DNA of 64,000 bases from an uncultured Actinomycetota bacterium. Lineage in GTDB: Bacteria > Actinomycetota > Actinomycetes > JACCUZ01. The stretch lies in the NCBI GenBank assembly GCA_963784645.1, contig CAWARY010000020.1, positions 86,899 to 150,898 of the forward strand, written 5' to 3'. The translations under genes were made by a program, and so were the position numbers. This document shows, piece after piece, positions 1-64,000 of the stretch (positions within the stretch are counted from its first letter, which is position 1; each line of letters begins with the position of its first letter). The notes below the pieces were generated by a model. That model did no database searches, was not told the DNA's origin, and saw only the letters and a list, made by a program, of their open reading frames with translations.

Positions 1-656
1 GCCGCCAGGGACTCACCGCCACCGGAGAACGCCACGTAGTTGAGGTCGGTCGGCTGGGCGCCGGCCGCCTTGGTCAGCAGCCCGGCCACGATGTGGTCGG
101 TGCCGCCGGCCGAGCCACCTGCGATGGCGACCTTGCGGCCGCGCGCGGCCAGGTCGTCGCCGAGGTCCTTGATGGTCTTGTACGGGCTCTCGGCGGGGAC
201 CACGATCACCTCGTCCTCGGCGGTGAGCCGCGCGATCGGTGTGACGTCGTCGAGAGTGGTCGGCGAGCCGCTGGTCTCGATCGCGCCGATCATGACCAGG
301 CCCATCACCATGAGGTAGCTGGTGCTCTTCTCGTTGGCGAGCTGAGCGAGGCCGATGGTGCCGCCGGCCCCCGGGACGTTGGTGACGGTCGTGCGCTTCG
401 CCAGGTCGGCGCCCTCGACCGATGCCGACATGGCTCGAGCGGTGCTGTCCCAGCCGCCGCCCGGATCGGCCGGGGCCATGATCTCCAGGCGGCTCAGGGA
501 GATGTCGGAACCCGAGCCGGCCCCGGTGTCGGACGCCTTGTCGACGGTGCCGCCGCAGGCGGACAGGACGAGAGCAGCGACCGAGCCGGCCACCGCCACG
601 GCGAGGCCCCGAAGGCGGGATCCGGTACGAGGTGCATGGGTGACGTGGAGTGCCAT
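1..656 (-). CDS. tctC: Tripartite tricarboxylate transporter substrate-binding protein (TctC family), 5' part only; the gene runs off the window start
   Basis: Reverse-complement translation from the ATG at 656 gives [42 protein letters not shown]..., with a signal peptide and LSAC lipobox. The mature region, [19 protein letters not shown]...[15 protein letters not shown], is typical of the TctC/Bug family. The gene is not in the supplied ORF track because it is truncated by the window edge. It lies in a different frame from the spurious 13..2274 ORF. Confidence 0.6.
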
Positions 657-828
657 CCGGGGTCCTTTCGTTTCTCGGAGGTTTCGTCCTCCGGGTGCGG
701 CGGACGCTAGGTCCGGGCCGGGACGGCTGGACAGCCCTTCGGTCGTAGGGGTCGTACTGGTCGTAGAGGTCGTACTGGTCGTTGTGGTCGCACTGGGCTG
801 TGGGTCGGACCTGCGGCACCATGTCTGG

Positions 829-2436
829 GTGCGCCGTGCGTTCCCGTTGTCCGTCCAGCTGCTCGCGATGCAGGTCGCGATCGTGCTGGCGACCCTGCTC
901 GCAGCCGGATTCCTGGCGGCCCACGTGCAGTCGGAGCAGATCCGTTCGACCTACGCCGGCCGGGTGCTGACGATCGCGCGCAGCCTGGCCGCACTGCCGG
1001 CCGTCGAGGCGGCGTACTCCTCCAGCGACCCTTCGGCGACCCTGCAGCCGCTCGCCGAGCAGGTACGCGCGTCCGCCGGCGCCGAGTTCGTGGTGTTCAC
1101 CGACGCCCGGGGCATCCGCTACTCCCACCCGGACCCGGCCGAGATCGGCCATCGGGTGTCGACCGACCCGAGCATCGCCCTGGAGGGCGGCGAGTTCGTC
1201 GGCACCGAGACGGGCACCCTGGGCCGCTCCCTGCGCGCGAAGGTCCCGGTGCGCGACGCCCGCGGCGGGGTCATCGGGGTCGTGTCCGTCGGCGTCCTCG
1301 AGTCGCGGCTGTCCGCCGACCAGGCGCACGTCGTACCGCGCCTGGTCGCATGGTTGACCGCAGCCGCACTGGTCGGCGTCCTGGGGGCGGTCGTCGTCAC
1401 CCGTCTGGTCCGGCGGCGGATCTTCGGCCTGGAGCCGGAGGAGATCGTCGAGCTGCTGCAGGCACGCGAGGCCATGCTGCACGGCGTTCGGGAGGGGGTC
1501 GTCGCTGTCGACTCGCGCGGTCGCGTGGTGCTGGTCAACGACGAGGCGGTCCGCCTGCTCGACCTGCCGGACGACGCGACCGGCCGGCCGGCCCGGGACG
1601 TCCTGGCCGTCGACCTGCTGCCTTTGACCGTCGCGGGCGAGGACCGTGCCGACGAGCTCGTGCTGGCCGGCGAACGGCTCCTGGTGGTCAACAGCACCAC
1701 CGCACGGGTCGGCGACCGTGAGGTCGGCCGGATCATGACCCTGCGCGACCGCACCGAGCTCTTCGACGCGTTGCGCGCGCTGGACGGGCAGCGTGACATC
1801 ACCGATGCCCTGAGGGCTCAGGCGCACGAGTTCTCCAACAATTTGCACGTCGTCTCCGGGCTCATCGACCTGGGCCGGCCCGGCGAGGCCGTCGACTTCA
1901 TCGAACGCGTGGGGGGTGGCACCGGCGCGACGTACGGCGCCTCGCTGCGCGAGGTGGAGGACCCGGCGGTCGCGGCCGTGCTGGTGACCAAGACGGCAAT
2001 GGCCCGCGAGCGCGGGGTTGCGTTCCACCTCGAGGACGAGACCGAGGTCGCCGACGGCGCGGGCAACGACGTGGTGACCATCATCGGCAACCTGGTCGAC
2101 AACGCCGTCGACGCGACCGGCCCGGGCGGCAGCGTCACCGTCCTGGTCCGGAGCGGGACGGACGGCTCGGTGGAGATCCGGGTCCGCGACGACGGCCCCG
2201 GCATCCCCCTCGAGCTCCGGGAGCGGATCTTCGACACGGGGGTGACGACCAAGTCGCCCACTGACGACCATCACGGCCGGGGCATCGGCCTGGCTCTGGT
2301 GTCGCGGATCGTCCGGCGGCGCAGCGGGCGGATCGACGTCACTGACGCGGAAGCCGGTGGCACCGTGTTCGCCGTGACGTTACCGCCACTGCACTCCGTC
2401 GCCACGGCCGGACGGAACCAGGCGGCGACGCCGTGA
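829..2436 (+). CDS. Sensor histidine kinase, CitA/DcuS (SpoOB-like) family. The start is GTG 829 or ATG 868; the N-terminal part of the 355..2436 ORF is antisense to tctC.
   Basis: Two TM segments flank a periplasmic sensing domain. A PAS-like region follows. The HATPase_c motifs NLVDNAVDA and DDGPGIP are present, and [12 protein letters not shown] is near the C-terminus. Domain order matches DcuS/CitA kinases. The gene is divergent from tctC. Confidence 0.75.
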
Positions 2437-3152
2437 CCGACCGGATCCGGACGCTGGTCGTGGACGACGACTTCGCCGTCGCCTCGCTGCACCGTGCCTA
2501 CCTCGAGGCTCTCAGCGGTTTCACCGTCGTCGCCGAGGCGCACAGCGCGCGGCAGGCGCTGCACGCCGTCGACGACCTCAAGCCTGACCTCGTCCTGCTC
2601 GACATCCACCTGCCCGACCTGTCCGGTCTCGACGTCCTCCAGCGGCTCCGGTCGCGGCCCGGCGGCCGCGAGACGGATGTGATCGCCATCACCGCTGCGC
2701 GCGAGGTGGAGACGGTCCGCGCAGCGATGGCCGGCGGCGTGTCGCACTACCTGGTCAAACCGTTCACCCTGCAGGTGTTCCGGGAACGGCTCGAGGAGTA
2801 CGCCGTCCGCCGCCGTGAGCTGCACCGGCGATCCGCCGGGAGCGGCACGGTCCGCGACCAGGAGGACGTCGACCGCCTGCTGACGGCGACGCACCGCACC
2901 GGTGGGTCGAGTCAGGACCTGCCCAAGGGCCTGAGCCGGCACACCCTCGCGCTGATGGCCGACGTCCTCCAGGAGGCTGACGGCGACCTCTCGGCCGCGG
3001 AGGCGGCCGAGCAGAGCGGCCTGTCACGGGTCAGCTGTCGGCGCTACCTCGAGCAGCTCGCGGCGACCGGTCTGGCCGAGGTGCGCCCCCGCTACGGTGG
3101 CACCGGCCGCCCCGAGAACGGCTACGTCTGGAGCGGTACCGATGCCGACTGA
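2433..3152 (+). CDS. Response regulator, CitB/DcuR family (REC domain plus C-terminal HTH)
   Basis: Translation is [24 protein letters not shown]...KPDLVLLDIHLPDLSGLDVL, a REC domain with the conserved Asp pocket. There is a 4-nt ATGA overlap with the kinase stop. Confidence 0.8.
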   Translation: MTDRIRTLVVDDDFAVASLHRAYLEALSGFTVVAEAHSARQALHAVDDLKPDLVLLDIHLPDLSGLDVLQRLRSRPGGRETDVIAITAAREVETVRAAMAGGVSHYLVKPFTLQVFRERLEEYAVRRRELHRRSAGSGTVRDQEDVDRLLTATHRTGGSSQDLPKGLSRHTLALMADVLQEADGDLSAAEAAEQSGLSRVSCRRYLEQLAATGLAEVRPRYGGTGRPENGYVWSGTDAD

Positions 3153-3531
3153 CCCCGCAGCGGCCCTGGTTCACAGCGCCGCCTCGGACCACGTCGAGAC
3201 CGACGCCACGCCGGGAATGACCCGCCGCCGGGCGGTCGACACCGGCACGATGTGGGCCGGGACGGCCACCACGGCTCCCGGCATGGTGTCCGGCTGGCAC
3301 CACCACGGCGAGCACGAGTCCACGATCTACGTCGTGCGCGGCGCGCTGCACATGGACTTCGGTGCCGCTGGAGGCGAGGCCATCGATGCCGTGGTGGGCG
3401 ATGTCGTCCAGGTGCCCGCGGGCGCCGTGCACCGCGAGTCGAACCCGCTCGGCGAGGACTCCCTGCTGTTCGTGGTGCGCTGCGGGACGGGCGAGCCGAC
3501 GGTGAATGTCGACGGCCCGGCGCCCGGCTGA
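3142..3531 (+). CDS. Cupin domain protein. The start is uncertain; an alternative ATG lies at 3217.
   Basis: The motif GWHHHGEHESTIYVVRGALHMDFG...VVQVPAGAVHRESN is a two-His cupin signature. The gene overlaps the regulator stop by 11 nt if the ATG at 3142 is used. Confidence 0.5.
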   Translation: MPTDPAAALVHSAASDHVETDATPGMTRRRAVDTGTMWAGTATTAPGMVSGWHHHGEHESTIYVVRGALHMDFGAAGGEAIDAVVGDVVQVPAGAVHRESNPLGEDSLLFVVRCGTGEPTVNVDGPAPG

Positions 3532-3544
3532 CGCGAGCGGCAGG

Positions 3545-4777
3545 ATGTCGGGCATGACAGCTGCCGGCGGTCCCCACGTCCTCGACGTTCTCCGCGTCCG
3601 CGCCGCGTTCCCCGCGCTCGACCACGGCGTCGCACACTTCGACGGGCCGGGCGGCTCCCAGGTCCCCAGCACCGTCGCCGAAGCTGTCGCGCGGACCCTG
3701 ACGGCCGGGGTCGCCAACCGCGGCACCGTCACCGACGCGGAGCGCCGCGCCGAGTCCGCCGTGGTCGACGCCCGCCAGGCGATGGCCGACCTGGTGGGGG
3801 CGGACCCGCGCGGCGTGGTGTTCGGGCGCTCGATGACCCAGCTGACCTACGACGTGTCGCGGGCGCTCGCCAAGGACTGGGGACCGGGCGACGAGGTCGT
3901 CGTCACCCGACTCGACCACGACGCCAACATCCGCCCGTGGGTCGCGGCCGCCGAGAGCATCGGCGCCACCGTGCGGTGGGCCGGCTTCGACCGAGCGACC
4001 GGTGAGCTCGACGTCGCCGAGATCGCGTCGCTGCTGGGCGACCGCACCCGGCTGGTGGCGGTCACGGCTGCCTCGAACCTGCTCGGCACCCGACCCGACG
4101 TCCCGGCGATCGCTGCCGCCGCCCGGTCCGCCGGTGCCCTCGTGTACGTCGACGGCGTCCACCTCGCACCGCACGCACCGGTGGACGTGGCGGCGCTCGG
4201 CGCCGACTTCTTCGCCTGCTCGCCGTACAAGTTCTTCGGTCCGCACCTGGGTGCCGTCGTGGCCGACCCCGCACAGCTCGAGCGCCTGCACCCGGACAAG
4301 CTGCTGCCGTCGAGCGACGCGGTGCCCGAGCGGTTCGAGCTCGGCACGCTCCCCTACGAGCTGCTCTCGGGGGTGACGGCGACGGTCGATTTCATCGCGG
4401 ACCTGGTCCCCGGCCCGGGCGAGCGCCGCGCCCGCGTACTGGCCTCGATGGCGGCGGTCGAGGCACACGAGGACCGGTTGCTGCGGCGCCTGCTCACGGG
4501 GCTGGGCGACATCGACGGCATCACGTTGCACGGGGACCCGGCCCGGCGCACACCGACCGCCCTGTTCACCGTCGAGGGCCGCCGCGGTCGCGAGGTGCAC
4601 GAGCTGCTCGGTGCCGCGCGCATCAACGCACCCGCCGGGAGCTTCTACGCTCTCGAGGCGTCACGCTGGCTGGGGCTCGGTGACACCGGAGCGGTGCGCG
4701 CCGGGCTGGCACCGTACTCCGACGACGAGGACGTGTCCCGGCTGCTGGCAGCCGTCGCCGCCCTCGCCGTTCCGTGA
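3545..4777 (+). CDS. Aminotransferase class V / cysteine desulfurase-like PLP enzyme
   Basis: Fold-type I PLP enzyme features are present: SNLLG, DGVHLAPHAPVDVAALGADFFACSPYKFFGPHLG (the Lys in SPYKF is the putative PLP lysine), and a C-terminal YSDDEDV. The start was chosen at MSGMTAAGGP. Confidence 0.7.
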   Translation: MSGMTAAGGPHVLDVLRVRAAFPALDHGVAHFDGPGGSQVPSTVAEAVARTLTAGVANRGTVTDAERRAESAVVDARQAMADLVGADPRGVVFGRSMTQLTYDVSRALAKDWGPGDEVVVTRLDHDANIRPWVAAAESIGATVRWAGFDRATGELDVAEIASLLGDRTRLVAVTAASNLLGTRPDVPAIAAAARSAGALVYVDGVHLAPHAPVDVAALGADFFACSPYKFFGPHLGAVVADPAQLERLHPDKLLPSSDAVPERFELGTLPYELLSGVTATVDFIADLVPGPGERRARVLASMAAVEAHEDRLLRRLLTGLGDIDGITLHGDPARRTPTALFTVEGRRGREVHELLGAARINAPAGSFYALEASRWLGLGDTGAVRAGLAPYSDDEDVSRLLAAVAALAVP

Positions 4778-4890
4778 TCCACACCGGATCGTTGCACATC
4801 GACCACACGGAGCCCGGGTCGATCACCGGGTGCAGCGGTCAGGTACGTCGACCCGCTCGATCACACCTCGGCCCGCGCCACCACGCAGGG

Positions 4891-5079
4891 TCAGAGGGCG
4901 CCGCCCACTCCGCCCCAGCCGTCCTTCTGGGACGAGCCGGGTGGCCCGCCGTCCGCGCCCAGGTCGCGGTTGCCGTGCGGGTCCGTCCCGTCCTCACCGG
5001 GCCCGCCGTCGCGTCGTCGCCAGACGAGCAGGCCGATCGGTACGGCGACGACGAGCGCGAGGAACACGAGCCAGGCCAT
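4891..5079 (-). CDS. Small hypothetical membrane protein of 62 aa with one TM helix
   Basis: Translation is MAWLVFLALVVAVPIGLLVWRRRDGG.... A GGAGG sequence lies 5 nt upstream of the ATG. This is the only protein-like part of the 216-aa track ORF 4891..5541. Confidence 0.35.
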   Translation of the reverse strand: MAWLVFLALVVAVPIGLLVWRRRDGGPGEDGTDPHGNRDLGADGGPPGSSQKDGWGGVGGAL

Positions 5080-5230
5080 GGCAACCTCCGTGGGCATCCT
5101 GCGGTACCGCTGACTGTAGGACCCGGGTGGCCGCTGCCGCCGTGACCCGGCCGCAACGGCCTGCCCGCCCGAGGGAACCGGGCGGGTGGCGACGGCGTCG
5201 AAGCCGCACCACCAGCGCCCGGAGGCCACG

Positions 5231-6010
5231 ATGCAGCCCACCCCCCGATCCCCTCTCGTCGTGCTCGCCGCCGTCGCCGGCACGCTCGCGCTCGTCGTGA
5301 CCGGCTGGCTGCTCGGGCACGGCGGCGCGACCGCCCCTGCGGCCGTCGCCGCCACCTCCTCGGGGGACGGCAGCGGCGACCGGGCACGGGACGGTGTCCT
5401 GGTCAGCGGTACCGGCGAGGTGACCGGACGGCCCGACACGCTCGTGGCGCAGTTCGGCGCCGAGGCAACCGCGGGATCCGTCGACGAGGCACTGGCCCGT
5501 GCCGACCGCGCGCTGGGCCGCATCACCGATGCGCTGCGCAAGGGTGGCGTGGACGACGCCGACTTGCAGACCGCAGGTCTCGACGTCTATCCCCAGTACT
5601 CGGACGACGGTCGGCAGGTCACCGGCTACCAGGCGCAGCAGCAGCTCACCGTCACCTTCCGCGACGTCGACGCCGCCGGCCGGCTGATCGGCCGGGCCGT
5701 GTCCGCCGGCGGCGACGCCGCTCGGCTGTCCGGGCTGTCGTTCCGCATCGACGACGACTCGGCCCTGCTGGCCGACGCCCGGCGCAAGGCGTTCGGCGAC
5801 GCCAAGGCGAAGGCCGAGCTGTACGGCGACGCCGCCGGCCGAGGGCTGGGACGCGTGGTCAGCGTCACCGAGACAGTCACCGGCAACGACCGCCCGTACC
5901 CCATGCCCGCCTTCGACGCCGCGCGCTCGTCGGCCGGCGGCGACGTGCAGATCGAGGCCGGTCAGCAGCAGCTGTCGGTCACCGTGACGGTCGAGTGGTC
6001 CTTCGACTGA
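5231..6010 (+). CDS. SIMPL domain protein (DUF541 / BP26-like periplasmic protein)
   Basis: GGAGGC lies 5 nt before the ATG. An N-terminal TM or signal region, LVVLAAVAGTLALVVTGWLL, is followed by the SIMPL-type repeated beta motif ...QAQQQLTVTF..VQIEAGQQQLSVTVTVEW. Confidence 0.7.
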   Translation: MQPTPRSPLVVLAAVAGTLALVVTGWLLGHGGATAPAAVAATSSGDGSGDRARDGVLVSGTGEVTGRPDTLVAQFGAEATAGSVDEALARADRALGRITDALRKGGVDDADLQTAGLDVYPQYSDDGRQVTGYQAQQQLTVTFRDVDAAGRLIGRAVSAGGDAARLSGLSFRIDDDSALLADARRKAFGDAKAKAELYGDAAGRGLGRVVSVTETVTGNDRPYPMPAFDAARSSAGGDVQIEAGQQQLSVTVTVEWSFD

Positions 6011-6031
6011 CGCGACGATCCCTGGGGACGG

Positions 6032-7930
6032 TCAGTCGGCGACGTGGTGCTGCTCGACCTCGGCGGGCAGCCCGGAGACGGTCTCGACGATGTCGCGGGC
6101 GATGTCCTGTGCCGTGAGCCCGATCTCGGCCAGGACCTCCTGCCGCTTGGCGTGGTCGAGGAACCGTAGCGGGATGCCGAAGTCGCGCAACGGGGTCGCG
6201 ACACGGGCGTCGCGGAGCGCCTGGGCGACCGCGCCGGAGACCCCGCCCCGCAGGCCGTCCTCCACCACGACGACCACGCCGACGTCGCGAGCCATCCGGA
6301 CGATCTCGGCCGGCACCGGCTTGACCCAGCGGGGGTCGACGACGGTGACGCCGATGCCCTGCTGGGCGCAGCGTTGCGCGACGTCGAGGCAGGTCTCGAC
6401 CATCGAGCCGACAGCGACCACCAGGACGTCGTCGCCGTCGCGCAGCATGATGTCGACGACGCCGACCCGGTCGAGAGCGGGCAGGTCGGGGCCGACCGCG
6501 CCGGTCGGGTAGCGCACCACCGTGGGAGCGTCGTCGACCGCGACGGCCTCGCGCAGCTCCTCGCGGAGGGTGACGGCGTCGCGGGGGGCGGCCAGCCGCA
6601 GTCCCGGCACCGCCTGGAGCACGGTCATGTCCCACATGCCGTGGTGGCTGGCGCCGTCGGGGCCGGTGACTCCGGACCGGTCGAGGCAGAACGTGACCCC
6701 GCAGCGGTGCAGGGCCACGTCCATGACGACCTGGTCGAACGCCCGGTTGAGGAACGTCGCGTAGACGGCGACCACCGGGTGCAGCCCGCCGAGCGCCAGC
6801 CCGGCGGCCGATGTCGCCGCGTGCTGCTCGGCGATGCCCACGTCGAAGATGCGGTCCGGGTACGCCGCCGCGAACGCGTCCAGCCCGGTCGGGATCAGCA
6901 TGGCGGCGGTGATGCCGACGACGTCGGGGCGGTCGGCGCCGATCGCGACGAGCTCGTCGGAGAAGACCTGGGTCCACGCGGTCCCGGTGGCCGCCAGCGG
7001 CTGCCCCGTCTCCGGGTCGATCACACCGATGCCGTGGAAGTGGTCGGCGGTGTCGTCCTCGGCGTACTTGTAGCCGAGGCCCTTGCGAGTGATGGCGTGC
7101 ACCAGCACCGGGCCCTGGTAGCCGCGGGCCCGACGAAGAGCGTGCTCCAGCGCGTCCATGTCGTGGCCGTCGACCGGACCGATGTACTTCAGCCCGAGGT
7201 CCTCGAACATGCCCTGCGGGGCGACGACGTCCTTGAGGCCCTTCTTCACCCCGTGCAGCGCCTCGTACAAGGGCGCGCCGACGACCGGTGTCCGACCGAG
7301 CACCTGCTTGCCCCACTCGAGGAACCGCTCGTAGCCACGGGTGGTGCGCAGCGTCGCCAGGTGGTGCGCGAGACCGCCGATGGTGGGCGCGTAGGAGCGC
7401 TCGTTGTCGTTGACGACGATGACCAGGCGGCGGGTGTGGTCGGCCGCGATGTTGTTGAGCGCCTCCCACGCCATGCCGCCGGTGAGCGACCCGTCGCCGA
7501 CGACGGCCACGACGGTGCGCTCCGTCTCGCCGCGCAGCTGGAACGCCTTGGCCATGCCGTCGGCGTAGGACAGGGCGGTCGAGGCGTGCGAGTTCTCGAT
7601 CACGTCGTGCTCGGACTCGGCGCTGCTCGGGTAGCCGGACAGGCCGCCCTTCTGCCGGAGCGTCGGGAAGCGGGCTGCCCGGCCGGTCACGATCTTGTGG
7701 ACGTAGGCCTGGTGGCCCGTGTCCCACAGGATCCGGTCGCGCGGGGAGTCGAAGACGCGGTGCAGCGCCAGGGTGAGCTCGACGGCTCCGAGGTTGGGCC
7801 CGAGGTGGCCACCCGTCCTGGAGACCGAGGCGATCAGGAAGGTGCGGATCTCCTCCGCGAGGGCGGCCAGCTGCTCGTGGTCGAGCGGGCGCAGGTCCTC
7901 AGGTCCGTGGATCGAGTCCAGCAGGCCCAC
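6032..7930 (-). CDS. dxs: 1-deoxy-D-xylulose-5-phosphate synthase
   Basis: TPP-binding GDG..N motifs ([21 protein letters not shown]), the transketolase pyrimidine-binding domain and the C-terminal domain are all present. The start was chosen at GTG 7930 ([16 protein letters not shown]), which matches the canonical DXS N-terminus. The track ORF extends to 8056. Confidence 0.85.
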
Positions 7931-8062
7931 GCGGGGCTCCTCTCGCTCGTCCGGCTGCGGTGTCGGTCGAGATGTCGAGTCTACGTTCCCCTCGAGGACG
8001 GCCCGGACACGTGGTGGGTTCCCTGAGAACGACGGCGGCCGGGTGACCGGCGTCACGGACGG

Positions 8063-8434
8063 TCAGAGCCGGTCCCGGAACCGGCGGCCGCGCAGGGCCT
8101 CCTCGACCAGCCACACGGCGCGCTGGTGGCGCACCAGTCGCGCACCCTCGCGCTCCCAGGCCGCCAGCGCGGCCGCCACCGTCGTGGCGTCCGCCACGTC
8201 GCGCAGCTCGTCACGGATGGTGGAGTACCCGAGACGGGCCGCCTCGACGGCGGACGCGACGTGGCGCGCCGCGAACCGTGCGAGCACCACAGGATGGTTG
8301 CGCAGCACCTCGTGGGCCCGGTAGTCGGGTGGGCATAGGTCGAACAGCCAGGCGGTGGCGGTGCGCTCCCAGTCCGGGGTGTCCGGCGGGCGCACCTCCT
8401 CGGGCCAGCCCGGCGGCACGACGGGACGGCTCAC
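8063..8434 (-). CDS. Hypothetical protein of 123 aa
   Basis: This is the protein-like C-terminal portion of track ORF 8063..9634: VSRPVVPPGWPEEVRPPDTPDWERTATAWLFDLCPPDYRAHEVL.... A GTG start lies 30 nt downstream of the stop of the preceding gene. The remainder of that long ORF is Arg-rich out-of-frame junk that overlaps the 8464..9588 gene. Confidence 0.4.
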   Translation of the reverse strand: MSRPVVPPGWPEEVRPPDTPDWERTATAWLFDLCPPDYRAHEVLRNHPVVLARFAARHVASAVEAARLGYSTIRDELRDVADATTVAAALAAWEREGARLVRHQRAVWLVEEALRGRRFRDRL

Positions 8435-8463
8435 CGGACCAGCGTACGGAACGACCGCCAGCC

Positions 8464-9588
8464 TCAGCCGAGGGCGAGCAGGAGCACCTGGCTGTCCTGG
8501 CCGGCAGTGAAGTTGTTGTCGCTGACCAGCAGCACCGACTGCCGGCCGTCCGGCAGCCGCGGGCCACGGGTCATGCCCTCGACGTTGTCCAGCGGCTGCC
8601 TGCCGACGGTCGAGGGGAGCTGGAGCAGCAGCGTCTTGCGGGCCGCCCGCAGGCCGGGCACCGCATCGATGTCCGCTACCCCGGAGACATCCGTGGCGCC
8701 CGGCAGCGCGGCCCGGTAGATGCGGATGGTGTTGCCCGCGCCCACGGAGAAGGAGCGCTCCATGGCGAGCAGGAACTGGCCGTTCAGCGGGAGCAGCTCG
8801 ACCAGGCCGTTGACACTGAACACCGGCGACGGGGCGACGACCGGCTCCGTGCGGTAGACGAACTCGCGGGCGACGCCGTAGTGACCGAGGTGGTAGCGCA
8901 GGATGCGCGCCGGGCTGCCCGTGGACGTGGACGCAGCCGGACCGTCCTGGAGAAGCGCGTTCTCGGCGCCGACGAACAGCTGCTGCCCGTCGGGGGACAC
9001 CGCCGCCGACTCGAAGCCGAGGTTCTGCCGTACGCCCGAGGTGGGTGTCGGGTCGTAGTAGCCGGGCACGGGCAGCCCCCGCAGCTGCCGGCCGGACAGG
9101 TCGAACTCGCGCACGAAGGGCGCGATGCTTCGGGACGAGATGCCCTCCGAGGTGACGACGAGCGTGTCCTGCGGAGTCAGGGTGAGACCTTCGGGGTCGA
9201 GGCTCTGGGCCGGGAACGGCTGGCCGTCGGCACCGAGCAGCGTCGTTGTCGCCAGCACGGTCACGTCGCCGGCGTCCAGCGAGCCGTCGCTGATGTCGAT
9301 CGACAGCGTGTAGAACCGCGCGGGTGAGCTCGTCGGGGTGAAGCCAGCACCCTGGTCGTCGGACAGCGCGTAGTAGACGCCGCGCCGCGTGTCGTAGGAC
9401 AACGAGGACAACCCGCCGACCACGGTGCCGCCGAACGTCGCACCGGCGGCGATCGTGGCGCCGCCGAGGTACTCGAGGTCGGCCGCCGGTCCGCGCGGGC
9501 CGGTGGCGTTGGCGGGGCCGACCAGAAGGCCGGAGGCGAGCCCGGTGACGGCACCGAGGAGAGCGACACGACGGAGCGGGACGAGCAT
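8464..9588 (-). CDS. Secreted esterase-like / phytase-like family protein
   Basis: A signal peptide, MLVPLRRVALLGAVTGLASGLLVGPANA, is followed by a Gly/Thr/Ser-rich beta-propeller-like repeat composition typical of the phytase-esterase-like family. Confidence 0.55.
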   Translation of the reverse strand: MLVPLRRVALLGAVTGLASGLLVGPANATGPRGPAADLEYLGGATIAAGATFGGTVVGGLSSLSYDTRRGVYYALSDDQGAGFTPTSSPARFYTLSIDISDGSLDAGDVTVLATTTLLGADGQPFPAQSLDPEGLTLTPQDTLVVTSEGISSRSIAPFVREFDLSGRQLRGLPVPGYYDPTPTSGVRQNLGFESAAVSPDGQQLFVGAENALLQDGPAASTSTGSPARILRYHLGHYGVAREFVYRTEPVVAPSPVFSVNGLVELLPLNGQFLLAMERSFSVGAGNTIRIYRAALPGATDVSGVADIDAVPGLRAARKTLLLQLPSTVGRQPLDNVEGMTRGPRLPDGRQSVLLVSDNNFTAGQDSQVLLLALG

Positions 9589-9702
9589 GCGGGCTCCTCG
9601 GAGCGGCGACGGGTGGTCGGGGGTCGTGCACCACTCTGTCCGGTTTTGCGGAGAGCGCGCAACACGCGCAGGCGGACCCCGGGAGCGGAGGAAGGACCGG
9701 GC

Positions 9703-11130
9703 TCAGCTCGCCCGGACCGCCGTCATCTCGCGCACCTCGGAATACCGCGCACGGACCGAGGGCGTCGGGTCGGCCTCGAACGTCTGTGACCGCGCCGTCT
9801 CCCAGGTGGGTGCCTCGTCGGTGCCGGCGAGCACCCAGGCAGCCTGGCGGGCAGCGCCGTCGGCGACGTACTCCCCCGGTTCCGGCACGACCACCGGGCA
9901 GCCGAGGACAGCGGGCGCGAGCCGGCGCACCGCCTCGGACCGGGCTCCCCCGCCGACGAGCAGCACCCGGCGCACGTCCGCGCCCTGGTCGCGCAGGGCG
10001 TCCAGCCCGTCGGCCAGACCGCAGAGCAGGCCCTCGACCGCGGCCCGCGCGAGGTGTGCCGGTGTGGTGGAGGTCAGCGTGAGCCCGTGCAGCGCCCCGG
10101 TCGCGTCCGGCCGGTCGGGGGTGCGCTCACCCTCGAGGTACGGCACGAGCACCAGACCGTCGGCACCGGCGGGCGCAGCGAGCGCCAGTGCCGAGAGACC
10201 TGCATGGTCGGTGCCGAGCAGGCCCGCGGTGGCGTCCAGCACCCGCGAGGCGTTGAGCGTGCACACCAGCGGCAGGTAGCGGCCGGTGGCGTCGGCGAAG
10301 CCCGCCACGATCCCTGACGGGTCCCGCGCCGGAACGCCGGCGACCGCGCTCACGACACCCGAGGTCCCCACCGAGACGACGACGTCTCCGGGTCCCGCCC
10401 CCACGCCCAGCGCGGCCGCGGCGTTGTCGCCGGCGCCGGGCCCGAGGACCAGCGAGCCGGCCCGGCCGGCCGCCTCGGCGGGGCCGATGACCGCCGGCAC
10501 GGCCAGCGCCCGGCCGAACCCGCGCTCGAGCAGGTCGGGCCGGTAGGCCTCGCTGACCGCCGACCAGTAGCCGGTGCCGCTCGCGTCCGACCGGTCGGTG
10601 CGGAGCGCATCGAGCCCCGACGGCCCCCCGAGGTGGCCGAGCAGCCGCCAGGTCAGCCAGTCGTGCGGCAGGCAGACGGCCTCGGCGCGGACCGCGACGT
10701 CGGGCTCGTGCTCGGCGAACCAGCGCAGCTTCGCGACGGTGATCGACGCCACCGGCACCACCCCGACGGCGTCTGCCCAGGCCCGGCCGCCGCCGAGCTC
10801 GTCGACGAGGTCGTGCGCTGCCGCCGCCGAGCGGGTGTCGTTCCACAGCAGCGCCGGGCGCACCACCGCACCCGACGCGTCGAGGCAGACCATGCCGTGC
10901 TGCTGACCGCCCACCGAGAGGGCCGCCACGTCGTCCAGGCCGCCGGCCGCCGCTGCGGCCACCTGGAAGGCGTCCCACCACGCGGCCGGGTCGACCTCGG
11001 TGCCGTCCGGGTGCGGCGCCCGGCCGAAGCGCACCAGCGCGCCGGTCGCCGCGTCCCGGACGACCACCTTGCACGCCTGCGTCGAGGAGTCGACGCCGGC
11101 GACGAGGCGGTGCTGCGTGTCGTCCGGCAT
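9703..11130 (-). CDS. xylB: Xylulokinase
   Basis: This is an FGGY-family sugar kinase ([14 protein letters not shown]..., ...[18 protein letters not shown]). It lies immediately downstream of xylA with a 2-nt gap. Confidence 0.8.
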
Positions 11131-11132
11131 CG

Positions 11133-12335
11133 TCAGCGGGCGCCCAGCACGTGCTCGACGGCGAGCTGGTCGAGCTGGGCGAACGCGTAGCCCCGCTCGG
11201 CCGCCGCCTGGACGTCGAAGGACTCGAACGCCGACGCGTCGGCGAGCAGGTCGTCGTACGACTCACCCTCGCCCAGGGTGGTCTGCGCGAGCTCACCGAC
11301 GCGGGACGCAGCCAGCGCCGCCTGCACCGCGGGGTCGGCCCGGAACGCGGCGGCCCGCTCCTTCAGCAGCAGATAGGTGCGCATGTTCGCGGCCGCCGAG
11401 GCCCACACCCCGTCGATGTCCTCGGTGCGCATCGGCTTGTAGTCGAAGTGCCGCGGACCGTCGTACACCGGCGGAGCGGTGCCGTCGGAGGCGCCGCCAC
11501 CGTTCTCCAGCAGGTCGACGAGGAAGAACGCCGACAGCAGGTCGCCGTGCCCGAACACCAGGTCCTGGTCGTACTTGGGACCATGCTGGCCGTTGAGGTC
11601 GATGTGGAAGAGCTTGCCCTGCCACAGCGCCTGCGCGATGCCGTGCACGAAGTTGAGCCCTGCCATCTGCTCGTGGCCGACCTCCGGGTTCACGCCGACC
11701 ATCTCGTGGTGCTCGAGGGTGGAGATGAACGCCAGGGCGTGGCCCAGGGTCGGCAGCAGGATGTCGCCGCGCGGCTCGTTCGGCTTGGGCTCGATGGCGA
11801 ACCGCAGGTTGTAGCCGCGGTCGATAGAGTACTGCGCGAGCATGTCGATGCCCTCGGCGTAGCGGGCCAGCGCCGAGCGCACGTCCTTGGCCGAGTCGGT
11901 CTCGGCGCCCTCGCGGCCGCCCCAGAACACGTAGGTCGACGCGCCCAGCTCGGCAGCGAGATCCATGTTGCGCATGACCTTGCGCAGGGCGTAGCGGCGG
12001 ATGCCGCGGTCGTTGCTGGTGAAGCCGCCGTCCTTGAACACGGGATGCGTGAACAGGTTGGTCGTCATCATCGGCACGACCATGCCGGTCTCGTCCAGCG
12101 CGGCGCGGAACCGCTTGATGTGGTCGTCGCGCGACGCGTCGTCGCTGCCGAACGGGATCAGGTCGTCGTCGTGGAAGGTGACACCGTGGGCACCGAGCTC
12201 GGCGAGCCGGTGCACGGACTCGACCGGGTCCAGGGCCGGCCGGGTCGCGTCACCGAACGGGTCACGTGCCTGCCAGCCCACGGTCCACAGGCCGAAGGTG
12301 AACTTGTCCGCGGGGGTCGGTCGTAGGTCGCTCAT
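11133..12335 (-). CDS. xylA: Xylose isomerase, actinobacterial short type
   Basis: [61 protein letters not shown] are hallmark class-I xylose isomerase motifs. The ATG is at 12335. Confidence 0.9.
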
Positions 12336-12379
12336 GGTGTCTCTCTCGTCGTCACGGATCGGTCGGCACTTCGGGTGTA

Positions 12380-13594
12380 CTACGAGGCAGTCCGTCGGGA
12401 CAGCTCGAGAAGGGGGTCGGACAGCAGCGGGTCGAACGCCAGCTCGGCGGCCCCGAGCAGCGTCGAGTCGGCGCCGAGCCCGGGCGCGACGAGGCGCACC
12501 TGCTGGACCAGCGCCGCCAGGCCGGTGGCCTCGAACTCGGCACGCACGGTGGGGCCGGCAGCGAGCAGCACCGCCTCGAGGGCACCGCCCATGATCACGA
12601 CCTCGGGGTTGAGCACGTTGACCACGTTGCCCGTGCCGCGGCCCAGCCACGTCGCGACGTGCTGCAGCGCGTCGCGGGCCCGGGCGTCGCCCTCGGAGGC
12701 CGCGGCGACGACCTCGCGGACGCCGGCGAGCCCCCCGCCCGGAGGTCGGCCCGCGAGCTCGAACAACCGCTCCTCGCCGCACTCGGTCTCCCAGCAGCCG
12801 GTCGAGCCGCAGTGGCACGGCAGGCCGTCGGGGTTGACCAGCGAGTGGCCCACCTCGCCCGCGTAGCCGGCCCGGCCGCCGAGGGGGCTTCCGCCGGCGA
12901 AGATGCCGGCACCGAGGCCGGAGTGCCCGGAGAGGTAGACGGCGTCCTCGACCCCGGCCGCCGCTCCCCGCACGTGCTCCGCCCGGATGCCGAGGTCGGC
13001 GTCGTTGCCGACGGCGACCGGGAGGCCGAGGGCGTCGGCGAGCTCGTGCCCGAGCGGGACGTCGCGCCAGCCGAGGTTCGGGGCCTGCCGCACCTGGCCG
13101 TCGTGGCGACGGACCATGCCGGGCACGGCCACGCCGGCAGCGACGACCACGGCCCCCTTCCCGACCTCGGCGAGCAGCGCGGCGCCCTCGGAGGCCAGTG
13201 CCGAGGCGACTGCGCGGGGTCGCGGGGTCCGGCGTGGCCAGCTGCTGTCCCGACGCGACAGCACCACCCCACCGAGCCCGACCCGGGCCACCGTGAGGTG
13301 CGTGACGCCGACGTCCATCGCCAGCACCTGGACCTGCTCGGTCTCCGGCGAGACGACGTGCGACGGCCGACCGCCGCTGCTGGCCGCCCGGCCGGCCTCC
13401 TCCCGTACCAGGCCGGCCGCCGCGAGCTCACCGGTGAGGCCACCGATCGTGCTGCGGTTGAGGCCCAGCACCGCCGTCAGGCGGCTGCGCGCGGTCGGCC
13501 CGTGCACGTGGACGTAGCGCAGCAGAGTCGACAGGTTGCCGCGCCGGACGTCTTCGGACCTCGCACCACGAGCGCCTCGAGCAAGGACCGTCAT
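12380..13594 (-). CDS. ROK family transcriptional regulator; likely the xylose repressor XylR
   Basis: An N-terminal wHTH ([38 protein letters not shown]) is followed by a ROK sugar-kinase-like domain with the Zn motif [10 protein letters not shown]. The gene sits between the xylose ABC genes and xylA on the same strand. Confidence 0.8.
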
Positions 13595-13602
13595 GAGATC
13601 CG

Positions 13603-14859
13603 CTATGCGCGACCGGAGGCGGCCGCCCGCTTGCGCGACAGCGCGTCGACGCCCGCCGCCAGCAGCAGGACCAGTCCCGTGACCATGTAGACGACGGCGG
13701 CCGACTGGTTCAGCAGCAGCATGCCGTTGGCCACCACAGCCACGACCAGGCCGCCGACGATCGCGTCGACCGGCCGTCCCTTGCCGCCGAACAGGCTGGT
13801 GCCGCCGATGACCGCTGCACCGACGGCGTAGAGCAGGGTCTCGCCACCACCGGTCGACGGGGTCACCGAGTTGACCCGGCTGGCGAGCAGGACGCCCGCG
13901 ATCGCCGCGATCATCGAGCAGAGCACGAAGCAGAGCAGCCGGATCCGCCCGACGTTGATGCCCGCGCGACGAGCCGCCTCGGCGTTGCCACCGACCGCAT
14001 AGACGTGCCGGCCGAACACCGTGCGCGTCAGCAGCAGGCTCAGCAGCACGAGCAGCACGAGCACGACCGGGATGACGATCGGCACGCCCTTGATCGAGGT
14101 CACCGCGACGTTCCGGCTGCGCTCGGTGCTCAGGTAGTAGGTGCCCAGGCCCAGCAGCACGGCGAGGGACGCGACCTTGATCAGCCACACCGTCGGGGTC
14201 TGGGTGACCAGCCCCTTGCTGCGGCGGTTCTGCATCGCGCGGAACGACACGGCGGCGTAGCCCCCCACCACGCCGGCGAACATCACCCAGCCCAGCCAGA
14301 TCGGCAGGTTCTTGGCCATGATCGCGAGCACGGTGTCGCTCTGGATGCGGATCGTGCCGCCCTGGCCGATGACCTTGAGCAGGATGCCCTGCAGCGCGAG
14401 GAACAGCGCGAGGGTCACGACGAACGACGGGATCCCGATGCGGGACACGAGGATGCCGATGAAGAGCCCGATGACCGCGCCGGTGGCCAGGCAGGCGAGG
14501 ACGCCGAGGTACCACGGCATGTCGTTCTTGGTGGCGACCACCCCGAGGATCGCGCCGGCCACGCCTGCGGTGTACCCGGCGGACAGGTCGATCTCGCCGA
14601 TGAGCAGCACGAACACGAGGCCCATCGCGATGACGATGACCGGGGCGCTCTGGATGAGCAGGTTGGCGAAGTTGAACGAGTTGGTGAACGTGTCCGGCCG
14701 CAGCGAGGAGAAGACGATGACGAGGACGGCCAGCCCGAGGATGGCCGGCAGGGGGCCGACGTCACCCCCGCGCAGGCGCGACACGTACTCGCGGAAGGCG
14801 TCGGACACGGTGGCCTGCGGCAGCGTCGGGACCTCGTGGGTCTCGTCAGCGGTGCTCAT
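13603..14859 (-). CDS. Sugar ABC transporter permease (CUT2 family, xylH-like)
   Basis: The translation is a multi-TM protein with the CUT2 permease signature and a C-terminal ...LSRKRAAASGRA tail. The ATG at 14859 overlaps the ATPase stop by 4 nt. Confidence 0.85.
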   Translation of the reverse strand: MSTADETHEVPTLPQATVSDAFREYVSRLRGGDVGPLPAILGLAVLVIVFSSLRPDTFTNSFNFANLLIQSAPVIVIAMGLVFVLLIGEIDLSAGYTAGVAGAILGVVATKNDMPWYLGVLACLATGAVIGLFIGILVSRIGIPSFVVTLALFLALQGILLKVIGQGGTIRIQSDTVLAIMAKNLPIWLGWVMFAGVVGGYAAVSFRAMQNRRSKGLVTQTPTVWLIKVASLAVLLGLGTYYLSTERSRNVAVTSIKGVPIVIPVVLVLLVLLSLLLTRTVFGRHVYAVGGNAEAARRAGINVGRIRLLCFVLCSMIAAIAGVLLASRVNSVTPSTGGGETLLYAVGAAVIGGTSLFGGKGRPVDAIVGGLVVAVVANGMLLLNQSAAVVYMVTGLVLLLAAGVDALSRKRAAASGRA

Positions 14860-15680
14860 GCCGTGGCCCCCGTCCCGCCGGTGCCGGGATCGTCGTCGTC
14901 GTCCGCCCTCGAGCCGCCGGTGATGAGCTGGACGACCTCGGTGTGGTTCACGTCCTTGGCCTCGACCTGCGCGGTCATCTTCCCGAGGTAGAGCACGGCG
15001 ATGTCGTCCGCGACCGCGAGCACGTCGTTCATGTTGTGCGAGATCAGGACGACCGCGAGCCCGCGGTCCGCGAGCCTGCGGACCAGCGCGAGCACCTGCT
15101 CGGTCTGCGCGACACCCAGGGCCGCGGTCGGCTCGTCGAGGATGACGAGCTTGGAGTTCCAGAGCACTGCACGGGCGATGGCGACCGTCTGTCGCTGCCC
15201 GCCGGACAGGCTGGCGACCTTCTGCCGGATCGACTTCACGGTGCGGACCGAGAGACCAGCGAGCGTCTCGGCTGCGCGCCGCTCCATCGTGATCTCGTCC
15301 AGGAACCCGCTGGTGAGCTGCTCCCGGCCGAGGAAGAGGTTCTGGACGATGTCCAGGTTGTCGCACAGCGCGAGGTCCTGGTAGACGACCTCGATACCCA
15401 GGGCGTTCGCCTGCTTGGGGTTGTGGACGTGCACCTGCTTGCCCTCGAAGAGGTACTCGCCGTGGTCGAAGGGGTGGATGCCGGCGATCCCCTTGATCAG
15501 GGTGCTCTTGCCGGCCCCGTTGTCACCGACCAGTGCCGTGACGCGGCCGAGCCGGAGGGTCAGGTCGACGCCGTGCAGGACCTGGACGGCTCCGAAGCTC
15601 TTGTCGATCCCCTTGAGCTCGAGCAGTGGGGCGGAGTCGGTGGAGCCGGGTCGCCCCGCATCGGTGGTGGTCGCTGTCAT
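14856..15680 (-). CDS. Sugar ABC transporter ATP-binding protein (single NBD, xylG-like)
   Basis: Walker A (GDNGAGKST), the LSGGQRQ signature, Walker B (ILDEPTAAL) and the H-loop (SHN) are all present. It has only one nucleotide-binding domain (274 aa). Confidence 0.85.
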   Translation of the reverse strand: MTATTTDAGRPGSTDSAPLLELKGIDKSFGAVQVLHGVDLTLRLGRVTALVGDNGAGKSTLIKGIAGIHPFDHGEYLFEGKQVHVHNPKQANALGIEVVYQDLALCDNLDIVQNLFLGREQLTSGFLDEITMERRAAETLAGLSVRTVKSIRQKVASLSGGQRQTVAIARAVLWNSKLVILDEPTAALGVAQTEQVLALVRRLADRGLAVVLISHNMNDVLAVADDIAVLYLGKMTAQVEAKDVNHTEVVQLITGGSRADDDDDPGTGGTGATA

Positions 15681-15811
15681 GGCACCTCGCCTGCCTCGCT
15701 GGTGGTCGACCGCTCTCCGCGGTGGGACGACGGCACGCTAGCGGCCTGCGCAGGTGCCGGGGGCAGAGGCCCGGCCGAGGATGTGCTCCTCGACCGGGCC
15801 CCCGGTCCCTG

Positions 15812-16939
15812 CTAGCTCAGGCCGAGCTTGGTGCAGTCGGCCGCGAACGCGCCCGTGCAGACCTTGTCCACCGTGGTGTACCCGGCGTCGAAGGGTGCCT
15901 TGATGTTGTCCTGCGTGACCCACACGGGCGTCGCGAAGACCGAGTCGACCTTCTTGTTCGCCTGGGTGTCGTCGACGGTGCCGTTGACCAGCGAGGCCGC
16001 CGAGCCGTCGTCCTTGAGGATCGCGATGGCGAGCTTCGCAGCCGCCTCGGCCTCGAGGTTGACGTCCTTGAAGACGGTGCCGCACTGGGTGCCGGCGACG
16101 ACCCGCTGGAGACCCTCGTCGGAGGCGTCCTGGCCGGTGACCGGGACCTTGCCGGCGAGACCGTTGTTCTTCAGCACGGTGACGATGCCGCCGGCCATGG
16201 TGTCGTTGGCCGAGATGACGCCGTCGATCTTGCCCTTGTTCTGGGTGAAGATCTGCTCGAAGGTGGTCTGCGCCACGGTGGCGTCCCACTTGCCGGTCTG
16301 GTCGCCGACCTTGGTGTAGTCACCCGAGTCGTACTTGGCCTGCAGGGCACCGTCATAGCCCTGCTTGAACAGCGCGGCGTTGTTGTCGGTCGGGTCGCCG
16401 TTGATCTCGGCGATGTTCGCCTTGGTCTTGCCGGCGTCGTCGAGGCACTTGATCAGGCCGTCACCCATGAGCTTGCCGACCTGGACGTTGTCGAAGGACA
16501 CGTAGAAGTCGGCCGAGCCACCCAGGGTCAGGCGGTCGTAGTCGATGCTCGGGATGCCCGAGTCCTTGGCCTTCTTCTCGCAGGCCGCGCCGCTGTCGGA
16601 GTCGAGGTTGACGATCATGAGGACGTTGACGCCCTCGTTGATCATCGAGTCGCACAGCGAGGAGAACTTGCTCACATCCTTGGAGGCGTTCTGGATGTTG
16701 GCCGTGTAGCCGGCGGCCTCGATGGCCTTCTGCAGGGCCGGCCGGTCGTTGTTCTCCCAGCGCGGCGAGGTGGCCGCGTCCGGCAGGATCACGCCGACCT
16801 TGCCGCCTGCGGCGGCGCTGCTGGACGAGCTGCCGCTGCCGCTGCCGGTGGTCGAGTCGCCGCCGCTGCTGCCGCCGCAGGCGGTCAGGAGCAGCGGGAG
16901 GACGACCAGGCCGGCCACCGCCATCTTTCGCATCCGCAT
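15812..16939 (-). CDS. Sugar ABC transporter substrate-binding lipoprotein (xylF-like)
   Basis: Translation begins MRMRKMAVAGLVVLPLLLTACGG, a lipobox. It is followed by a periplasmic-binding-protein type I fold composition. The gene is the first in the xylose ABC cluster. Confidence 0.8.
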   Translation of the reverse strand: MRMRKMAVAGLVVLPLLLTACGGSSGGDSTTGSGSGSSSSSAAAGGKVGVILPDAATSPRWENNDRPALQKAIEAAGYTANIQNASKDVSKFSSLCDSMINEGVNVLMIVNLDSDSGAACEKKAKDSGIPSIDYDRLTLGGSADFYVSFDNVQVGKLMGDGLIKCLDDAGKTKANIAEINGDPTDNNAALFKQGYDGALQAKYDSGDYTKVGDQTGKWDATVAQTTFEQIFTQNKGKIDGVISANDTMAGGIVTVLKNNGLAGKVPVTGQDASDEGLQRVVAGTQCGTVFKDVNLEAEAAAKLAIAILKDDGSAASLVNGTVDDTQANKKVDSVFATPVWVTQDNIKAPFDAGYTTVDKVCTGAFAADCTKLGLS

Positions 16940-17146
16940 GACGTGGTGCCCTTCCGATCGGGAGCGGCACCGAGGGGACGGGCCGCAGGAATGTTGTGGG
17001 CCACAACGTACTGACCCGCAAGCGCCCGGGGAAGTCACAAGTTCGTAACGAGGCCGAAACGCCCGAGTCGTCCCGTGGATGCCACCGGACTCACAGGTAA
17101 CCCGCCGCGGTGGGGCCATTGCCGGCGCAGACCAGTCAGGTCCAGT

Positions 17147-17262
17147 AGGTCGGTGACCCGCCGTCGCGGGTGCGGTCAAGCCTGCGGGTCCGTGACCCGC
17201 CGTCGAGGCTCGAGGTCTGAGCGCGTGGGTCGGTGGCCCGCCGTCGCGGGTGCAGGTCAGAG
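17147..17262. repeat. Three direct copies (about 33 bp each, one degenerate) of GGTCGGTG(A/G)CCCGCCGTCGCGGGTGC(A/G)GGTCA. Further inverted copies of the GACCCGCCGTCG core lie at 17485, 17543 and 17566.
   Basis: The repeats were read directly from the sequence. Copies 17148-17180 and 17229-17262 are about 94% identical. Each contains an ACCCGC-N4-GCGGGT internal inverted repeat. Confidence 0.6.
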
Positions 17263-17335
17263 CGGCCAGGACGCGGACGCTGCACCTGCCGGGCGGGGCG
17301 CCGTCGGTCTCATTCCGTGGGATGACCGGGGCGCT

Positions 17336-17396
17336 TCACATGGCGTACTGGTGCTTTGCGTGGCGTGCACGCCATGCAAAGCACCCGTACGCCATG
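17336..17396. repeat. An imperfect palindrome of about 60 bp, predicted to form a long hairpin
   Basis: catggcgtactggtgctttgcgtggcgtgc / gcacgccatgcaaagcacccgtacgccatg are 27-nt arms with 2 mismatches. The palindrome produces mirror-image peptides in track ORFs 17075..17530 (+) and 17310..17576 (-). Confidence 0.6.
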
Positions 17397-17582
17397 CCAA
17401 GTGGTGCGGGTGTCCCAGGGATCGAGACCGACGGCGGCCGGCGCGGCAGGCGAAGGGTGTCCGTGTCCCCAGCCGCTCTGACGCCGACCACGACGGCGGG
17501 TCAGGGGATCAGGGATCTGACCCTCGCTGACGCGAGTCGACCACGGCGGGTCAGGCTGGGCCCGACCCGCCGTCACCCGCCC

Positions 17583-20387
<2,805 letters not shown>

Positions 20388-20466
20388 GAGGGACTCCTCT
20401 CGTCGTGCACCACTGCGAGCCATCCTGCCCGGGTGGTGCAGGCTCGCCGCACCCGGTGCCCGCACG

Positions 20467-20486
20467 ATATCTCGACGTCAAGATAT
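20467..20486. promoter_or_regulatory. AT-rich 20-bp near-perfect palindrome ATATCTCGACGTCAAGATAT in the divergent acn / thioesterase promoter region
   Basis: Read from the sequence. It has 2 mismatches against its own reverse complement. It is strikingly AT-rich for this genome. It lies 80 nt upstream of the acn start and abuts the ATG of the divergent hotdog gene. Confidence 0.4.
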
Positions 20487-20954
20487 ATGTCCAGCACCGA
20501 TCTCCCGAGCCGGCCAGGAGAGGATCGCGACGTGACGACCGACCCCGACGACGTGCGCGCCAGCCTCGGGCGACAGACATTCATGACTCTCCTGGGTGCC
20601 ACGGCCACGACGGTCGACCCGGGGCACGTCCGGATCGAGCTGCCCTACCGCGAGGACCTCTGCCAGCAGAACGGCTTCCTCCACGCCGGCGTCCTGACGT
20701 CGATCGCGGACTCCGCGTGCGGTTACGCCGCTCTCACCCTCATGCCGACGGGCAGCGACGTGCTCGCGGTCGAGTTCAAGGTCAACCTGCTCGCCCCCGG
20801 ACGCGGGGAGCTGTTCAGGGCCGACGCCCGGGTGGTCCGCAGCGGCCGGACCTTGACCGTGTGCCAGGCCGAGGTGGTGGCTTCCTCGAGCGGCGGGGAC
20901 GACGTCACCGTGGCGCTGATGCAGGCGACGATGATCGCCCGGCCACCGCGCTGA
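20487..20954 (+). CDS. Hotdog-fold thioesterase (PaaI/YbgC-like)
   Basis: The region ...GFLHAGVLTSIADSACGYAALTL...VEFKVNLLAPGRGELFRADARVVRSGRTLTVCQAEV is a typical PaaI-type hotdog core. The start at ATG 20487 is uncertain. Confidence 0.6.
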   Translation: MSSTDLPSRPGEDRDVTTDPDDVRASLGRQTFMTLLGATATTVDPGHVRIELPYREDLCQQNGFLHAGVLTSIADSACGYAALTLMPTGSDVLAVEFKVNLLAPGRGELFRADARVVRSGRTLTVCQAEVVASSSGGDDVTVALMQATMIARPPR

Positions 20955-21068
20955 GCGACGGGGTGCCGGTCGTCCGTGCCCCGTGCCGGTCCGCATGTCC
21001 GACCGGGTGCGGGCACCTGGTCATTTCGGCCCTCCCGCTCCTGCGTTTCCGGGCGTACGCTGCCGCCG

Positions 21069-21364
21069 TGGCCACCGTCTCCAGGCCTCGTTCAGGGCGC
21101 GAGAACCTCCAGTACTTCGCCGAGCTGCAACGACAGGTCGGCGAGCGCGTCGCGCCGTTGCGCACCCGGCAGCGGCTCCGCCGGCGGGCCCGCATCCGTC
21201 GGCTGGTCGGACGCGCCGTGCTCCTGATGGTCCCCGTGCTGGTGGCAGTGCTGCTCGCACTCGACACCGGCGGCGGCCGGACCTGGCTCGGCGACCGCTG
21301 GCAGGACGTGACCCGGTCGGCGACGACACCCGACCAGCAGTCGAGTGCTCCTGCCTCCTCCTAG
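21069..21364 (+). CDS. Possible small membrane protein of about 98 aa; low confidence
   Basis: The tail of track ORF 20249..21364 (VATVSRPRSG...RRLVGRAVLLMVPVLVAVLLALDTGGG...) has one TM-like helix. There is no clear RBS. Confidence 0.2.
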
Positions 21365-21372
21365 GTGTGTGC

Positions 21373-21870
21373 CTAGGCGGGGGCGACGCGGTCGCGATGG
21401 TCCGGCCAGGCGACCGGGGGACGACCCTGCGACTGCTCGACGAACTGGTCGAGGAACCAGCGGCGGTAGGCCACCAGCGGTGCCGGGGTCTCCAGGGTGA
21501 GCAGCAGCCGCCCTTCCCGGCAGTAGTCGTCGACCTCGTCGAAGATCGACCCCAGCTGCGCGGCGGCGACGGCCGCCGAAGCCGGCACCGAGTAGACCAG
21601 GTCGACCGACTCGCGACCCTCCTGGACAGCCCGGGCCAGCTGCCTCTCCTGCTCGGCGGTGAACATCGAGTAGCGGGAGCTGAGGGCGGAGACCAGCTCG
21701 ACGAACCGCTGCGGGAGCCCACCGGGATCGCCCCGCTGGTGGACCTGCTCGGCGACGAGCACCAGCTCGCGAGTGATCTCGTCCGTGTGCTGCTGGGCAG
21801 CCGCTTGGAGCCGGATGGGGATCTGCCCGACGACGACGGTGATGAGCTCCTCGTCGGCCGGCGAGGTCAT
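21373..21870 (-). CDS. Hypothetical protein of 165 aa, translationally coupled to the upstream RsbW-like gene
   Basis: Translation begins MTSPADEELITVVVGQIPIRLQAAAQQHTDEITRELVLVAEQ.... Its ATG overlaps the upstream stop (ATGA). The composition is not Arg-rich junk. Confidence 0.5.
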   Translation of the reverse strand: MTSPADEELITVVVGQIPIRLQAAAQQHTDEITRELVLVAEQVHQRGDPGGLPQRFVELVSALSSRYSMFTAEQERQLARAVQEGRESVDLVYSVPASAAVAAAQLGSIFDEVDDYCREGRLLLTLETPAPLVAYRRWFLDQFVEQSQGRPPVAWPDHRDRVAPA

Positions 21871-22370
21871 GCCGCCGCCCGGGAGCCGGTCCGCACGCTC
21901 GCGGCGCCACCACGGGGCAGCACGCGCTGCCGGCGCGGCTCGCCGGGCCGTCCGCGGTCGGCTGTCCTCAACCCTGCGCCGAGACCCTCGAAGACCTCGC
22001 GGTCCCGGGCGATGCGGCACCAGACCGTCTTGCCGGTGGGGCTCGCCTCGACGCCCCACCGGGTGCTCAGCGCCTCGACGAGCGCGATGCCGCGGCCGGT
22101 CGTGGCGTCGCTGCCGTAGCCGCGGGCCTGCGGCGGCACCGGTGAGGAGTCGGTCACCTCCACGAGGAGCTCGTTCGGCTCCAGGACCAGGTGCACCGTG
22201 TAGGCGCTGCGCGCGTGCAGGGCGGCGTTGGTGGCGAGCTCGGTGAGCACCTGCGCAGCACCCATCTCGTAGTCGCCCGCCTGCCAGTCGTCGAGCGCGG
22301 CCCGGAGGAACCTCCGCGCCGCACCGATGGAGCTGAGCTCGGCAGGAAGGGTCAGGGACGCCTCGGGCAC
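21867..22370 (-). CDS. HATPase_c-type anti-sigma regulatory factor-like protein (RsbW/SpoIIAB-like Ser/Thr kinase fold)
   Basis: VPEASLTLPAELSSIGAARRFLRAAL... is the typical N-terminus of actinobacterial anti-sigma ATPases. ELATNAALHA and the G-rich YGSDATTGRGIALVEAL resemble the Bergerat-fold N and G boxes. The start is a GTG. Confidence 0.55.
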   Translation of the reverse strand: MPEASLTLPAELSSIGAARRFLRAALDDWQAGDYEMGAAQVLTELATNAALHARSAYTVHLVLEPNELLVEVTDSSPVPPQARGYGSDATTGRGIALVEALSTRWGVEASPTGKTVWCRIARDREVFEGLGAGLRTADRGRPGEPRRQRVLPRGGAASVRTGSRAAA

Positions 22371-22375
22371 GGCGC

Positions 22376-23575
22376 TCAGGGTAGGCCACGGCCACTGGTC
22401 GGCGCGAGGACCGCGACGCACTCGACGTGATGGGTCATGGGGAAGAGGTCGAAGGCCCGGATCGCGTCGAGCCGGTAACCGCGCTCGCCGAACCAGCGCA
22501 GGTCCCGGGCCAGGGCGGCCGGGTCGCAGGCGACGTAGGCGATCCGCCGGGCACCGACTCTCGACAGCAGGTCGACCACCGCCTTGCCGGCCCCGGACCG
22601 GGGCGGGTCGAGCACCACGACGTCCGCGCTGCGCAGGTGGACCCGCCGCAGCACGTGGTCGACACGGCCCCGCTCGACCCGCACGGTCGGCAGGTCGGCG
22701 AGGTTGTGCCGGGCGTCCTCGACGGCCACCCGGTCGGACTCGATGCACGTGACCCGCCCGGTCGGGCCGACCCGTTCGGCCAGCGACGCGGCGAACAGGC
22801 CGACGCCGCCGTAGAGGTCGAGCGCGGTCTCGCCCGGCGCCGGGTCGAGCCCGGCGAGGACGGCGCCGAGCAACGTCCGGGCCGCCCCGGGGTGGACCTG
22901 CCAGAAGCCGCCTCCCGTCACCCGGAACGACCGCTCCCCCACGCTCTCCGTCAGCGACCCCGACCCGCGGCCGTCGGGCCGGACCAGGCACTCGCCGGAG
23001 CCCGGTGACACCGCCACCTCGACGCCGTGGGTGCCGGGCCAGCCGCGGCCCGTGACGTCGGCGGCATCGACCAGCGGGTGCGCGATCCGGCAGTGATCGA
23101 CCGGCACGACCGCGTGCGAGCGGTGCCGTCGCAACCCGGCCCGCCCGGCCTCGTCCACCGCCCACTGGACCCGGGTCCGCCAGCCGAGCCCGCCGTCGTC
23201 GCCCGGCACCTCCTCGACGTCGACCTCGACGTCGTCGAGGCCCGCCAGCCGGGACAGCTGCTCGCGCACGACGGCCGTCTTGAGCGCGCGCTGCGCCGGC
23301 AGCGTGGCGTGCTGGAGGTCGCAGCCGCCGCAGCGGCCCGGGCCCGCCCAGGGGCAGGGCGGCTCCACCCTGTCCGGGGAGGCCTCGAGGACGGCGACGG
23401 CGTCGGCCCGCCAGAACGTCGACCCGTAGTGGCCCTCGGTGACCACGGCGCGGACGCGCTCGCCGGGCAGGGCGTGCCGGACGAACACCACTCGTCCGTC
23501 ATGCCGGGCGACGCAGTGCCCGCCGTGGGCGACCGGGCCGACGGTGAGCTCCACCTCGTGGCCGAGGGCCGTCAT
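22376..23575 (-). CDS. 23S rRNA (uracil-C5)-methyltransferase, RumA/TrmA family
   Basis: An N-terminal TRAM-like domain carries the four-Cys cluster CPWAGPGRCGGCDLQH. The C-terminal class-I SAM MTase has LDLYGGVGLF and VLDPPRSG, and the catalytic Cys is in AYVACDPAAL. Confidence 0.75.
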   Translation of the reverse strand: MTALGHEVELTVGPVAHGGHCVARHDGRVVFVRHALPGERVRAVVTEGHYGSTFWRADAVAVLEASPDRVEPPCPWAGPGRCGGCDLQHATLPAQRALKTAVVREQLSRLAGLDDVEVDVEEVPGDDGGLGWRTRVQWAVDEAGRAGLRRHRSHAVVPVDHCRIAHPLVDAADVTGRGWPGTHGVEVAVSPGSGECLVRPDGRGSGSLTESVGERSFRVTGGGFWQVHPGAARTLLGAVLAGLDPAPGETALDLYGGVGLFAASLAERVGPTGRVTCIESDRVAVEDARHNLADLPTVRVERGRVDHVLRRVHLRSADVVVLDPPRSGAGKAVVDLLSRVGARRIAYVACDPAALARDLRWFGERGYRLDAIRAFDLFPMTHHVECVAVLAPTSGRGLP

Positions 23576-23586
23576 GGGCTCGGCAC

Positions 23587-25599
23587 TCAGGACAGACCTC
23601 TGCCGCGTCCCAGGTCTCCGCGGCGCACTGCTCCGGGCGGGGTGCCTTCGACCCGGTCCGCAAGGGCCTCGGAGCTCTTCAGCTGCCACGGCACGCTCGT
23701 CACCATCACGCCGGGGGTGAAGAGCAGCCGCCCCTTCAGCCGGAGCGCGCTCTGGTTGTGCAGCAGGTGCTCCCACCAGTGGCCGACCACGTACTCAGGG
23801 ATCAGCACGGTGACCAGGTCGCGCGGGCTGCCCCGTCGCAGGCTGCGGACGTAGTCGATGACCGGGTCAGTGACCTCGCGGAACGGCGAGTCCAGCACCT
23901 TGAGCGGAACCGGGATCTCGCGCCGGTCCCACTCCCGCTGCAGCGCGCGGGTCTCCTCTGCGTCGACGCTGACCGTGATCGCCTCGAGGGTGGTGGGCCG
24001 CATCGCGCGGGCGTAGGCCACGGCGCGCATCGTCGGCTTGTGGATCTTCGAGACCAGGACGATCGCGTGCGTCCGGGAGGGCAGCACCGTGTCCTCGTCC
24101 TCGTCGACGACGAGCTCCTCCGCCACGCGGGTGTAGTGCTGGTGGATGCCCTTCATCAGCACGAACAGGACGATCATCGCCGCGATCGCGATCCACGCGC
24201 CGAGCAGGAACTTCGTGATGAGCACGACGACCAGCACGACTGCCGTCACCGACAGGCCCACGCCGTTGATCACCCGGCTGCGCTGCATCCGGCCCCGCTC
24301 GGCGGGGTCCCGCTCGCTGCGCAGCAACCGGGTCCAGTGCCGGACCATGCCGGTCTGGCTCAGGGTGAACGACACGAAGACACCGACGATGTAGAGCTGG
24401 ATGAGCCGGGTCACCTCGGCGTTGAACGACACGATCAGGACGATGGCGAAGGCCGCCAGGATGATGATGCCGTTGCTGTACGCCAGCCGGTCGCCCCGCG
24501 TGTGCAGCTGCCTCGGCAGGTAGCGGTCCTGGGCGAGGATCGAGCCCAGCACCGGGAAGCCGTTGAAGGCGGTGTTGGCCGCCAGCACCAGGATCAGGCC
24601 GGTCACGGTGGTGACCACCCCGGCCATCAGCGGCAGGTTGTCGAAGATCCGCTTGGCCAGCTGGCCGATCACGGGGTCCTGGGCGTAGTGCACGTTCTGG
24701 TCGCGGAACAGGACGCCACCGCCGGACGCCACCCCCTCCTCACCGTTGAGCCGCAGCTGCTCGACGACGTTCTCCGCGTAGCGGAGCCCGAGAATCCTGG
24801 CCAGCACGATGACGCTCGTGAGCATCGTGACGGCGATGGTGCCCAGCAACAGCAGCGTCGTCGCCGCGTTCTTGGACTTCGGCTTTCGAAACGCCGGGAC
24901 GCCGTTGCTGATCGCCTCGACACCGGTGAGGGCGGCGCAGCCGGACGAGAACGCGCGCAGCAGCAGGAAGCCGCCGGCCAGACCGGCGATGCCGGTGGAG
25001 TACTGGTCCTCGGCGGTCAGGGTGAACTGTGCGCTGTCGAGGTCCTCCAGGTGACCGAACGCCAGCCGGAAGAACCCCCACGCGGCCATCCCGAGCACCG
25101 ACGCCATGAAGGCGTACGTCGGGATCGCGAACGCCGTACCGGACTCACGGACACCGCGGAGGTTGATCGACATGATGAGGATCACCGCGACGACGGCGAC
25201 CGTCACCTCGTGCCCCTGCAGGGAGTCGATGGTGGAGGCGGCGTACTGCGCGGCCGACGAGATCGACACGGCCACGGTCAGTACGTAGTCGACGAGCAGA
25301 GCGCTGGCGACGGTCAGCCCCGGAGTCGGACCCAGGTTGACCGTCGCGACCTCGTAGTCGCCGCCACCGCTCGGGTACGCGCGCACGTTCTGCCGGTACG
25401 ACGCGACGACCACGAGCATGACCAGCGCGACCGCGATGCCGACCTTCCACGAGAACGAGTAGGCCGCGAACCCGGCGATGCCGAGCGTGAGGAACACCTC
25501 GTCGGGGGCGTAGGCCACCGACGAGAGGGCGTCGCTCGCGAAGACCGGCAGCGCCACCCGCTTGGGCAGCAGCGTCTCGCCGAGCCGGTCGCTGCGCAT
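23587..25599 (-). CDS. APC superfamily amino-acid/polyamine permease with a C-terminal cytoplasmic extension
   Basis: Twelve or more TM segments have an APC signature. The roughly 170-aa C-terminus is hydrophilic. The start was chosen at MRSDRLGETLLPKRV. The track ORF extends to 25713. Confidence 0.7.
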   Translation of the reverse strand: MRSDRLGETLLPKRVALPVFASDALSSVAYAPDEVFLTLGIAGFAAYSFSWKVGIAVALVMLVVVASYRQNVRAYPSGGGDYEVATVNLGPTPGLTVASALLVDYVLTVAVSISSAAQYAASTIDSLQGHEVTVAVVAVILIMSINLRGVRESGTAFAIPTYAFMASVLGMAAWGFFRLAFGHLEDLDSAQFTLTAEDQYSTGIAGLAGGFLLLRAFSSGCAALTGVEAISNGVPAFRKPKSKNAATTLLLLGTIAVTMLTSVIVLARILGLRYAENVVEQLRLNGEEGVASGGGVLFRDQNVHYAQDPVIGQLAKRIFDNLPLMAGVVTTVTGLILVLAANTAFNGFPVLGSILAQDRYLPRQLHTRGDRLAYSNGIIILAAFAIVLIVSFNAEVTRLIQLYIVGVFVSFTLSQTGMVRHWTRLLRSERDPAERGRMQRSRVINGVGLSVTAVVLVVVLITKFLLGAWIAIAAMIVLFVLMKGIHQHYTRVAEELVVDEDEDTVLPSRTHAIVLVSKIHKPTMRAVAYARAMRPTTLEAITVSVDAEETRALQREWDRREIPVPLKVLDSPFREVTDPVIDYVRSLRRGSPRDLVTVLIPEYVVGHWWEHLLHNQSALRLKGRLLFTPGVMVTSVPWQLKSSEALADRVEGTPPGAVRRGDLGRGRGLS

Positions 25600-25884
25600 G
25601 GCACGACCGAGCAGGAGACGCTTGACCGCGTCCGTCGTATGGGGCACGTGGAGGAATGCTAGGGCGTGCCGCCCGGCGTGGGGCCGGGCCCGCCCCGCGG
25701 CGTGCCGAGACACCGGGCAGCACTGGTCACCGGGAGCGGGCCGTGCCGGGCGTGGGGGGCGATGCCGGGCAGCCGGCCCGGCGTCCCGGCCTCTGCGCTA
25801 GCGTCGGGCCGAGCAGTCCGACGATCAACCACCGGGGCCGGCCTGCCGGCCCTCCCAGCCGGGGACAGTGCGAGAGGACCACGC

Positions 25885-26550
25885 GTGCACTTCGTCATCA
25901 TGGGCTGCGGCCGGGTCGGCTCCTCCCTCGCGCTGATCCTCGAGTCGCAGGGCCACTCCGTAGCGGTGATCGACTCGAGCGAGGCGGCCTTCCGCCGTCT
26001 CGGACCCGGCTTCGCCGGGCGCCGCGTGACCGGCATCGGCTTCGACCGCGACACCCTGCGCGAGGCCGGCATCGAGGAGGCTGAGGCCTTCGCGGCGGTG
26101 AGCAGCGGCGACAACTCCAACATCGTGGCCGCGCGGGTCGCCCGGGAGACGTTCGGGGTCGACAACGTGGTCGCCCGCATCTACGACCCGGGCCGCGCCG
26201 AGGTCTACCAGCGGCTCGGCATCCCCACGGTGGCCACGGTCCGCTGGACCGCCGACCAGATGATGCGCCGGCTGCTCCCCCATGGCAGCGAGCCCGAGTG
26301 GCGCGACCCGAGCGGCACCGTCCGGCTGGCCGAGGTGCACCTCGACGACGCGTGGATCGGTGAGCGGATCAGCGCCATCGAGGAGCTGTGTGGCGCCCGC
26401 GTGGCGTTCCTCACCCGTTACGGCGAGGGCCTGCTGCCCGGTGCCGACACCGTCCTCCAGGACGGCGACCTGGTGCACGTGATCATGGTCGACAGCCAGG
26501 CGGACGAGGTGGAGGCCGGGCTTCGGCACCGGTCCGGCGAGGAGCACTGA
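25885..26550 (+). CDS. trkA: Trk-system potassium uptake protein TrkA (ceoB-like), NAD-binding RCK_N plus RCK_C
   Basis: VHFVIMGCGRVGSSLALIL is the Rossmann GxGxxG motif. The start is GTG. The gene is the first of a tandem pair. Confidence 0.8.
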   Translation: MHFVIMGCGRVGSSLALILESQGHSVAVIDSSEAAFRRLGPGFAGRRVTGIGFDRDTLREAGIEEAEAFAAVSSGDNSNIVAARVARETFGVDNVVARIYDPGRAEVYQRLGIPTVATVRWTADQMMRRLLPHGSEPEWRDPSGTVRLAEVHLDDAWIGERISAIEELCGARVAFLTRYGEGLLPGADTVLQDGDLVHVIMVDSQADEVEAGLRHRSGEEH

Positions 26551-27215
26551 TGCGGGTCGCCATCGCCGGAGCCGGCAGCGTGGGGCGCTCGGTCGCCCGC
26601 GAGCTGCTCGAGAACGGCCACGAGGTCCTGCTCATCGACAAGGATCCCGGCGCCATCAAGCGTCAGTCGGTGACCGACGCGCAGTGGCTGCTCGCCGACG
26701 CCTGCGAGATCACCTCGCTCGAGGAGGCCGGGCTGCACGAGTGCCAGGTGGTCGTCGCGGCGACCGGCGACGACAAGGTCAACCTCGTCGTGTCGCTCCT
26801 CGCGAAGACCGAGTACGGCGTGCCGCGCACCGTCGCACGGGTCAGCAACCCCAAGAACGAGTGGATGTTCGACGAGGCGTGGGGCGTGGACGTCGCGGTG
26901 TCGATGCCGCGGCTGATGACCGCCCTCGTCGAGGAGGCCGTCAGTGTCGGCGACCTGGTGCGACTCTTCACGTTCCAGCAGTCGAACACGGACATGCTCG
27001 AGCTGACCCTGCCCTCCGACTCACCGGTGGTCTCCACCCGGGTCGGCGACGTCGACTGGCCGCCGGACACCGCGCTGGTGGCGATCATCCGCGAGGGCCG
27101 GCCGATCGCGCCGTCGCCCGACGACCCCCTCGAGGCGGGCGACGAGCTGCTCTTCGTCGCGACGCCGGACATGGGACCGCAGCTCGAGGAGCTGCTCGCC
27201 CCGCACGCCCGCTGA
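26550..27215 (+). CDS. trkA: Second TrkA-family protein (ceoC-like)
   Basis: MRVAIAGAGSVGRSVAREL is the Rossmann motif. There is a 1-nt TGATG overlap with the preceding gene. Confidence 0.8.
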   Translation: MRVAIAGAGSVGRSVARELLENGHEVLLIDKDPGAIKRQSVTDAQWLLADACEITSLEEAGLHECQVVVAATGDDKVNLVVSLLAKTEYGVPRTVARVSNPKNEWMFDEAWGVDVAVSMPRLMTALVEEAVSVGDLVRLFTFQQSNTDMLELTLPSDSPVVSTRVGDVDWPPDTALVAIIREGRPIAPSPDDPLEAGDELLFVATPDMGPQLEELLAPHAR

Positions 27216-27313
27216 TCCGGCCCGCTACCCCGCCCGCGTCCCCTCGCCCGTTGATCACGTGCACGTGATCGACGACCGCCGACCGTGGTGAATAGGCCGC
27301 GGACGGCGGTCGT

Positions 27314-28042
27314 TCACCGCGACCGGTCGGTGTCCTCGACGTGCTCGACGCTCGGCTCGACGACCGGCTCGAAGGCATGACCGTCGGCCTGCAGCGGTGT
27401 GCTGTTGCGGCTGAGCAGCCAGGCCATCGCCGCGAGCGAGGCGACCTGCAGCGGCCAGCCGAGAGCGATCTTGGTGACGCCGAGCCAGCCGACCTCCCCG
27501 GCGAGGTACAGCGGGTACTGCACGGCGACCCGGATGACGCACGGCACGGCCAGCAGCCAGGTGAGCCGCGAGCAGAGCCGGACGATCGCCGGGTCGGTGC
27601 GCCACGCGGTGAGGTCGCCGGTCACCGAGGCGATCATCAGCCCGACGAGCGGCCAGCGCACGAGGATCGAGAGCACGAAAGCACCGGCGTACGCCGCGTT
27701 GTAGATGATCCCGGGCAGGAAGACGTCCTCGGCCTTGCCGGTCCGCGCGGCGAAGACCGCGGCGATGCCGATGCCGACGAGGCTGTTGACGACGAACTGC
27801 ACGGGTTGCCGTTGCACGACGCGGACGACCAGCAGCACGACCGCGAGGCCGATGCCCAGGGAGAGCGCCAGCCGCAGCTCGTGGCTGATCAGAAAGGTGA
27901 GCGTGAAGCCGAGGGTCGGGACCGCACCCTCGACCATGCCGCGCCGACCGCCGAGCGCTGCGGAGAGCCGGTGGCGCACGACTTCCTCCACCGTCGAGGC
28001 GTCGACCTGCGTCGTCGCCGCGGCGGCAGGGGTGCTGCTCAC
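27314..28042 (-). CDS. DUF3159 family membrane protein
   Basis: EEVVRHRLSAALGGRRGMVEGAVPTLGFTLTF... followed by multiple TM helices matches the DUF3159 layout. The start was chosen at GTG 28042, overlapping the upstream stop (GTGA). Confidence 0.65.
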   Translation of the reverse strand: MSSTPAAAATTQVDASTVEEVVRHRLSAALGGRRGMVEGAVPTLGFTLTFLISHELRLALSLGIGLAVVLLVVRVVQRQPVQFVVNSLVGIGIAAVFAARTGKAEDVFLPGIIYNAAYAGAFVLSILVRWPLVGLMIASVTGDLTAWRTDPAIVRLCSRLTWLLAVPCVIRVAVQYPLYLAGEVGWLGVTKIALGWPLQVASLAAMAWLLSRNSTPLQADGHAFEPVVEPSVEHVEDTDRSR

Positions 28043-28419
28043 CCGTCCCCGGCCGGCCGCAGCTCGTAGCGGGGGTTGAAGATGACCGGCTGCTCGTTGT
28101 CGCGGGTCACCCGGCCGGTCGCGACGAGGGCGCGGCCCGGCTCGATCCCGGCGATCTGTCGGCGGCCCAGCCACACCAGGTTGATCGAGCCGCTGCCGTC
28201 GTAGAGCTCGGCCACCAGGGCCGGGACCCCGGCGCGTGGCCGCAGGGTCACCGTGCGCAGGGTGCCGGCCACTCGCACCTTCTCGCGGTCCGGCAGCTCC
28301 TTCACGGGGACGGCGCCCATCTCGACGCAACCCTTCTGCAGCTCCGCGGCCTCGTGCTCCTTGGCCGAGGACGCCAACCGGTTGACGGCGCGCTTGAGGA
28401 CTCCCGGGTGCTGACCCAT
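28039..28419 (-). CDS. OB-fold nucleic-acid-binding domain protein
   Basis: The conserved actinobacterial partner of DUF3159: ...VRVAGTLRTVTLRPRAGVPALVAELYDGSGSINLVWLGRR.... Confidence 0.65.
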   Translation of the reverse strand: MGQHPGVLKRAVNRLASSAKEHEAAELQKGCVEMGAVPVKELPDREKVRVAGTLRTVTLRPRAGVPALVAELYDGSGSINLVWLGRRQIAGIEPGRALVATGRVTRDNEQPVIFNPRYELRPAGDG

Positions 28420-28487
28420 GCCTCCAGGGTAGGCCCCGCGACCGCCGCGCGCGGGCGGTGCCGCGCAGTTCTCGCCCGGTCGGCGGG

Positions 28488-29285
28488 TCAGTGGATCTCG
28501 GTGATCTCCGGACCGCGCTCGAACGGCTTGAGGTCGGCCGCCGAACCGGCCCCCGACGACTCGGGCTCCGCGAGCTCCTCGGTGGGGTCGGGCGCCGCCG
28601 GCGGCAGTCGCAGCGGGATGGGGTCGCGGGGGGCCATCGGGTCGGCGCCACGCACCACGATGACGTCGCGGAACAGCGCGACCAGCTCGGCGTCGGCGCC
28701 GGGGTCGACGGCGGCCTGGCCGGTGACGACGCCCCGCAGGAACCAGCGCGGGCCGTCGACCCCGACGAAGCGGGCCGGCTGCACCTGCTGGCTGCCGTCA
28801 CCCGCCCGTACCGGGACGCGGGTCCGCAGCTCGGTGCCGAGCGGCCCCTCGACCTCGTCGACGGTCCCGCCCTGCTGGGTGATGCCGGACCGGATCTCGG
28901 TGCGCACGTCGTCCCAGATGCCCTCGCTGCGCGGCGCGGCGAACGGCTGGACCTGCAGGGCGCTGTCGCCGAGCACGAGGGTGACGGCGACCACCTCGCT
29001 GGTCTCCTGGTCCGCCTCGATGCGCACCTCGAGCCCGGGCCGGCCGGGCAGCCACAGACCGCCCAGGTCCACCCGGGCGCCACCACCTGAGGGGTCGTCG
29101 ACCTCCGTCACGTCGTGCGGGCCCTCGCGCCGGTCGCCCCGGGCGGGCGCCGCCGCGGCCGAGGCCGACTCCAGCTCCTCGTCGCCGTCGGGCTGGTCAC
29201 CGTGCGGGCTGTCAGCGGCCGGGTCGTTGCCGGTCAGGTCGCCGTCTGCGCCGTCCTGTTGGCGCTTCTTCCGGAACACGTTCAC
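28488..29285 (-). CDS. DUF3710 domain protein
   Basis: [12 protein letters not shown]... begins an acidic N-terminus. It is followed by the conserved GPWD/RW-containing domain. The GTG start overlaps the dut stop (GTGA). Confidence 0.65.
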
Positions 29286-29761
29286 ACCTCGGTATCGATG
29301 GTCTGGTCGGTGGGGGTGACGGCCGCTGCGAAGCCACCGGTCGAGCCGTGTCCGCTCTCGCCGCGCGCCGAGCCGGGCAGCCGCTCGACCTCGTGGAAGC
29401 GCGCCGTCTCGACGCGCTGCACCACGAGCTGGGCGATCCGGTCGCCGCGCCGCAGCCGCACCACGTCGTCGGTGTCGTGGTTGACGAGCAGGACCTTGAT
29501 CTCGCCGCGGTAGCCGGCGTCCACGGTGCCGGGCGCGTTGACGATGCCGACGCCGAGCTTGTGCGCGAGACCCGAGCGCGGGTGGACGAAGGCGGCGTAG
29601 CCGCGCGGCAACGCGATCGCCAGGCCGGTCGGCACCATGGCCCGCTGACCCGGTGCCAGCTCGACGTCCTCCGCCGCGACGAGGTCCGCCCCGGCGTCGC
29701 CGGGGTGGGCGTACGCCGGCAGGGGCAGGTCGGGGTCGAGCCGCCGGACCAGCACCTCGAC
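29282..29761 (-). CDS. dut: dUTP diphosphatase
   Basis: All five dUTPase motifs are recognisable (AGADL, PRSG, G..D..YRGE, RIAQLV, GSTGGF). The start is GTG 29761 (VEVLVRRLD); an alternative ATG lies at 29809. Confidence 0.8.
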
Positions 29762-29844
29762 CGGCTGCTCGCCCGGCCACGCGCCGGCGGCAGTGTCGCG
29801 CTGGGTCACGGCGGCGACCCTACCCCGGGCGCCGCGGCGGCCCG

Positions 29845-31509
29845 TCAGCCGAACAGGGTCCGCTCGACGAGACCGATCGGCATCCGTCCCGACCCGCCCG
29901 CCAGGTCGTGGAACTCACGCAACGACCCGCGCCCCTCGGTCTCCCAGCGCTCCCGCAGGCGGGCGATCTCCAGGGCACCGGTGAGATAGGAGGACGCCTG
30001 GGTCGGCCAGGCGCAGTAGCGCAGCACCTCGGCCGCCGCGGTCTCGCGCGACAGGGACGTCCTGGTGGCCATGAACTCGGTGGCCTCCTCGATGGTCATC
30101 TCACCGAGGTGCAGCGACGTGTCGACGATGATCCGCGCCGCGCGGAACAGCCGGTAGTCGCGCTGGCACAGCTCCTGCTCCGGCGTCCGGAAGAAGCCCT
30201 GCTCGCGCAGCAGGTCCTCGGTGTAGAGGCCCCAGCCCTCGACGAAGTACGCCGACCCGAGCACGAACCGCAGCGGGCGGGCCCTGCCCTGTGCCGCGTT
30301 CCACGACAGCCAGGCCAGGTGCCAGTGGTGGCCGGGGTAGGCCTCGTGGACGGCGATCGACCAGGCGCCGTGGTTGTTGTTCGTGGCCAGCCGGGCGTCC
30401 ACCTGCTCCTGGGTGGCGCCGTCAGGCGGGTACGGGACGAAGAAGTGCCCGACTCCTGTGGTGGACCCGGCCGGGGCGAACGGCGGGGGCGCCATGTAGT
30501 GCGCGACCGCGAGCATCGCGCGGCTGAACGGCGCCGACGGCACGACCTCGCAGTGCTCCCCCTCGGGCATGGTCACCAGCTCGTGCTCGACGCAGAACGC
30601 GCGGGCTGCGTCGGTGGCCTCGCGGTACAGGGCGAGCATCGCCTCCGGGGTGGCCGGGTGGTCGTCGTTGAAGCTCTTGACGACGGAGATGAAGTCGTCG
30701 GTGCCCCGCAGCTCCCGGGCCCGCCGGGCCATGTCGGCCGCGAGGTCGTCGTAGGCGGCCTGGCCCTTGTCGCGCAGCTCGCGGGTGCCGTAGCCGAGCC
30801 CTTCGGCGTCGAGCAGCAGAGCGTCGTAGCGCTGCTCGCCGACGGCCCACTCTCCGGTCGCTTTCTCCACCAGCGACTGCACGTGCTCGCCGAAGCGCTC
30901 GTACGCCGCGGCCGCCAGCTCGCCGGCCTCACGGACCAGGGCTGCGGACGCGTCGGCGGTGAACTCGTCGGCTACGGAGCGGGCGTAGGCCGCACCCGCA
31001 CCGATCTGCCCCAGCGCCCGGGTCAGCAGGGCGGGGTGGGCCAACGCCGGGTCGAGGTTGGCTGCTCCCTGCTCGAGCAGGAGAGGGGTCGCGCGCAACC
31101 GCGCGGCCACTGCCTCGGCCAGCTCGGCGTCGCCGCGCAGCCGGTGGGTGAGCAGGATGAAGACCGAGCTCAGCGCGGTGCCGGCGTAGTGGTCGGGGCT
31201 GCGACGCCAGTCGGCCCAGTCCCGCATGTGGGCGCGACCGGCCAGCACCATGAGCGCCAGGTCCCGGTCGATGCGCTCGTCGTCGCTCAGCTCGGCGTCG
31301 TCGAGGCCGCGCAGCCGCTCGACCCAGGCGTCCTCGGCGCGCTCGCGCGCGGCGATGCCCGCGGCCGACATGTCCGGCAGCGCCTCGTCGTGCTCGGTGA
31401 GCCCGAGCACCGTGCCCAGCAGCGGGTTGGCGGCGCACTGGTCGGCGACCAGCTCGGCCGCGAGGGCGTCGAAGGGGCGGTCGCCCGTGGGGATCGGCAT
31501 GCCCGGCAC
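29845..31509 (-). CDS. DUF885 family protein
   Basis: About 550 aa. The [10 protein letters not shown] motif is characteristic of DUF885. Confidence 0.7.
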
Positions 31510-31562
31510 CGTAGCCCGAGCGCGGGGGCATCGCCCGGCGGGCCGCGTGCGACGCTGGGCGG

Positions 31563-32027
31563 GTGACGAGCGGCGCGGTCCCGACGGTGACCTACGACGA
31601 GCGGCTGACCGCTCCCGTCGCGCTCTGGGCGGGTGCGTGGTTCGGCTCCTTCATGCTCGGCGTCGTCGTCTCCGCAGCGCTCGGGCCCGGCCCCGGTCTC
31701 GGTGCGGCGCTCGTCCCCGGTGTCCTGCTGACCGTCCTGCTCCGGTCGGCCGCGGCGCGGGTGCAGGTCGTCGGCCGTGAGCTGGTGGCCGGCACCGCAC
31801 GGATCGACCTCGCCCTGCTGGGACCGGTGCGGGTGCTCGACCCGGCCGCCGCCCGGCAGGTCCGCGGGCCGATGTCCGACCCGGCGGCGTTCCACCTCAT
31901 CCGCGGCTGGGTCCCCGCCGGCGTCCAGGCCGCGGTGCTCGACCCCGCCGACCCGGCGCCGTACTGGTTCGTCGCGAGCCGGCGCCCCGCCGAGCTCGCC
32001 ACCGCCATCGAGGCCGCGCGGCGCTGA
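31563..32027 (+). CDS. DUF3093 domain membrane protein
   Basis: YDERLTAPVALWAGAWFGSFMLGVVVSAAL is followed by two TM helices, with the conserved LDPADPAPYW near the C-terminus. Confidence 0.6.
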   Translation: MTSGAVPTVTYDERLTAPVALWAGAWFGSFMLGVVVSAALGPGPGLGAALVPGVLLTVLLRSAAARVQVVGRELVAGTARIDLALLGPVRVLDPAAARQVRGPMSDPAAFHLIRGWVPAGVQAAVLDPADPAPYWFVASRRPAELATAIEAARR

Positions 32028-32174
32028 GGGACGGCAGTTCCCCACCATCGTGGCGCCTGTCAGAGCGGCTTCAGAGGAGTCCTTGGCCCCGCCGGTGCCG
32101 ACGTGACCGGAGTGGACCGGCTCCGCACGGGGTTTCGCGCCACCTTGCCGGTCCACTTCACGAGACGGAGCGAA

Positions 32175-32219
32175 GTGGCCCCGCCAGGCGGTCGGAACTC
32201 GACTGCCTGGCGGGGCCAC
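32175..32219. terminator. A perfect 15-bp-stem GC hairpin (GTGGCCCCGCCAGGC-N15-GCCTGGCGGGGCCAC) between the convergent genes
   Basis: Read directly from the sequence. It lies between the DUF3093 stop at 32027 and the stop at 32413 of the convergent gene. It has no T-tract. Confidence 0.4.
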
Positions 32220-32412
32220 TTGGCTCGTGGGGCCACGACGGCGGGCCATCAGCGGACGGCGAGTGCCGGCCCCTCGTCCGAAGCCGCACTGACCGAAGCA
32301 CCTACGGCGGGCGGTGGCCGACGGCGGGTGGCCCAACACCTCATCCCAGGCTGCACTGACCGCACCACCAACGTCGGGCAGCGGCGATCAGGAACTGAAC
32401 CGCCCCTCGCCC

Positions 32413-33222
32413 TCAGCGGTCGACGGTCTCGCCGCGGACGGTGCGGTCGGAGCGCCTGCGTCGCAGGTCGTCGCGGACCTCCTCGCCGAGGCGGCGGGTC
32501 TCGCGGTGGTTGACCAGGCTGCCGGCGACGGCGCCGCTCATCATCGGTCCGAGGGTGGTGAGGTTGCGTCCGGCGCGACGGACCAGGCGCTTGCGCAGCG
32601 CGCGCTTGGCGGTGGCGCCGAGCGAGACCCGGAGCGCTGCGGGCGAGAGCGGGTCGATCCCCCGGCGCTCGGTCCAAGCGATCAGGTACGACTGCGTCCG
32701 CGACCGGCGCGACCCGGTGGCCGGCAGCCCGTACACCTCGTGCAGCTCGGCGATCAGCTTGACCTCGGCGGCCGCCACCAGCAGCGTCTCGGCCGCAATC
32801 TGCGCCGGAGCGGTGAGCAGTGTCGGTGGTGCGGCGAACTCGACGGCAGCCAGCGCACCGCCGGCGGCACCGACGGCACCGGTGGCCTTGGCGGCGCCGG
32901 AGATCAGCGCCTGGGCGAGGTCGTCGTCGGACAGGCCGGGGTGGTGGGCGCGCAGGGTCGCAGCGTCCCGGACCGGGATGCGCGGAGCGGTCTCCAGGAA
33001 GACGTCGGCCAGCCAGCTGCCCCCCAGGACGGAGGCCCGGCCCGCCTTCTTCGCCGAACCGGTGAGCGCCCGCGTGAGTCGTCCCACGTCACGGGCCCGC
33101 TCGCGACGAGAGGCGCCGGCGTCCTCGGACCGCCCGGTGATCCGGGCGACGAGGTCGCCGACGCCTCCGTTGTCACCGGAAGGTGACTGGTTGCTGGTGT
33201 CGTCGTTCGGTCGCTGACTCAT
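32413..33222 (-). CDS. Conserved hypothetical protein of 269 aa
   Basis: The ORF has a protein-like, Ala/Leu-rich composition with an acidic N-terminus, MSQRPNDDTSNQSPSGDNGG.... No recognisable catalytic motif is present. Confidence 0.5.
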   Translation of the reverse strand: MSQRPNDDTSNQSPSGDNGGVGDLVARITGRSEDAGASRRERARDVGRLTRALTGSAKKAGRASVLGGSWLADVFLETAPRIPVRDAATLRAHHPGLSDDDLAQALISGAAKATGAVGAAGGALAAVEFAAPPTLLTAPAQIAAETLLVAAAEVKLIAELHEVYGLPATGSRRSRTQSYLIAWTERRGIDPLSPAALRVSLGATAKRALRKRLVRRAGRNLTTLGPMMSGAVAGSLVNHRETRRLGEEVRDDLRRRRSDRTVRGETVDR

Positions 33223-33250
33223 GTCGTGAGCCTGCCCCGCGTCGATCGCC

Positions 33251-33550
33251 TTAGGCCGCGCACTCCTTGCAGATCAGCTGTCCCTTGACTTCCTTGGCCA
33301 GCTGGCTGCGGTGGTGCACGAGGAAGCAGCGCGAGCACGTGAACTCGTCTGCCTGGCGCGGGAGGACCCGCACCGAGAGCTCCTCGTTGGACAGATCTGC
33401 GCCGGGCAGCTCGAGGGACTCGGCCAGGTCGGTCTCGTCCACGTCCACAGCGCTCGCGGACTTGTCCTGCCGGCGTGCCTTCAGCTCCTCGAGACTGTCC
33501 TCGGACATCTCGTCATCGGTCTTGCGGGGCGAGTCGTAATCGGTCGCCAT
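33251..33550 (-). CDS. DUF4193 domain protein
   Basis: MATDYDSPRKTDDEMSEDSLEELKARR...FTCSRCFLVHHRSQL...LICKECAA is the canonical DUF4193 signature with a C-terminal Cys pair. Confidence 0.65.
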   Translation of the reverse strand: MATDYDSPRKTDDEMSEDSLEELKARRQDKSASAVDVDETDLAESLELPGADLSNEELSVRVLPRQADEFTCSRCFLVHHRSQLAKEVKGQLICKECAA

Positions 33551-33905
33551 GGTGGAGAAGTCACCCCAGATGCTCGTACGTGCGGTGGTGTTGCGGGCGG
33601 TGTAACGCACGACCGCTCCGGTTTGTGCCCGGTGGCGCCACCCGGTTGCGCCGGTCCCGCGCCAGGGGCCACGCCCGCAGCGCGAGCGCGGAGACTAGCG
33701 GATCGCCGCCGATCCCGCTGCCGGCGGTCCAGGGCGTGGCCACCAGGCGCCACCGGGCGGCAGGCGAGTTCACGCAGTATTCACCCGGACAGCGTCCACG
33801 GGTGGGTGACGCCCCTCACGATCAAGGTGTTTCCAGGCTCCGGAGCCCTGGGTAGGGACCCCGCAGCTTCTCCGGATGTCCTCCGGCGGTGAGAGGGTGA
33901 CCAGC

Positions 33906-34064
33906 ATGAGCGTGTTCCATCAGGAGATCCAGCTCCGCCTGGAGTCGGCCACCCAGTCCCTCCACGAGGCCGAGCGTGACGGCGACGACTACCTGGCGCA
34001 GGTCCGGCTCGGCGAGATCGAGTCGCTGACCCGGCTGGCCCAGGAGCACGACGCCGTCGCCTGA
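33906..34064 (+). CDS. Small hypothetical protein of about 52 aa
   Basis: Translation is MSVFHQEIQLRLESATQSLHEAERDGDDYLAQVRLGEIESLTRLAQEHDAVA. GAGGG lies 8 nt upstream. It is predicted to be helical. Confidence 0.35.
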   Translation: MSVFHQEIQLRLESATQSLHEAERDGDDYLAQVRLGEIESLTRLAQEHDAVA

Positions 34065-34091
34065 CGGCTCCGGGTCGCGCGGCCGTCCCCG

Positions 34092-34910
34092 TCAGGCCAG
34101 CGGGTCCCTGTCGGCGTCCCACGACTCGAGCAGGCCGAGCAGCTCGCCCACCAGCGGCTCCCGGCCCGCCACCACGAGGCGCTCACCCGCCGCCCTCCCG
34201 TGCAGTCCGGTGACCCGGACGCCGGCCTCCTCCGCCACGAGACCACCGGCGGCGAGGTCCCACGGCTTGAGGCCCTGCTCGTAGTACCCGTCGACCCGGC
34301 CGGTGGCCACCGCGCAGAGGTCGAGGGACGCCGCACCGACCCGGCGCACGTCCCGGACCAGGGGCAGCAGGGCGCTCAGCAGCTCCGCCTGCCGCGCCCG
34401 CCTCAGCGGGTCGTAGCCGAAGCCGGTGGCGATCAGCGCCAGGTCCAGGGCGGGGACGGCGACCGCGGGCAGGGCCGTGCCGTCGAGCCAGGCACCGTGG
34501 CCGCGGGCCGCGGTCCAGACCTCCCCGACGGCCGGGTTCACCACGGCACCCGCGACCACCCGGCCGTCGATGCTCGCCGCGATGCTGACGGCGTACGCCG
34601 GGATCTCGTAGAGGTAGTTGACCGTGCCGTCGATCGGGTCGACCACCCATCGGACACCGCTGGTGCCGTCCCGGGCGCCGCCCTCCTCGCCGAGGAAGCC
34701 GTCGTCGGGGCGGGCAGCGGTGAGCCGCTCGAGGATCAGCTGCTCGGACCGGGTGTCCATCTCGGTGACGATGTCCGTGCTCGTCGTCTTGGTGTCCGAG
34801 ACACCGAGACCCCGGGGACGCTGCTCGACGACCAGGCGCCCGGCCTCGCGGGCCACCTGCTCCGCCAGCTCCATCAGCGCGCGCGGGTCGTCCGCGGCGT
34901 CCGGTGTCAT
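34092..34910 (-). CDS. Inositol monophosphatase family protein (SuhB/ImpA/HisN-like)
   Basis: The IMPase motifs WVVDPIDGT and the downstream metal-binding D are present. Confidence 0.8.
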   Translation of the reverse strand: MTPDAADDPRALMELAEQVAREAGRLVVEQRPRGLGVSDTKTTSTDIVTEMDTRSEQLILERLTAARPDDGFLGEEGGARDGTSGVRWVVDPIDGTVNYLYEIPAYAVSIAASIDGRVVAGAVVNPAVGEVWTAARGHGAWLDGTALPAVAVPALDLALIATGFGYDPLRRARQAELLSALLPLVRDVRRVGAASLDLCAVATGRVDGYYEQGLKPWDLAAGGLVAEEAGVRVTGLHGRAAGERLVVAGREPLVGELLGLLESWDADRDPLA

Positions 34911-34912
34911 GG

Positions 34913-36001
34913 TCACGCCCCGCAGAGCGCGGGTCGGTCGGCGTCGCGGGCGTTCGGGCAGCAGCCGGCCGGGCACACGTCGTGGCTCGGGCCGAGCTCG
35001 CCGAGCGACGCCCGTCGCGGCCTCTCCCCGCGCACGACCGCCGCCCGCTCCAGCACCAGCTCCCGGACGGCCGCGACGAAGCGGGGGTCGGTGCCCACCG
35101 TCGCCGCCCGCGTCACCGGCAGGCCGATCCGCCTCGCGGTCTCGAGCGCCTCGGTGTCGAGGTCGTACTTCACCTCCATGTGGTCGGAGACGAAGCCGAT
35201 CGGCACCAGGACGGCGGCCGCGACCCCGTCGGCCTGCAGGAGCTCCAGGTGGTCGTTGACGTCCGGCTCCAGCCACGGCTGGTCCGGGGGGCCGCTGCGG
35301 CTGCAGTAGACGAGGTCGAGGACGTGGTCGACCCCTGTCGCGGCGGCCACCCCAGCGGTGACGAGCCGGGCCACGTCGCGGTGCTGGGTGCTGTAGGCGA
35401 AGCCGTCCGGGCCGCTGCCCTCGTCCATCGACGTCGGCACCGAGTGGGTGACGAACACCAGCCGCGCGTCGGCGCGCACCGGTTCGGCGAGCTCACCGAG
35501 GGCCGTGACCGTCGCGGCCACCATCGCCTCGACGAAGCCCGGGTGGTTGAAGTAGTGCCGGATCCGGTCGATCACGGGTGCCCGGCCGCCGAGCGGCGCT
35601 GCTGCGGCGGCGAGGTTCTCGCGGTACTGCCGGCAGCCGGAGTACGACGAGAACGCCGACGTCAGCAGGGCGAGCACGCGGGTGCGGCCGTCGTCGGCGA
35701 TGCGGGCGAGCTCGTCCGCGAGGTACGGCGCCCAGTTGCGGTTGCCCCAGTACACCGGCAGGTCGAGCCCGTGCGCCGTGAACTCGGCCTCCAGGGCAGC
35801 GGCCAGGGCGCGGTTCTGCGCGTTGATGGGGCTGACGCCGCCGAAGCCGAGATAGTGCTCGCCGACCTCCAGCAGCCGCTCGCGAGGGATGCCGCGACCA
35901 CGCGTGACGTTCTCCAGGAACGGCAGGACGTCGTCGGGGCCTTCCGGGCCGCCGAAGGACACGAGCAGGAAGGCGTCGTACGGGGCGGTGGCGTCGGTCA
36001 C
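34913..36001 (-). CDS. hemH: Ferrochelatase with a C-terminal [2Fe-2S]-type Cys cluster
   Basis: ...[14 protein letters not shown]...HSVP... are ferrochelatase motifs. The C-terminal CPAGCCPN...C cysteine cluster is as in actinobacterial HemH. The start is GTG 36001. Confidence 0.8.
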
Positions 36002-36056
36002 GCACCGATCCTCGCAAGCGGTCGCGGACGACACGGAGTCGGCCCGCTCCCGTACC

Positions 36057-37241
36057 GTGCGGGCCGTGCTCTCGCCGTACCGCAACCTGCTGTCCACACC
36101 CGGCGGGCTGCGCTTCTCCTCGGCCGCGTTCCTGGCCCGGCTGCCCATCGCCATGGTCGGTCTGGGCATCGTCCTGCTCGTCGTCGCGGAGACCGGGCGG
36201 TACGGCCGCGCCGGCGCGTTCTCCGCCGCGTTCGCGCTGGTGAACGCCGGCGCAGCACCCGTCATCGCGCGACTGGTCGACCGGTACGGCCAGCGTCGGG
36301 TGCTGGCGCCGTCGGTCCCCCTGCACTGCCTCGCGCTGGTCATGCTCGTCGCGCTGGTGAGCACCGGGGCACCGGACTGGACGCAGTGGGCCGCCGTGGT
36401 GGTGGCTGCTCTGCTGGGCCCGTCGATCGGCTCGCTGGTACGCGCCCGCTGGGGCTACGTGCTCGGGAACGACCCGCGGCTCGGCACGGCGTACGCCTTC
36501 GAGTCGGTGCTCGACGAGCTGATCTTCGTGCTCGGTCCGCTGATCGTCACCGTCCTGGCGACCGTCGTGGCGCCGCAGGCCGGGCTGCTGGCCGCGGCCG
36601 TCGTCGTGCTGGTCGGCACCGCGACCCTGCTGGCGCACCGCGCCAGCGAGCCACCGCCGTCGGCGCACGGCGACGGGCACCCGTCGGCCCTGCGCAGCGC
36701 GGGACTGCCGGTGCTCATGGTCGTCATGGCGTTCGTCGGCGGCGTGTTCGGCTCGGTCGAGCTGAGCACCATCGCGTTCGCCGACGCGCACGGCCACCGT
36801 GCGCTGGCCGGGCCGCTGCTCGCCTGCTACGCCGGCGGCAGCATGATCTCGGGGCTCGTGTTCGGAGCCGTCCCCTCCGACCTGCCGCGACGCCGGTCGC
36901 TGCTCATCGGGTCTGCGGCGATGACCGCAACCGTCACGGTGCTGCCGTTCGTGCGGAGCATCCCGTTGCTCGCGATGCTGCTGGTCATGTGCGGGGTCGG
37001 CATCGCCCCGACGCTGATCTCCGGGTTCTCCCTGGTGGAGCGGATCGTGCCCTCGTCCGCGGTGACGGAGGGGCTGACGTGGGCGACGACCGGGCTGGTC
37101 GTCGGCTTCTCCACCTCGACCTGGCTGGCCGGCCACCTGGTCGACTCGGCGGGCGTCCCGTGGGCGTTCTCGGTGGCCACGGTGTCGGGGTCGCTGGCGC
37201 TGCTGGCCGGGCTGGCGGCGTACCGGCGGCTGCCGGGCTGA
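36057..37241 (+). CDS. MFS transporter
   Basis: Twelve TM helices, with an MFS signature region near loop 2-3. The GTG start is uncertain. Confidence 0.7.
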
Positions 37242-37405
37242 CCGGTTGCCGGCGACGACCGGCCCCTGGCGAGTTGTCGACAAATATCGGCGACCGGCCG
37301 GGCGCGCCTGCGAGGCGCGCCCACGACCGCGGCCTAGGCTCGCGGCAGTCGGAGGACACCCGACAGCTCCGAGGTCGGCACCGCCGACGGGACCGGGAGG
37401 CAGCC

Positions 37406-38272
37406 ATGGGCGACGCAGCGGACGGCGCACCGAAGGTGACCGACCTCCGGCTCGTGGCAGTCACCGACGGCCGCGGTCACCTCGTCCTCGAGGACGACCA
37501 GAGCCGCCAGTTCCGCGTGCCGGTCGACGAGCGCCTCGCCAACGCCCTGCGCTCCCCCGAGCGCCCCCGTTCCGATGGTCCCCGACGAGACGGCCAGCTG
37601 GAGATCGCCTTGGAGAGTCAGCTCAGCCCCCGCGAGATCCAGGCCCGCGTCCGCGCCGGCCACAGCGTCGACGAGGTCGCCATCGCTGCGGGCATCAGCG
37701 CCGAGCGGGTCGAGCGCTACGCCGTGCCCGTCCTGGCCGAGCGGCAGCACGTCGTCGAGCTGGCCCAGCGCGCCCCCGGCCGGCGTGCCAGCGCGGGCAA
37801 GGCGCCAGCCCTGGCCGAGGTCGTCGAGGCGCGGTTGGCCGAGCAGAACGTCGCCGTCGACTCCCTCGCCTGGGACGCCTGGCGCGGCGACGACGGCCGC
37901 TGGGTCGTCAGCGTCACCTACCCGGGCACCGCCCGCGACCGGGTCGCCACCTGGTCCTTCGACCCTCGCGGTCGGGTCCTGGCCGCGGCCGACGACGAGG
38001 CCCGCTGGCTGGCCGGCGACGACGCCACCGAGCGCGTCGCGGACGACCGGCCGACCGCGATCCGGCGGCTGTCCGCCGTGCCCGGCGGCGCCGACGGACG
38101 CCCCGAGGGTCCGGCCGAGGCGCCCGCCCTGCGGGCCGACGAGCCCTACGACCGCGAGGCCGACGAAGCCAGGCACCACGAGCCGCAGCAGGCGGCGGCC
38201 GCGGCGCGCGGTCGCCGGCCGGCCGTCCCGGCCTGGGACGACATCATGTTCGGCCCCCGCCGCCGCGACTGA
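37406..38272 (+). CDS. sepH: Septation protein SepH-like (DUF3071)
   Basis: GGGAGG lies 5 nt upstream of the ATG. The N-terminus, LRLVAVTDGRGHLVLEDDQSRQFRVPVDERL, plus ...SPREIQARVRAGHSVDEVAIAAGISAERVERYAVPV matches the DUF3071 HTH. The C-terminus is Arg/Ala-rich. Confidence 0.6.
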   Translation: MGDAADGAPKVTDLRLVAVTDGRGHLVLEDDQSRQFRVPVDERLANALRSPERPRSDGPRRDGQLEIALESQLSPREIQARVRAGHSVDEVAIAAGISAERVERYAVPVLAERQHVVELAQRAPGRRASAGKAPALAEVVEARLAEQNVAVDSLAWDAWRGDDGRWVVSVTYPGTARDRVATWSFDPRGRVLAAADDEARWLAGDDATERVADDRPTAIRRLSAVPGGADGRPEGPAEAPALRADEPYDREADEARHHEPQQAAAAARGRRPAVPAWDDIMFGPRRRD

Positions 38273-38280
38273 GCCAAGGT

Positions 38281-38342
38281 CCTTGAGTGGCGCGTTGTGG
38301 CTGTATATCGGCCTCAGATCTGCCACTACGCGCCACTCAAGG
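38281..38342. terminator. A 14-bp perfect inverted repeat (CCTTGAGTGGCGCG-N34-CGCGCCACTCAAGG) between the convergent sepH and rhodanese genes
   Basis: Read from the sequence. It starts 9 nt after the sepH stop. The relatively AT-rich spacer contains a nested GTGGC/GCCAC pair. Confidence 0.4.
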
Positions 38343-38469
38343 CATCGGACGTGCCGGGAGGCGTCGCGGGCGGCGGGACGGCGCGACTGCCTCCGCCTGT
38401 CCTTGCTGGTCTGACCTCAGCCATCGGCGGGTGACGCAGTGACAACCCCGCCGGGACGGTGTGGACCCG

Positions 38470-39327
38470 TCAGCCTGGATCGGACCCGGTGGCCACCGGG
38501 CGCGCCGGGTCGGTGACCCAGTCCGACCAGGACCCGGCGTACAGGGCGGCGTGGACGCCGACGGCCTCGAGGGCCAGCACGGTGTGCGCCGCCGTCACGC
38601 CGGAGCCGCAGTAGGCGCCGACGGGTCGGCTGCCGTCCGCACCGACGGCGGTGAACCGGGCCCGCAGCACGTCGAGGTCGAGCAGGGTCCCGTCCGGACC
38701 GGCGTGCTCGCGGGTCGGCAGGCTCACCGCGCCCGGGACGTGGCCGGCGACCGGGTCCAGCGGCTCGGTGTCGCCGCGGTAGCGCTCCCCCGCCCGCGCG
38801 TCGAGCAGGACGCCGTCGCGAGCCAGGGTCGCGGCCGCTTCGGCGTCCAGGATCGGCATGGATCCCGGCCGGGCCACCAGGTCACCCGGCACCGGTGTCA
38901 CGTCGCCCGTCTCGATCGGCATCCCGGCCGCGGTCCAGGCCCGAAGCCCACCGTCGAGCAGCCGCACGTCGGTGTGCCCGAGCCACCGGAGCAGCCACCA
39001 GGCGCGGGCCGCGATCGAGCCCTCGACGTCGTCGTAGACCACCACGGGCCGGCCGCCGCTGACCCCGAGACGTCGCACCGTCGCCTCGGCGGCCCCCGGT
39101 GCGGGGAGGGGGTGCCGCCCACCGGCCCCCGGCGGCGCCGCGAGGTCGTCGTCGAGATCGACCCAGACGGCGCCGGGCAGGTGGCCGGCCGCGTACTCGT
39201 CGTGCAGCCGCAGCCCGGCGGCCCGCCAGCGGACGTCCAGCAGCAGCGGTGGCCGGTCACCGGCCAGCCCGGCGGCGACCGTCGCGACGTCGACGAGCGG
39301 GCTCACCTCAGCCGGTGACGCGGACAT
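38470..39327 (-). CDS. Thiosulfate/3-mercaptopyruvate sulfurtransferase (tandem rhodanese domains)
   Basis: Two rhodanese domains with the catalytic Cys in CGSGVTAAH. The start was chosen at ATG 39327 (MSASPAEV). The track ORF extends to 39399 through the tandem repeat. Confidence 0.75.
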   Translation of the reverse strand: MSASPAEVSPLVDVATVAAGLAGDRPPLLLDVRWRAAGLRLHDEYAAGHLPGAVWVDLDDDLAAPPGAGGRHPLPAPGAAEATVRRLGVSGGRPVVVYDDVEGSIAARAWWLLRWLGHTDVRLLDGGLRAWTAAGMPIETGDVTPVPGDLVARPGSMPILDAEAAATLARDGVLLDARAGERYRGDTEPLDPVAGHVPGAVSLPTREHAGPDGTLLDLDVLRARFTAVGADGSRPVGAYCGSGVTAAHTVLALEAVGVHAALYAGSWSDWVTDPARPVATGSDPG

Positions 39328-40060
39328 CGCCGCGGCGCGGCGGGACGGAATCGCCGCGGCGCGGCGGGACGGAATCGCCGCGGCGCGGCGGGAGGGCACA
39401 GGCCGCGAGGTCGAACGGCAGCGCGTCGGCCTCGAGTGCAGCGACCCGCACCAGCGCCTCCTGCGACGCCGCCGTCATGCGCCGCATGTGGTGCCGTCGG
39501 CAGAGCACCTCGTAGCCCACGGTGTCGCCTGCGGCGGTGTCCCCCACGACGACCTGCTCGCCCTCGACGACCATGACGCCGTTGACGGTGCGGGCGTTGT
39601 GCGTGGCGCGTGAGCCGCACCAGCAGAGCGCCTCGACCTGCGGCACCTGCACCCGGTCGGCCAGCTCGACGAGGCGCTGCGACCCGGGGAACAGGCGGGT
39701 GCGGAAGTCGGCCATGATCCCGAACGCGTACACGTCGACCGCCAGCTCGTCGACGACACGGGCCAGCTGCTCGGCCTGCACCACGCTGTAGAACTGGGCC
39801 TCGTCGCAGATGAGGTAGTCGACCCGTCCGCCGTTGATGCGCTCTCCGGCGACGACATCCCAGAAGTCGAGCTCGTCGGTGACCTCGATGGCCTCGGTCG
39901 AGAGTCCGAGGCGGCTGGACAGCGTCGCAGCGCCGGCCCGGTCCAGCTTGGTGAAGATCAGGCCGCGGCGGCCGCGCTGCCGGTGGTTGTGCTCCATCTG
40001 CAGAGCGAGCGTGGACTTGCCGCAGTCCATCGTGCCGGCGAAGAAGACGAGCTCGGGCAT
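39308..40060 (-). CDS. tdk: Thymidine kinase with a C-terminal extension of about 45 aa containing three PPRRGD(S)V repeats
   Basis: MPELVFFAGTMDCGKST (P-loop), ...YLICDEAQF..., a Zn-ribbon-like C..C...C..H and ...EVLCRRHH are present. The frame stays open to 39308, which is 20 nt inside the rhodanese gene. Confidence 0.8.
   Translation of the reverse strand: MPELVFFAGTMDCGKSTLALQMEHNHRQRGRRGLIFTKLDRAGAATLSSRLGLSTEAIEVTDELDFWDVVAGERINGGRVDYLICDEAQFYSVVQAEQLARVVDELAVDVYAFGIMADFRTRLFPGSQRLVELADRVQVPQVEALCWCGSRATHNARTVNGVMVVEGEQVVVGDTAAGDTVGYEVLCRRHHMRRMTAASQEALVRVAALEADALPFDLAACALPPRRGDSVPPRRGDSVPPRRGDVRVTG
39328..39395. repeat. A 24-bp tandem direct repeat, CGCCGCGGCGCGGCGGGACGGAAT, present as 2 perfect copies plus 1 partial
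   Basis: Read from the sequence. In the tdk frame it encodes PPRRGDSV three times. In the other minus-strand frame it encodes PSRRAAAI three times. Confidence 0.85.
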
Positions 40061-40233
40061 CGCAGGTCGAGACTCCTGGGTGGGGGCTGAGGGGGCTGCC
40101 GCCATCGTGCCACCCCCGCGGGCCCGCGGCGCCGGACGCGTGACCTGGGGCCCGTCGACTCGTTGGCCAGACCGGGACGTCGGTCGCACCGCAGAGGGGA
40201 CGGTGCGACCGACGCTCGGGCACCAGCAACAGG

Positions 40234-41367
40234 TCAGCAGTGCTGGACGAGCAGCGGGACCTCGATCTCGTCCGGGGTGAGCCCGCCGTGCATCCCCACC
40301 AGCCGCAGCACGAACGGCGGGGCCGTCCGCGAGTCGACGACGACGTGGTCGCGCCGCGCCAGCGCGAGCAGGTCGCCCAGCCGGTCCCGCACCTCGTCGC
40401 GCACCACCGGCCCGTAGTAGCCGGCGTCGACGGCAGTGTCCCGGTCGAGCAGCCAGAACGCGTCGCCCAGCGTGGCCTCCCAGGCAGCTCGTACGTCGGC
40501 CAGGGCCCCGTCGCGTACGTGCAGCTGGAGACCCCGCAGGTCGCCGGACAGCGCAGCGACGCCCTGGTCCAGCGCGGGCGTCGTCGCGACGTCCCAGCGG
40601 TTCTCGAACGGCACGTCCAGCATCCCGTGGTCCGAGGTCACCAGCAGGGTCGTCCCCGGTGGCAGTCCCGCCGCGACCTGGGCGGCCCAGACGTCGACCC
40701 GCGCCAGTTCGGCGCGCCATGCGTCACTGCGGTAGCCGGCTCGGTGACCGGTCGCGTCGAGGTCGCCGTAGTACACGTAGACCAGGGCCGGCGCGGACCG
40801 CCGCACGGCGACGTGGGTGGCGGCCACCCGGTCCCCGACGGTCTCGGCGGCCACGTAGTCCCCGCCCCGCAGGCCGGCCTCGGTGAGCCCCTGACCGTCG
40901 AAGACCGCCGGCCCGACGCGGGTGACCGCTACCCCCGCCTCCGCGGCGCGCTCGAACGCCGTCGCGACGGGCTGGAACACGCGCAGGTCGGTCTCGGCCG
41001 GGATGGCGAGCATGTTGACCCGCTGGCCGGAGCCGAGCCGCACGTGCAGACCGGTGACGCCGTGCTCGCCAGGGGTCAGGCCGGTGCCCAGCGAGGTCAG
41101 GGCGATGGGGGTGGTGCTCGGGAAGACCGTGGTGATCTCGGCCGAGGCCGGCGAGTCGAGCAGCCCGGCGAGGAACGGCGCCTGCGCGGCGTGCTCCCGC
41201 AGTGCGATCGTTCCGAGCCCGTCGATCAGCAGGACGACGACGCGACCGGTGGTCGGCAGCGCGGGTCCGGGCCGCTCGCCGGGCAGACCGAGCGAGGTGA
41301 GCACCGCCGGCAGGACGTCGGCCAGCGAGCCACCGCCGTAGCGGGGCGCGGAGGGTAGGTCGGTCAA
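40234..41367 (-). CDS. Alkaline-phosphatase-superfamily protein (nucleotide pyrophosphatase/phosphodiesterase-like)
   Basis: AP-superfamily metal-site motifs are present (VVLLIDGLG, TVFPSTTP, YYGDLDATGH, VTSDHGM). The likely TTG start at 41367 (MTDLPSAPRYGGG) overlaps the upstream stop (TTGA). Confidence 0.7.
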   Translation of the reverse strand: MTDLPSAPRYGGGSLADVLPAVLTSLGLPGERPGPALPTTGRVVVLLIDGLGTIALREHAAQAPFLAGLLDSPASAEITTVFPSTTPIALTSLGTGLTPGEHGVTGLHVRLGSGQRVNMLAIPAETDLRVFQPVATAFERAAEAGVAVTRVGPAVFDGQGLTEAGLRGGDYVAAETVGDRVAATHVAVRRSAPALVYVYYGDLDATGHRAGYRSDAWRAELARVDVWAAQVAAGLPPGTTLLVTSDHGMLDVPFENRWDVATTPALDQGVAALSGDLRGLQLHVRDGALADVRAAWEATLGDAFWLLDRDTAVDAGYYGPVVRDEVRDRLGDLLALARRDHVVVDSRTAPPFVLRLVGMHGGLTPDEIEVPLLVQHC

Positions 41368-41936
41368 CGACCGGTGGCGCGGGAGAGCGCGGCGGCGAAG
41401 CCCAGCAGCCGGGCCACCGCGTCGGCGCCCTCGGCTGCCTCGCTGACCCGCAGCGCGATGTCGTCGGCCGAGGCGGTGCCTGTGTAGCCGTGGTCGGCCT
41501 CGCACTCGGGGTCGGAGCAGCCCGCCGGCTCGAGGTCGAGACGGCTCACCGCACCCCACCCGATGGTGACGGTGACCTCCTGCGGGGCCGAGCCGCCCCG
41601 GTAGCGCACCGGGTCGGTGACGACCCGGTTGACCACGACCGAGCGCACCGAGGACAGCGGCACCGCCTCGGTCGACGCCGTGACGAACGGCGCCGGCGTC
41701 ACCTCGTCGGCCGGGTGGTCGTCGGCGTGGCCGAGCACCAGCCGGCCGGGGGTCAGTACCAGCACGGTGATGTGCCGCCGGACCTCCTCGGCATCGAACG
41801 TCGTCTCCTGGTGAACGACGAACGCCTCGAGCTCGTCACCGGCCACCGCAGCGTCGACGGCATCGGCCACCAGCTCGGGGTAGTAGCCCGCCCGGTCGAT
41901 CGCGGCGCGGAGGCCGGCCAGGGAGGTGTCGGTCAT
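41364..41936 (-). CDS. Conserved hypothetical protein of 190 aa, coupled to the AP-family gene
   Basis: MTDTSLAGLRAAIDRAGYYPELVADAVDAAV... has a protein-like composition. The stop overlaps the downstream TTG. Confidence 0.5.
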   Translation of the reverse strand: MTDTSLAGLRAAIDRAGYYPELVADAVDAAVAGDELEAFVVHQETTFDAEEVRRHITVLVLTPGRLVLGHADDHPADEVTPAPFVTASTEAVPLSSVRSVVVNRVVTDPVRYRGGSAPQEVTVTIGWGAVSRLDLEPAGCSDPECEADHGYTGTASADDIALRVSEAAEGADAVARLLGFAAALSRATGR

Positions 41937-41984
41937 GCAGTCATCCTTGCACCCGGGCCGGCCGGCGGGGCGACGGTCGTGGCG

Positions 41985-44630
41985 TCAGCGGGCCAGAGCG
42001 CGGGCAGCGCGCTCGGCGCGGACCGCCGGCCGGGCCAGCCGGCCGGTGGCAGCGAGCACCGTGGCTCCGCCGGGGGCCGCCACCACCGGGTTGAGCTCCA
42101 GCGACTCGACCTCGGGCACGTCGTCGGCGAGCCGGGCCAACCGGGCCAGCAGGTCCCCCAGCGCCGCGACGTCCATCGGAGTGCTCCCGTCGTGGCCGAG
42201 CAGCAGCGGAGCGGCCCGGACGCCGCGAATCAGGTCCGACAGGTCGCTGTCGGTCAGCGGGGGCACTGCGTAGGTACGGTCGCCCAGCAGGTCGGTCGCG
42301 ACCCCACCGAGACCGAAGGACACGACCGGCCCGAACAACGGGTCCTCGACGGTCGCCAGCCGGGTCGCCACTCCGGTGGGTGCCATCTTCTGGACCACGA
42401 AGCCGCCTGCGGCGGCACCGAGCCGATGCCGCATGGCGCCGAACGCAGCCCGCAGCTCGTCGGCATTGTCGACGTCCAGCCGTACGCCGCCGAGCTCACG
42501 TCGGTGCCGCAGCTGGGGAGCCGTCGCCTTCAGCGCCACCGGGTAGCCGAGATCGTCGCCGGCGGCGGCGGCCTCGTCGGCGGTGGCCGCCGGGCGCACG
42601 TCCCACAGGTCGATGCCGTAGCAGGCCAGCAGCCGTCGCAGCTGTGCGTGATCGAGGTCCACGTGGTCGACGCCGGCGAGCAGCTCGGCGACCAGGGCGC
42701 GGGCCGCCCGGACATCGAGGCCGGAGGGCGACGCGGCGTGCCCGGCGGGGGTCGCGCGCCAGTCGGCGTACGCCGTGACCAGCGCGAGGGCCGCGACGGC
42801 GTCCTCGGGTGTGGCGTAGGAGGGCACCGACCCGGCTCCCCCGTCGGGGGCGCGCAGCGCCTCGGGTACTCCCGGCATGCCGAGGAAGGTCGACACGACG
42901 GTCTTGCCGGCGGCCCTGGACGCGGCGGCGAGCACCTGCGCCACGTCGGTGCCCGAGGTCGCCAGCGGCGGGATGAACAGCGCGACCACCGAGTCGACCT
43001 CCGCGGTGGCGAACACCTCGTCGAGTGCCGCGGCGAAGTCCGCCGAGGCGGCCCCGGGTCCGAGGTCGTGCTGCCGGACGACGGCCAGACCGGCCTCCTC
43101 GCAGGCGTCGACGGCGAGGAGGGCCAACGCGTCGGAGTTGCCGAGGACGGCGACCCGCCGGCCGGCCGGCAGGGGCTGGGTGGCGACGAGCGCCGCGACG
43201 TCGAACATCTGGTGGATGGAGCGGGCCCGGATGACGCCGGCCCGCCGGAACAGCGCGTCGACCGCAGCAGCCGGTGCCCGCGTGTCGCGGACCAGGTGCC
43301 CACCCGGCCGCTCGCCCCGGAAGCGGCCGGACTTCACCACGACCACCGGCTTCTGGCGTGCGAGCCGGCGGGCCAGCCGGCTGAACTTGCGCGGGTTGCC
43401 GAGCGACTCCAGGTAGAGCAGGACGGCGTCCGTCGCCTCGTCCTCCTCCCAGAACTGCAGCAGGTCGTTGCCGCTGACGTCGACCCGGTTGCCGGCCGAG
43501 ACGAACGTCGACAGGCCGAGACCGCGGTGCACCACGTTGTCGAGCAGGGCGATCCCCAGCGCGCCGGACTGGGAGAAGAACCCGAGGCGCCCGCGTGGGG
43601 GGACCACCGGGGAGAGGCTCGCGTTGAGGCTCACCTCGGGGTCGGTGTTGAGCAGCCCGAACGAGCTCGGGCCGAGCACCCGCATCCCGCTGCCGCGGGC
43701 CAGCGCCACCAGCCTGCGCTGCCGCTCGGCCCCCTCCGGGCCGGTCTCGGCGAAGCCGGTGGACATCACCACCAGTCCGCGCACACCGCTGCCGGCGCAG
43801 TCGGCGACCACCGACTCCACCTCGTCGGCGGGCACCGCCACCACGGCGAGGTCGACCGGCCCGGGCACGTCCCTGACGGAGGTGTACGACGCGACCCCGG
43901 CGACCTCGTCGGCGTGCCGGTTCACCACGTGGAGTGCGCCGGCGTACCCGCCGTCGAGCAGGTGCTGCAGCACGACGTGCCCGAGGCTCGACTCGGCCCG
44001 GCCGGCGCCGACGACGACGACGGACCTCGGCTGCAGCAGCCGCTGGACGCTCCGGGCCTCGGCCCGGTGCTCGCGGGCGTAGGTCACGGCGAGCGAGTCC
44101 TCGGTCGGCTCGAGGTCGAAGGACACCCGCGCGACGCCGTCCTCGAAGCCCTGGTCGACGACGTAGCCCGCGTCGCTGAAGACGTGCAGCATCTTGCGGT
44201 TGGCCGGCAGGACGTCGGCGACGAACCGCGAGATGCCGCGCTCGCGCGCCGCCGCCGCGAGGTGCTCGAGGAACACGGTGCCCAGCCCACGGCCCTGGTG
44301 GTCGTCCTCGATGTTGAAGGCCACCTCGGCCTCGTCCGGCCCGACTCTCTCGTAGCGGACGACGCCGATCATCTCGTCGCCGATCGTCGCGACGAGCGCC
44401 GCCCGGTCGTGGTGGTCGACGACGGTGAACTTGTCGACGTCCCTGTCGGAGAGGTCGCGGTACAGCGAGAAGAAGCGGTAGTAGATGGTCTCGTCGGACA
44501 GCCTGCTGTGGAAGCGGCGGAGCCGGTCGGCGTCGGTCGGCCGGATCGGACGGAGGTGGGCGGTCCCGCCGTCACGGAGGACGACGTCGGCCTCCCAGTG
44601 CGCCGGGTAGCCGAGCTCGCCGTCGTCCAC
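41985..44630 (-). CDS. Bifunctional GNAT acetyltransferase / NDP-forming acyl-CoA synthetase-like protein (Pat-type protein lysine acetyltransferase architecture)
   Basis: The N-terminal GNAT domain (FHSRLSDETIYYRFF...QGRGLG...) is followed by CoA-binding, succinyl-CoA-synthetase-like and ATP-grasp regions. The protein is 881 aa. Confidence 0.8.
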   Translation of the reverse strand: MDDGELGYPAHWEADVVLRDGGTAHLRPIRPTDADRLRRFHSRLSDETIYYRFFSLYRDLSDRDVDKFTVVDHHDRAALVATIGDEMIGVVRYERVGPDEAEVAFNIEDDHQGRGLGTVFLEHLAAAARERGISRFVADVLPANRKMLHVFSDAGYVVDQGFEDGVARVSFDLEPTEDSLAVTYAREHRAEARSVQRLLQPRSVVVVGAGRAESSLGHVVLQHLLDGGYAGALHVVNRHADEVAGVASYTSVRDVPGPVDLAVVAVPADEVESVVADCAGSGVRGLVVMSTGFAETGPEGAERQRRLVALARGSGMRVLGPSSFGLLNTDPEVSLNASLSPVVPPRGRLGFFSQSGALGIALLDNVVHRGLGLSTFVSAGNRVDVSGNDLLQFWEEDEATDAVLLYLESLGNPRKFSRLARRLARQKPVVVVKSGRFRGERPGGHLVRDTRAPAAAVDALFRRAGVIRARSIHQMFDVAALVATQPLPAGRRVAVLGNSDALALLAVDACEEAGLAVVRQHDLGPGAASADFAAALDEVFATAEVDSVVALFIPPLATSGTDVAQVLAAASRAAGKTVVSTFLGMPGVPEALRAPDGGAGSVPSYATPEDAVAALALVTAYADWRATPAGHAASPSGLDVRAARALVAELLAGVDHVDLDHAQLRRLLACYGIDLWDVRPAATADEAAAAGDDLGYPVALKATAPQLRHRRELGGVRLDVDNADELRAAFGAMRHRLGAAAGGFVVQKMAPTGVATRLATVEDPLFGPVVSFGLGGVATDLLGDRTYAVPPLTDSDLSDLIRGVRAAPLLLGHDGSTPMDVAALGDLLARLARLADDVPEVESLELNPVVAAPGGATVLAATGRLARPAVRAERAARALAR

Positions 44631-44707
44631 AGCAGGAGGCTAGCGAGGCCCGCGCGATCCGCCCCTGCCGCAGCACCGGCGGATCGCGCCTGCCTCGCCG
44701 ACCGGGG

Positions 44708-45136
44708 TCAGAAGTGCAGCTGGGCGCGGATGGCGCCGGCGGGGTGCGCCGCGTTGTGCACGTTGACGTAGAAGCGGCGGGGGTGGGCGCGCAGCGCCGA
44801 GGCGAGAGACGCGCCGACGGTCGCGCAGCCCGCACTGGCCGGCGTGGGCGCGGTGAGCTCGACGACCACCGGCCCGGCAACCCCGGGCCGGCCGCGGTGG
44901 ATGTGGGCAGCCGCCGCGGTCCCGACCTTCTTCGCCGAGAGGAGGTAGCAGAGCCGGGTGCCGTCGAGCGACCAGGCGAACGAGCCCCGGCCGTTGCCGT
45001 CACCAGGAGCCGGGACCTCCTGCGCGCCGGTCAGCCTGACCGAGTGCTGCGGCACCTCCGCGACCGCGGCGGCCGGGAGGCTCACCGCCGCACCGAGGAC
45101 GACGGCGACGACGAGGACGGCGGGGCGAGCGCGCAT
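44708..45136 (-). CDS. Secreted CHRD domain protein
   Basis: The signal peptide MRARPAVLVVAVVLGAAVSLPAAA is followed by ...LTGAQEVP...AAAAHIHRG...FYVNVHN.., which are CHRD motifs. GGAGG lies 6 nt upstream. Confidence 0.6.
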   Translation of the reverse strand: MRARPAVLVVAVVLGAAVSLPAAAVAEVPQHSVRLTGAQEVPAPGDGNGRGSFAWSLDGTRLCYLLSAKKVGTAAAAHIHRGRPGVAGPVVVELTAPTPASAGCATVGASLASALRAHPRRFYVNVHNAAHPAGAIRAQLHF

Positions 45137-45260
45137 GGTGGCCTCCAACGGCGTGGGCTGCTCGTGACGCAGTGATACGCGCCGGGAGGACCGCTGGGAT
45201 TCCGCCGTCCGGCCACCGTCGTATTCACGGACTGTCGGAGGTGTCCCGTAGGGAGGTGGC

Positions 45261-45794
45261 ATGCGATGGAGAGACCTCCAGGACCAGCAGCCCCGGCTCG
45301 GCGCGATCGCCCACGAGCGTCTGGTCGGCCCGGGCGTGCTGCTCGTGGTCTCGATCCGGGCGGACGGCACGCCGCGGCTGAGCCCGGTCGAACCGTTCGT
45401 GCTCGACGGTGACCTGTGGCTGTCGATGCTGCTCGGCTCGCTGAAGGCGGCCGATCTGGTGCGCGACCCGCGGGTCCTGGTGCACAGCGTCGTCACCGGC
45501 CCGGACGGCGGCGAGGGCGAGCTGAAGGTGCGCGGTACCGCAGAGGCGGTGACCGACGAACCGCGGCAACGCCGTTACGCCGAGGCGGTCTCCGCGGCAC
45601 TCCCCTGGTCGCCCGAGGTGGGCCGGTTCCACCTCTTCACGGTGGAGATCGACGATGTCGCCTACGTCCGCTACGACAACGCGTCCGGCGACCAGCTCCT
45701 CGTCCGCTGGCCGGCGGGCACCGAGTCGGTACGGCGCGGCACCTCGGCCACGACGGTCGGTGACCCCGAACCGACGACCGGCGTGCTGGTCTGA
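45261..45794 (+). CDS. Pyridoxamine 5'-phosphate oxidase-like (PNPOx/FMN-binding split-barrel) family protein
   Basis: GGAGG lies 4 nt upstream. A split-barrel fold composition, ...LLVVSIRADGTPRLSPVEPFVLDGDLWLS..., is present. Confidence 0.55.
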   Translation: MRWRDLQDQQPRLGAIAHERLVGPGVLLVVSIRADGTPRLSPVEPFVLDGDLWLSMLLGSLKAADLVRDPRVLVHSVVTGPDGGEGELKVRGTAEAVTDEPRQRRYAEAVSAALPWSPEVGRFHLFTVEIDDVAYVRYDNASGDQLLVRWPAGTESVRRGTSATTVGDPEPTTGVLV

Positions 45795-46063
45795 CGCACA
45801 GCAGCAGCGGGCCGACTACGGCGCGGAACCTGCGCCGCCGTCGTTGGCCGACTCAGAGCAGCCAGGACGATGCAGTGGCCGGCACGCCGTCCGCGCCCGA
45901 CCGCTCTGTGGCGTGCGGGCCATGTGGCCCCGCACGGGGGTCGGAAAGCAGTGCTGCAGCGGGGCCACTCCGCTGGTCGTCGGCCGCTGCTCCCGCGTCC
46001 AGGCGCCGGTGACCAGAGCCGGACCCCAGACCAGCTGCCGATGGCTTTCGGCGGCCCCCGCCG

Positions 46064-46588
46064 TCAGTCGCCCTTGGTGCCGTCGATCAGCTCGCGGATG
46101 ATGTCGAGGTGCCCGTTGTGGCGCGCGTTCTCCTCGACGAGGTGCTGGAGGATCCACCGGAAGGTGATCTCCTGCCCGCTGGGCGGCCGTCCCACGGCGA
46201 TCCGGTCGAGCTCGAGGCCGGCGAACAGCTCGTCGTGCTCGCGCGCCAGCCGCTCGTAGTCCTCGAGGGTCACGGCGAGCGGCTCCCCCAGTCGGTAGGT
46301 GAACTCGCGGTCCGGGTCCTCGTCGGTCCACGGCCCCTGGTCCGGCTCGCCGAGCAGCCGCACGTGGATCCAGGACCACTCCACCCAGCGCAGGTGGCTG
46401 ACGACACCCGACATCGTCATCGACGGCGAGGTCGGCAGCACCTGGCGAGCCGCCTCCTCGTCGGACAGCCCCTCACACTTCATCAGCGCCGTCCGCCGGG
46501 TGTAGTCGAGCATCGTGAGCAGGACGTCCCGCTCGTCGAGGGTGTCGGCGGCGAGGTCGGTACGTGGAGGGCGCTCGTCTGGGGTCAT
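46064..46588 (-). CDS. DinB/mycothiol-dependent maleylpyruvate isomerase N-terminal-like family protein (DUF664)
   Basis: ...VSHLRWVEWSWIHV...HLVEENARHNGHLDIIRELIDG is the DinB_2 / DUF664 signature. Confidence 0.65.
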   Translation of the reverse strand: MTPDERPPRTDLAADTLDERDVLLTMLDYTRRTALMKCEGLSDEEAARQVLPTSPSMTMSGVVSHLRWVEWSWIHVRLLGEPDQGPWTDEDPDREFTYRLGEPLAVTLEDYERLAREHDELFAGLELDRIAVGRPPSGQEITFRWILQHLVEENARHNGHLDIIRELIDGTKGD

Positions 46589-46660
46589 GCCGGCGATCCT
46601 GACGACCGGCACCGACAACGCCAAGCCGATCGCGGCGAGGGCGCCCGGTAGCGTGCGCGG

Positions 46661-47578
46661 GTGCTCACCGTCCTGCCCGAGGTCGCCGACGCCCTGGCGT
46701 CCGGCCGGCCCGTCGTCGCCCTCGAGTCGACCATCATCAGCCACGGCCTGCCCCGCCCCGACAACCTGCGGGTCGCCCGGGAGATCGAGCAGGCGGTACG
46801 CCGCGGCGGCGCCGTCCCGGCGACGGTCGCCCTCGTCGAGGGCCGGCCGCACGTGGGGCTCGACGACGCCGCTCTCGAGCACGTCGCGAGCAGCGATGAC
46901 GTGGTCAAGGTGAGCACCCGCGACCTGGCCGTCGTCGCGGCGCGCGGCGGCAGCGGCGCCACGACGGTCGCGGCCACCTCCCACCTCGCGGCGCTGGCCG
47001 GCATCCGGGTGTTCGCGACCGGGGGGCTCGGCGGGGTGCACCGTGACGCCCGGGCCACCTGGGACGAGTCCGCCGACCTGCAGGCCCTCGCGACCACCGA
47101 CATCACCGTGGTCTGCGCGGGTGTGAAGTCGATCCTCGACGTGTCGGCCACCCTCGAGCGGCTCGAGACCCTCGGCGTCGCCGTCCTCGGCTACCGCACC
47201 ACCGCGTTCCCCGGCTTCTACCTCAGCGACTCCGGCCACCCGTTGGACTGGCGGGTCGACAGCCCCGAGGAGGTCGCCGCCGTGATGGCGGCTCGCTCCG
47301 GCCTCGGCACCGCCGACCGCGGAGTCGTGGTGGCGAACCCGCTCCCCACGGACGAGCAGCTCGACCCGGCCTTGCACGACCGGCTGCTGCACGACGGTCT
47401 CGCGGCGGCAGACGCCCAGCAGGTGCGCGGCAAGGACGTCACGCCGTTCCTGCTGGAGTTCTTCCACCGGGAGAGCAAGGGCGCCAGCCTCCAGGCGAAC
47501 ATCCGCATCGTCCTGCACAACGCCGAGCTCGCGGGGCGCATCGCCGCGGCGGCTTCGCCGACCCGCCGGAGCGCCTGA
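46661..47578 (+). CDS. psuG: Pseudouridine-5'-phosphate glycosidase
   Basis: ...[14 protein letters not shown]...[11 protein letters not shown]...[10 protein letters not shown]... are PsuG (indigoidine synthase A-like) motifs. The start is GTG. Confidence 0.8.
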
Positions 47579-47582
47579 CCTC

Positions 47583-48506
47583 GTGGCGAACGGTCCGCTG
47601 GGCACCGAGACCCTCGACGTCGTCGTGGTCGGCGACGTGATGGTCGACGTGCTGGCCTCGATGTCCGGCCCGCTCGCCTCCGGCAGCGACACGCCCTCGG
47701 TCGTCACCACGGCCGGCGGCGGCTCGGCGGCGAACGTCGCGTGCTGGCTGGCGCGGCAGGGTGTGCCCACGTCGTACGTCGGACGGGTGGGCGACGACCC
47801 GCTCGGCCGCGAGTCGGTGGCGGGGCTCACCGGCTGCGGCGTCACGCCGTACGTCAGCACCGACCCGGAGCGCACCACCGGCACCTGCGTCGTGCTGGTC
47901 GAGCCCGGCGGCGAGCGGTCGATGCTGCCTGACTCCGGCGCCAACACGACCCTGACCCCGGAGGACCTGCCGCGGCGGGCGTTCCGGCCCGGCGCGCACC
48001 TGCACCTGTCCGGCTACACGCTGCTCAACGAGGGCTGCCGGGAGGCCGGGCTCGCGGCGCTCGCGATGGCCCGCGAGACCGGCATGACGGTCTCGGTCGA
48101 CCCGTCGTCGGCCGCCCCGCTGCAGACGGTCGGTGCGGCGCGGTTCCTCGCCTGGACCCGCGGTGTCGACCTGCTGCTCGCCAACCGCGACGAGGCAGCG
48201 GCCCTCGCGGGCACCGCTGACCCGCACGAGGCGGCGCAGCTGCTCGGCGACACCTACGGCGAGGTCGTCGTCAAGCTCGGGGCAGGCGGCGCTCTCTGGC
48301 ACCGCGGCTTCATCGGCGCCAGCGCGCCGGCCGAGCGCACGGTCGAGGTCGTCGACACCACGGGAGCCGGCGACGCGTTCGCCGCCGGCTTCCTCGCGTC
48401 GTGGCTGCTGCACCCCGAGCCGGAGACGGCGCTGGCCGCCGGCAACCGGCTCGCGGGCCGCGCCGTGACCGTCGTCGGCGCCCGCCCACGGCCGGCGGCC
48501 GGATGA
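47583..48506 (+). CDS. PfkB-family carbohydrate kinase; probable pseudouridine kinase
   Basis: A ribokinase-like fold is indicated by an N-terminal GDVMVD, ...TAGGGSAANVA... and the C-terminal TTGAGDAFAAGFL anion-hole motif. The gene is 4 nt after psuG. Confidence 0.75.
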   Translation: MANGPLGTETLDVVVVGDVMVDVLASMSGPLASGSDTPSVVTTAGGGSAANVACWLARQGVPTSYVGRVGDDPLGRESVAGLTGCGVTPYVSTDPERTTGTCVVLVEPGGERSMLPDSGANTTLTPEDLPRRAFRPGAHLHLSGYTLLNEGCREAGLAALAMARETGMTVSVDPSSAAPLQTVGAARFLAWTRGVDLLLANRDEAAALAGTADPHEAAQLLGDTYGEVVVKLGAGGALWHRGFIGASAPAERTVEVVDTTGAGDAFAAGFLASWLLHPEPETALAAGNRLAGRAVTVVGARPRPAAG

Positions 48507-48970
48507 GCGAGGAGGGCGCCCTTGCTGCCGTCGAAGCGGCCGGCCTCGCGCACCGGGTGGTACGGCACGGGCCGGTGCGCAGCCTGGCCGAGGCAGCGGC
48601 GGCCCGCGGCGTGGAACCCGCCGCGGTCGTCAAGACCCTCGTCGTGCGCCGCGGCGAGGGCGACTACCTGTTCGTCCTGGTCCCCGGCGACCGGACCATC
48701 TCCTGGCCGAAATTGCGCGACCTGCTCGGCGTCAGCCGGATGTCGATGCCCGACGCTGCCACGGCTCGGGACGTCACCGGCTACGAGCGCGGCACGATCA
48801 CGCCGTTCGGCGCCACCACCGCGTGGCCGGTGGTGGCGGACGAGCGGCTGCTCGGGCACGAGGTCACGCTCGGCGCGGGCGCCCACGGCGTCGCCGTCGC
48901 GGTCGACGCCGACGCCACGGTGACAGCCCTGGGAGCCGTCGTCGCCGACGTCACGGACCCCGAGGGATGA
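48503..48970 (+). CDS. YbaK/ProX-type aminoacyl-tRNA deacylase domain protein
   Basis: ATGA overlap with the kinase stop. The motif ...VKTLVVRRGEGDYLFVLVPGDRTISWPKLRDLLGVSRMSMPDA...ITPFG is the YbaK deacylase signature. Confidence 0.65.
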   Translation: MSEEGALAAVEAAGLAHRVVRHGPVRSLAEAAAARGVEPAAVVKTLVVRRGEGDYLFVLVPGDRTISWPKLRDLLGVSRMSMPDAATARDVTGYERGTITPFGATTAWPVVADERLLGHEVTLGAGAHGVAVAVDADATVTALGAVVADVTDPEG

Positions 48971-49019
48971 GGCGACCGCCCGGACGGTGCCAGGCAGCCC
49001 CGTCGATAGCGTCGACCAC

Positions 49020-49958
49020 ATGACGACGACCGGAACCGGTCCGACGACCACGGGCTCCCCCGCCGCCCAGCGCACGGCAGCCCTGGCGCTGACCGCCGCC
49101 GGCGTGACCGTCGTGCTGTGGGCCTCGGCGTTCGTCGCCATCCGGCACGTAGGGCGGGAGATCTCGCCCGGTGCGCTGACCCTGGGCCGGCTGCTGGTCG
49201 GCAGCATCGTGCTCGGAACCGTCGTCCTGGTCCGCGGCCCGAGCTGGCCGGCCCGCCGCGACTGGCGACTCCTGCTCGTCTGCGGGCTCCTGTGGTTCGG
49301 CGTCTACAACATCGCGCTGAACGCCGCCGAGCAGCGGGTCGACGCCGGGACCACCGCGATGCTCGTCAACGTCGGGCCGCTGATCCTTGCGATCCTCGCC
49401 GGCGTGCTCCTCGGTGAGGGGTTCCCCCGCCGACTGGTCGTCGGCAGCCTGATCGCCTTCGCCGGCGTGGTCGTCATCGGTGCGGCCACCTCGGGCCGCA
49501 GCGCCGGCACGGCGGGTGTCCTGCTGTGCCTCGTCGCCGCGGTCGGCTACGCCGTGGGCGTCGTCGCGCAGAAGCCACTGCTCGGCCGCCTACCGGCCCT
49601 GGAGGTCACCTGGCTCGCGTGCAGCGTCGGCGCCGTCGCCTGCCTGCCGTTCGCCCCGCAGCTGCTGTCCGAGGCGTCCGACGCACGCGTCTCGACCCTC
49701 GGCTGGATCGTCTACCTCGGCGCGTTCCCGACGGCCATCGCCTTCACCACGTGGGCCTTCGCCCTCTCCCACACGACGGCCGGCCGGATGGGCGCCACCA
49801 CCTACCTGGTGCCGCCGGTCACGATCCTGCTGGCGTGGTTCCTCCTCGACGAGACGCCGGTGCTGCTCGCGTTCGCCGGTGGGGCCCTCTGCCTGCTGGG
49901 CGTCGCGGTTGCCCGCGGTACCCGCGCCCGCCGCGACCGCACCGGGGCGCCGGCGTGA
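49020..49958 (+). CDS. EamA/DMT family transporter
   Basis: Ten TM helices form two EamA repeats. The start was chosen at MTTTGTG. The track ORF begins at 48987. Confidence 0.7.
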   Translation: MTTTGTGPTTTGSPAAQRTAALALTAAGVTVVLWASAFVAIRHVGREISPGALTLGRLLVGSIVLGTVVLVRGPSWPARRDWRLLLVCGLLWFGVYNIALNAAEQRVDAGTTAMLVNVGPLILAILAGVLLGEGFPRRLVVGSLIAFAGVVVIGAATSGRSAGTAGVLLCLVAAVGYAVGVVAQKPLLGRLPALEVTWLACSVGAVACLPFAPQLLSEASDARVSTLGWIVYLGAFPTAIAFTTWAFALSHTTAGRMGATTYLVPPVTILLAWFLLDETPVLLAFAGGALCLLGVAVARGTRARRDRTGAPA

Positions 49959-49970
49959 CCCCCAAGATCC

Positions 49971-50023
49971 TTTGTGCGTCGACACACCGCGCCGTCGGCG
50001 TGTCCGGTGTGTCGACGCACAAA
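49971..50023. promoter_or_regulatory. A perfect 19-bp inverted repeat, TTTGTGCGTCGACACACCG-N15-CGGTGTGTCGACGCACAAA. The spacer is itself near-palindromic (CGCCGtCGGCG).
   Basis: Read from the sequence. It lies 13 nt after the eamA stop and 58 nt before the acyl-CoA synthetase start. Confidence 0.45.
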
Positions 50024-50080
50024 CGGTCCGGGTGACCGACCGGCGTTGACCCCCGTGAGGCGCGGTGCGAGGGTCACGGC

Positions 50081-51778
50081 ATGGGCCAGACCGACGCGTT
50101 CCGGCATGCCCGGGACCTCCTCCAGCAGCACCGCACCGACTACGAGTCAGCGGTCGCCGAGTTCCGCTGGCCGGAGCTCGAGTACTTCAACTTCGGCGTC
50201 GACTGGTTCGACGTCCTGGCGGCGGAGCAGCCCGACGTCCCCGCCGTCTGGATCGTCGACGCCGACGGCACCGAGGACCGGCAGACCTACGGCGAGCTGT
50301 CGGCACGCTCGTCGCAGCTCGCGTCCTGGCTGCAGGGCGAGGGCGTCGACCGGGGCGACCGGGTGCTGCTGGTGCTGGGCAACGTCATGCCGCTGTGGGA
50401 GGTGATGCTCGCCTGCATCAAGCTCGGCGCAGTCGTGATCCCCGCCACCACGCTGCTCGGCCCGCGCGACCTCGCGGACAGGGTCGAGCGCGGCAAGGTC
50501 CGCCACGTGGTCACGGCGTCGGCCGACACCGAGAAGTTCGCCGACGTGCCGGGCAGCTGGACCCGGATCGCCGTCGGCCCGCCCGTCGCCGGCTGGCTGC
50601 GCTACGACGACTCGCGTGCGCACCTCGACTCGTTCAGCGCCGAGGTCGAGACCCGCGCCGACGAGACCCTGCTGCTCTACTTCACCAGCGGCACCACCGC
50701 GCGGCCCAAGCTGGTCGAGCACACCCACACGTCCTACCCGGTCGGGCACCTGTCGACGGCGTACTGGATCGGGCTGCGGCCGGGCGACGTGCACCTCAAC
50801 GTCTCCTCCCCCGGCTGGGCCAAGCACGCATGGAGCAACGTCTTCGCGCCGTGGATCGCCGGCGCGACGGCGTTCGTCGTCAACCAGCCGCGCTTCGACG
50901 CCGGCCGCCTGCTCGACACGATGGCCCGCTGCGGCGTCACGACGTTCTGCGCGCCGCCGACGGTGTGGCGGATGCTCGTGCAGGAGGACCTCGCGGCGCA
51001 CCCGGTGCCGACGCTGCGCGAGGTCGTCGGAGCCGGCGAGCCGCTCAACCCGGAGGTGATCGAGCAGGTCGAGAAGGCGTGGGGCAAGACGGTACGCGAC
51101 GGCTACGGGCAGACGGAGACCACCGCTCAGATCGGCAACCCGCCCGGCGCCCGGCTCAAGCCCGGGTCGATGGGCCGCCCGCTGCCCGGCTACACCGTGA
51201 CCCTGCTCGACCCGGTCACCTCGGAGGTCGGCACCGAGGGCGAGATCTGCCTCGACCTGTCGGCGCGGCCCACGGCACTCATGGTCGGCTACCGCGACGA
51301 CCAGGCCCTGACCGACGAGGTCATGCGCGGCGGCTACTACCACACCGGTGACGTCGCCAGCCGCGACGAGGACGGCTACGTCACCTACGTCGGGCGCAGC
51401 GACGACGTCTTCAAGGCGAGCGACTACCGCATCTCGCCGTTCGAGCTGGAGAGCGTCCTCATCGAGCATCCGGCGGTGGCCGAAGCGGCCGTCGTGCCGG
51501 CACCGGACCCGGTCCGCCTCGCGGTACCCAAGGCGTACGTGGTGCTGGCCGCCGGCCACCCGCCGGACGCCGACACCGCCCGGTCGATCCTGGCCTACGC
51601 ACGGGCGCACCTCGCGCCGTACAAGCGGGTCCGGCGGCTCGAGTTCGCCGACCTGCCGAAGACGATCAGCGGCAAGATCCGCCGGGTCGAGCTGCGGAGC
51701 GCCGAGACCGACCGCGGTGCCGGCACCCGCGCCGCCGGCGAGTTCCGCGAGGAGGACTTCCCCGACCTCAAGGGCTGA
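50081..51778 (+). CDS. AMP-dependent acyl-CoA synthetase/ligase
   Basis: The AMP-binding signature YFTSGTTARPK, a core of YGQTET...GYY.TGD and a C-terminal PKTISGKIRR lysine motif are present. Confidence 0.8.
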   Translation: MGQTDAFRHARDLLQQHRTDYESAVAEFRWPELEYFNFGVDWFDVLAAEQPDVPAVWIVDADGTEDRQTYGELSARSSQLASWLQGEGVDRGDRVLLVLGNVMPLWEVMLACIKLGAVVIPATTLLGPRDLADRVERGKVRHVVTASADTEKFADVPGSWTRIAVGPPVAGWLRYDDSRAHLDSFSAEVETRADETLLLYFTSGTTARPKLVEHTHTSYPVGHLSTAYWIGLRPGDVHLNVSSPGWAKHAWSNVFAPWIAGATAFVVNQPRFDAGRLLDTMARCGVTTFCAPPTVWRMLVQEDLAAHPVPTLREVVGAGEPLNPEVIEQVEKAWGKTVRDGYGQTETTAQIGNPPGARLKPGSMGRPLPGYTVTLLDPVTSEVGTEGEICLDLSARPTALMVGYRDDQALTDEVMRGGYYHTGDVASRDEDGYVTYVGRSDDVFKASDYRISPFELESVLIEHPAVAEAAVVPAPDPVRLAVPKAYVVLAAGHPPDADTARSILAYARAHLAPYKRVRRLEFADLPKTISGKIRRVELRSAETDRGAGTRAAGEFREEDFPDLKG

Positions 51779-51807
51779 CCCGCGAGCGGCCCCTCCGTCA
51801 GATCCGC

Positions 51808-51877
51808 TCGTTTGCGACCTCGGCCCCCGACACGCCGGCGCTTCGTCCGGCGAGTCGGGGCACGAGGTCGCAAACGA
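51808..51877. promoter_or_regulatory. A 15-bp perfect inverted repeat (TCGTTTGCGACCTCG-N40-CGAGGTCGCAAACGA) enclosing nested GC-rich inverted repeats, in the 5' region of parC
   Basis: Read from the sequence. It lies 30 nt after the acyl-CoA synthetase stop and about 140 nt upstream of the parC GTG. Confidence 0.45.
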
Positions 51878-52018
51878 TCACCCGTGGACGGCGGGAGGCC
51901 GCTGGGGCGGCGAACCTGGGGCGGCGGAGGCCCCGGTGGCGGGTCGCTGCCGGGTCCCGTCCGGGGGCCGGGGCAGGATGGGACGGACCCCCCTCCCGAC
52001 CCGCCAGGAGCTCCACCC

Positions 52019-54496
52019 GTGGCACGCAGGACCAAGACTCGCAGCGAATCGTCCGACGGCGGCGACTACACCGAGAACATCGTCGACATCGACGTCTCCG
52101 ACGAGATGCAGGGCTCGTACCTCGAGTACGCCTACTCGGTCATCTACGCCCGCGCCCTTCCCGACGCGCGCGACGGCCTCAAGCCGGTGCACCGGCGGAT
52201 CCTCTACCGGATGGCCGAGATGGGCCTGCGGCCCGACCGCGGGCACGTGAAGTGCGCCCGCGTCGTCGGTGACGTGATGGCGACGCTGCACCCCCACGGC
52301 GACACCGCGATCTACGACACCCTCGTCCGGATGGCCCAGCCGTGGTCGCTGCGCCTACCGCTGGTCGACGGGCACGGCAACTTCGGCAGCCTCGGCAACG
52401 ACGACCCGCCGGCTGCCTACCGCTACACCGAGTGCCGGCTGACACCCGCCGCGCTCGCGGTCACCGAGGGCATCGACGAGGGCGTCGTCGACCTCCGACC
52501 CAACTACGACGACCGGGAGATGGAGCCCGAGGTCCTGCCCTCGGCCTTCCCCAACCTGCTGGTCAACGGCGCCTCCGGGATCGCCGTCGGCATGGCCACC
52601 AACATGCCGCCGCACAACCTGGTCGAGGTCGTGTCCGCGGCGAGGCATCTCATCAAGCACCCCGACGCCGGCCTCGACGACCTCATGCGGTTCGTGCCCG
52701 GCCCCGACCTGCCCACCGGGGGCAAGATCGTCGGCCTCGACGGCATCCGCGAGGCCTACGAGACCGGCAAGGGCACCTTCCGTACCCGGGCCACCGCGCG
52801 GGTCGAGAACGTCACCCCCCGCCGCAAGGGCATCGTCGTCACCGAGCTGCCGTGGGGCGTCGGCCCGGAGCGCGTCAAGGAGAAGATCGCCGACCTGGTC
52901 CGTGGCAAGAAGCTCCAGGGCGTCACCGCCGTCGACGACTACACCGACCGGCACAAGGGCCTGCGGCTCGTCATCGAGGTGAAGAACGGCTTCAACCCCG
53001 AGGCCCTGCTGGAGCAGCTCTACCGGCTGACCCCGCTCGAGGAGACCTTCGGGATCAACAACGTCGCGCTGGTCGAGGGCCAGCCCCGCACGCTCGGCCT
53101 CAAGCAGCTGCTCGAGGTCTACGTCGCGCACCGGCTCGACGTCGTCCGCCGGCGCAGCCTGTTCCGCCGCACCAAGGCGCAGGACCGCCTGCACCTGGTC
53201 GACGGCCTGCTGGTCGCGATCCTCGACATCGACGAGGTCATCCAGGTCATCCGCACCAGCGACGACGCCGCCGCCGCGCGCGAGCGCCTGATGTCGGTCT
53301 TCGAGCTGACGGAGACCCAGGCCACCTACATCCTCGACATGCCGCTGCGCCGGCTCACCAAGTTCTCCCGGATCGAGCTGGAGGCCGAGCAGGAGAAGCT
53401 CCGGCAGCTCATCGCCGAGCTCACCGAGATCATCGACTCCGAGACGCTGCTCCGGAAGACCGTGTCCGACGAGCTGGCCGACATCGCCAAGCAGTTCGGT
53501 ACCCCGCGGCGCACCGTGCTGCTCGAGTCGGCCGGCGTACCGACCACCACCGCGGTGCCGCTCGAGGTCAGCGACGACCCGTGCTGGGTGCTGCTGTCGT
53601 CCACCGGCCTGCTCGCGCGCACCCTCACCGCAGACCCGCTACCCACCGAGGGTGCCCGCGCCAAGCACGACCTGGTGGTCTCGGCGGTACGCACGACCGC
53701 GCGTGGCGAGGTGGCCGTGGTGACGACGGCCGGGCGGCTGGTGCGGCTGGGTGTCCTCGACATGCCGGCACTGCCCGACACCGCGTCCGCACCGCACCTG
53801 TCCGGCGGCGCGCCGGTCACCGAGTTCCTCCCCCTCGAGAAGGACGAGCAGGTGCTCGCTCTGTGCAGCCTGGACGCTGACGGGGCGGACGGCCGCACGC
53901 TGGCGCTGGGCACCGAGCAGGGCGTCGTGAAGCGCGTCGTGCCGGAGCACCTCACCAACAAGGACTCGTGGGAGGTCATCTCCCTGAAGCCCGGCGACCG
54001 GGTGGTCGGGGCCGTCGAGACCCTCTCCGACGAGCGTGAGCTCGTGTTCGTCACCTCCGACGCGCAGCTGCTGCACTTCGACGCGTCGGCGGTCCGTCCC
54101 CAGGGCCGCTCGGCCGGCGGCATGGCCGGCGTCCGGCTCGCGGCAGGCGCCAAGGTGGTGTTCTTCGGCGTGGTCGACCCCGGCATCGAGTCCACGCTGG
54201 TCACCGTGTCGGGCTCGTCGGCCGCGCTCCCGGGTACCGATGCCGGCTCGGTCAAGGTCACGCCGTACGCCGAGTACCCGACCAAGGGGCGCGGCACCGG
54301 TGGGGTGCGCTGCCACCGCTTCCTGCGCGGAGAGGACGTCCTCACGCTCGCCTGGGCGGGCGGTGCGCCGCCACGTGCCTCCGCCGCCACCGGGGTGGCG
54401 GTCGACCTGCCGCCGGCGACCGGCAGGCGCGACGGGTCGGGCGTCGCTGCCGGTCAGCCGATCGCCGCGGTCGGCGGCCCGCTGCCGCCAGGCTGA
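52019..54496 (+). CDS. parC: Type IIA DNA topoisomerase subunit A, ParC-like (topoisomerase IV A / second GyrA paralogue)
   Basis: The catalytic-Tyr region ...[10 protein letters not shown]... and the conserved N-terminus ...[30 protein letters not shown] are present. No GyrA-box (QRRGGKG) was seen in the C-terminal beta-pinwheel region. The GTG start has AGGAG 9 nt upstream. Confidence 0.8.
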
Positions 54497-54500
54497 GCCG

Positions 54501-54743
54501 TCAGGCGGTGAAGCCCTCGGACAGGTAGGCGTCCAGGGCCCGGTAGCCCTCGTCGACGTAGGTCAGGAACTGGCGCCCGCCAGGTGGCCAGCCGACCGCG
54601 GCGGGCGGCGGCTGGTCGTCGGCCGGAAGGTGGGCGCAGCCGGTCCCGACCTGGCCGGCGGTGCCGGCCCGGCGCTTGGCGCGCACGATCCAGACCACGG
54701 CGGCCAGGTACCCGCCCGTGAGGATCGCCAGCACGACCAGCAT
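54501..54743 (-). CDS. Small membrane protein of 80 aa
   Basis: MLVVLAILTGGYLAAVVWIVRAKRRAG... has an N-terminal TM helix followed by a basic patch. It lies 5 nt beyond the parC stop on the opposite strand. Confidence 0.35.
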   Translation of the reverse strand: MLVVLAILTGGYLAAVVWIVRAKRRAGTAGQVGTGCAHLPADDQPPPAAVGWPPGGRQFLTYVDEGYRALDAYLSEGFTA

Positions 54744-54800
54744 GGAGTTCTCATCGGCCGGTCCGGCGTCGACCTTCAGCCCCTTTCCGCGATGCGGACG

Positions 54801-55469
54801 TCAGGGAGTGCGCGCCGCCCAGGGCGAGGACGTCAGTCGTTCGTCGAGCGCTCCGCCGGCGACGCAGTCCGGGCTGAGGTACTCCTCGGGCATCTGCGGA
54901 AGGACGTTCCGGACGTATGCCGCGGCCAGCCGCCGCGCCTGCTCGGGGGTGGCGCCGAGGAGCTCCGCGGTGCGGGCGTCACGCTGCACCGCGCGGCACT
55001 CGGCGACCGCCTCCGCCGTCTCGCCGGCCATGTGCATCGCCTCGTGCGTCAGCACGTGCACCGCAACCACCTCGTCGCGGCCGGGGTCCGCCTTGTCCGA
55101 GCCCAGGTAGTCCGCCAGCGCAGCGCACTGGGCCCGCTTGATCAAGGTGGCGTGCTCGGGTACGCCGTCGGCGCCGTACCGCACGTAGCCGAGCTCTGCG
55201 CCCGCGTCGACGAACTCCTGGCCCGCGGTCTGGCAGCGCACCCGGACCGGTGTCCCGACCAGGTCGGTGGCGACCGCCACCAGCCGCTGCTCCAGCCGAT
55301 GGTGACGTACCACGGGCACCAGCAGGGCGGCCCCGACCAGTGCGAGCGCGACCACGGAGACGGCCGGGAAGGGCCTCGGTCGGCCGAGCCCGTCGCGCCG
55401 GCGCAGCCCCCAGCGCGCCGCGAGCGTCAGCGCAGCGGCGAGCAGGGTCAGAGCGGACCAGAGCAGCAC
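54801..55469 (-). CDS. Membrane-anchored hypothetical protein with an HExxH motif (putative zinc-dependent hydrolase)
   Basis: MLLWSALTLLAAALTLAARWGLRRRDG... has an N-terminal TM helix. An ectodomain contains VLTHEAMHMAGE (HEAMH) and several Cys residues. Confidence 0.45.
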   Translation of the reverse strand: MLLWSALTLLAAALTLAARWGLRRRDGLGRPRPFPAVSVVALALVGAALLVPVVRHHRLEQRLVAVATDLVGTPVRVRCQTAGQEFVDAGAELGYVRYGADGVPEHATLIKRAQCAALADYLGSDKADPGRDEVVAVHVLTHEAMHMAGETAEAVAECRAVQRDARTAELLGATPEQARRLAAAYVRNVLPQMPEEYLSPDCVAGGALDERLTSSPWAARTP

Positions 55470-55601
55470 GATGGAGGTATCGGCCGGTCCGGCCCTGCAC
55501 TTGCGGGTTTCCGGTCAGACCAGCGCCTCGCCGACGCTGACCGTGCTGAACACGATCGCTGCGGCGCAGTCGATCCCCACCGAGCTGCTGACGGAGGCGG
55601 G

Positions 55602-57698
<2,097 letters not shown>

Positions 57699-57938
57699 CC
57701 GCCGAGGCTACCGGCGGGCCGGGACAAGGCCCCCGGGCCGCTCCCCGCGACACGCCGTGACGTACCTGTGACGCTGCTGGAGTTCGTCCGTGCTGTGAGA
57801 TGGGCAACAGTAGACAAGCCGGAACGGCCTCTACGCGCAGAGCGAACCAATACTCTGGGGGTCCGGGAACGAACCGGTATGGCCGACGTGTTGACTAGGA
57901 CATCCGAGCACCACTGCACCACGAGAAGAGAGGGCGAC

Positions 57939-58169
57939 GTGACTTCTGCACTTGCCTCGCACCCTCCGCTGACCGCCGCTGACCGCTGCGACCGCTGCGG
58001 CGCACAGGCCTACATCCGGGTGACGATGCCTTCCGGCGGAGAGCTCTTGTTCTGCGCCCACCACGGCCACGCCCACGAGAACAAGCTGCGCGAGCTCGCT
58101 GCCGAGATCCACGACGACAGCTCCCAGCTGACCGCGACGCCCGCCGCTGCTCCCGACGTGGAGCGCTGA
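57939..58169 (+). CDS. Small Cys/His-rich (zinc-ribbon-like) protein of 76 aa
   Basis: GAGAGGG lies 5 nt upstream of the GTG. The motifs CDRCGAQAYIRV....LLFCAHH are present. The gene is divergent from parE. Confidence 0.45.
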   Translation: MTSALASHPPLTAADRCDRCGAQAYIRVTMPSGGELLFCAHHGHAHENKLRELAAEIHDDSSQLTATPAAAPDVER

Positions 58170-58654
58170 GCCGCAGCTCGCCCGCACGACCACCGAAGGG
58201 CCCCGGACATCGTCCGGGGCCTTTCGTCGTCTCCCCGGATGGTGCATGCGCACCACAGGCCCTGCACCCACCTGTCGCTGCGCAGAAGTCTGGTCGCTCC
58301 TCCTTTGTGGTGGTGGTCGTGGCCGTCCCTCGTGGCGGTGCCTGCCGGCGGTCGCAAGCGCCACCCCCCGGACTCCCTCGTCACGCAGGCAGAAGTGACT
58401 TGTGTGCCGGCTCGAGGTCGTGCAGGTATGGCCCGGACGAGCAGCCGACCGACGAGTCCCGTTTCGCCGGGCGCAGTCCGGGCAGTCGGTCACTCGTGAT
58501 ACTTCGATGGGTATGGCGCGCCGTGGCCCTGTTCCTCGGCCGCAAGGCCTGGGCTGCCTGGCAGCGGCGACGCGACCAGCAGGGCCACGCCGACCCCGAC
58601 CGGCGCCGGGCCCCGCGCTGACGGAGGCTGACCCGCGCTGACAGGCTGGGGGCC

Positions 58655-59689
58655 ATGAACCCCGCGGTGCTCGTGGCTCGCCTGTGGCGGCGCGTCGAGC
58701 TGCGGCTGGCCCGCCTCCTGTGGCGGCGGGGGTGGCGGGTGCGCCTGCTGTCGTTCAGCTCCTACGGCGTGAGCGTGGCGCCTGGGCGGCCCGGCTGGGT
58801 CCGGCTCATCGGGCGTGCACTGCTCACCCACACACCGGGTCCCGAGGCCGAGCTCGTCCGGGGCTGGCACCGCTTCATGACGATCCCGCTCGAGGGTGTC
58901 CCGGTCGACGTCACCGTCGGTGGGGTCAGCGCGTCGGTGCGCACCGGTCCCGGCGGTTATGTCGACCACCTCCTCGCAGCCGACCTGACGCCCGGCTGGC
59001 ACGAGCTGACGATGTCCAGCGCCCACGGCGAGGTGGCCCCCGGGCGGGTCCGCATCGTCGGCCCGGACGAGACGTCCGGCCTGGTGAGCGACATCGACGA
59101 CACCGTGATCATCACCGCGCTCCCGCGACCGCTTCGGGCGTTCTGGAACACCTTCGTCCGCCACGAGTCGACCCGGCGGCCGGTTCCGGGGATGGCCGAG
59201 CTCTTCCACCGGCTCCCCGTCGGGGACCCGAGACCGTTCACGGCGTACGTCTCGACCGGGCCTTGGAACGTCGCGCCGAGCCTCGAGCGCTTCCTGGACC
59301 GGCACGGCTACCCCCCGGGCCCTCTGCTCATGACCGACTGGGGCCCCACCGACGAGCGGTGGTTCCGGTCCGGGCGGCAGCACAAGCACGATGCGCTGCG
59401 TCAGCTCCTCGCCGACCTGCCGGGCCTGACCTGGACCCTGGTGGGCGACGACGGGCAGCACGACCCGGCCCTGTACGACGACCTGGTGGCCGAGCACCCG
59501 GACCGGGTGCGACTGGTGCTGATCCGCCAGCTCACGGAGACCGAGCAGATCCTCACCCACGGCACGCCCACGGCGAGGCCGGGCGAGGGCGCCGGCGACC
59601 GCCCGGCGCGGCCCGACGTCCCGGTGCTACGCGCAGGCGACGGGCACGCCCTCGCCCGCTCCGCCGAGGGACTGCGCCCCCGTCCTTGA
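58655..59689 (+). CDS. App1-like phosphatase domain protein (DUF2183)
   Basis: ...LVSDIDDTVIIT... is a DxDxT-type HAD-like motif. ...WTLVGDDGQHDPALY... fits the App1 phosphatidate-phosphatase family. Confidence 0.6.
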   Translation: MNPAVLVARLWRRVELRLARLLWRRGWRVRLLSFSSYGVSVAPGRPGWVRLIGRALLTHTPGPEAELVRGWHRFMTIPLEGVPVDVTVGGVSASVRTGPGGYVDHLLAADLTPGWHELTMSSAHGEVAPGRVRIVGPDETSGLVSDIDDTVIITALPRPLRAFWNTFVRHESTRRPVPGMAELFHRLPVGDPRPFTAYVSTGPWNVAPSLERFLDRHGYPPGPLLMTDWGPTDERWFRSGRQHKHDALRQLLADLPGLTWTLVGDDGQHDPALYDDLVAEHPDRVRLVLIRQLTETEQILTHGTPTARPGEGAGDRPARPDVPVLRAGDGHALARSAEGLRPRP

Positions 59690-59915
59690 CCCAGTGTTGG
59701 TCGGTCCTCGGCGTGCCCGGGGGGCGATCCGGGGTAGTCGCCGTGCATGGACGGGGAGCGGCGCCGACGCCGGGAGGACCTGCTGCGACGCCTCGAGCAG
59801 CGGCGCCCGCGCCGCAGCTACCTGCTGCGGCGGCTGGACGAGCTGGCCCGCCGCCGGGCCAACCGCCGTCGTGGGCAGAGCGGCGAGGATCCGTCCTGAC
59901 CGGTGCGGTCGGTTC

Positions 59916-60368
59916 CTACCCGTCCCCGAGCGCGAGCAGGTCGCGACGGATCTGGGTGACCACCACGACAGCCGGCACACCCAGCTCGGCGGCGATCTCG
60001 CGCGAGGTCATCCGGAACACCATCGCCATGGCGAGGCACTCGTACGGAACCGGGAGCGGCGCACTCGCCGGCGACGTACCGGACGGTGAGAGCGCCGTCA
60101 GCAGCTCCCGGGTGAGGTGGGTCGTGAGCGACGTCCGACGGTCCCACGGGGCCTCGTCGCGGACGAGCCGCACCATACTGCTGACGGCCGCATCGGCGGC
60201 CTGGCGCCGGTCAGGGACGAGGAGCAGACCGGTGCGGTAGAGATGCTCGCCGTGCAGGTCGCACAGATCGTGGACTGCCTCGACCTCGAGGCTCAGCGGC
60301 GGGTCGGCCGCGTCGCGCGGGGGCCTTGGGCGACGTCGGCCCACCTCGGTCTGCCACGAAGCCCCCAT
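59916..60368 (-). CDS. Small sigma-70 region-4-like HTH protein of 150 aa; function unknown
   Basis: The C-terminus, ECLAMAMVFRMTSREIAAELGVPAVVVVTQIRRDL, resembles a sigma region 4 / LuxR-type HTH. The upstream segment DRRQAADAAVSSMVRLVRDEAPWDR resembles sigma region 2. The start is uncertain. Confidence 0.35.
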   Translation of the reverse strand: MGASWQTEVGRRRPRPPRDAADPPLSLEVEAVHDLCDLHGEHLYRTGLLLVPDRRQAADAAVSSMVRLVRDEAPWDRRTSLTTHLTRELLTALSPSGTSPASAPLPVPYECLAMAMVFRMTSREIAAELGVPAVVVVTQIRRDLLALGDG

Positions 60369-60489
60369 GCTGTGCCTCCGACCCTCGGGCTGCCGGGGCT
60401 GGGGCAGCGCGACCTCGCTCGATGTGTCCCCGGCCTACCCGGATTCTCACGACCCGACACCCGGCCTGCCGACGCTTCGGCCCGCAGGC

Positions 60490-60705
60490 CTAGCGGTCTT
60501 CGCTCGCGAAGGACTCCAGATTGCTCCCGTAGGCGTCGGCGCAGCCGGCGCAGCGCGCCGCGCTGTACGGCCGATCGACGGGCCGCAGCTGCTCAGGGTG
60601 CCGGATGCGTGGGCAGTCCTCGCGGGTGTGGAACCGGGACGACGTCTGCGGCGAGCCCTCGGCGCTGTACGGCTCGACCCATCCGCTGGGCGGGGTGTAC
60701 GTCAT
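60490..60705 (-). CDS. Small Cys-containing hypothetical protein of 71 aa
   Basis: Translation begins MTYTPPSGWVEPYSAEGSPQTSSRFHTREDCPRIRHPEQLRPVDRPYSAARCAGCADAYG.... GAGGA lies 8 nt upstream. It has four Cys residues. Confidence 0.3.
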   Translation of the reverse strand: MTYTPPSGWVEPYSAEGSPQTSSRFHTREDCPRIRHPEQLRPVDRPYSAARCAGCADAYGSNLESFASEDR

Positions 60706-61069
60706 GGGGTGTCCTCGGGGCCGGGAGGTACGCCTGCCCCGGGCCTCGGAGCCTGCGTCGGGCAAACCCTACGTCGGCACGGGGCCGCGGGCAGGCACAT
60801 CGGCAGTCGGACCGACGGGCGGGTTGCGTGGGCGGACCATTGTTCCGATGCAGCGATCAGGTCGGTCCCCGCACACTCCCGGGCACGCGACGTCCACGCC
60901 CCGTGGGGCGTCCCGGACAGCCCGGGTGGGTGCGCAGGTGGCAGAGCGGGCGGCCGGGTCTGCACAGCGACCCTCACGCGGGGCCGCTGACCAGCGCCGC
61001 GACAGAGATGGCGAGCGCGTCGGCTACGCGGATCGAGCTCAGCGTCCGGTGCTGCGGGCGGCCGGGTGC

Positions 61070-61303
61070 CTAGTCGGTCTCGTCATCCTGATGCGCAGAT
61101 GACATGGGGAGGATGAGGAGGCGGCCGGTGGGTCGAAGCTCATCCGCCCAGTACAACCGCCGGAGCACGAGACCGGCATCGGTCTCGAACCGCACCAACG
61201 CGCGCGGGCGGCGACCCTCGACGTACCGCCACAGGACCGCGGCGGGTCGCCAGTCACCCATGTACCTCACCAGGACGACCTCGCCCGCCACGTCCGCCCC
61301 CAT
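61070..61303 (-). CDS. Small hypothetical protein of 77 aa; low confidence
   Basis: MGADVAGEVVLVRYMGDWRPAAVLWRYVEGRRPRALVRFETDAGLVLRRLYWADELRPTGRLLILPM... is protein-like, but there is no strong RBS. Confidence 0.25.
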   Translation of the reverse strand: MGADVAGEVVLVRYMGDWRPAAVLWRYVEGRRPRALVRFETDAGLVLRRLYWADELRPTGRLLILPMSSAHQDDETD

Positions 61304-61581
61304 GCTGGCGGCGCCGCGCGTTCCCTGACCCCCCACGGGAGCGGAGCGCGGCGCCAGCTCCGATCTTCCCCTCCAGCAGCCGGCGCCGCCACTGCCCGAT
61401 CGGGCGACAGCCTCATCCGCAGCGCTGATCGTCCACGACGGAGCGTGATCACCTGGGACGGCTCGCCAGACTCCGGTCGTCGGCACTGGAGGCGAGGACA
61501 GCCTGAGTGAGTCCTTCCGACTCGGCCGCACGTGAGTCGCCGGGGACGCGCGGCGTCGGGTGCGTCCTGAGAAGATCGGGC

Positions 61582-62754
61582 ATGGTCAGTGTGCAGGCGG
61601 CGACGCTGGTAGCGCCCCGCCACATCGAAGTCAGGGACTACCCGCTCCCGACGGAGCTCGAGCCAGGAGCCGTCCTGCTACGGATGATCGCGTCCGGCAT
61701 CTGCGGCACGGACAAGCACACGTACCGCGGCGAGACCGTCCAGTACGCCGGTACTGCCTACGAACGGACCACGCCGTTCCCCCTCATCCAGGGTCACGAG
61801 AACCTCGGGACCGTCGAGGCGATCGGCTCCGGAGGAGCCGTGGCTCAGGACGGGTCCTGGTTGCAGGTCGGCGACCGGGTCGTGCCCGCTCCGAATCGAG
61901 CCTGCGGTTCGTGCCGGACCTGTCAGCGAGGGTTTCCGTACTACCTGTGCCGCAATCTCGAGAACTACGGCAACTCGCTCAGCTGCGCCGAGCCGCCGCA
62001 CCTGTTCGGAGGGTGGTCGGAGTACCTCTACCTCAAGCCCCGAACGGCGGTGTTCCGCGTGCCGCCGGATCTGCCGTCGGAGGTCGCGGTCCTGACCGAG
62101 ATCTTCGCCGTCACCCACAGCCTCGAGCGGGTCGCTGCCATCCGCCGGCCCGGTGGCTTCCTGCCGGGCGACACGGTCGCCGTCGTCGGCGTGGGATCGC
62201 TGGGCATGGCCCACCTGGTCAAGGCGGCGCTGATGGGCGCCGGTCGGGTCATCGCCATCGACAAGTCGCCGAAACGGCTGGCGCTGGCGCGGCGGCTCGT
62301 GAACGCTGACGCAGTGGTCGTCGACCACGGCCCCGGCGACCGCGGCGACGACGTACGTGCTCGGGTGAGGGAACTGACCGACGGCGACGGGGCGGACGTG
62401 GTCGTCAATGCGACCGGCTTCCCGGGCTCCTTCGCCACGGCCGTGTCACTGGTCCGCGACGCGGGCACGATCCTCGAGGTCGGAGCCTTCGTCGACATGG
62501 GGCCAGAGGCGTTCAACCCGGCGGTGATCTGCGGACGGAGCCTGACCGTCATGGGGATAGGTGGGGAGGATCTGCAGGCATACGCCCGGACGCTGGCCCT
62601 CCTCGTGCGCCACCGTGACGCCATCCCGTTCGCCGAGATGGTCTCTCACACGTTTCGCATCGCCGATGCGGCCGCTGCCGTGGAGACGTCGCTCGACGCC
62701 GAGAACGCGACGAAGGTCCTCATCTCGAACGTGCTCGCACCGCACACTTCTTGA
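61582..62754 (+). CDS. Zinc-dependent alcohol dehydrogenase (MDR family, threonine/sorbitol dehydrogenase-like)
   Basis: The catalytic Zn motif GICGTDKH..GHE, the structural Zn motif C..C..C (CGSCRTCQRG) and the NAD Rossmann motif VVGVGSLG are present. The start was chosen at MVSVQAATL. Confidence 0.8.
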   Translation: MVSVQAATLVAPRHIEVRDYPLPTELEPGAVLLRMIASGICGTDKHTYRGETVQYAGTAYERTTPFPLIQGHENLGTVEAIGSGGAVAQDGSWLQVGDRVVPAPNRACGSCRTCQRGFPYYLCRNLENYGNSLSCAEPPHLFGGWSEYLYLKPRTAVFRVPPDLPSEVAVLTEIFAVTHSLERVAAIRRPGGFLPGDTVAVVGVGSLGMAHLVKAALMGAGRVIAIDKSPKRLALARRLVNADAVVVDHGPGDRGDDVRARVRELTDGDGADVVVNATGFPGSFATAVSLVRDAGTILEVGAFVDMGPEAFNPAVICGRSLTVMGIGGEDLQAYARTLALLVRHRDAIPFAEMVSHTFRIADAAAAVETSLDAENATKVLISNVLAPHTS

Positions 62755-62898
62755 GCCTGCGACCCCGTCCCCGTGATCCACAGTGGATCTGCTGGAGATT
62801 GTCCAACGGATCCGCTGTGGATCACCGCCTCGTGGCAGGTGCCGTGTACCAGCGGCCGACGCCCGAGGCACGTGTGCCACGTGCGCGGCGCGTCGTGC

Positions 62899-63357
62899 TC
62901 ACGCGGGAGCTGACGGCCGGAGCAGCTGCCGTGCACGGGCGACTGCGAGCAGACCGACAGCCGCGGTGGTCAGCAGCAGGGCGACCCCGCAGGCGACCGA
63001 CCGGCCGGACAAGGCGTCATCGGTGAGATCGCCGTCGAACAGCCCGAAGAGGACGCTGATCAGGCAGATCGCGCCCAGGAGGATGGCCGAGACCTTGCCG
63101 ACCGGCGGCCGGACGTCGCGCGCGGCCAGCAATGCCAGGCCGACCTCCACAGCCACCACGGGCAGAGGTACTGCGGACACGGTGTCGAAGCCCCACACCT
63201 CACCCCACGTGTTGACCCCCGAGGAGACGCCCTCGACGCCGGCGACCAGGTCGACGGCGAGCAAGACCACCGTTGCGAGGACGACACGGCGACCGGAGCC
63301 CACGGACGACACCGTACGCGCGGGAGAAGCGACCTGGGGCAAGCAGCGAGGAGACAT
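62899..63357 (-). CDS. Hypothetical membrane protein with 4 predicted TM helices
   Basis: VVLATVVLLAVDLVAGV...VAVEVGLALLAA...ILLGAICLISVLFGLF...VALLLTTAAVGLLAV are hydrophobic segments. The start is uncertain. Confidence 0.4.
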   Translation of the reverse strand: MSPRCLPQVASPARTVSSVGSGRRVVLATVVLLAVDLVAGVEGVSSGVNTWGEVWGFDTVSAVPLPVVAVEVGLALLAARDVRPPVGKVSAILLGAICLISVLFGLFDGDLTDDALSGRSVACGVALLLTTAAVGLLAVARARQLLRPSAPA

Positions 63358-63485
63358 CGACCGATCGAGAAGGACGCACATTCCCACTCGTGAGTGAGAG
63401 CACTTCTGCCTGACAGGTCCACGAGCGGCGACTACCGGAAGCGTGCAGGTCGAGGGCGAGCTCAGCGATGCTCGGGAGGCATCGC

Positions 63486-64000
63486 TCAGTCGAGGTAGTC
63501 GCGAAGGACCTGCGAGCGTGACGGGTGACGGAGCTTCGACATGGTCTTCGACTCGATCTGGCGGATCCGCTCGCGGGTGACGCCGTAGACCTTGCCGATC
63601 TCGTCGAGCGTCTTGGGCTGCCCGTCGGTCAGGCCGAAGCGCATCGACACGACACCGGCCTCGCGCTCGGAGAGGGTGTCCAAGACCGAGTGCAGCTGCT
63701 CCTGGAGCAGCGTGAAGGACACGGCGTCGGCCGGGACCACGGCCTCGGAGTCCTCGATGAGGTCGCCGAACTCGCTGTCGCCGTCCTCGCCGAGGGGCGT
63801 GTGCAGGGAGATCGGCTCACGGCCGTACTTCTGGACCTCGACGACCTTCTCCGGGGTCATGTCGAGCTCCTTGGCGAGCTCCTCCGGTGTGGGCTCGCGG
63901 CCCAGGTCCTGCAGCATCTGGCGCTGGACGCGGGCCAGCTTGTTGATGACCTCGACCATGTGCACCGGGATGCGAATGGTGCGGGCCTGGTCGGCCATGG
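63486..64000 (-). CDS. Principal (group 1/2) RNA polymerase sigma factor, 3' part only (regions 3-4); the start lies beyond the window end
   Basis: [13 protein letters not shown] (region 3.0), [15 protein letters not shown] and [41 protein letters not shown] (region 4.2, with the C-terminal signature of SigA/HrdB-type sigmas) are present. Confidence 0.85.

Follow-up and report, generated by a model that had tools for sequence, protein, structure and literature searches.

A probable palindromic insertion element behind the aconitase gene of an uncultured actinomycete, from an undescribed repeat family

Introduction

Palindromic repeats of the BIME, ERIC and NEMIS families have been described at the 3' ends of genes, where they are co-transcribed and stabilise mRNA (PMC1590033). 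For BIMEs and REPINs, transcription of the units together with the upstream gene, and stabilisation or termination of its mRNA by them, are likewise presumed. Here we describe a repeat-dense spacer from an uncultured actinomycete lineage, in which such elements are little catalogued, and compare it with these systems. The spacer lies in a 64-kb stretch of DNA that was analysed as a whole and is called the window below. In our reading, to which we give a probability of roughly 65%, it holds one copy of a palindromic insertion element, non-coding and non-autonomous, with the history proposed below, placed in the MITE/BIME-REP/ERIC/Correia class by its architecture and behaviour rather than by the strict criteria of target duplication, parent insertion sequence, RAYT and high copy number. 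As such it is a rather ordinary representative of bacterial junk or terminator-like repeats. The family to which it belongs is undescribed: no description was found in Rfam or in the literature searched for the apex motif and for actinobacterial REP, RAYT and MITE elements. A family of palindromic intergenic repeats is thereby added for this lineage.

Results

Gene context and architecture of the element

All genes around the repeat region are on the minus strand. The upstream neighbour is acn, which encodes aconitate hydratase (17583-20387, minus strand), and the element occupies the place where an acn 3' untranslated region would be expected. The spacer between acn and the next gene is 643 bp long and is followed by a gene for a Peripla_BP_4 sugar-binding protein (xylF-like, 15812-16939) and then by ABC transporter, ROK (12380-13594), xylose-isomerase-like and FGGY genes. 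The solute-binding protein, the ROK regulator and the aconitase named in the original prediction were thus all confirmed. The Acn protein of the window is 100% identical to P0245, whose cluster includes a protein named "MAG: Sporichthyaceae bacterium", and shares 98% identity with proteins from two MAGs, GCA_038246545.1 and GCA_039930885.1, of which one bears the label Sporichthyaceae bacterium.

The repeats that had been reported piece by piece in this spacer are all present and above chance, with small errors in their coordinates. What had been missed is that they form a single imperfect palindrome of about 440 bp (element E1, 17147-17585, no strand), with a left arm at 17147-17367 and a right arm at 17368-17585, both of about 220 nt and 82% matching. 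The right end overlaps the TGA stop codon of acn. When 17095-17367 was aligned with the reverse complement of 17368-17585, 160 of 195 aligned columns were identical, with indels, and the three left units paired with three right units. A BLAST comparison of the region with its own reverse complement gave an E value of 8e-47 over 274 nt. Folded as single-stranded DNA the element reaches a z score of -11.7 against shuffles, and as RNA -13 to -14 on either strand.

For the family, homologous copies of which are described below (loci with L numbers), we propose an archetype in the order terminal module, alpha arm, 70-nt central hairpin, beta arm and inverted terminal module. The terminal module, of about 40 bp, consists of a GACCCGCCGTCG hairpin and a GTCAGAGCGGC box, and tandem copies of it end each arm of E1. 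On the xylF side three modules stand in tandem (17148-17264, plus orientation), as found with both Tandem Repeats Finder and a module HMM; on the acn side the module HMM finds two in inverted orientation (17466-17506 and 17521-17556, minus). The window exceeds the closely related locus L099 by two modules at the xylF end and by one at the acn end. A degenerate outermost unit, GGTAACCCGCCGCGGTGGG (17096-17114, plus), matches unit 1 at 79% and is also present in L099 and L001. The alpha arm (17254-17331, plus) carries a GGTCAGAGCGGC box, a AGGACGCGGACGCTG block and a CGCCGTCGGTC block, all of which are kept in L001, L099, L070 and L077. Its inverted partner, the beta arm (17404-17484, minus), has a GAGCGGCTGGGGA-type box in common with the beta arm of L077, with L032 and with a second element of the window, E2. 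Between the arms lies the near-perfect central hairpin of 72 nt (17332-17403, no strand; -53 to -55 kcal/mol on either strand), which holds the apex palindrome GCGTGGCGTGCACGCCATGC at 17358-17377 and is the best-conserved part of the family. The 60-bp palindrome previously placed at 17336-17396 is real and corresponds to this hairpin. A hairpin just 3' of the acn stop had also been correctly recognised: it lies at 17543-17573 (minus), is built of two oppositely oriented unit cores with 14-nt arms, a 3-nt loop and 93% complementarity, and folds at -32.2 kcal/mol (z -3.1), with an equivalent hairpin in L099.

Other details of the repeats required adjustment. The 12-mer GACCCGCCGTCG, said to recur six times in both orientations, is indeed found six times, but only three copies are exact (17155 plus, 17194 plus and 17491 minus), the others having one mismatch (17235 plus, 17541 minus and 17564 plus), and the positions given were 0-6 nt off. 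With up to one mismatch the window contains 13 copies against 5.65 +/- 2.4 expected, and six of the 13 fall inside 420 bp. The three direct repeats of about 33 bp correspond to a tandem array at 17148-17264 with a period of 41, 2.9 copies and 78% matches (Tandem Repeats Finder); two of them had been described as about 94% identical, and copies 1 and 3 are 91% identical over 35 nt. An ACCCGC-N4-GCGGGT inverted repeat, ascribed to every direct repeat, occurs in units 1 and 3, as ACCCGC-CGTC-GCGGGT, and not in all three.

The earlier proposal that the region contains no credible ORF was upheld: none of its ORFs, pseudo-ORFs included, hits a Pfam domain, and the region is missing from orthologous loci. 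A peptide-like conservation across the hairpin, LAWxxGALHGVHA, was considered and rejected as a by-product of DNA conservation, given that there is no conserved start, that most changes are non-synonymous and that the extents of the ORFs differ. No tRNA was found in the region.

Filled and empty sites at the acn locus

The acn locus was compared across the Sporichthyaceae-type MAG loci L001-L005, L099 and L100. Both arms, with fewer modules, are present in L099 and L100 (Acn 98% identical to that of the window), and L001 (94%) has the central hairpin with one arm, alpha. The element is absent from L002, L003 and L005 (Acn 94%, 92.5% and 91% identical; L005 is P0005), which keep the acn-xylFGH-ROK-xylAB gene order; their acn-xylF spacers measure only 184-204 bp, and in each a small hairpin of its own follows acn. 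Presence and absence place the insertion in an ancestor shared by the lineages of the window, L099 and L001. Relative to L099, the window has about 72 extra nt on the xylF side and about 50 on the acn side. L004 (Acn 92% identical) lacks the ABC transporter genes: at 5796-5890 acn is directly followed by the ROK gene, and the three transporter genes are gone.

Copies at other loci

The 20-nt apex palindrome was used as a probe in one metagenome scan and matched 64 loci. Most were unrelated: low-GC foldback repeats made up about 35 of them, and chance or coding matches in high-GC DNA about 20. Three loci were homologous well beyond the probe. The first, L070/L044, lies between a gene for an Fpg/Nei glycosylase (nei) and a convergent clgR-like gene, L070 having the alpha arm and the centre. 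The second, L077, lies between a small gene (ORF 1645-2049) and a convergent pepN; here 278 nt align, including both arms and a terminal unit. The third, L032, follows a gene for a HAD-type hydrolase. The central hairpin of the window is 85-88% identical to those of L070, L044 and L077, all from soil metagenomes, and four of the five known loci have the same apex 20-mer, whereas the apex of L099, a copy at the acn locus, has diverged. A profile built from the copies of the element scores those same copies at E values of 1e-37 to 1e-62. Every known copy sits behind a stop codon.

The low-GC foldback repeats were tried as members of the family and set aside as unrelated, with little match beyond the apex and a few adjoining bases. 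These repeats (within L017-L080; for instance L028 3704-3723 and L075 1799-1818) have a GC content of 35-46%, come from JGI metagenome contigs, are centred on the 20-nt palindrome GCGTGGCGTGCACGCCACGC and are flanked by (GT)n tracts; many of them lie at contig ends. They seem to belong to a different, probably eukaryotic, genome with which the apex is shared by coincidence.

At the nei site the insertion can be followed in the same way as at acn. In L070 about 230 extra nt are inserted directly after the nei stop codon, whereas the nei-clgR site is empty in L097, L098, L101, L102 and L103, where spacers of 114-194 bp contain only a conserved terminator-like hairpin. L101 and L099 are parts of one MAG. 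The 3.5-Mb contig that carries L003 also encodes a Nei with 86% identity to that of L070, which places the L070 and L003 organisms in one clade. Filled and empty sites at both acn and nei indicate insertion polymorphism at two independent loci. When filled and empty sites at these loci were aligned, no target-site duplication was recognised, because the empty sites, like the flanks that would have to give the exact ends, are too diverged. In L098, a stretch of about ten GGTCAG(G/C)(A/C) repeats was noticed at the 3' end of the clgR-like gene (3470-3550); it extends the called protein to 141 aa, as against 100-113 aa in relatives.

Two short-read contigs break off within the element or immediately behind it (L100, contig end 3002; L032, contig end 1730). 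This indicates that the repeat breaks short-read assemblies and makes the element profile useful for MAG curation.

A second element in the window

A cluster of weak unit matches at 32.0-32.4 kb led to the identification of E2 (32028-32412, no strand), a diverged relative of E1 that lies in a 385-bp spacer between convergent genes. At both ends, in inverted orientation, E2 has an exact GTCAGAGCGGC box with an adjoining CCCGCCGT.G unit, plus one extra tandem module. Its central hairpin (32168-32226, 27-bp arms) differs from the centre of E1, and its DNA fold has a z score of -6.0. What E2 has in common with E1 is the terminal modules only, at moderate identity. An alignment of ten ends defines a module CCCGCCGTCG-N9-GTCAGAGCGGC(T)..GGA that is common to the ends of E1 and E2, the beta end of L077, L001 and L032, and CCCGCCGTCG-N9-GTCAGAGCGGC stands inverted at both ends of E1 and of E2 and at the beta end of L077. 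The module HMM scores E2 at 25.8-27.8 bits (E 2e-7 to 7e-7), its training alignment having included the three E2 sequences. With E2 so included, only the modules of E1 and E2 reach E<1e-6 in the window, and 20 shuffles peak at 10.7 bits; with an earlier HMM made without E2, the three best off-locus matches all fell in the E2 spacer, at E values of 0.2-0.7 each. The module HMM counts about nine modules at two to three loci in the 64-kb window.

A further spacer between convergent genes, 45795-46063, was considered as a third copy and not counted (12 bits, E 0.017, fold z -1.1). It contains a module-like stretch, CGCCGCCGTCG..TCAGAGCAGCCAGGACG, and a small hairpin, and may be a decayed remnant. 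Other strong hairpins of the window, at 51808-51877, 49966-50028, 44643-44698 and 62773-62825, have 24-31-nt arms that are 85-92% complementary and are unrelated in sequence to the element.

In all, copies are dispersed over at least five loci (acn, nei/clgR, pepN, HAD hydrolase and 32 kb of the window), two of which have empty orthologous sites.

Copy number and the question of a REP system

The 20-nt unit was searched in 185,579 species genomes, among which the source genome is not included, and gave 11 single, chance-level matches that did not extend; it is thus no widespread REP. With the profile of the whole element, neither the window nor about 138 kb of DNA from related MAGs yielded an additional copy; a distant-mode BLAST against plasmids and phages found no match, and viral contigs gave no apex match and 16 seed matches to the 17-nt unit pattern. 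The copy number looks low and the family, as far as seen, is confined to Sporichthyaceae-like actinomycetes.

These searches bear on a strict REP/REPIN system, in which the 40-bp modules would be REPs moved by a RAYT (an IS200/IS605-type Y1 transposase) and the palindrome a REPIN-like doublet or cluster. Several features would suit it. Like the imperfect palindromic units of 20-40 nt in REP systems, the short palindromic units found here are extragenic and located at gene 3' ends and between convergent genes, and the modules occur both as inverted pairs that make a larger hairpin and as tandem clusters of variable number. But no sign was seen of the high copy number (tens to hundreds per genome) of such systems, the exact unit being single-copy or absent in the species genomes; the modules are only 60-80% alike; and the conserved unit that spreads takes in some 230 bp of arms and centre, well above the size of a REPIN. 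We therefore regard a strict REP/REPIN system as unlikely. The earlier suggestion of a decayed MITE/REP-like element keeps its core, since we find a dispersed palindromic family of insertion type, but the decay was not borne out, the window copy being the most intact of the family, and the exact 33-bp unit is no widespread REP.

Divergence of the element and loss of pairing

Between the window and L099 the element is 65-82% identical, while fourfold-degenerate sites of acn are 90% and the xylF promoter block 94% identical. The element therefore diverges faster than synonymous sites of acn, although GC3 bias constrains fourfold sites at 73% GC. Long-range pairing is not kept either: the DNA fold has a z score of -11.7 in the window, but L099 reaches only -1.6 and L077 -4.0. 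The central hairpin alone is maintained, with 32 consensus pairs over six copies, seven of which show double-sided compensatory changes.

This pattern decides largely against a structured non-coding RNA, whether a small RNA gene or a cis-acting acn 3'UTR or xylF leader that would depend on the long hairpin. Such an RNA would account for the very stable fold of both strands, for the seven compensated pairs across six copies and for the identity of the apex 20-mer at four of the five loci, and the aconitases of E. coli have been reported to bind the 3' UTRs of their own mRNAs. Against it, the long-range pairing is lost in L099 and weak in L077, the divergence exceeds that of synonymous sites, and the absence of the element from close relatives indicates that it is dispensable. 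Rfam 15 contains no family that matches the region at or above gathering score, the only sub-threshold matches being miRNA-precursor models of the kind that any long hairpin gives, and no promoter-like or U-tract terminator-like site was found in 16800-17700. The more stable strand varies among the copies and is the antisense strand in the window, which leaves no strand signal for an RNA gene; the attempt to infer a strand from G-U pairs was dropped, the result being inconsistent between copies. A structured non-coding RNA, which the original prediction had listed among its options, is improbable on these grounds.

An ancestral two-armed unit

The alpha arm of the window is 78% identical to the alpha arms of L099 and L001, and the beta arm is 81% identical to that of L099 and only 73% identical to the alpha arm of the window itself. 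Both arm types recur at other loci. As the arms group by side and not by genome, the two-armed unit is ancestral and has spread as a whole, and the one-armed copies are deletion derivatives. A three-base CAC/GCC mismatch at the base of the central hairpin has one orientation with respect to the alpha arm in the window and L001 and appears as the exact reverse complement in L070 and L077, so the centre occurs in both orientations relative to the arms. This fits either an inversion between the arms or a mosaic, nested origin.

The same data were set against a purely local product, in which an ancestral terminator hairpin, never mobile, would have expanded where it stood through slippage and fold-back inverted duplication. 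It is true that the number of modules shifts between near relatives, that the near-perfect central hairpin could seed fold-back synthesis and that the window copy is unusually symmetric. But homologous copies with both arm types exist at no fewer than four unrelated loci, the arms group by side across loci, and a clean insert of about 230 bp is visible at the nei site. A local origin is contradicted as a full explanation and in that form is quite improbable; local growth may nevertheless have supplied the extra modules of the window copy.

A conserved block next to xylF

Outside the element, a block of about 130 bp (16942-17068, minus), beyond the coordinates of the original prediction, hardly varies among five orthologous loci, whether or not they carry the element. 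It contains a Shine-Dalgarno sequence and a perfect 15-bp palindrome, GTTGTGGGCCACAAC, at 16993-17007, which is unique in the 64-kb window. From its conservation and position, this block is the likely candidate promoter/operator of the xyl ABC operon. The idea that the repeats themselves are an operator array, with spaced GACCCGCCGTCG units binding dimers of the adjacent ROK (XylR-like) regulator to control xylFGH, draws on units 39-41 bp apart (about four helical turns), on the 6-4-6 inverted repeat held by two units and on their location upstream of xylF, but appears already close to refuted from the comparative data and is very improbable, since L002, L003 and L005 have the same operon and ROK gene entirely without units, L099, the relative with 98%-identical Acn, has fewer of them, the same modules stand behind unrelated genes, and the sequence that is conserved upstream of xylF is the palindrome-bearing block. 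Relatives without the element that keep the gene order and this nearly invariant block next to xylF speak strongly against the array. A tempting but wrong regulatory annotation can thus be removed, the likely xyl operator being the palindrome at 16993-17007 and not the repeats.

Discussion

We favour a palindromic insertion element as the explanation for the acn-xylF spacer. On this basis, a copy would have been inserted between the acn stop codon and the xylF promoter and would then have changed quickly, with slipped-strand tandem duplication altering the number of its modules. The element begins at the acn stop codon and the conserved xylF promoter lies downstream of it, a position from which it most likely forms the 3' end of the acn transcript and is probably co-transcribed with the gene. 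The stop-proximal hairpin, also present in L099, and the central hairpin may then replace the small terminator-like hairpin of relatives with empty sites. The hairpins of E1 are GC-rich but have no T run and, lacking U-tracts, are not canonical intrinsic terminators; they could form, stabilise or protect the 3' end and shield the xyl operon with its promoter from acn, roles of the kind described for BIME, ERIC and NEMIS repeats (PMC1590033). If they do form the acn 3' end, the locus shows in nature how a mobile element takes the place of a gene's terminator-like hairpin.

A bolder and unlikely extension would be an active hairpin-recognised mobile system new to Actinobacteria, in which a single-strand (HUH/Y1-type) or other enzyme reads the invariant apex TGGCGTGCACGCCA and/or the terminal modules and copies the alpha-centre-beta unit behind stop codons. 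If true, replication through a folded single strand, and not random decay, would have left the two-way centre and the module numbers that differ on both arms.

Among known systems, the architecture recalls that of eukaryotic foldback elements, with long inverted arms of tandem sub-repeats around a central segment and a centre found in both orientations (one way in the window and L001, the other in L070 and L077); this likeness is architectural only, with no relation in sequence or host. Like MITEs, which are non-autonomous derivatives of insertion sequences, the element is non-coding, has inverted termini and dispersed copies and shows insertion polymorphism. Unlike in MITEs, one-armed copies are common, no target-site duplication was seen at the diverged sites and no parent insertion sequence with matching ends is known. 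With ERIC/IRU of enterobacteria and Correia/NEMIS of Neisseria it has in common that imperfect palindromes lie in intergenic DNA that is, or in this case probably is, transcribed (PMC1590033), that they are present or absent at orthologous sites and occur in both orientations, that size variants arise with internal or terminal changes, and that long RNA hairpins can form. ERIC and Correia elements measure 100-160 bp and have defined terminal inverted repeats of 20-30 bp, whereas the palindrome described here reaches 440 bp and ends in tandem modules; where studied they also show a TA target duplication, while none is detectable here, the empty sites being diverged. The resemblance to the BIMEs and REPINs of E. 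coli lies in the mosaic of short palindromic units plus other motifs, inverted and in tandem (PMC1590033), in a unit number that varies between close relatives and in the extragenic location at 3' ends and between convergent genes. It differs from them in that the unit which spreads measures about 300 bp, its long arms enclosing a 70-nt central hairpin, in an apparently low copy number, in having no known link to a transposase or RAYT gene, in modules that are only 60-80% alike and in its actinobacterial lineage.

Follow-up and report, generated by a model that had tools for sequence, protein, structure and literature searches.

A probable TamR-type repressor site overlapping the aconitase promoter of an uncultured actinobacterium

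The control region between the divergent aconitase (acn) and thioesterase genes of an uncultured actinobacterium contains an AT-rich inverted repeat that is probably the binding site of a TamR-type repressor, overlapping the predicted acn promoter. The assignment draws on the sequence of the repeat, on its conservation upstream of acn in other Actinomycetota, and on the genes beside which exact copies are found in metagenomes. The repeat lies in a window of 64 kb, the whole stretch of DNA that was analyzed. Its surroundings comprise the following features:

17583 to 20387, minus strand: acn, encoding aconitate hydratase AcnA of 934 amino acids (Pfam PF00330 and PF00694; NCBIfam NF006757 AcnA, 1443.8 bits)
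20388 to 20460, minus strand: acn leader, if transcription starts near 20457, with a GAGGAG ribosome-binding site and a GC-rich hairpin
20464 to 20493, minus strand: candidate sigma-70-type acn promoter, TGGACA-18-TATCGT, with a predicted start site
20467 to 20486, no strand assigned: 20-bp dyad; its two end positions, 20467 and 20486, are unconserved
20468 to 20485, no strand assigned: putative 18-bp operator core of the UrtR/TamR type, T-xx-CT-x8-AG-xx-A, reading TATCTCGAC and then GTCAAGATA
20532 to 20954, plus strand: hotdog (PaaI-like) thioesterase gene (Pfam PF03061; TIGR00369)

An earlier, sequence-only reading had placed the dyad between divergent aconitase and thioesterase genes, and this placement holds, with acn on the minus strand and the thioesterase gene on the plus strand. 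The acn gene starts with GTG, preceded by the ribosome-binding site GAGGAG at 20394-20399, and the dyad most likely lies 80 nt upstream of this start. That reading had also let the dyad abut the thioesterase ATG. An ATG does follow directly at 20487 and is an alternative start, though translation probably does not begin there. We favor GTG 20532 because a ribosome-binding site, GGAGAGG, lies 8 nt upstream of it (20517-20523) and because residue 10 of a solved 141-aa homolog (PDB 3e1e) aligns with residue 22 of the ATG-started protein; the homologs of the thioesterase are 141 to 142 aa long. The dyad is therefore most likely 45 nt upstream of the thioesterase start. A thioesterase homolog occurs near acn at only 1 of 80 other loci, and the gene is thus not a conserved neighbor. 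Downstream of acn are an ORF without a family match and a gene for a sugar ABC-transporter binding protein. The thioesterase gene is followed by a 378-aa ORF on the plus strand (20983-22119), which has no Pfam or NCBIfam match and is overlapped by minus-strand ORFs extending up to 22395. Upstream of acn, the interval 22376-26550 encodes a TrmA-like RNA methyltransferase, an APC-family permease, and a TrkA-like protein; the order permease-methyltransferase-acn is common to loci of Cellulomonas, Kineococcus, Arthrobacter, and Kocuria and suggests that the DNA derives from an organism resembling Micrococcales or Kineosporiales.

The dyad at 20467-20486, ATATCTCGACGTCAAGATAT, is symmetric at 9 of 10 pairs, the only broken pair being C20473 versus A20480, and its outer hexamers, ATATCT and AGATAT, pair perfectly; the earlier reading had likewise described a nearly perfect dyad with a perfect outer pair. 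With up to two mismatches allowed, ATATCT-N8-AGATAT matched once in the 64-kb window, compared with 0.02 matches expected. Symmetry of this degree is common, however: twelve 20-bp dyads in the window pair at 9 or more of their 10 positions, versus 10.2 ± 3.4 in first-order Markov simulations, and palindromy by itself was dropped as evidence because such dyads occur at the chance rate. The exceptional feature of the dyad is its composition, and its symmetry alone is weak evidence. It is the sole AT-rich member of the twelve, no dyad of 40% GC or less arose in 100 first-order Markov simulations, and the only 20-mers in the 64 kb that do not exceed 35% GC start at 20467-20469, in a window with a GC content of 72.8%. 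The description of the site as an AT island in GC-dense surroundings is thus borne out. Of the other 20-bp dyads that are symmetric at 9 of 10 pairs, the one at 27252-27271, TGATCACGTGCACGTGATCG (55% GC), apparently occupies or borders a narrow interval separating candidate ORFs. A second, GCGTGGCGTGCACGCCATGC (17358-17377), is found downstream of acn, and a third, GAGACCGGCATGACGGTCTC, spans 48075-48094; each may be an operator or a terminator.

The dyad had been proposed to be an operator controlling acn, a proposal against which a lack of conservation in orthologous acn promoters was to count. We used the N-terminal 350 residues of AcnA as the query and retrieved 80 loci from named Actinomycetota genomes with 75 to 83% identity; the counts below refer to 81 acn loci and, for the best match to the dyad, to the 350 nt upstream of acn. 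The core, TATCTYGAYRTCRAGATA, was present upstream of acn with no more than two mismatches at 58 of the 81 loci, spread over many orders of the phylum, and the best match to the window dyad had no more than six mismatches at about 58 loci. The loci that carry it include those of Streptomyces, Kitasatospora, Streptacidiphilus, Cellulomonas, Kineococcus, Kribbella, Microbispora, Actinomadura, Nocardiopsis, Gulosibacter, and several metagenome-assembled genomes. The site in Streptomyces is invariant (TTATCTCGACATCGAGATAT, about 130 nt upstream of acn) and differs from the window site at 3 of 20 positions. When all 1.03 Mb of these sequences were searched for TATCTYGAYRTCRAGATA with up to three mismatches, 67 of the 68 matches lay just upstream of acn, and the lone off-target match, which had three mismatches, lay inside a coding region. 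Eight diverged acn upstream regions were also aligned; the mean column identity was 48%, and 13 of the 14 invariant columns fell inside the dyad. Conservation at 58 of 81 acn promoters therefore argues that the dyad is a functional element, in line with its proposed role as an operator of acn. A scoring matrix was built from the 29 distinct acn-upstream sites, among which the outermost positions of the 20-mer, 1 and 20, are free to vary. With this matrix, the core at 20468-20485 scored 37.0 of a possible 40.7 bits, and the runner-up in the window scored 8.0.

The remaining 23 of the 81 loci lack the dyad, among them those of Micromonospora, Actinoplanes, Dactylosporangium, Arthrobacter, Kocuria, Lentzea, Amycolatopsis, and Modestobacter, which means that not every lineage has the circuit. 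Genes encoding SDR, TauE, AraC, and similar proteins, and not an AcnR-like TetR protein, neighbor acn at the dyad-less loci, and clustering of the ORFs around acn at all 81 loci revealed no conserved regulator gene beside it. Two tandem dyads upstream of acn were seen in Kitasatospora and in Streptosporangiales-type genomes (L003, at 5841 and 5869; L027, at 5842 and 5877; L036, L066, L078, L043, L010, L007, and L004). Their centers are 27 to 28 or 34 to 35 bp apart (27 to 35 bp overall), which suggests that two dimers bind there, possibly cooperatively.

The conserved positions point to a family of regulators. The operators of the urate-responsive (UrtR) subfamily of MarR regulators, to which PecS, MftR, HucR, and TamR belong, have the consensus T6xxC9T10x8A19G20xxA23, whose positions are contacted by the protein in crystal structures: C9 and T10 by the S-G of a T/S-S-G-T element and T6 by an arginine of the wing (PMC11602129). 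The core at 20468-20485, T-AT-CT-CGACGTCA-AG-AT-A, fits this consensus exactly, and the six consensus positions (T, C-T, A-G, and A) are invariant in the 29 distinct acn sites. PecS of V. vulnificus binds TATCTTTATATTAAGATA, which consists of 9-bp half-sites, and the first 6 bp of each 9-bp half are the most conserved and are AT-rich (PMC6391409). The acn-type core conforms to this pattern of 18 bp in two 9-bp half-sites, which in the window occupy 20468-20476 and 20477-20485 and read TATCTC GAC and, on the reverse strand, TATCTT GAC. The operators of PecS, MftR, and HucR (structures 8ylf to 8ylm and 2fbk) share with the window site the T-xx-CT-x8-AG-xx-A arrangement, the 9-bp half-sites, and the outer TATCTT. 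Urate or xanthine is the ligand of these three regulators, whose targets are genes for efflux (pecM), virulence, or uricase. The acn-type sites keep an invariant GAY/RTC center, whereas the Vibrio PecS site lacks it.

Within this subfamily, TamR is the Streptomyces paralog of PecS and responds to citrate and related compounds, not to urate (PMC6391409). In S. coelicolor, TamR represses several genes of the citric acid cycle, including that for aconitase, and damage to the Fe-S cluster of aconitase causes citrate and trans-aconitate to accumulate, which relieves the repression (PMC5487221). The S. coelicolor operator, found in the tam-tamR intergenic region and in the promoter of sacA (SCO5999), is likewise an 18-bp AT-rich palindrome at an aconitase promoter, and the window dyad, too, lies before acn and overlaps the sole promoter-like match there. 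The TamR operator was reportedly worked out by Huang and Grove in 2013 and by Huang, Sivapragasam, and Grove in 2015, and the latter authors are said to include tam, tamR, idh, mdh, and aceB1 in the regulon as well. The window organism is not a Streptomyces species, and its synteny resembles that of Cellulomonas, Kineococcus, and Arthrobacter-type loci. It also differs from the Streptomyces system in that the site occupies a predicted promoter spacer, not a position just past the −10 element, and in that the window holds no tam or tamR gene. A tblastn search of the 64 kb with 24 MarR and 7 Tam queries was negative for both kinds of gene, so the regulator is presumably encoded elsewhere; only a distant EamA gene turned up, at 48924-49958. 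A full-text search of the literature with the site as a literal string returned only irrelevant primer matches. The sequence-only reading had suggested that the site may belong to a different, possibly local regulator, and here our reading departs from it. The site fits the UrtR/PecS/TamR consensus (PMC11602129), the 64 kb contain no MarR or tam gene, and the same dyad precedes TamR-like MarR genes elsewhere.

The evidence from elsewhere comes from an exact-pattern scan of metagenome contigs, which returned at least 120 loci; a gene was counted as a neighbor when its 5' end faced the site within 450 nt. Among the matches listed, a MarR-family gene faced the site at 41 of 120, placing the motif before its cognate regulator gene in other organisms, as autoregulation would have it, and 10 of these genes were paired with an EamA/PecM-like gene in the PecS-PecM arrangement. 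The acn gene faced the site at 38 of the 120 matches listed. Methyltransferase genes faced 6 of the matches listed, 4 of them with a detected MarR gene on the other, divergent side. Isocitrate dehydrogenase genes of the monomeric or dimeric type likewise faced 6 of the matches listed, PrpD genes 2, and an SdhC gene 1, and VOC or YceI genes were faced by a further small number; for 25, mostly at contig ends, the facing gene was not identified. The neighbors were called with Pfam as MarR (PF01047 or PF12802), as dehydrogenases (PF03971 or PF00180), and as the transporter EamA. Thus, about 95 of the 120 copies among the matches listed lie in the 5' regions of a few families, which include the cognate regulator gene.

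The isocitrate dehydrogenase sites are on L139, L144, L081, and L174 (divergent GNAT acetyltransferase gene) and on L148 and L156. PrpD, which is 2-methylcitrate dehydratase, is faced on L153 and L175, and SdhC, the cytochrome b of succinate dehydrogenase, on L200. Since exact dyads precede isocitrate dehydrogenase, PrpD, and SdhC genes, the regulon is likely broader than acn. On six contigs of 46 to 51% GC (L092, L124, L146, L173, L183, and L197), the dyad lies directly upstream of an acn gene with 70 to 77% identity. This co-occurrence indicates that the circuit also exists in low-GC Actinomycetota, which are probably freshwater lineages.

At four loci (L131, L136, L158, and L176), the dyad lies between a MarR gene and a divergent gene for a trans-aconitate 2-methyltransferase, as in the tam-tamR arrangement of the TamR system, so that the divergent pair shares the site. 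The methyltransferases were identified with NF010703, for which L131 scored 332.6 bits against a cut-off of 320 and L176 scored 313.3. The best PDB matches of the Tam-adjacent MarR protein are the UrtR structures 8ylf, 8ylh, 8ylm, and 2fbk (HucR), with an E value of 2e-35. All dyad-adjacent MarR proteins that were examined carry the T/S-S-G-T recognition element, which is also present in PecS, MftR, and HucR, and the Tam-adjacent protein has it in the form TSGT.

These contexts also raise the alternative that, in the source organism, a site of this operator family is bound by another UrtR paralog, PecS-like and responsive to urate or xanthine, or with some other ligand. An identical core lies between PecS-like MarR and EamA/PecM-like genes at 10 loci among the matches listed, and the core is also found beside MarR genes with other partners. 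The paralogs are indistinguishable from the DNA alone: EamA-adjacent sites share the core, and the motif by itself does not tell TamR from PecS-like proteins. The 64-kb window, moreover, holds no regulator gene. The proteins themselves fall into two groups. The Tam-adjacent clade (L131, L136, L158, and L176) has mutual identities of 62 to 86%, the EamA-adjacent clade (L117, L120, L166, and L194) has mutual identities of 56 to 65%, and identity between the two is about 41 to 49%. The MarR protein of L196 is 54 to 60% identical to the Tam-adjacent clade and 39 to 43% identical to the EamA-adjacent clade. Its gene is divergent from that of a nonorthologous, mitochondrial-type aconitase (TIGR01340, 980 bits; L196:8085-11007) that is only 32% identical to AcnA, and an exact dyad lies between the two genes, at 8597-8614. 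Hence, among the matches listed, the sole MarR gene directly divergent from an aconitase gene belongs to the Tam-adjacent clade. At the high-GC sites, the conserved targets encode enzymes that handle citrate and aconitate (acn, idh, prpD, and tam), and control of aconitase has been assigned to TamR (PMC5487221). We therefore consider binding by a different paralog unlikely; the L196 linkage and the set of targets favor a TamR-like, tricarboxylate-sensing regulator.

We next consider the position of the dyad relative to the acn promoter. Between 20200 and 20700, the sole promoter-like match is TGGACA-18-TATCGT (0.1 expected from shuffled sequences), with the −35 element at 20493-20488, the spacer at 20487-20470, and the −10 element at 20469-20464. 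The spacer of this candidate promoter is taken up by the dyad, which also overlaps the −10 element by 3 nt. Here and in the other lineages, promoter assignments are predictions from sequence. In L006, the closest relative, TGGTTA takes the place of the −35 element and the −10 element is poor. Many lineages, including Streptomyces, have a TANNNT hexamer directly 5' of the dyad, as in cATGACC-17-TAGAGT followed by the dyad, an arrangement in which the dyad would cover the predicted transcription start. The spacer, as in the window, and the position after the −10 element, as in Streptomyces, are both positions for repressors.

The sequence-only reading had suggested that the dyad overlaps a −35-like TTGACG on the acn strand. 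We ruled out this element, as no TANNNT hexamer lies 16 to 18 nt downstream of it, and TGGACA-18-TATCGT is the better candidate. The same TTGACG could be taken to mean that the repeat is an AT-rich promoter element (a −35 element or UP-like tract) that is symmetric by accident, or else the site of an unrelated, uncharacterized regulator, and the chance-level frequency of 20-bp dyads with 9 of 10 pairs in the window agrees with such an accident. Both half-sites are kept across orders, though, with 13 invariant columns within the dyad, and the metagenomic copies are concentrated 5' of a few gene families, the cognate regulator gene among them. Together with the missing −10 hexamer, this makes either version very unlikely.

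The variation that the half-sites do tolerate bears on whether the dyad acts as DNA or as RNA. If transcription starts near 20457, the acn leader contains a hairpin just upstream of the ribosome-binding site, built on TGCACCAC/GTGGTGCA (inverted repeat I3), with a folding energy of −39 kcal/mol (z = −2.1 versus shuffled sequences); no Rfam family matched the acn leader and dyad region. In the 29 distinct sites, positions 7 and 14 of the dyad read T-G in 12, T-A in 11, C-A in 3, and C-G in 3, without compensation, and positions 10 and 11 read TA in 4, CA in 7, CG in 11, and TG in 7, without covariation. A pyrimidine is thus tolerated independently in each half-site, which argues for a dimeric protein that reads TATCTYGAY twice and not for a hairpin. 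We accordingly ruled out that the palindrome is an RNA stability or attenuation element in the acn or thioesterase leader, a reading that is scarcely credible: symmetric positions do not covary, Rfam has no match, and the dyad occurs in both orientations before many unrelated genes and also between divergent genes. In favor of that reading, a transcript of the region could fold into a stem of 7 to 8 bp closed by a short loop, and a −10-like hexamer 5' of the dyad in some lineages would make the dyad partly transcribed.

The dyad resembles the AcnR operator of Corynebacterium glutamicum in function, as a dedicated repressor site in an acn promoter. AcnR binds the motif CAGNACnnncGTACTG; it belongs to the TetR family and its gene lies directly downstream of acn, whereas the window dyad fits a different family. 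Neither an AcnR-type motif nor a TetR gene directly downstream of acn is present at the window locus. The IdeR/DtxR iron box, TTAGGTTAGGCTAACCTAA, had no match with three or fewer mismatches anywhere in the window, and an IdeR reading of the region was dropped on this ground. The earlier statement that the dyad does not match the AcnR, IdeR, or Crp/GlxR consensus thus holds. Many other actinobacterial acn leaders (L018 to L072) contain an iron-box-like GTWAGGnnnACCTAA about 30 to 60 nt downstream of the dyad. Examples lie about 83 nt upstream of acn in L026 (GTCGGTAAGGGTTACCTAA), at −106 in L043, and at −63 in L013. The IdeR/DmdR consensus was matched with six or fewer mismatches in 42 of 79 acn upstream regions, compared with 0 of 79 shuffled controls, and positions 20388-20466 of the window contain no such palindrome. 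The pattern suggests that acn is subject to both TamR and iron in the iron-box lineages, and not at the window locus.

A mechanism can be proposed on these grounds, in which we infer the identity of the regulator in the source organism, its ligands, and the promoter positions. The repressor would be a TamR-like, homodimeric winged-helix MarR protein of the UrtR subfamily, a paralog of PecS, MftR, and HucR, encoded outside the 64-kb window. One monomer would bind each 9-bp half-site, TATCTYGAY, with the T/S-S-G-T of the recognition helix contacting the CT bases in the major groove and an arginine of the wing contacting the outer T in the minor groove. The bound dimer would lie over the acn core promoter, in the spacer of TGGACA-18-TATCGT, and would keep RNA polymerase off; in the Streptomyces version, the dimer would sit directly downstream of the −10 element and would likewise exclude the polymerase. 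A drop in aconitase activity, for instance through oxidative damage to the [4Fe-4S] cluster, would let citrate and cis- and trans-aconitate build up. These ligands would bind the repressor and lower its affinity for DNA, an effect reported for S. coelicolor TamR only, and acn would be derepressed. The net circuit would be a substrate-driven feedback loop.

The kind of element described here is already known, as a UrtR/TamR-type MarR site at an aconitase gene has been characterized in S. coelicolor. It is not a new kind of element but a new instance in an actinobacterium other than Streptomyces, and its broad distribution among Actinomycetota adds modestly to what is known of the circuit. From sequence alone, the TamR-aconitase circuit of S. 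coelicolor appears to extend over many orders of Actinomycetota. The evidence is about evenly balanced on a wider reading, in which the dyad is the signature of an ancient feedback regulon for citrate and aconitate, run by TamR-like MarR proteins throughout the phylum and far beyond Streptomyces. Besides acn, such a regulon would take in tam, prpD, sdhC, and the isocitrate dehydrogenase genes of both types, and would reach Micrococcales-like genomes (that of the window included), low-GC (46 to 51%) freshwater-type Actinomycetota, and the mitochondrial-type aconitase; the divergent thioesterase gene may be coregulated, or a paralog with another ligand may act at the site. As a marker, the 18-bp motif is highly specific, with one 37-bit match in 64 kb and matches essentially confined to acn upstream regions in 1 Mb, and could therefore be used to map the regulon in genomes and metagenomes. 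For a nonmodel actinobacterium, the site suggests a concrete regulator and signal for the control of aconitase: a TamR-like MarR protein that would respond to citrate and aconitate after Fe-S damage.

Follow-up and report, generated by a model that had tools for sequence, protein, structure and literature searches.

The 64,000-nucleotide stretch of DNA analyzed here (the window) carries on its minus strand the thymidine kinase gene tdk, followed immediately by a gene for a rhodanese-domain sulfurtransferase (Table 1). The P-loop GTMDCGKST (residues 9–17), the C-terminal zinc-site motifs (CxC ... CxxH) and an above-threshold match to the Pfam family TK (PF00265; E = 6.7e-20, residues 4–191, 72.1 bits versus a cut-off of 20.6) place Tdk among the TK1-like enzymes. 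The zinc-site residues C146, C148, C187 and H190 are invariant in an alignment of 40 Tdk sequences (alignment A1), the N-terminus M(P/A)ELVFF is common to all relatives, and the protein can be aligned with the solved thymidine kinases 2b8t, 2uz3, 8y7w and 3e2i. In the public collection, the exact Tdk sequence of the window is found on a single 497-kb contig (P0244).

Table 1. Features around the tdk-sulfurtransferase junction, in coordinates of the window.
Feature	Position	Strand	Description
tdk CDS, TK1-like thymidine kinase, 250 aa	39308..40060	-	start ATG 40060; stop TGA 39310-39308
Conserved actinobacterial C-terminal extension MRRMT...ALPFDLAAC, tdk codons 192-221	39398..39487	-	follows the CRRHH zinc-site motif
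Repeat unit 1	39374..39397	-	GCC CTC CCG CCG CGC CGC GGC GAT = ALPPRRGD; shares 92% identity with units 2 and 3
Repeat unit 2	39350..39373	-	TCC GTC CCG CCG CGC CGC GGC GAT = SVPPRRGD; missing in L083 (single-unit allele)
Repeat unit 3	39326..39349	-	identical to unit 2; its final GAT and the next G give ATG 39327-39325 in the +1 frame
Last five tdk codons, unique	39311..39325	-	GTC CGC GTC ACC GGC = VRVTG; common to 1-, 2- and 3-unit alleles
Three copies of the 10-nt palindrome CGCCGCGGCG, one per unit	39328..39385		39328-39337, 39352-39361, 39376-39385; inverted pairs I1-I3
Rhodanese-domain sulfurtransferase CDS	38470..39306	-	preferred start GTG 39306 (MSPLVDV...); Pfam PF00581, E 1.3e-28

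At its 3' end, in frame on the minus strand, tdk contains a 72-nt tandem array, and the encoded tail accordingly reads ...ACALPPRRGDSVPPRRGDSVPPRRGDVRVTG before the stop, i.e. (A/S)(L/V)PPRRGD three times and then VRVTG. The tandem repetition of a 24-mer in about 2.8 perfect copies, which a preliminary description of this DNA had pointed out, is borne out: the plus-strand 24-mer CGCCGCGGCGCGGCGGGACGGAAT is perfectly periodic over 68 nt (39326–39393, 2.83 units), and TRF gives the array its top score in the window (137; 39321–39393, period 24, 3.0 copies, 97% matches). A repeat search delineates three head-to-tail 24-nt units (39326–39397), two mutually identical and one at 92%. The exact self-match at offset 24 extends over 44 nt, whereas none of 40 first-order Markov surrogates exceeded 16 nt; these are tandem copies well above chance, with a unit that exceeds the minimum of at least ~10 bp. 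Within the window, the unit is confined to the array (0 occurrences expected), and a dispersed, REP- or MIRU-like element was rejected on this ground. Neighboring units can pair as a hairpin via their palindromes, and the minimum free energy structure pairs adjacent cores. The tdk frame runs, as described previously, through the repeat to its stop at 39308, with no in-frame stop within the array.

The part of Tdk that follows the CRRHH motif is composed of a conserved extension and a free tail. The preliminary description had Tdk reading past a 'usual' stop after CRRHH for about 65 codons; the count is 59, with 41 the normal length in close relatives and ~30 conserved across Actinobacteria, and there is no such stop in the clade, the extension up to C221 being a conserved part of actinobacterial Tdk. 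The aligned orthologs, which had been expected to show whether Tdk normally ends shortly after CRRHH, all continue, and even the solved thymidine kinases run 13–27 residues past this motif. In alignment A1 (n = 40), R193, M195, L214 and P215 are invariant and conservation reaches at least 90% at M192, R194, T196, D212, F216, D217 and C221, with no conserved columns beyond C221; likewise, 80 genome loci align as far as query residue ~216–227. Thus, C221 is the last conserved residue, and the stretch that follows appears from these alignments to be unconstrained. Among the relatives, Tdk length varies from 222 to 260 aa, and several free tails contain micro-duplications unrelated to the one analyzed here (PPPPPTPPPPTP in P0070, VAPVAWVAPVAPVA in P0085 and PFGPFG in P0090). 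The AlphaFold2 model of Tdk (40-sequence alignment; mean pLDDT of 62) falls below 50 across residues 141–250, including the zinc/lasso region, and because confidence is low over the whole C-terminal half, the model is not specific evidence for disorder of the tail.

The number of units differs among closely related genomes, as is typical of a coding VNTR: at 95–98% DNA identity, there are alleles with no repeat and with 1, 2 and 3 units, which supports the earlier suggestion of a recent duplication at a copy-number-variable locus. Most of the listed members of the 90% protein cluster (35 members) are 232 aa long and end in PPRP(A/V)RVT(G/R), with neither the repeat nor an RGD. One unit is found in L083 (SRR13106740; 97.7% nucleotide identity to the window), and because its junction holds ~10 31-mers that a window-like three-unit allele cannot supply, this allele is not a de Bruijn collapse. 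The sister lineage (L001/L085, L086 and L087; ~95% identity, three independent assemblies) has two units, the L001 allele being a precise 24-nt duplication, whereas three units are present in the window only, in one assembly (P0244). The tail of L084 ends in PPRRTTTPARVTR. With a unit of 24 nt, i.e. 8 codons, tdk remains open through the array in the 1-, 2- and 3-unit alleles. The codons at the unit junction differ by lineage (SV in the window, AV in L001), and one simple, exact duplication of the single-unit allele would not yield the TCCGTC junction of the window; the duplications may have been independent or go back to a single older event with later divergence, and L083 may represent the ancestral state or a contraction. 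A metagenome DNA scan anchored on the last unit and the unique tail, CGCCGCGGCGAYGTCCGNGTCACCGG, returned two matches only, both by chance in unrelated genes, and no further alleles.

Co-transcribed bacterial genes often adjoin in tight stop-start junctions, such as ATGA or TGAnATG, that allow translational coupling, and the tdk-rhodanese boundary resembles them if the start is placed at GTG 39306. A single base separates the tdk TGA from GTG 39306, at which L001 has an ATG in exactly the same position; in tblastn searches, homology begins at residue 1–3 of the GTG-39306 form in 27 loci. In eight relatives with adjacent genes, the inferred start (the candidate start codon preceding the conserved N-terminus) lies −3 to +18 nt from the tdk stop, homology setting in at −3 to +63 nt; relatives overall start −3 to +29 nt from the stop, with 4-nt GTGA/ATGA overlaps in L014 and L039 and gaps of 4–17 nt in others; relatives without the repeat show an equally tight junction. 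In L004 and L006, the post-stop GTG is the sole start candidate. The alternative start, ATG 39327, would add 7 codons (MSASPAE) to the sulfurtransferase and make it overlap tdk by 20 nt. This ATG is present in the window and in L083, both of the window lineage, and its equivalent in the sister lineage is ACG (L001 tdk codon GAC). The depositor's gene caller chose it for the window type (P0121, 285 aa, on the same 497-kb contig as P0244), and the L001-type protein was called from the ATG equivalent to 39306 (P0241, 278 aa). Leaders before PLVDV are 2 to 9 residues long in the homologs, so the longer form is compatible with them. Judged by the relatives, the sulfurtransferase most likely starts at GTG 39306, and the repeat would lie upstream of the start rather than across it, next to an ordinary junction; only the call of ATG 39327 would set this gene pair apart. 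Hence, of the overlap with the rhodanese start that had been described, the ATG at 39327 is there, but the 20-nt overlap would be real only if that codon were used. The pairing of the two genes does not seem to be strongly maintained because the equally close relatives L002 and L003 have no rhodanese at this position.

Taken together, these observations make it likely that the array is a coding minisatellite (VNTR) of recent origin, which adds in-frame units to the unconstrained far end of Tdk in an uncultured soil actinomycete. It is probably an ordinary, slippage-generated and neutral one, the neutrality being suggested by the lack of conservation; among the three options offered in the preliminary description (coupling control, interaction tail, neutral minisatellite), this is the one that fits best. 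As the tails of the relatives show, the ancestral Tdk of this genus-level group ended in ...ACALPPRP(A/V)RVT(G/R). One lineage then gained PPRRGD-VRVTG, after which tandem duplication of the 24-nt xxPPRRGD segment gave rise to two units in one lineage and to three in the window, with the single unit persisting in the 97.7%-identical strain. The duplication presumably occurred by replication slippage or unequal recombination, probably with the help of the G+C-rich palindrome of each unit through hairpin pairing of neighbors. Because the unit amounts to 8 codons and lies beyond C221, changes in copy number spare the reading frame as well as the catalytic, zinc-site and conserved extension regions, and should therefore be tolerated as effectively neutral events. 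All three RGD tripeptides would be copies of one incidental RGD.

Loci of the MIRU-VNTR type and coding minisatellites arise by slippage or unequal recombination and are tolerated in unconstrained protein segments. Like bacterial in-frame intragenic VNTRs, for example, the in-frame structural variants reported for the Mycobacterium tuberculosis pe/ppe genes (PMC12817950), the tdk array consists of near-perfect units of a multiple of three nucleotides, with a copy number that varies among strains. Unlike the repeats of PE/PPE-type or surface proteins, it is found at the very end of the coding sequence of a housekeeping enzyme of nucleotide salvage, and unlike the known coding VNTRs, it is very short (1–3 units) and has been seen in just a few metagenome assemblies from an uncultured lineage.

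There is little chance that the three-unit array is a mis-assembly, i.e. an over-expansion of a locus with one or two units. This allele is indeed confined to one contig, and repeats trouble assemblers, as illustrated by the related MAG contig P0251, which ends exactly at the repeat (...AACA). Nevertheless, the array is shorter (72 nt) than ordinary reads and exactly in frame, the TCCGTC junction of units 2 and 3 is found in no other allele and hence was not copied from a neighbor strain, and four further independent assemblies with one or two units indicate that the locus truly varies. Quite improbable, too, is the possibility that the PPRRGD units act as a proline/arginine-rich interaction module or an RGD adhesion module, providing Tdk with a new partner or localization, with the number of units setting the strength of binding. 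P, R, G and D abound in the unit, as in many linear motifs, and the frame is preserved in all alleles, but a 24-nt unit preserves it automatically. Among the relatives examined, RGD is limited to the window, L083 and the L001 lineage; both the tripeptide and the unit are missing from the tails of the others (~45 proteins, from the best 120 matches and the 90% cluster, and the 12 closest genome loci), in which the sequence at this position varies freely. At ~1 RGD per 1000 aa in the open frames of this DNA, one is expected by chance in about one-fifth of proteins this size. Tdk is a cytoplasmic P-loop kinase with no sign of export: residue 4 is already part of the TK domain, and a signal peptide would have no space. 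With RGD not conserved among the orthologs, neither membership in the RGD adhesins nor the interaction tail raised earlier as an option finds support. A full-text literature search for repeat tails of bacterial thymidine kinases found nothing. Human TK1 has a C-terminal regulatory tail with a KEN-box degron, and Tdk, also of the TK1 family, likewise has a non-catalytic stretch beyond the zinc/lasso region; however, there is no sequence similarity between the tails, the repeat tail is not conserved and contains no recognizable degradation signal, and the terminal VRVTG is constant between alleles. Highly improbable is a dual role of the repeat as coding sequence, with the rhodanese starting at GTG 39399 and beginning with PSRRAAAI three times, a twin-arginine-like leader. 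The other minus-strand frame does read PSRRAAAI three times, as noted before, in a mechanical ORF that is open from 39399 and contains SRR in triplicate. Among the 120 homologs listed, none has an alignable extension (79–94% of the 309-aa query is covered, from ~residue 25–33), and the N-termini of longer rhodanese homologs are unrelated. The frame is closed in L006 just upstream of the post-stop GTG (the ORF opens at 3691), and L004, as stated above, offers no other start candidate. Over the 45 nt before the stop that the window shares with L001, 3 of the changes are synonymous and 1 is non-synonymous when read in the tdk frame, but none is synonymous and 5 are non-synonymous when read in the extended rhodanese frame, which accords with the absence of protein-level conservation of that frame upstream of 39306, where the homologs are unaligned. 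A search of the extension, which is present in no relative, for an S/T-R-R-x-F-L-K-like motif with an uncharged hydrophobic stretch gave no Tat leader: by eye, SRR is followed not by a hydrophobic h-region but by AAAI/AAAMSASPAEVSPLVD and acidic or charged residues. On these comparisons, GTG 39399 is a very unlikely start.

A regulatory role of the array, in which the number of units 19–90 nt upstream of the sulfurtransferase start would tune tdk-rhodanese coupling, an option raised earlier, or rhodanese expression, possibly with initiation at ATG 39327 in this lineage, is unlikely. In its favor, the array abuts or immediately precedes the downstream start, close strains differ in copy number, every unit has a hairpin-capable palindrome, and the window lineage gains ATG 39327 at the array end. 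An actinobacterial precedent exists in M. tuberculosis, where promoter tandem repeats upstream of genes are reported to vary in copy number and alter expression (PMC12817950); the tdk repeat is similarly actinobacterial, copy-variable and located just upstream of a gene start, but unlike those repeats it lies inside the upstream coding sequence, and sigma-70-like hexamers were absent in a scan that is weak for high-G+C actinomycetes. That scan (38100–40400) detected no promoter-like or terminator-like sites, and the unit has no TA dinucleotide for a −10 element. The mRNA fold at the junction is no more stable than those of shuffled sequences (z = −0.54), and an Rfam search of 37800–40400 (E ≤ 1) yielded only two sub-threshold chance matches to eukaryotic families. 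Furthermore, all alleles agree in the 18 nt directly upstream of the preferred start, a non-repeat segment that contains the tdk stop, the junction is as tight in relatives that lack the repeat, and L002 and L003 lack the rhodanese altogether at this position. In simple-sequence contingency loci, repeat slippage brings about phase variation. The tdk repeat is comparably slippage-prone and close to a gene boundary, but its 24-nt unit, a multiple of 3, cannot switch the frame; no on/off alleles were seen, and both tdk and the rhodanese gene are intact in all alleles. Copy number might conceivably act as a heritable, reversible dial at this junction, either through CGCCGCGGCG pairing in the mRNA upstream of the rhodanese start or through an effect of a longer tail on Tdk turnover, although the odds of this are small. 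Sulfurtransferase translation or the level of Tdk would then depend on whether a strain has 1, 2 or 3 units, and the locus would be a coding-sequence analog of the promoter tandem-repeat phase variation reported for M. tuberculosis (PMC12817950).

If the minisatellite is neutral, its biological significance is small, and the locus would matter more only if copy number altered sulfurtransferase expression or Tdk stability. It would nonetheless provide a clean, dated case, from a high-G+C actinomycete, of in-frame micro-duplications lengthening a protein C-terminus, all states from 0 to 3 units being extant, and, in practical terms, a strain-typing marker for this uncultured lineage. It also serves as a warning for annotation: a synonymous tdk change that gave rise to an ATG led to two different rhodanese start calls in genomes of 95% identity, and one MAG contig breaks exactly at the repeat.

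The 24-nt tandem repeat at the 3' end of the thymidine kinase gene tdk is real, cleanly resolved and ordinary, a fresh instance of the well-known class of in-frame coding VNTRs. The three head-to-tail units of the preliminary description are indeed present, and reading in the tdk frame confirms the peptide proposed there (three RGD-bearing units) and the tdk stop at 39308, with no in-frame stop overlooked. The array has the top TRF score (137) among the 72 rows for the window, and its exact self-match at offset 24 spans 44 nt, whereas none of 40 Markov surrogates exceeded 16 nt. The 10-nt palindrome CGCCGCGGCG is present in every unit, and no further copies of the unit occur outside the array in the 64-kb window. 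The other longer-period TRF repeats in the window are all imperfect: 17148-17264 (period 41, 2.9 copies, 78%), 59757-59858 (period 42, 2.4 copies, 72%) and 741-796 (period 18, 3.1 copies, 89%).

Features of the tdk-rhodanese region (window coordinates)
Feature	Position	Strand	Details
tdk CDS	ATG 40060 to TGA 39310-39308	minus	250 aa; Pfam TK (PF00265) at residues 4-191, E 6.7e-20
Tdk C-terminal extension	39398-39487 (codons 192-221)	minus	MRRMT...(helix)...ALPFDLAAC; follows the zinc-site motif CRRHH
Repeat unit 1	39397-39374	minus	GCC CTC CCG CCG CGC CGC GGC GAT = ALPPRRGD
Repeat units 2 and 3	39373-39350 and 39349-39326	minus	each TCC GTC CCG CCG CGC CGC GGC GAT = SVPPRRGD
tdk end after array		minus	GTC CGC GTC ACC GGC TGA = VRVTG-stop
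Rhodanese, two-domain	3' of tdk	minus	Pfam PF00581; JGI name thiosulfate/3-mercaptopyruvate sulfurtransferase

Alleles without the repeat and with one, two and three units are all found among near relatives, which makes the expansion recent and the locus variable in copy number, as had been surmised. The window's Tdk (P0244) sits in a 35-member cluster at 90% identity, where the commonest form among the members listed has 232 aa, ends in ...ACALPPRP(A/V)RVT(G/R)-stop and lacks both the repeat and RGD. The more distant locus L084 has no repeat (tail PPRRTTTPARVTR-stop). A single unit is present in L083, from an independent short-read assembly (SRR13106740; DNA 97.7% identical to the window; tail ...ACALPPRRGDVRVTG-stop), and this is a real allele because about ten 31-mers at its junction could not be supplied by a window-like three-unit allele, which rules out k-mer collapse. 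A sister lineage (DNA ~95% identical to the window) has exactly two units, in which GCTGTCCCGCCGCGCCGCGGCGAC has been precisely duplicated; the sequence is the same in three assemblies made independently, namely NCBI MAG JBBRVW010000017 (locus L001, also L085), SRR31070306 (L086) and SRR19962013 (L087). The junction codons read AV in this lineage versus SV in the window, and three units were seen in the window's contig alone. The L001-type partial Tdk P0251 (NCBI MEO7979964.1, 'Sporichthyaceae bacterium', 5776-nt contig) stops ...AACA exactly at the repeat start, presumably owing to a short-read assembly break at the array.

The idea that Tdk runs past its usual end after CRRHH does not hold. 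The stretch up to C221 is a normal, conserved feature of actinobacterial Tdk that involves no read-through, because it is conserved across a 40-sequence alignment: R193, M195, L214 and P215 are invariant, conservation reaches 90% or more at M192, R194, T196, D212, F216, D217 and C221, and no conserved columns follow C221. Among 80 tdk loci from Actinobacteria, the alignment to the query extends to residue ~216-227. Solved TKs run 13-27 residues past the CRRHH-equivalent motif, and their aligned parts contain no counterpart of the extension. Only residues 222-250 of the window's Tdk are lineage-specific, and the relatives' tails past C221 are highly variable in sequence and length (222-260 aa in total). 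Three other Tdk proteins carry unrelated micro-duplications of their own after C221: PPPPPTPPPPTP in P0070, VAPVAWVAPVAPVA in P0085 and PFGPFG in P0090.

The overlap of tdk with the rhodanese gene, also part of the preliminary description, is at most 20 nt and probably zero, given that the most likely rhodanese start, judging by homology and the relatives' starts, is GTG 39306, with the junction TGA-G-GTG. In tblastn across 27 loci, homology opens at residue 1-3 of this form (MSPLVDV...); in eight relatives with adjacent tdk and rhodanese, the inferred start lies at -3 to +18 nt relative to the tdk stop, and in two loci (L004 and L006), the post-stop GTG is the sole available start. L001 has an ATG at the exact equivalent of GTG 39306, and its gene caller picked it (P0241, 278 aa). 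ATG 39327, picked by the window-type gene caller (P0121, 285 aa), is less likely than GTG 39306 but may still be the start, since homologues have N-terminal leaders of 2-9 residues ahead of PLVDV; this ATG arises solely from the use of GAT, not GAC, for the tdk Asp, and in L001, which has GAC, the rhodanese frame reads ACG. A start at GTG 39399, adding the triple PSRRAAAI extension, is very unlikely. Comparing the window with L001 across the final 45 nt ahead of the tdk stop gives three synonymous and one non-synonymous changes in the tdk frame versus none and five, respectively, in the extended rhodanese frame. Through the synonymous GAC-to-GAT change in tdk, one rhodanese has received non-equivalent automatic starts in 95%-identical genomes (285 versus 278 aa; window 39306/39327 versus L085 3001).

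The tdk-rhodanese pairing is not strictly kept, given that L002 and L003, which are just as close (Tdk identity to the window 96% and 91%), lack the rhodanese 3' of tdk; there the convergent DUF3071 gene directly adjoins tdk (3699-3790 in both), so the locus differs in gene presence/absence. The rhodanese of Kitasatospora and Streptomyces loci is located 0.9-2.5 kb farther downstream.

The best-supported account of the array, drawn from its anatomy and general knowledge of repeat instability, is slippage or unequal exchange. An incidental G+C-rich, palindrome-containing 24-nt segment within the unconstrained final tdk codons, a general hotspot of recurrent, tolerated micro-duplications in this group, would have been duplicated, and the array would now gain or lose eight codons per step. 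Such changes would be invisible to selection, since they leave unaltered the reading frame, the conserved core of Tdk, its terminal VRVTG, the stop codon and the 18 nt before the rhodanese start. The repeat may instead play a regulatory role, by analogy with the promoter tandem-repeat variation described for M. tuberculosis (PMC12817950), but no result here supports this. The MFE structure of the junction mRNA has neighbouring palindromic cores paired with each other, although its fold is no more stable than that of shuffled sequence (z = −0.54); an Rfam search around the junction gave no match, and a scan between tdk and rhodanese found no promoter-like or terminator-like sites. With RGD occurring about once per 1000 residues in open frames of this DNA, one ancestral RGD in the tail is unremarkable, and the remaining two are copies of it. 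The P-loop occupies residues 9-17, apparently leaving no room for an export signal, and the AlphaFold model has low confidence across the whole C-terminal half, with nothing specific to the tail.

Downstream, both the window and L083 have a ~197-nt spacer (38273-38469) between the stops of the rhodanese and the convergent DUF3071 (SepH-like) gene; the L001 lineage has 16-17 nt in its place and L084 has 39 nt. The ~197-nt spacer has no Rfam match, T-run terminator or second copy in the window. Its minus-strand fold reaches −101.7 kcal/mol (z −4.21; 0/200 shuffles as good), the plus strand also folds much better than shuffles (z −3.15), and a long hairpin has arms at 38281-38303 and 38320-38342. 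The spacer could be a lineage-specific insertion, a structured bidirectional terminator or a small RNA.

Follow-up and report, generated by a model that had tools for sequence, protein, structure and literature searches.

A thinly coding stretch between App1-type phosphatase and alcohol dehydrogenase genes as part of a probable variable slot of small genes in an uncultured actinomycete

Introduction

Positions 59690-61581 of the window (the whole 64-kb stretch of DNA analysed here) are only 56% coding (1056 of 1892 bp, summed over four small genes; the value is for this stretch alone). A sequence-only reading had described the region as an island of orphan small open reading frames (ORFs), which might conceal small regulatory proteins, regulatory RNAs or remnants of degraded genes. 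What, then, does this stretch hold? The analysis points, with a probability of roughly 0.65, to the left portion of a slot with variable cargo, filled here by genuine, separately framed small genes; sig150 would be an ECF-derived regulator and cys71 a small metal-binding protein.

Results and Discussion

Setting of the region

Pfam matches agreed with the flanks assigned before: PF09949 (E=1.5e-48) for the App1-type phosphatase, and PF08240 and PF00107 for the Zn-dependent alcohol dehydrogenase (ADH). All four small ORFs exist as they had been given (Table 1). They were also rightly called orphans, being orphans or near-orphans by homologue searches; no paralogues of the four proteins were found within the window. 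In the GC frame plot, the third-position signal was correct in all four ORFs (GC3 of 0.88 for arg50, and 0.87, 0.92 and 0.84) and absent across about 60760-60950. The stretch 60706-61069 is indeed free of ORFs, and a Pfam search of the shadow ORFs over it returned nothing.

Table 1. Features of positions 59690-61581, with identities to the related genome L002
Feature	Positions	Strand	Remarks
Spacer from App1 stop to arg50 start	59690-59746	+	88% identity
arg50, 50-aa Arg-rich micro-protein (19 Arg, pI 11.9)	59747-59899	+	five-genome codon-position pattern; GC3 0.88
sig150, ECF-sigma-like protein, 150 aa	59916-60368	-	GGAGG 6 nt ahead of ATG
cys71-sig150 spacer	60369-60489	-	78% identity, 9 gap columns
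cys71, 71 aa, nested in a 91-aa TTG ORF	60490-60705	-	GAGG 7 nt ahead of ATG
Conserved block upstream of cys71	60706-60790	-	91% identity; presumed promoter and 5' UTR
Unconstrained spacer	60791-61040		57% identity, 34 gap columns, no frame signal
orf77, 77 aa from ATG, nested in a 153-aa ORF; likely GTG 61291 start (73 aa)	61070-61303	-	selection in comparison with L002
Conserved non-coding block upstream of orf77, holding a palindrome	61292-61416		94% identity
Region upstream of the ADH gene (ATG 61582)	61417-61581		L002 similarity stops at 61417

Comparison by blastn and tblastn showed that App1, with or without arg50, is kept in the related genomes L002-L006, that the cargo beyond App1 varies from genome to genome, and that an hrdB or mem162 gene returns 2.9-5.8 kb further on. 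Where the similarity to L002 ends, L002 carries an IS256/Mutator-family transposase gene instead. The slot would thus be bounded by the conserved App1-arg50 pair and by a membrane-protein/hrdB pair in this seemingly Sporichthyaceae-like uncultured actinomycete. Its content here would be orf77, cys71 and sig150 on the minus strand, each in its own frame, followed by the ADH gene. The coding density is low because the small genes each own an upstream region, to which about 250 bp of unconstrained spacer is added. Neither a concealed RNA gene nor a large disrupted one was found that would explain it.

The Arg-rich micro-protein arg50

The plus-strand Arg-rich ORF had been set aside as probably spurious, and this view has to be reversed. 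In the alignment of five genomes (the window and L002-L005), variation affects 30 of 40 third codon positions but 16 of the 82 first and second ones (P=1e-8), which identifies arg50 as a real gene. It is the most widely conserved of the four small genes and always lies directly after App1; the sequence TCCTTGAC around the App1 stop codon shows no variation in the five genomes. In comparison with L002, dN/dS was 0.39 (binomial P 0.086), and L002 carries a 3-nt indel that is in frame. The protein contains a 14-aa unit twice, corresponding to a 42-nt tandem duplication. Its exact sequence is missing from a collection of 15 billion proteins, and arg50 has therefore never been called as a gene, the source genome included. 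A scan of metagenomes with the arg50 alignment gave 600 pattern matches, none of which was confirmed by tblastn, a weak negative due to the low complexity of the sequence. Readthrough of App1 into arg50 was considered and rejected, since their frames coincide in only some of the genomes and two to three stops lie between them. As part of the conserved flank, arg50 would probably be co-transcribed with App1.

The linker-less sigma homologue sig150

The convergently facing sig150, 16 nt from arg50, contains a sigma2-like domain (about residues 30-92) and a sigma4-like helix-turn-helix (HTH) domain (about residues 105-147). Both are homologous to their counterparts in ECF sigma factors and lie in the collinear order by which such factors are defined. 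The similarity stays below every curated cut-off (16 bits versus 25.7 for PF08281, and 18.9 bits versus 141.6 for TIGR02983), and PF04542 was unreported at E<=1. The nearest kind is the ECF (group 4) sigma-70 factors, for example M. tuberculosis SigL, SigH and SigE, S. coelicolor SigR and BldN, and B. subtilis SigW (PDB entries 6dv9, 5zx2, 9m98, 6dxo and 5wuq), together with a metagenomic ECF sigma, P0019. From these factors sig150 differs in that His replaces Trp in the TWL motif, that no recognisable anti-sigma gene accompanies it, and that it occurs in only two genomes.

A further difference lies between the two domains. In ECF sigma factors, a sigma3.2-like linker threads the RNAP cleft and the RNA exit channel. 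Only about 12-18 residues are found at this position in sig150, with about 12 separating the last sigma2 helix from the LP motif; from the T(W/H)L helix to the LP motif there are 22 aa, compared with 52 in P0019. With about 31 residues fewer, sig150 therefore has no sigma3.2-like linker. In E. coli sigmaE the linker comprises residues 88-130 (43 residues), and deletion of the linker of an ECF sigma abolished full-length transcripts (PMC6648896).

A word-indexed search of 5.8 billion proteins returned only the cluster of sig150 itself and its orthologue in L002. When 1.8 billion representatives were scanned exhaustively with HMMER, one true ECF sigma (E=4e-4) was gained, along with two WD40 proteins that are spurious, and sequence searches of the PDB, with the single sequence and with a two-row profile, gave nothing meaningful. 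The dN/dS of sig150 against L002 was 0.32 (binomial P 2.6e-4); for residues 18-150, pN/pS was 0.29 (P=1.8e-4).

It had been suggested that the HTH ORF might be a pseudogenised ECF sigma, or might be fused by correction of a frameshift to upstream sequence. The present data speak against both. The two domains stand in one ORF, and the missing piece is an internal linker that is also missing from the L002 orthologue. Upstream, the end of cys71 is only 121 nt away and in-frame stops occur at 23 codons. We infer that sig150 still folds and is in use. It descends from an ECF sigma: the DNA- and core-binding domains have both been kept, whereas the sigma3.2-like linker has lost about 31 residues. 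It is most likely a weak or non-canonical sigma, or a sigma-derived DNA- or partner-binding regulator, rather than a standard ECF sigma.

orf77

The 77-aa ORF is present as described, but its start is most likely GTG 61291 and not ATG 61303, because a 1-nt indel separates the window from L002 between the two codons and protein-level conservation is maintained downstream of the GTG. The stop codon is not kept in L002, where CAA is found and six residues are added. Among 5.8 billion proteins, orf77 has no homologues outside its own 90% cluster. Its dN/dS against L002 was 0.20 (binomial P=4.8e-4). The selection tests rest on 50 substitutions for sig150 and 23 for orf77, since L002 is the only orthologous genome for both.

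Three HMM libraries gave sub-threshold matches of orf77 to the beta-barrel of Ku (TIGR02772, E=0.0055; PF02735, E=0.045; phrog_4873, E=0.069), placing residues 10-67 on Ku positions 124-180, including the pattern ...L.W.DE.R... A Ku protein has about 260-300 aa, with the beta-barrel and a bridge domain. The match of orf77, however, reaches 16.2 bits against a cut-off of 150 and covers 57 of the 259 profile positions, about a fifth of Ku. No Ku similarity was found in other frames or flanks near orf77, a sequence search of the PDB gave nothing meaningful, and M. tuberculosis Ku left orf77 unmatched when compared with the window and the related loci. Membership of orf77 in the Ku family is not supported, the score lying far below the cut-off and support being absent from flanking frames, PDB and pairwise searches.

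Decay or a disrupted gene

It is worth noting that another interpretation of sig150 and orf77 can be given. Both could be remnants of larger genes that are being lost, sig150 of an ECF sigma that has suffered an internal deletion and orf77 of Ku, their apparent constraint reflecting too little divergence time. We regard this as unlikely, although it survives better than the other alternatives. The linker that sig150 lacks is essential in the ECF sigmas tested, and the same weak Ku match to orf77 came from three libraries. In L002, the ATG of sig150 is replaced by ATC, and a 2-nt indel within 60369-60489 gives the sigma-like ORF there another N-terminus (173 aa from GTG); sig150 could be beginning to decay in that genome. 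The altered start region and stop of orf77 in L002 are of the same kind, and the slot is recombination-prone, an IS256-family element lying beside the L002 counterpart. The synonymous excess, however, is clear for both genes, and over the same period the spacer fell to 57% identity with many indels while the two ORFs acquired none. The searches that failed to extend the Ku similarity also argue against a fragment.

That the ORFs are pieces of a single disrupted gene can be discarded. Their homology profiles are three unrelated ones, dN/dS values of 0.20-0.39 point to purifying selection on each of them, and the ORFs are free of internal indels whereas the spacer shows 34 gap columns. The 71-aa protein, moreover, belongs to a free-standing family of proteins of 61-97 aa.

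The cys71 family and its relation to sig150

This family comprises 16 homologue clusters, none with a Pfam domain. In the alignment F25, H26, C31 and C55 are invariant and C52 is nearly so (motif FH-x4-C...C-x2-C), and cys71 probably binds one metal ion, probably Zn, to judge from these ligands. Its dN/dS against L002 was 0.25 (binomial P 0.019). The AlphaFold2 model (pLDDT 68.5) matched no PDB fold. Foldseek gave weak matches to viral Ada-like Zn-binding proteins (E 0.23-0.58), and the (H/C)-x4-C ... C-x2-C spacing and small beta-rich fold resemble the Ada N-terminal Zn-binding domain (PF02805); cys71 matched neither PF02805 nor the fold of Ada N-terminal structures. The sequence TAGGGT at 60771-60766 on the minus strand is a possible -10 element for cys71. 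A consensus scan for sigma-70 promoters found none and is uninformative at 73% GC.

The homologues in L003 and in the JGI contigs L018-L021 head a cluster of a small transmembrane protein, a protein of about 260 aa, a Holin-X protein (PF07332) and DUF3618, with no sigma gene nearby. Since the family elsewhere stands ahead of this cluster, the adjacency of cys71 and sig150 would have arisen by cluster replacement. We therefore see in cys71 a narrow-family protein that here has been parted from its usual downstream membrane-protein cluster.

Two further readings concern sig150 and cys71 together, and both are doubtful. According to the first, sig150 is no longer a sigma factor and acts as a stand-alone, linker-less sigma2-sigma4 mimic, a receiver-less decoy resembling the sigma-like (SL) domain of PhyR, which titrates an anti-sigma or competes for the RNAP core or -35 DNA, perhaps with cys71 as a metal-dependent partner. 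The PhyR SL domain of Alphaproteobacteria (PDB 3t0y) is among the closest known systems; it is a mimic of an ECF sigma whose partner is the anti-sigma NepR and not RNAP.

The second, about as doubtful, takes cys71 for a small Zn-binding anti-sigma that sequesters a co-transcribed sig150. Zn-binding anti-sigmas restrain many ECF sigmas of actinobacteria. Both genes are read from the minus strand with 121 nt between them, and they are neighbours in both genomes that carry sig150. Four metal ligands of cys71 are conserved (H26, C31, C52 and C55). Like the Zn-binding anti-sigma (ZAS) factors, such as RsrA, RslA and RsiW, cys71 is small, Cys/His-rich and adjacent to a sigma-like gene. The ZAS motif H-x3-C-x2-C, however, is absent: in ...YSAARC52xxC55, position -4 from C52 is Ser and not His. 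The order of cys71 and then sig150 is the reverse of the usual one, the family normally occurs without a sigma gene, and no anti-sigma family match was found in Pfam or NCBIfam for cys71 or the other neighbour of sig150. An adjacent cognate anti-sigma gene is typical of ECF sigmas, though not universal. The upstream neighbour of sig150 thus looks like a metal-binding protein, but not like a ZAS factor.

Mobile elements, regulatory RNA and the palindrome block

That the island is the remnant of a prophage or integrative element is very unlikely. The variable cargo, the small orphan genes (one of them for an HTH/sigma-like protein), a GC3 (0.84-0.87) somewhat below that of core genes (0.92-0.96), and the IS256-family transposase adjoining the homologous region in L002 would fit such an origin. 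Against it, a tRNA scan found none within 14 kb, no ORF for an integrase or a recombinase was seen, there are no flanking direct repeats of note, 2.9 million viral contigs contained no relatives of sig150 or cys71, and PADLOC and PHROGs gave no match of note for the region, the Ku-like one (E=0.069) being the only PHROG match. Least probable of all is that 60706-61069 contains a regulatory RNA, be it an sRNA (as had been suggested for 60.7-61.1 kb), a riboswitch or a leader: these 364 bp lack an ORF and no promoter or terminator was found to account for them (the terminator consensus scan being uninformative at 73% GC), but the covariance models of Rfam 15, run over 57.5-64 kb at E<=5, had no match inside 59690-61581, and no segment is less conserved than 60791-61040, conservation being confined to the 85 nt beside cys71, which fits a promoter and 5' UTR.

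The variable-slot account does not explain the conserved block at 61292-61416. These 125 nt differ from L002 by six substitutions, with no frame favoured, and contain the palindrome GGCGCCGCGC-N26-GCGCGGCGCC with 10-bp arms (61310-61355). The palindrome also occurs in L002, and in L003 at another place (4233-4277, after a DUF7455 gene). The RNA fold of the block was not significant (z=-1.1), and a longer pattern of the palindrome with conserved loop bases had no matches in metagenome contigs.

Conclusions

What looked like a suspicious gene desert turns out, on our reading, to be a variable slot of genuine small genes, a result of mostly housekeeping value. The impact and testability of sig150 are limited by its being known from two uncultured genomes only. 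A conserved Arg-rich micro-protein missed by gene callers has been recovered, and a metal-binding protein family with an HCCC ligand set and no Pfam model has been defined. The existence of the genes, their homologies, their spread and the selection acting on them are results, while every biochemical role given here is inferred. Since purifying selection maintains it, the linker-less ECF homologue could represent a minimal sigma factor with another mechanism, or a sigma-derived regulator or decoy.

Gene content and coding signal of the island

The island (59690-61581) lies between the App1-type phosphatase gene and the gene of a Zn-dependent alcohol dehydrogenase (ADH), in a window of about 70-75% GC. 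Every small ORF that the sequence-only reading had placed there was recovered at its position. That observation is confirmed, and its interpretation is partly right. Four ORFs, referred to as arg50, sig150, cys71 and orf77, cover 56% of the 1892 bp. The GC frame plot showed a coding-type third-position signal in the right frame for all four, and the frame signal was absent over about 60760-60950.

Features of the island and its surroundings, with conservation relative to L002, the closest related locus
Feature	Position (strand)	GC3	Identity to L002 (gap columns)	Remark
GyrB/ParE-like gene and DUF7455 gene				same part of the window
App1-type phosphatase	58655-59689			PF09949, E=1.5e-48
arg50	59747-59899 (+)	0.88		50 aa, Arg-rich
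sig150	59916-60368 (-)	0.87		150 aa, HTH
sig150 upstream	60369-60489		78% (9)	
cys71	60490-60705 (-)	0.92		71 aa
cys71 upstream	60706-60790		91% (1)	
Spacer	60791-61040		57% (34)	
orf77	61070-61303 (-)	0.84		77 aa
orf77 upstream	61292-61416		94% (1)	
ADH	61582 (ATG)-62754	0.86		
Membrane-like ORF	62899-63387	0.84		162 aa
Principal sigma factor, hrdB type				3' end present in the window

A variable slot between App1 and hrdB

Relatives were found by scanning with the App1 protein, one genome being kept per species, and 16 loci were obtained. The closest, L002, is a MAG contig whose proteins are labeled Sporichthyaceae bacterium at NCBI, and its App1 is 97% identical to that of the window. The corresponding identities are 88% for L003, 81% for L004, 79% for L005 and 68% for L006 (a Sporichthyaceae MAG). 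DNA and protein comparisons showed that App1 and its left-hand neighbours are syntenic. The content of the App1-hrdB interval was different in every genome compared: L003 carries five minus-strand genes (a cys71 homologue, a 57-aa TM protein, and proteins of 265, 142 and 286 aa), L004 and L005 carry large, unrelated genes, and in L006 hrdB lies 2.9 kb on from App1. The island therefore sits in a variable-cargo slot. No counterpart of the ADH was found among the fetched loci, the L002 contig stopping short of the corresponding point; the 162-aa ORF recurs in L004 only, and the GC3 of both genes is below the 0.92-0.96 of the core genes. The slot therefore extends past the island and reaches hrdB. 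The L006 contig terminates with two near-identical copies of the hrdB 3' end (9866-10133 and 10267-10544), 400 bp apart; a misassembly or a local duplication may account for them.

Between the DUF7455 gene and App1, L002 (4130-5776) and L003 (4150-5850) have an additional ORF of about 350 aa, the C-terminal part of which we take to resemble a YihY/BrkB-type membrane protein. Since this ORF is absent from the window (58170-58654), App1 has a second indel hot spot on its other flank. The DUF7455-containing ORF of the window (232 aa, 57471-58169) overlaps the GyrB/ParE-like gene on the opposite strand; going by the Pfam match and by the shorter ORFs of L004 and L005 (74-75 aa), only its last ~75 codons would make up the true gene.

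No tRNA was found within 14 kb, no paralogues in the window and no significant flanking repeats. PHROG and PADLOC gave no noteworthy matches, and relatives of sig150 or cys71 were not found in viral contigs. The similarity to L002 stops at 61417. The C-terminus of an IS256/Mutator-family transposase (L002 8740-9061, minus strand; PF00872, E=5e-12) abuts the end of the match, and the L002 contig terminates inside this element, with only the 3' end of the transposase gene.

sig150, a sigma-like protein essentially without linker

In the curated libraries, sig150 gave sub-threshold matches only, at collinear positions: residues 30-70 resembled the beginning of TIGR02983, the SigE-family model (E=0.0011), and residues 110-142 resembled Sigma70_r4_2 (E=0.0097). 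A search of 5.8 billion cluster representatives returned sig150 itself and its L002 orthologue, and nothing else. When 1.8 billion representatives were scanned exhaustively with HMMER, one homologue was added (E=4e-4), a metagenomic ECF sigma of 180 aa (P0019) with full Sigma70_r2 and r4_2 domains. Residues 31-144 of sig150 were aligned with residues 18-162 of P0019 by BLASTP and hhalign (hhalign probability of 97.1%, 34% identity over 114 columns). The alignment has one big gap, of ~31 residues, which runs from the region-2.4 helix with T(W/H)L to the LP motif at the start of region 4. Thus sig150 is an ECF-sigma homologue in which both domains are kept, essentially without a sigma3.2-like linker.

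The sequence-only reading had suggested a check for frameshifts that would join sig150 to upstream sequence as a full-length ECF sigma. No frameshift can extend it; reading upstream, an in-frame stop comes after 23 codons. The end of cys71 is just 121 nt upstream of sig150. The missing segment is internal and common to L002, and there are zero indels inside the ORF between the two genomes. Against L002, residues 1-17 gave a pN/pS ratio of 0.82 and residues 18-150 one of 0.29 (21 synonymous vs 16 non-synonymous changes, binomial P=1.8e-4), the constraint being seen on both the sigma2-like and the sigma4-like parts. Against this, the ATG of the window is ATC in L002, where an upstream 2-nt indel gives a 173-aa sigma-like ORF starting at GTG; the NCBI annotation of this orthologue comprises its last 86 residues only. 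We conclude that sig150 is real and lineage-restricted, with no constraint on its N-terminus.

The linker of E. coli sigmaE (residues 88-130) runs through the active-centre cleft and the RNA exit channel, and its removal in the tested ECF sigmas abolished full-length transcripts (PMC6648896). The ability of sig150 to act as a sigma is doubtful.

arg50, cys71 and orf77

The Arg-rich ORF had been considered probably spurious, but it proved to be a real gene, its variation in five genomes being biased to third positions: variable sites make up 30 of 40 third positions and 16 of 82 at the first and second (chi-square P=1e-8). The similarity of the window to L003-L005 extends beyond the App1 stop, through 59847-59871, and an Arg-rich ORF of ~50 aa occupies the same site in each of L002-L005. 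In the DNA alignment, the invariant columns fall at codon positions 1 and 2 and the third positions of CGN are free. L002 has a 3-nt, in-frame indel. In L003 (~7095-7125) the run of Arg codons is 1 nt short and the ORF is split, plausibly by an assembly error and not a true frameshift. A readthrough extension of App1 was rejected, because arg50 is in the App1 frame in some genomes only and 2-3 stops intervene. The exact arg50 sequence is absent from a collection of 15 billion proteins in which sig150, cys71 and orf77 of the same genome are present; arg50 is therefore an unannotated gene. The protein contains 19 Arg in 50 residues (pI 11.9) and a 14-aa unit twice, and through its putative basic amphipathic helix it may bind nucleic acids or membranes. 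The genes arg50 and sig150 converge and are separated by 16 nt (59899-59916). In L002 (7233-7275) the arg50 stop is lost and the ORF, there 71 aa long, reads on into the sigma-like gene at its 3' end; convergent transcripts must therefore overlap at this point.

The 71-aa form of cys71 starts with MTYTPPSGW, with GAGG 7 nt upstream, and its dN/dS against L002 is 0.25. Its homologues form 16 clusters (61-97 aa) from soil-type metagenomes and MAGs, none of the 16 having a Pfam domain. The invariant residues include Y3, P5, P6, G8, E11, F25, H26, C31, R33, P46, Y47 and C55, and C52 is nearly invariant; FH-x4-C...C-x2-C is a set of four putative metal ligands. In L003 and four JGI contigs the cys71 homologue opens a cluster that continues with a small TM protein, a ~260-aa protein, Holin-X (PF07332) and DUF3618. 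The Holin-X/DUF3618 cluster is missing from the window and L002, and sig150 follows cys71 in its place.

In the protein collection, orf77 had only its own 90% cluster. Its dN/dS against L002 is 0.20 (14 synonymous vs 9 non-synonymous changes, P=4.8e-4). A 1-nt indel right after the ATG at 61303 would truncate the L002 ORF from that start; from the GTG at 61291 on, the protein is common to both genomes and the changes are synonymous or conservative. The stop codon differs between the two. Three HMM libraries agreed on a sub-threshold match to the Ku beta-barrel (best E=0.0055). No further Ku-like segment was found in neighbouring frames, the PDB sequence search gave no Ku support, and a pairwise comparison with a Ku sequence gave no match. 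The possible Ku likeness is a lead only.

Non-coding DNA and a shared palindrome

The ORF-free stretch had been suspected of hiding an RNA, but it turned out to be the least constrained DNA of the region and had no match in Rfam. The block upstream of orf77 exceeds synonymous sites in conservation; its six substitutions favoured none of the reading frames, and its predicted RNA fold was not unusual (z=-1.1). Inside this block lies a palindrome, GGCGCCGCGC-N26-GCGCGGCGCC (61310-61355), whose 10-bp arms consist of G and C only and whose loop measures 25-26 nt; it is also present in L002 (8642-8687) and L003 (4233-4277). The stems are identical in the three, every change being in the loop. The L003 copy is at another locus, directly after the DUF7455 gene, and matches the window over 51 nt (92% identical) with unrelated flanks. 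A longer pattern including the conserved loop bases had 0 matches in the metagenome collection. Possible identities of the palindrome are an operator site, a hairpin and a tiny mobile unit.

Significance

The island is an ordinary variable slot, filled by small genes that are genuine and by the regulatory spacers of these genes. The small HCCC family of putative metal-binding proteins represented by cys71 and the conserved Arg-rich micro-protein arg50 are useful gains for annotation. The sole element of wider interest is sig150, an ECF-sigma homologue that naturally lacks the linker, is under purifying selection and is known from two uncultured genomes.
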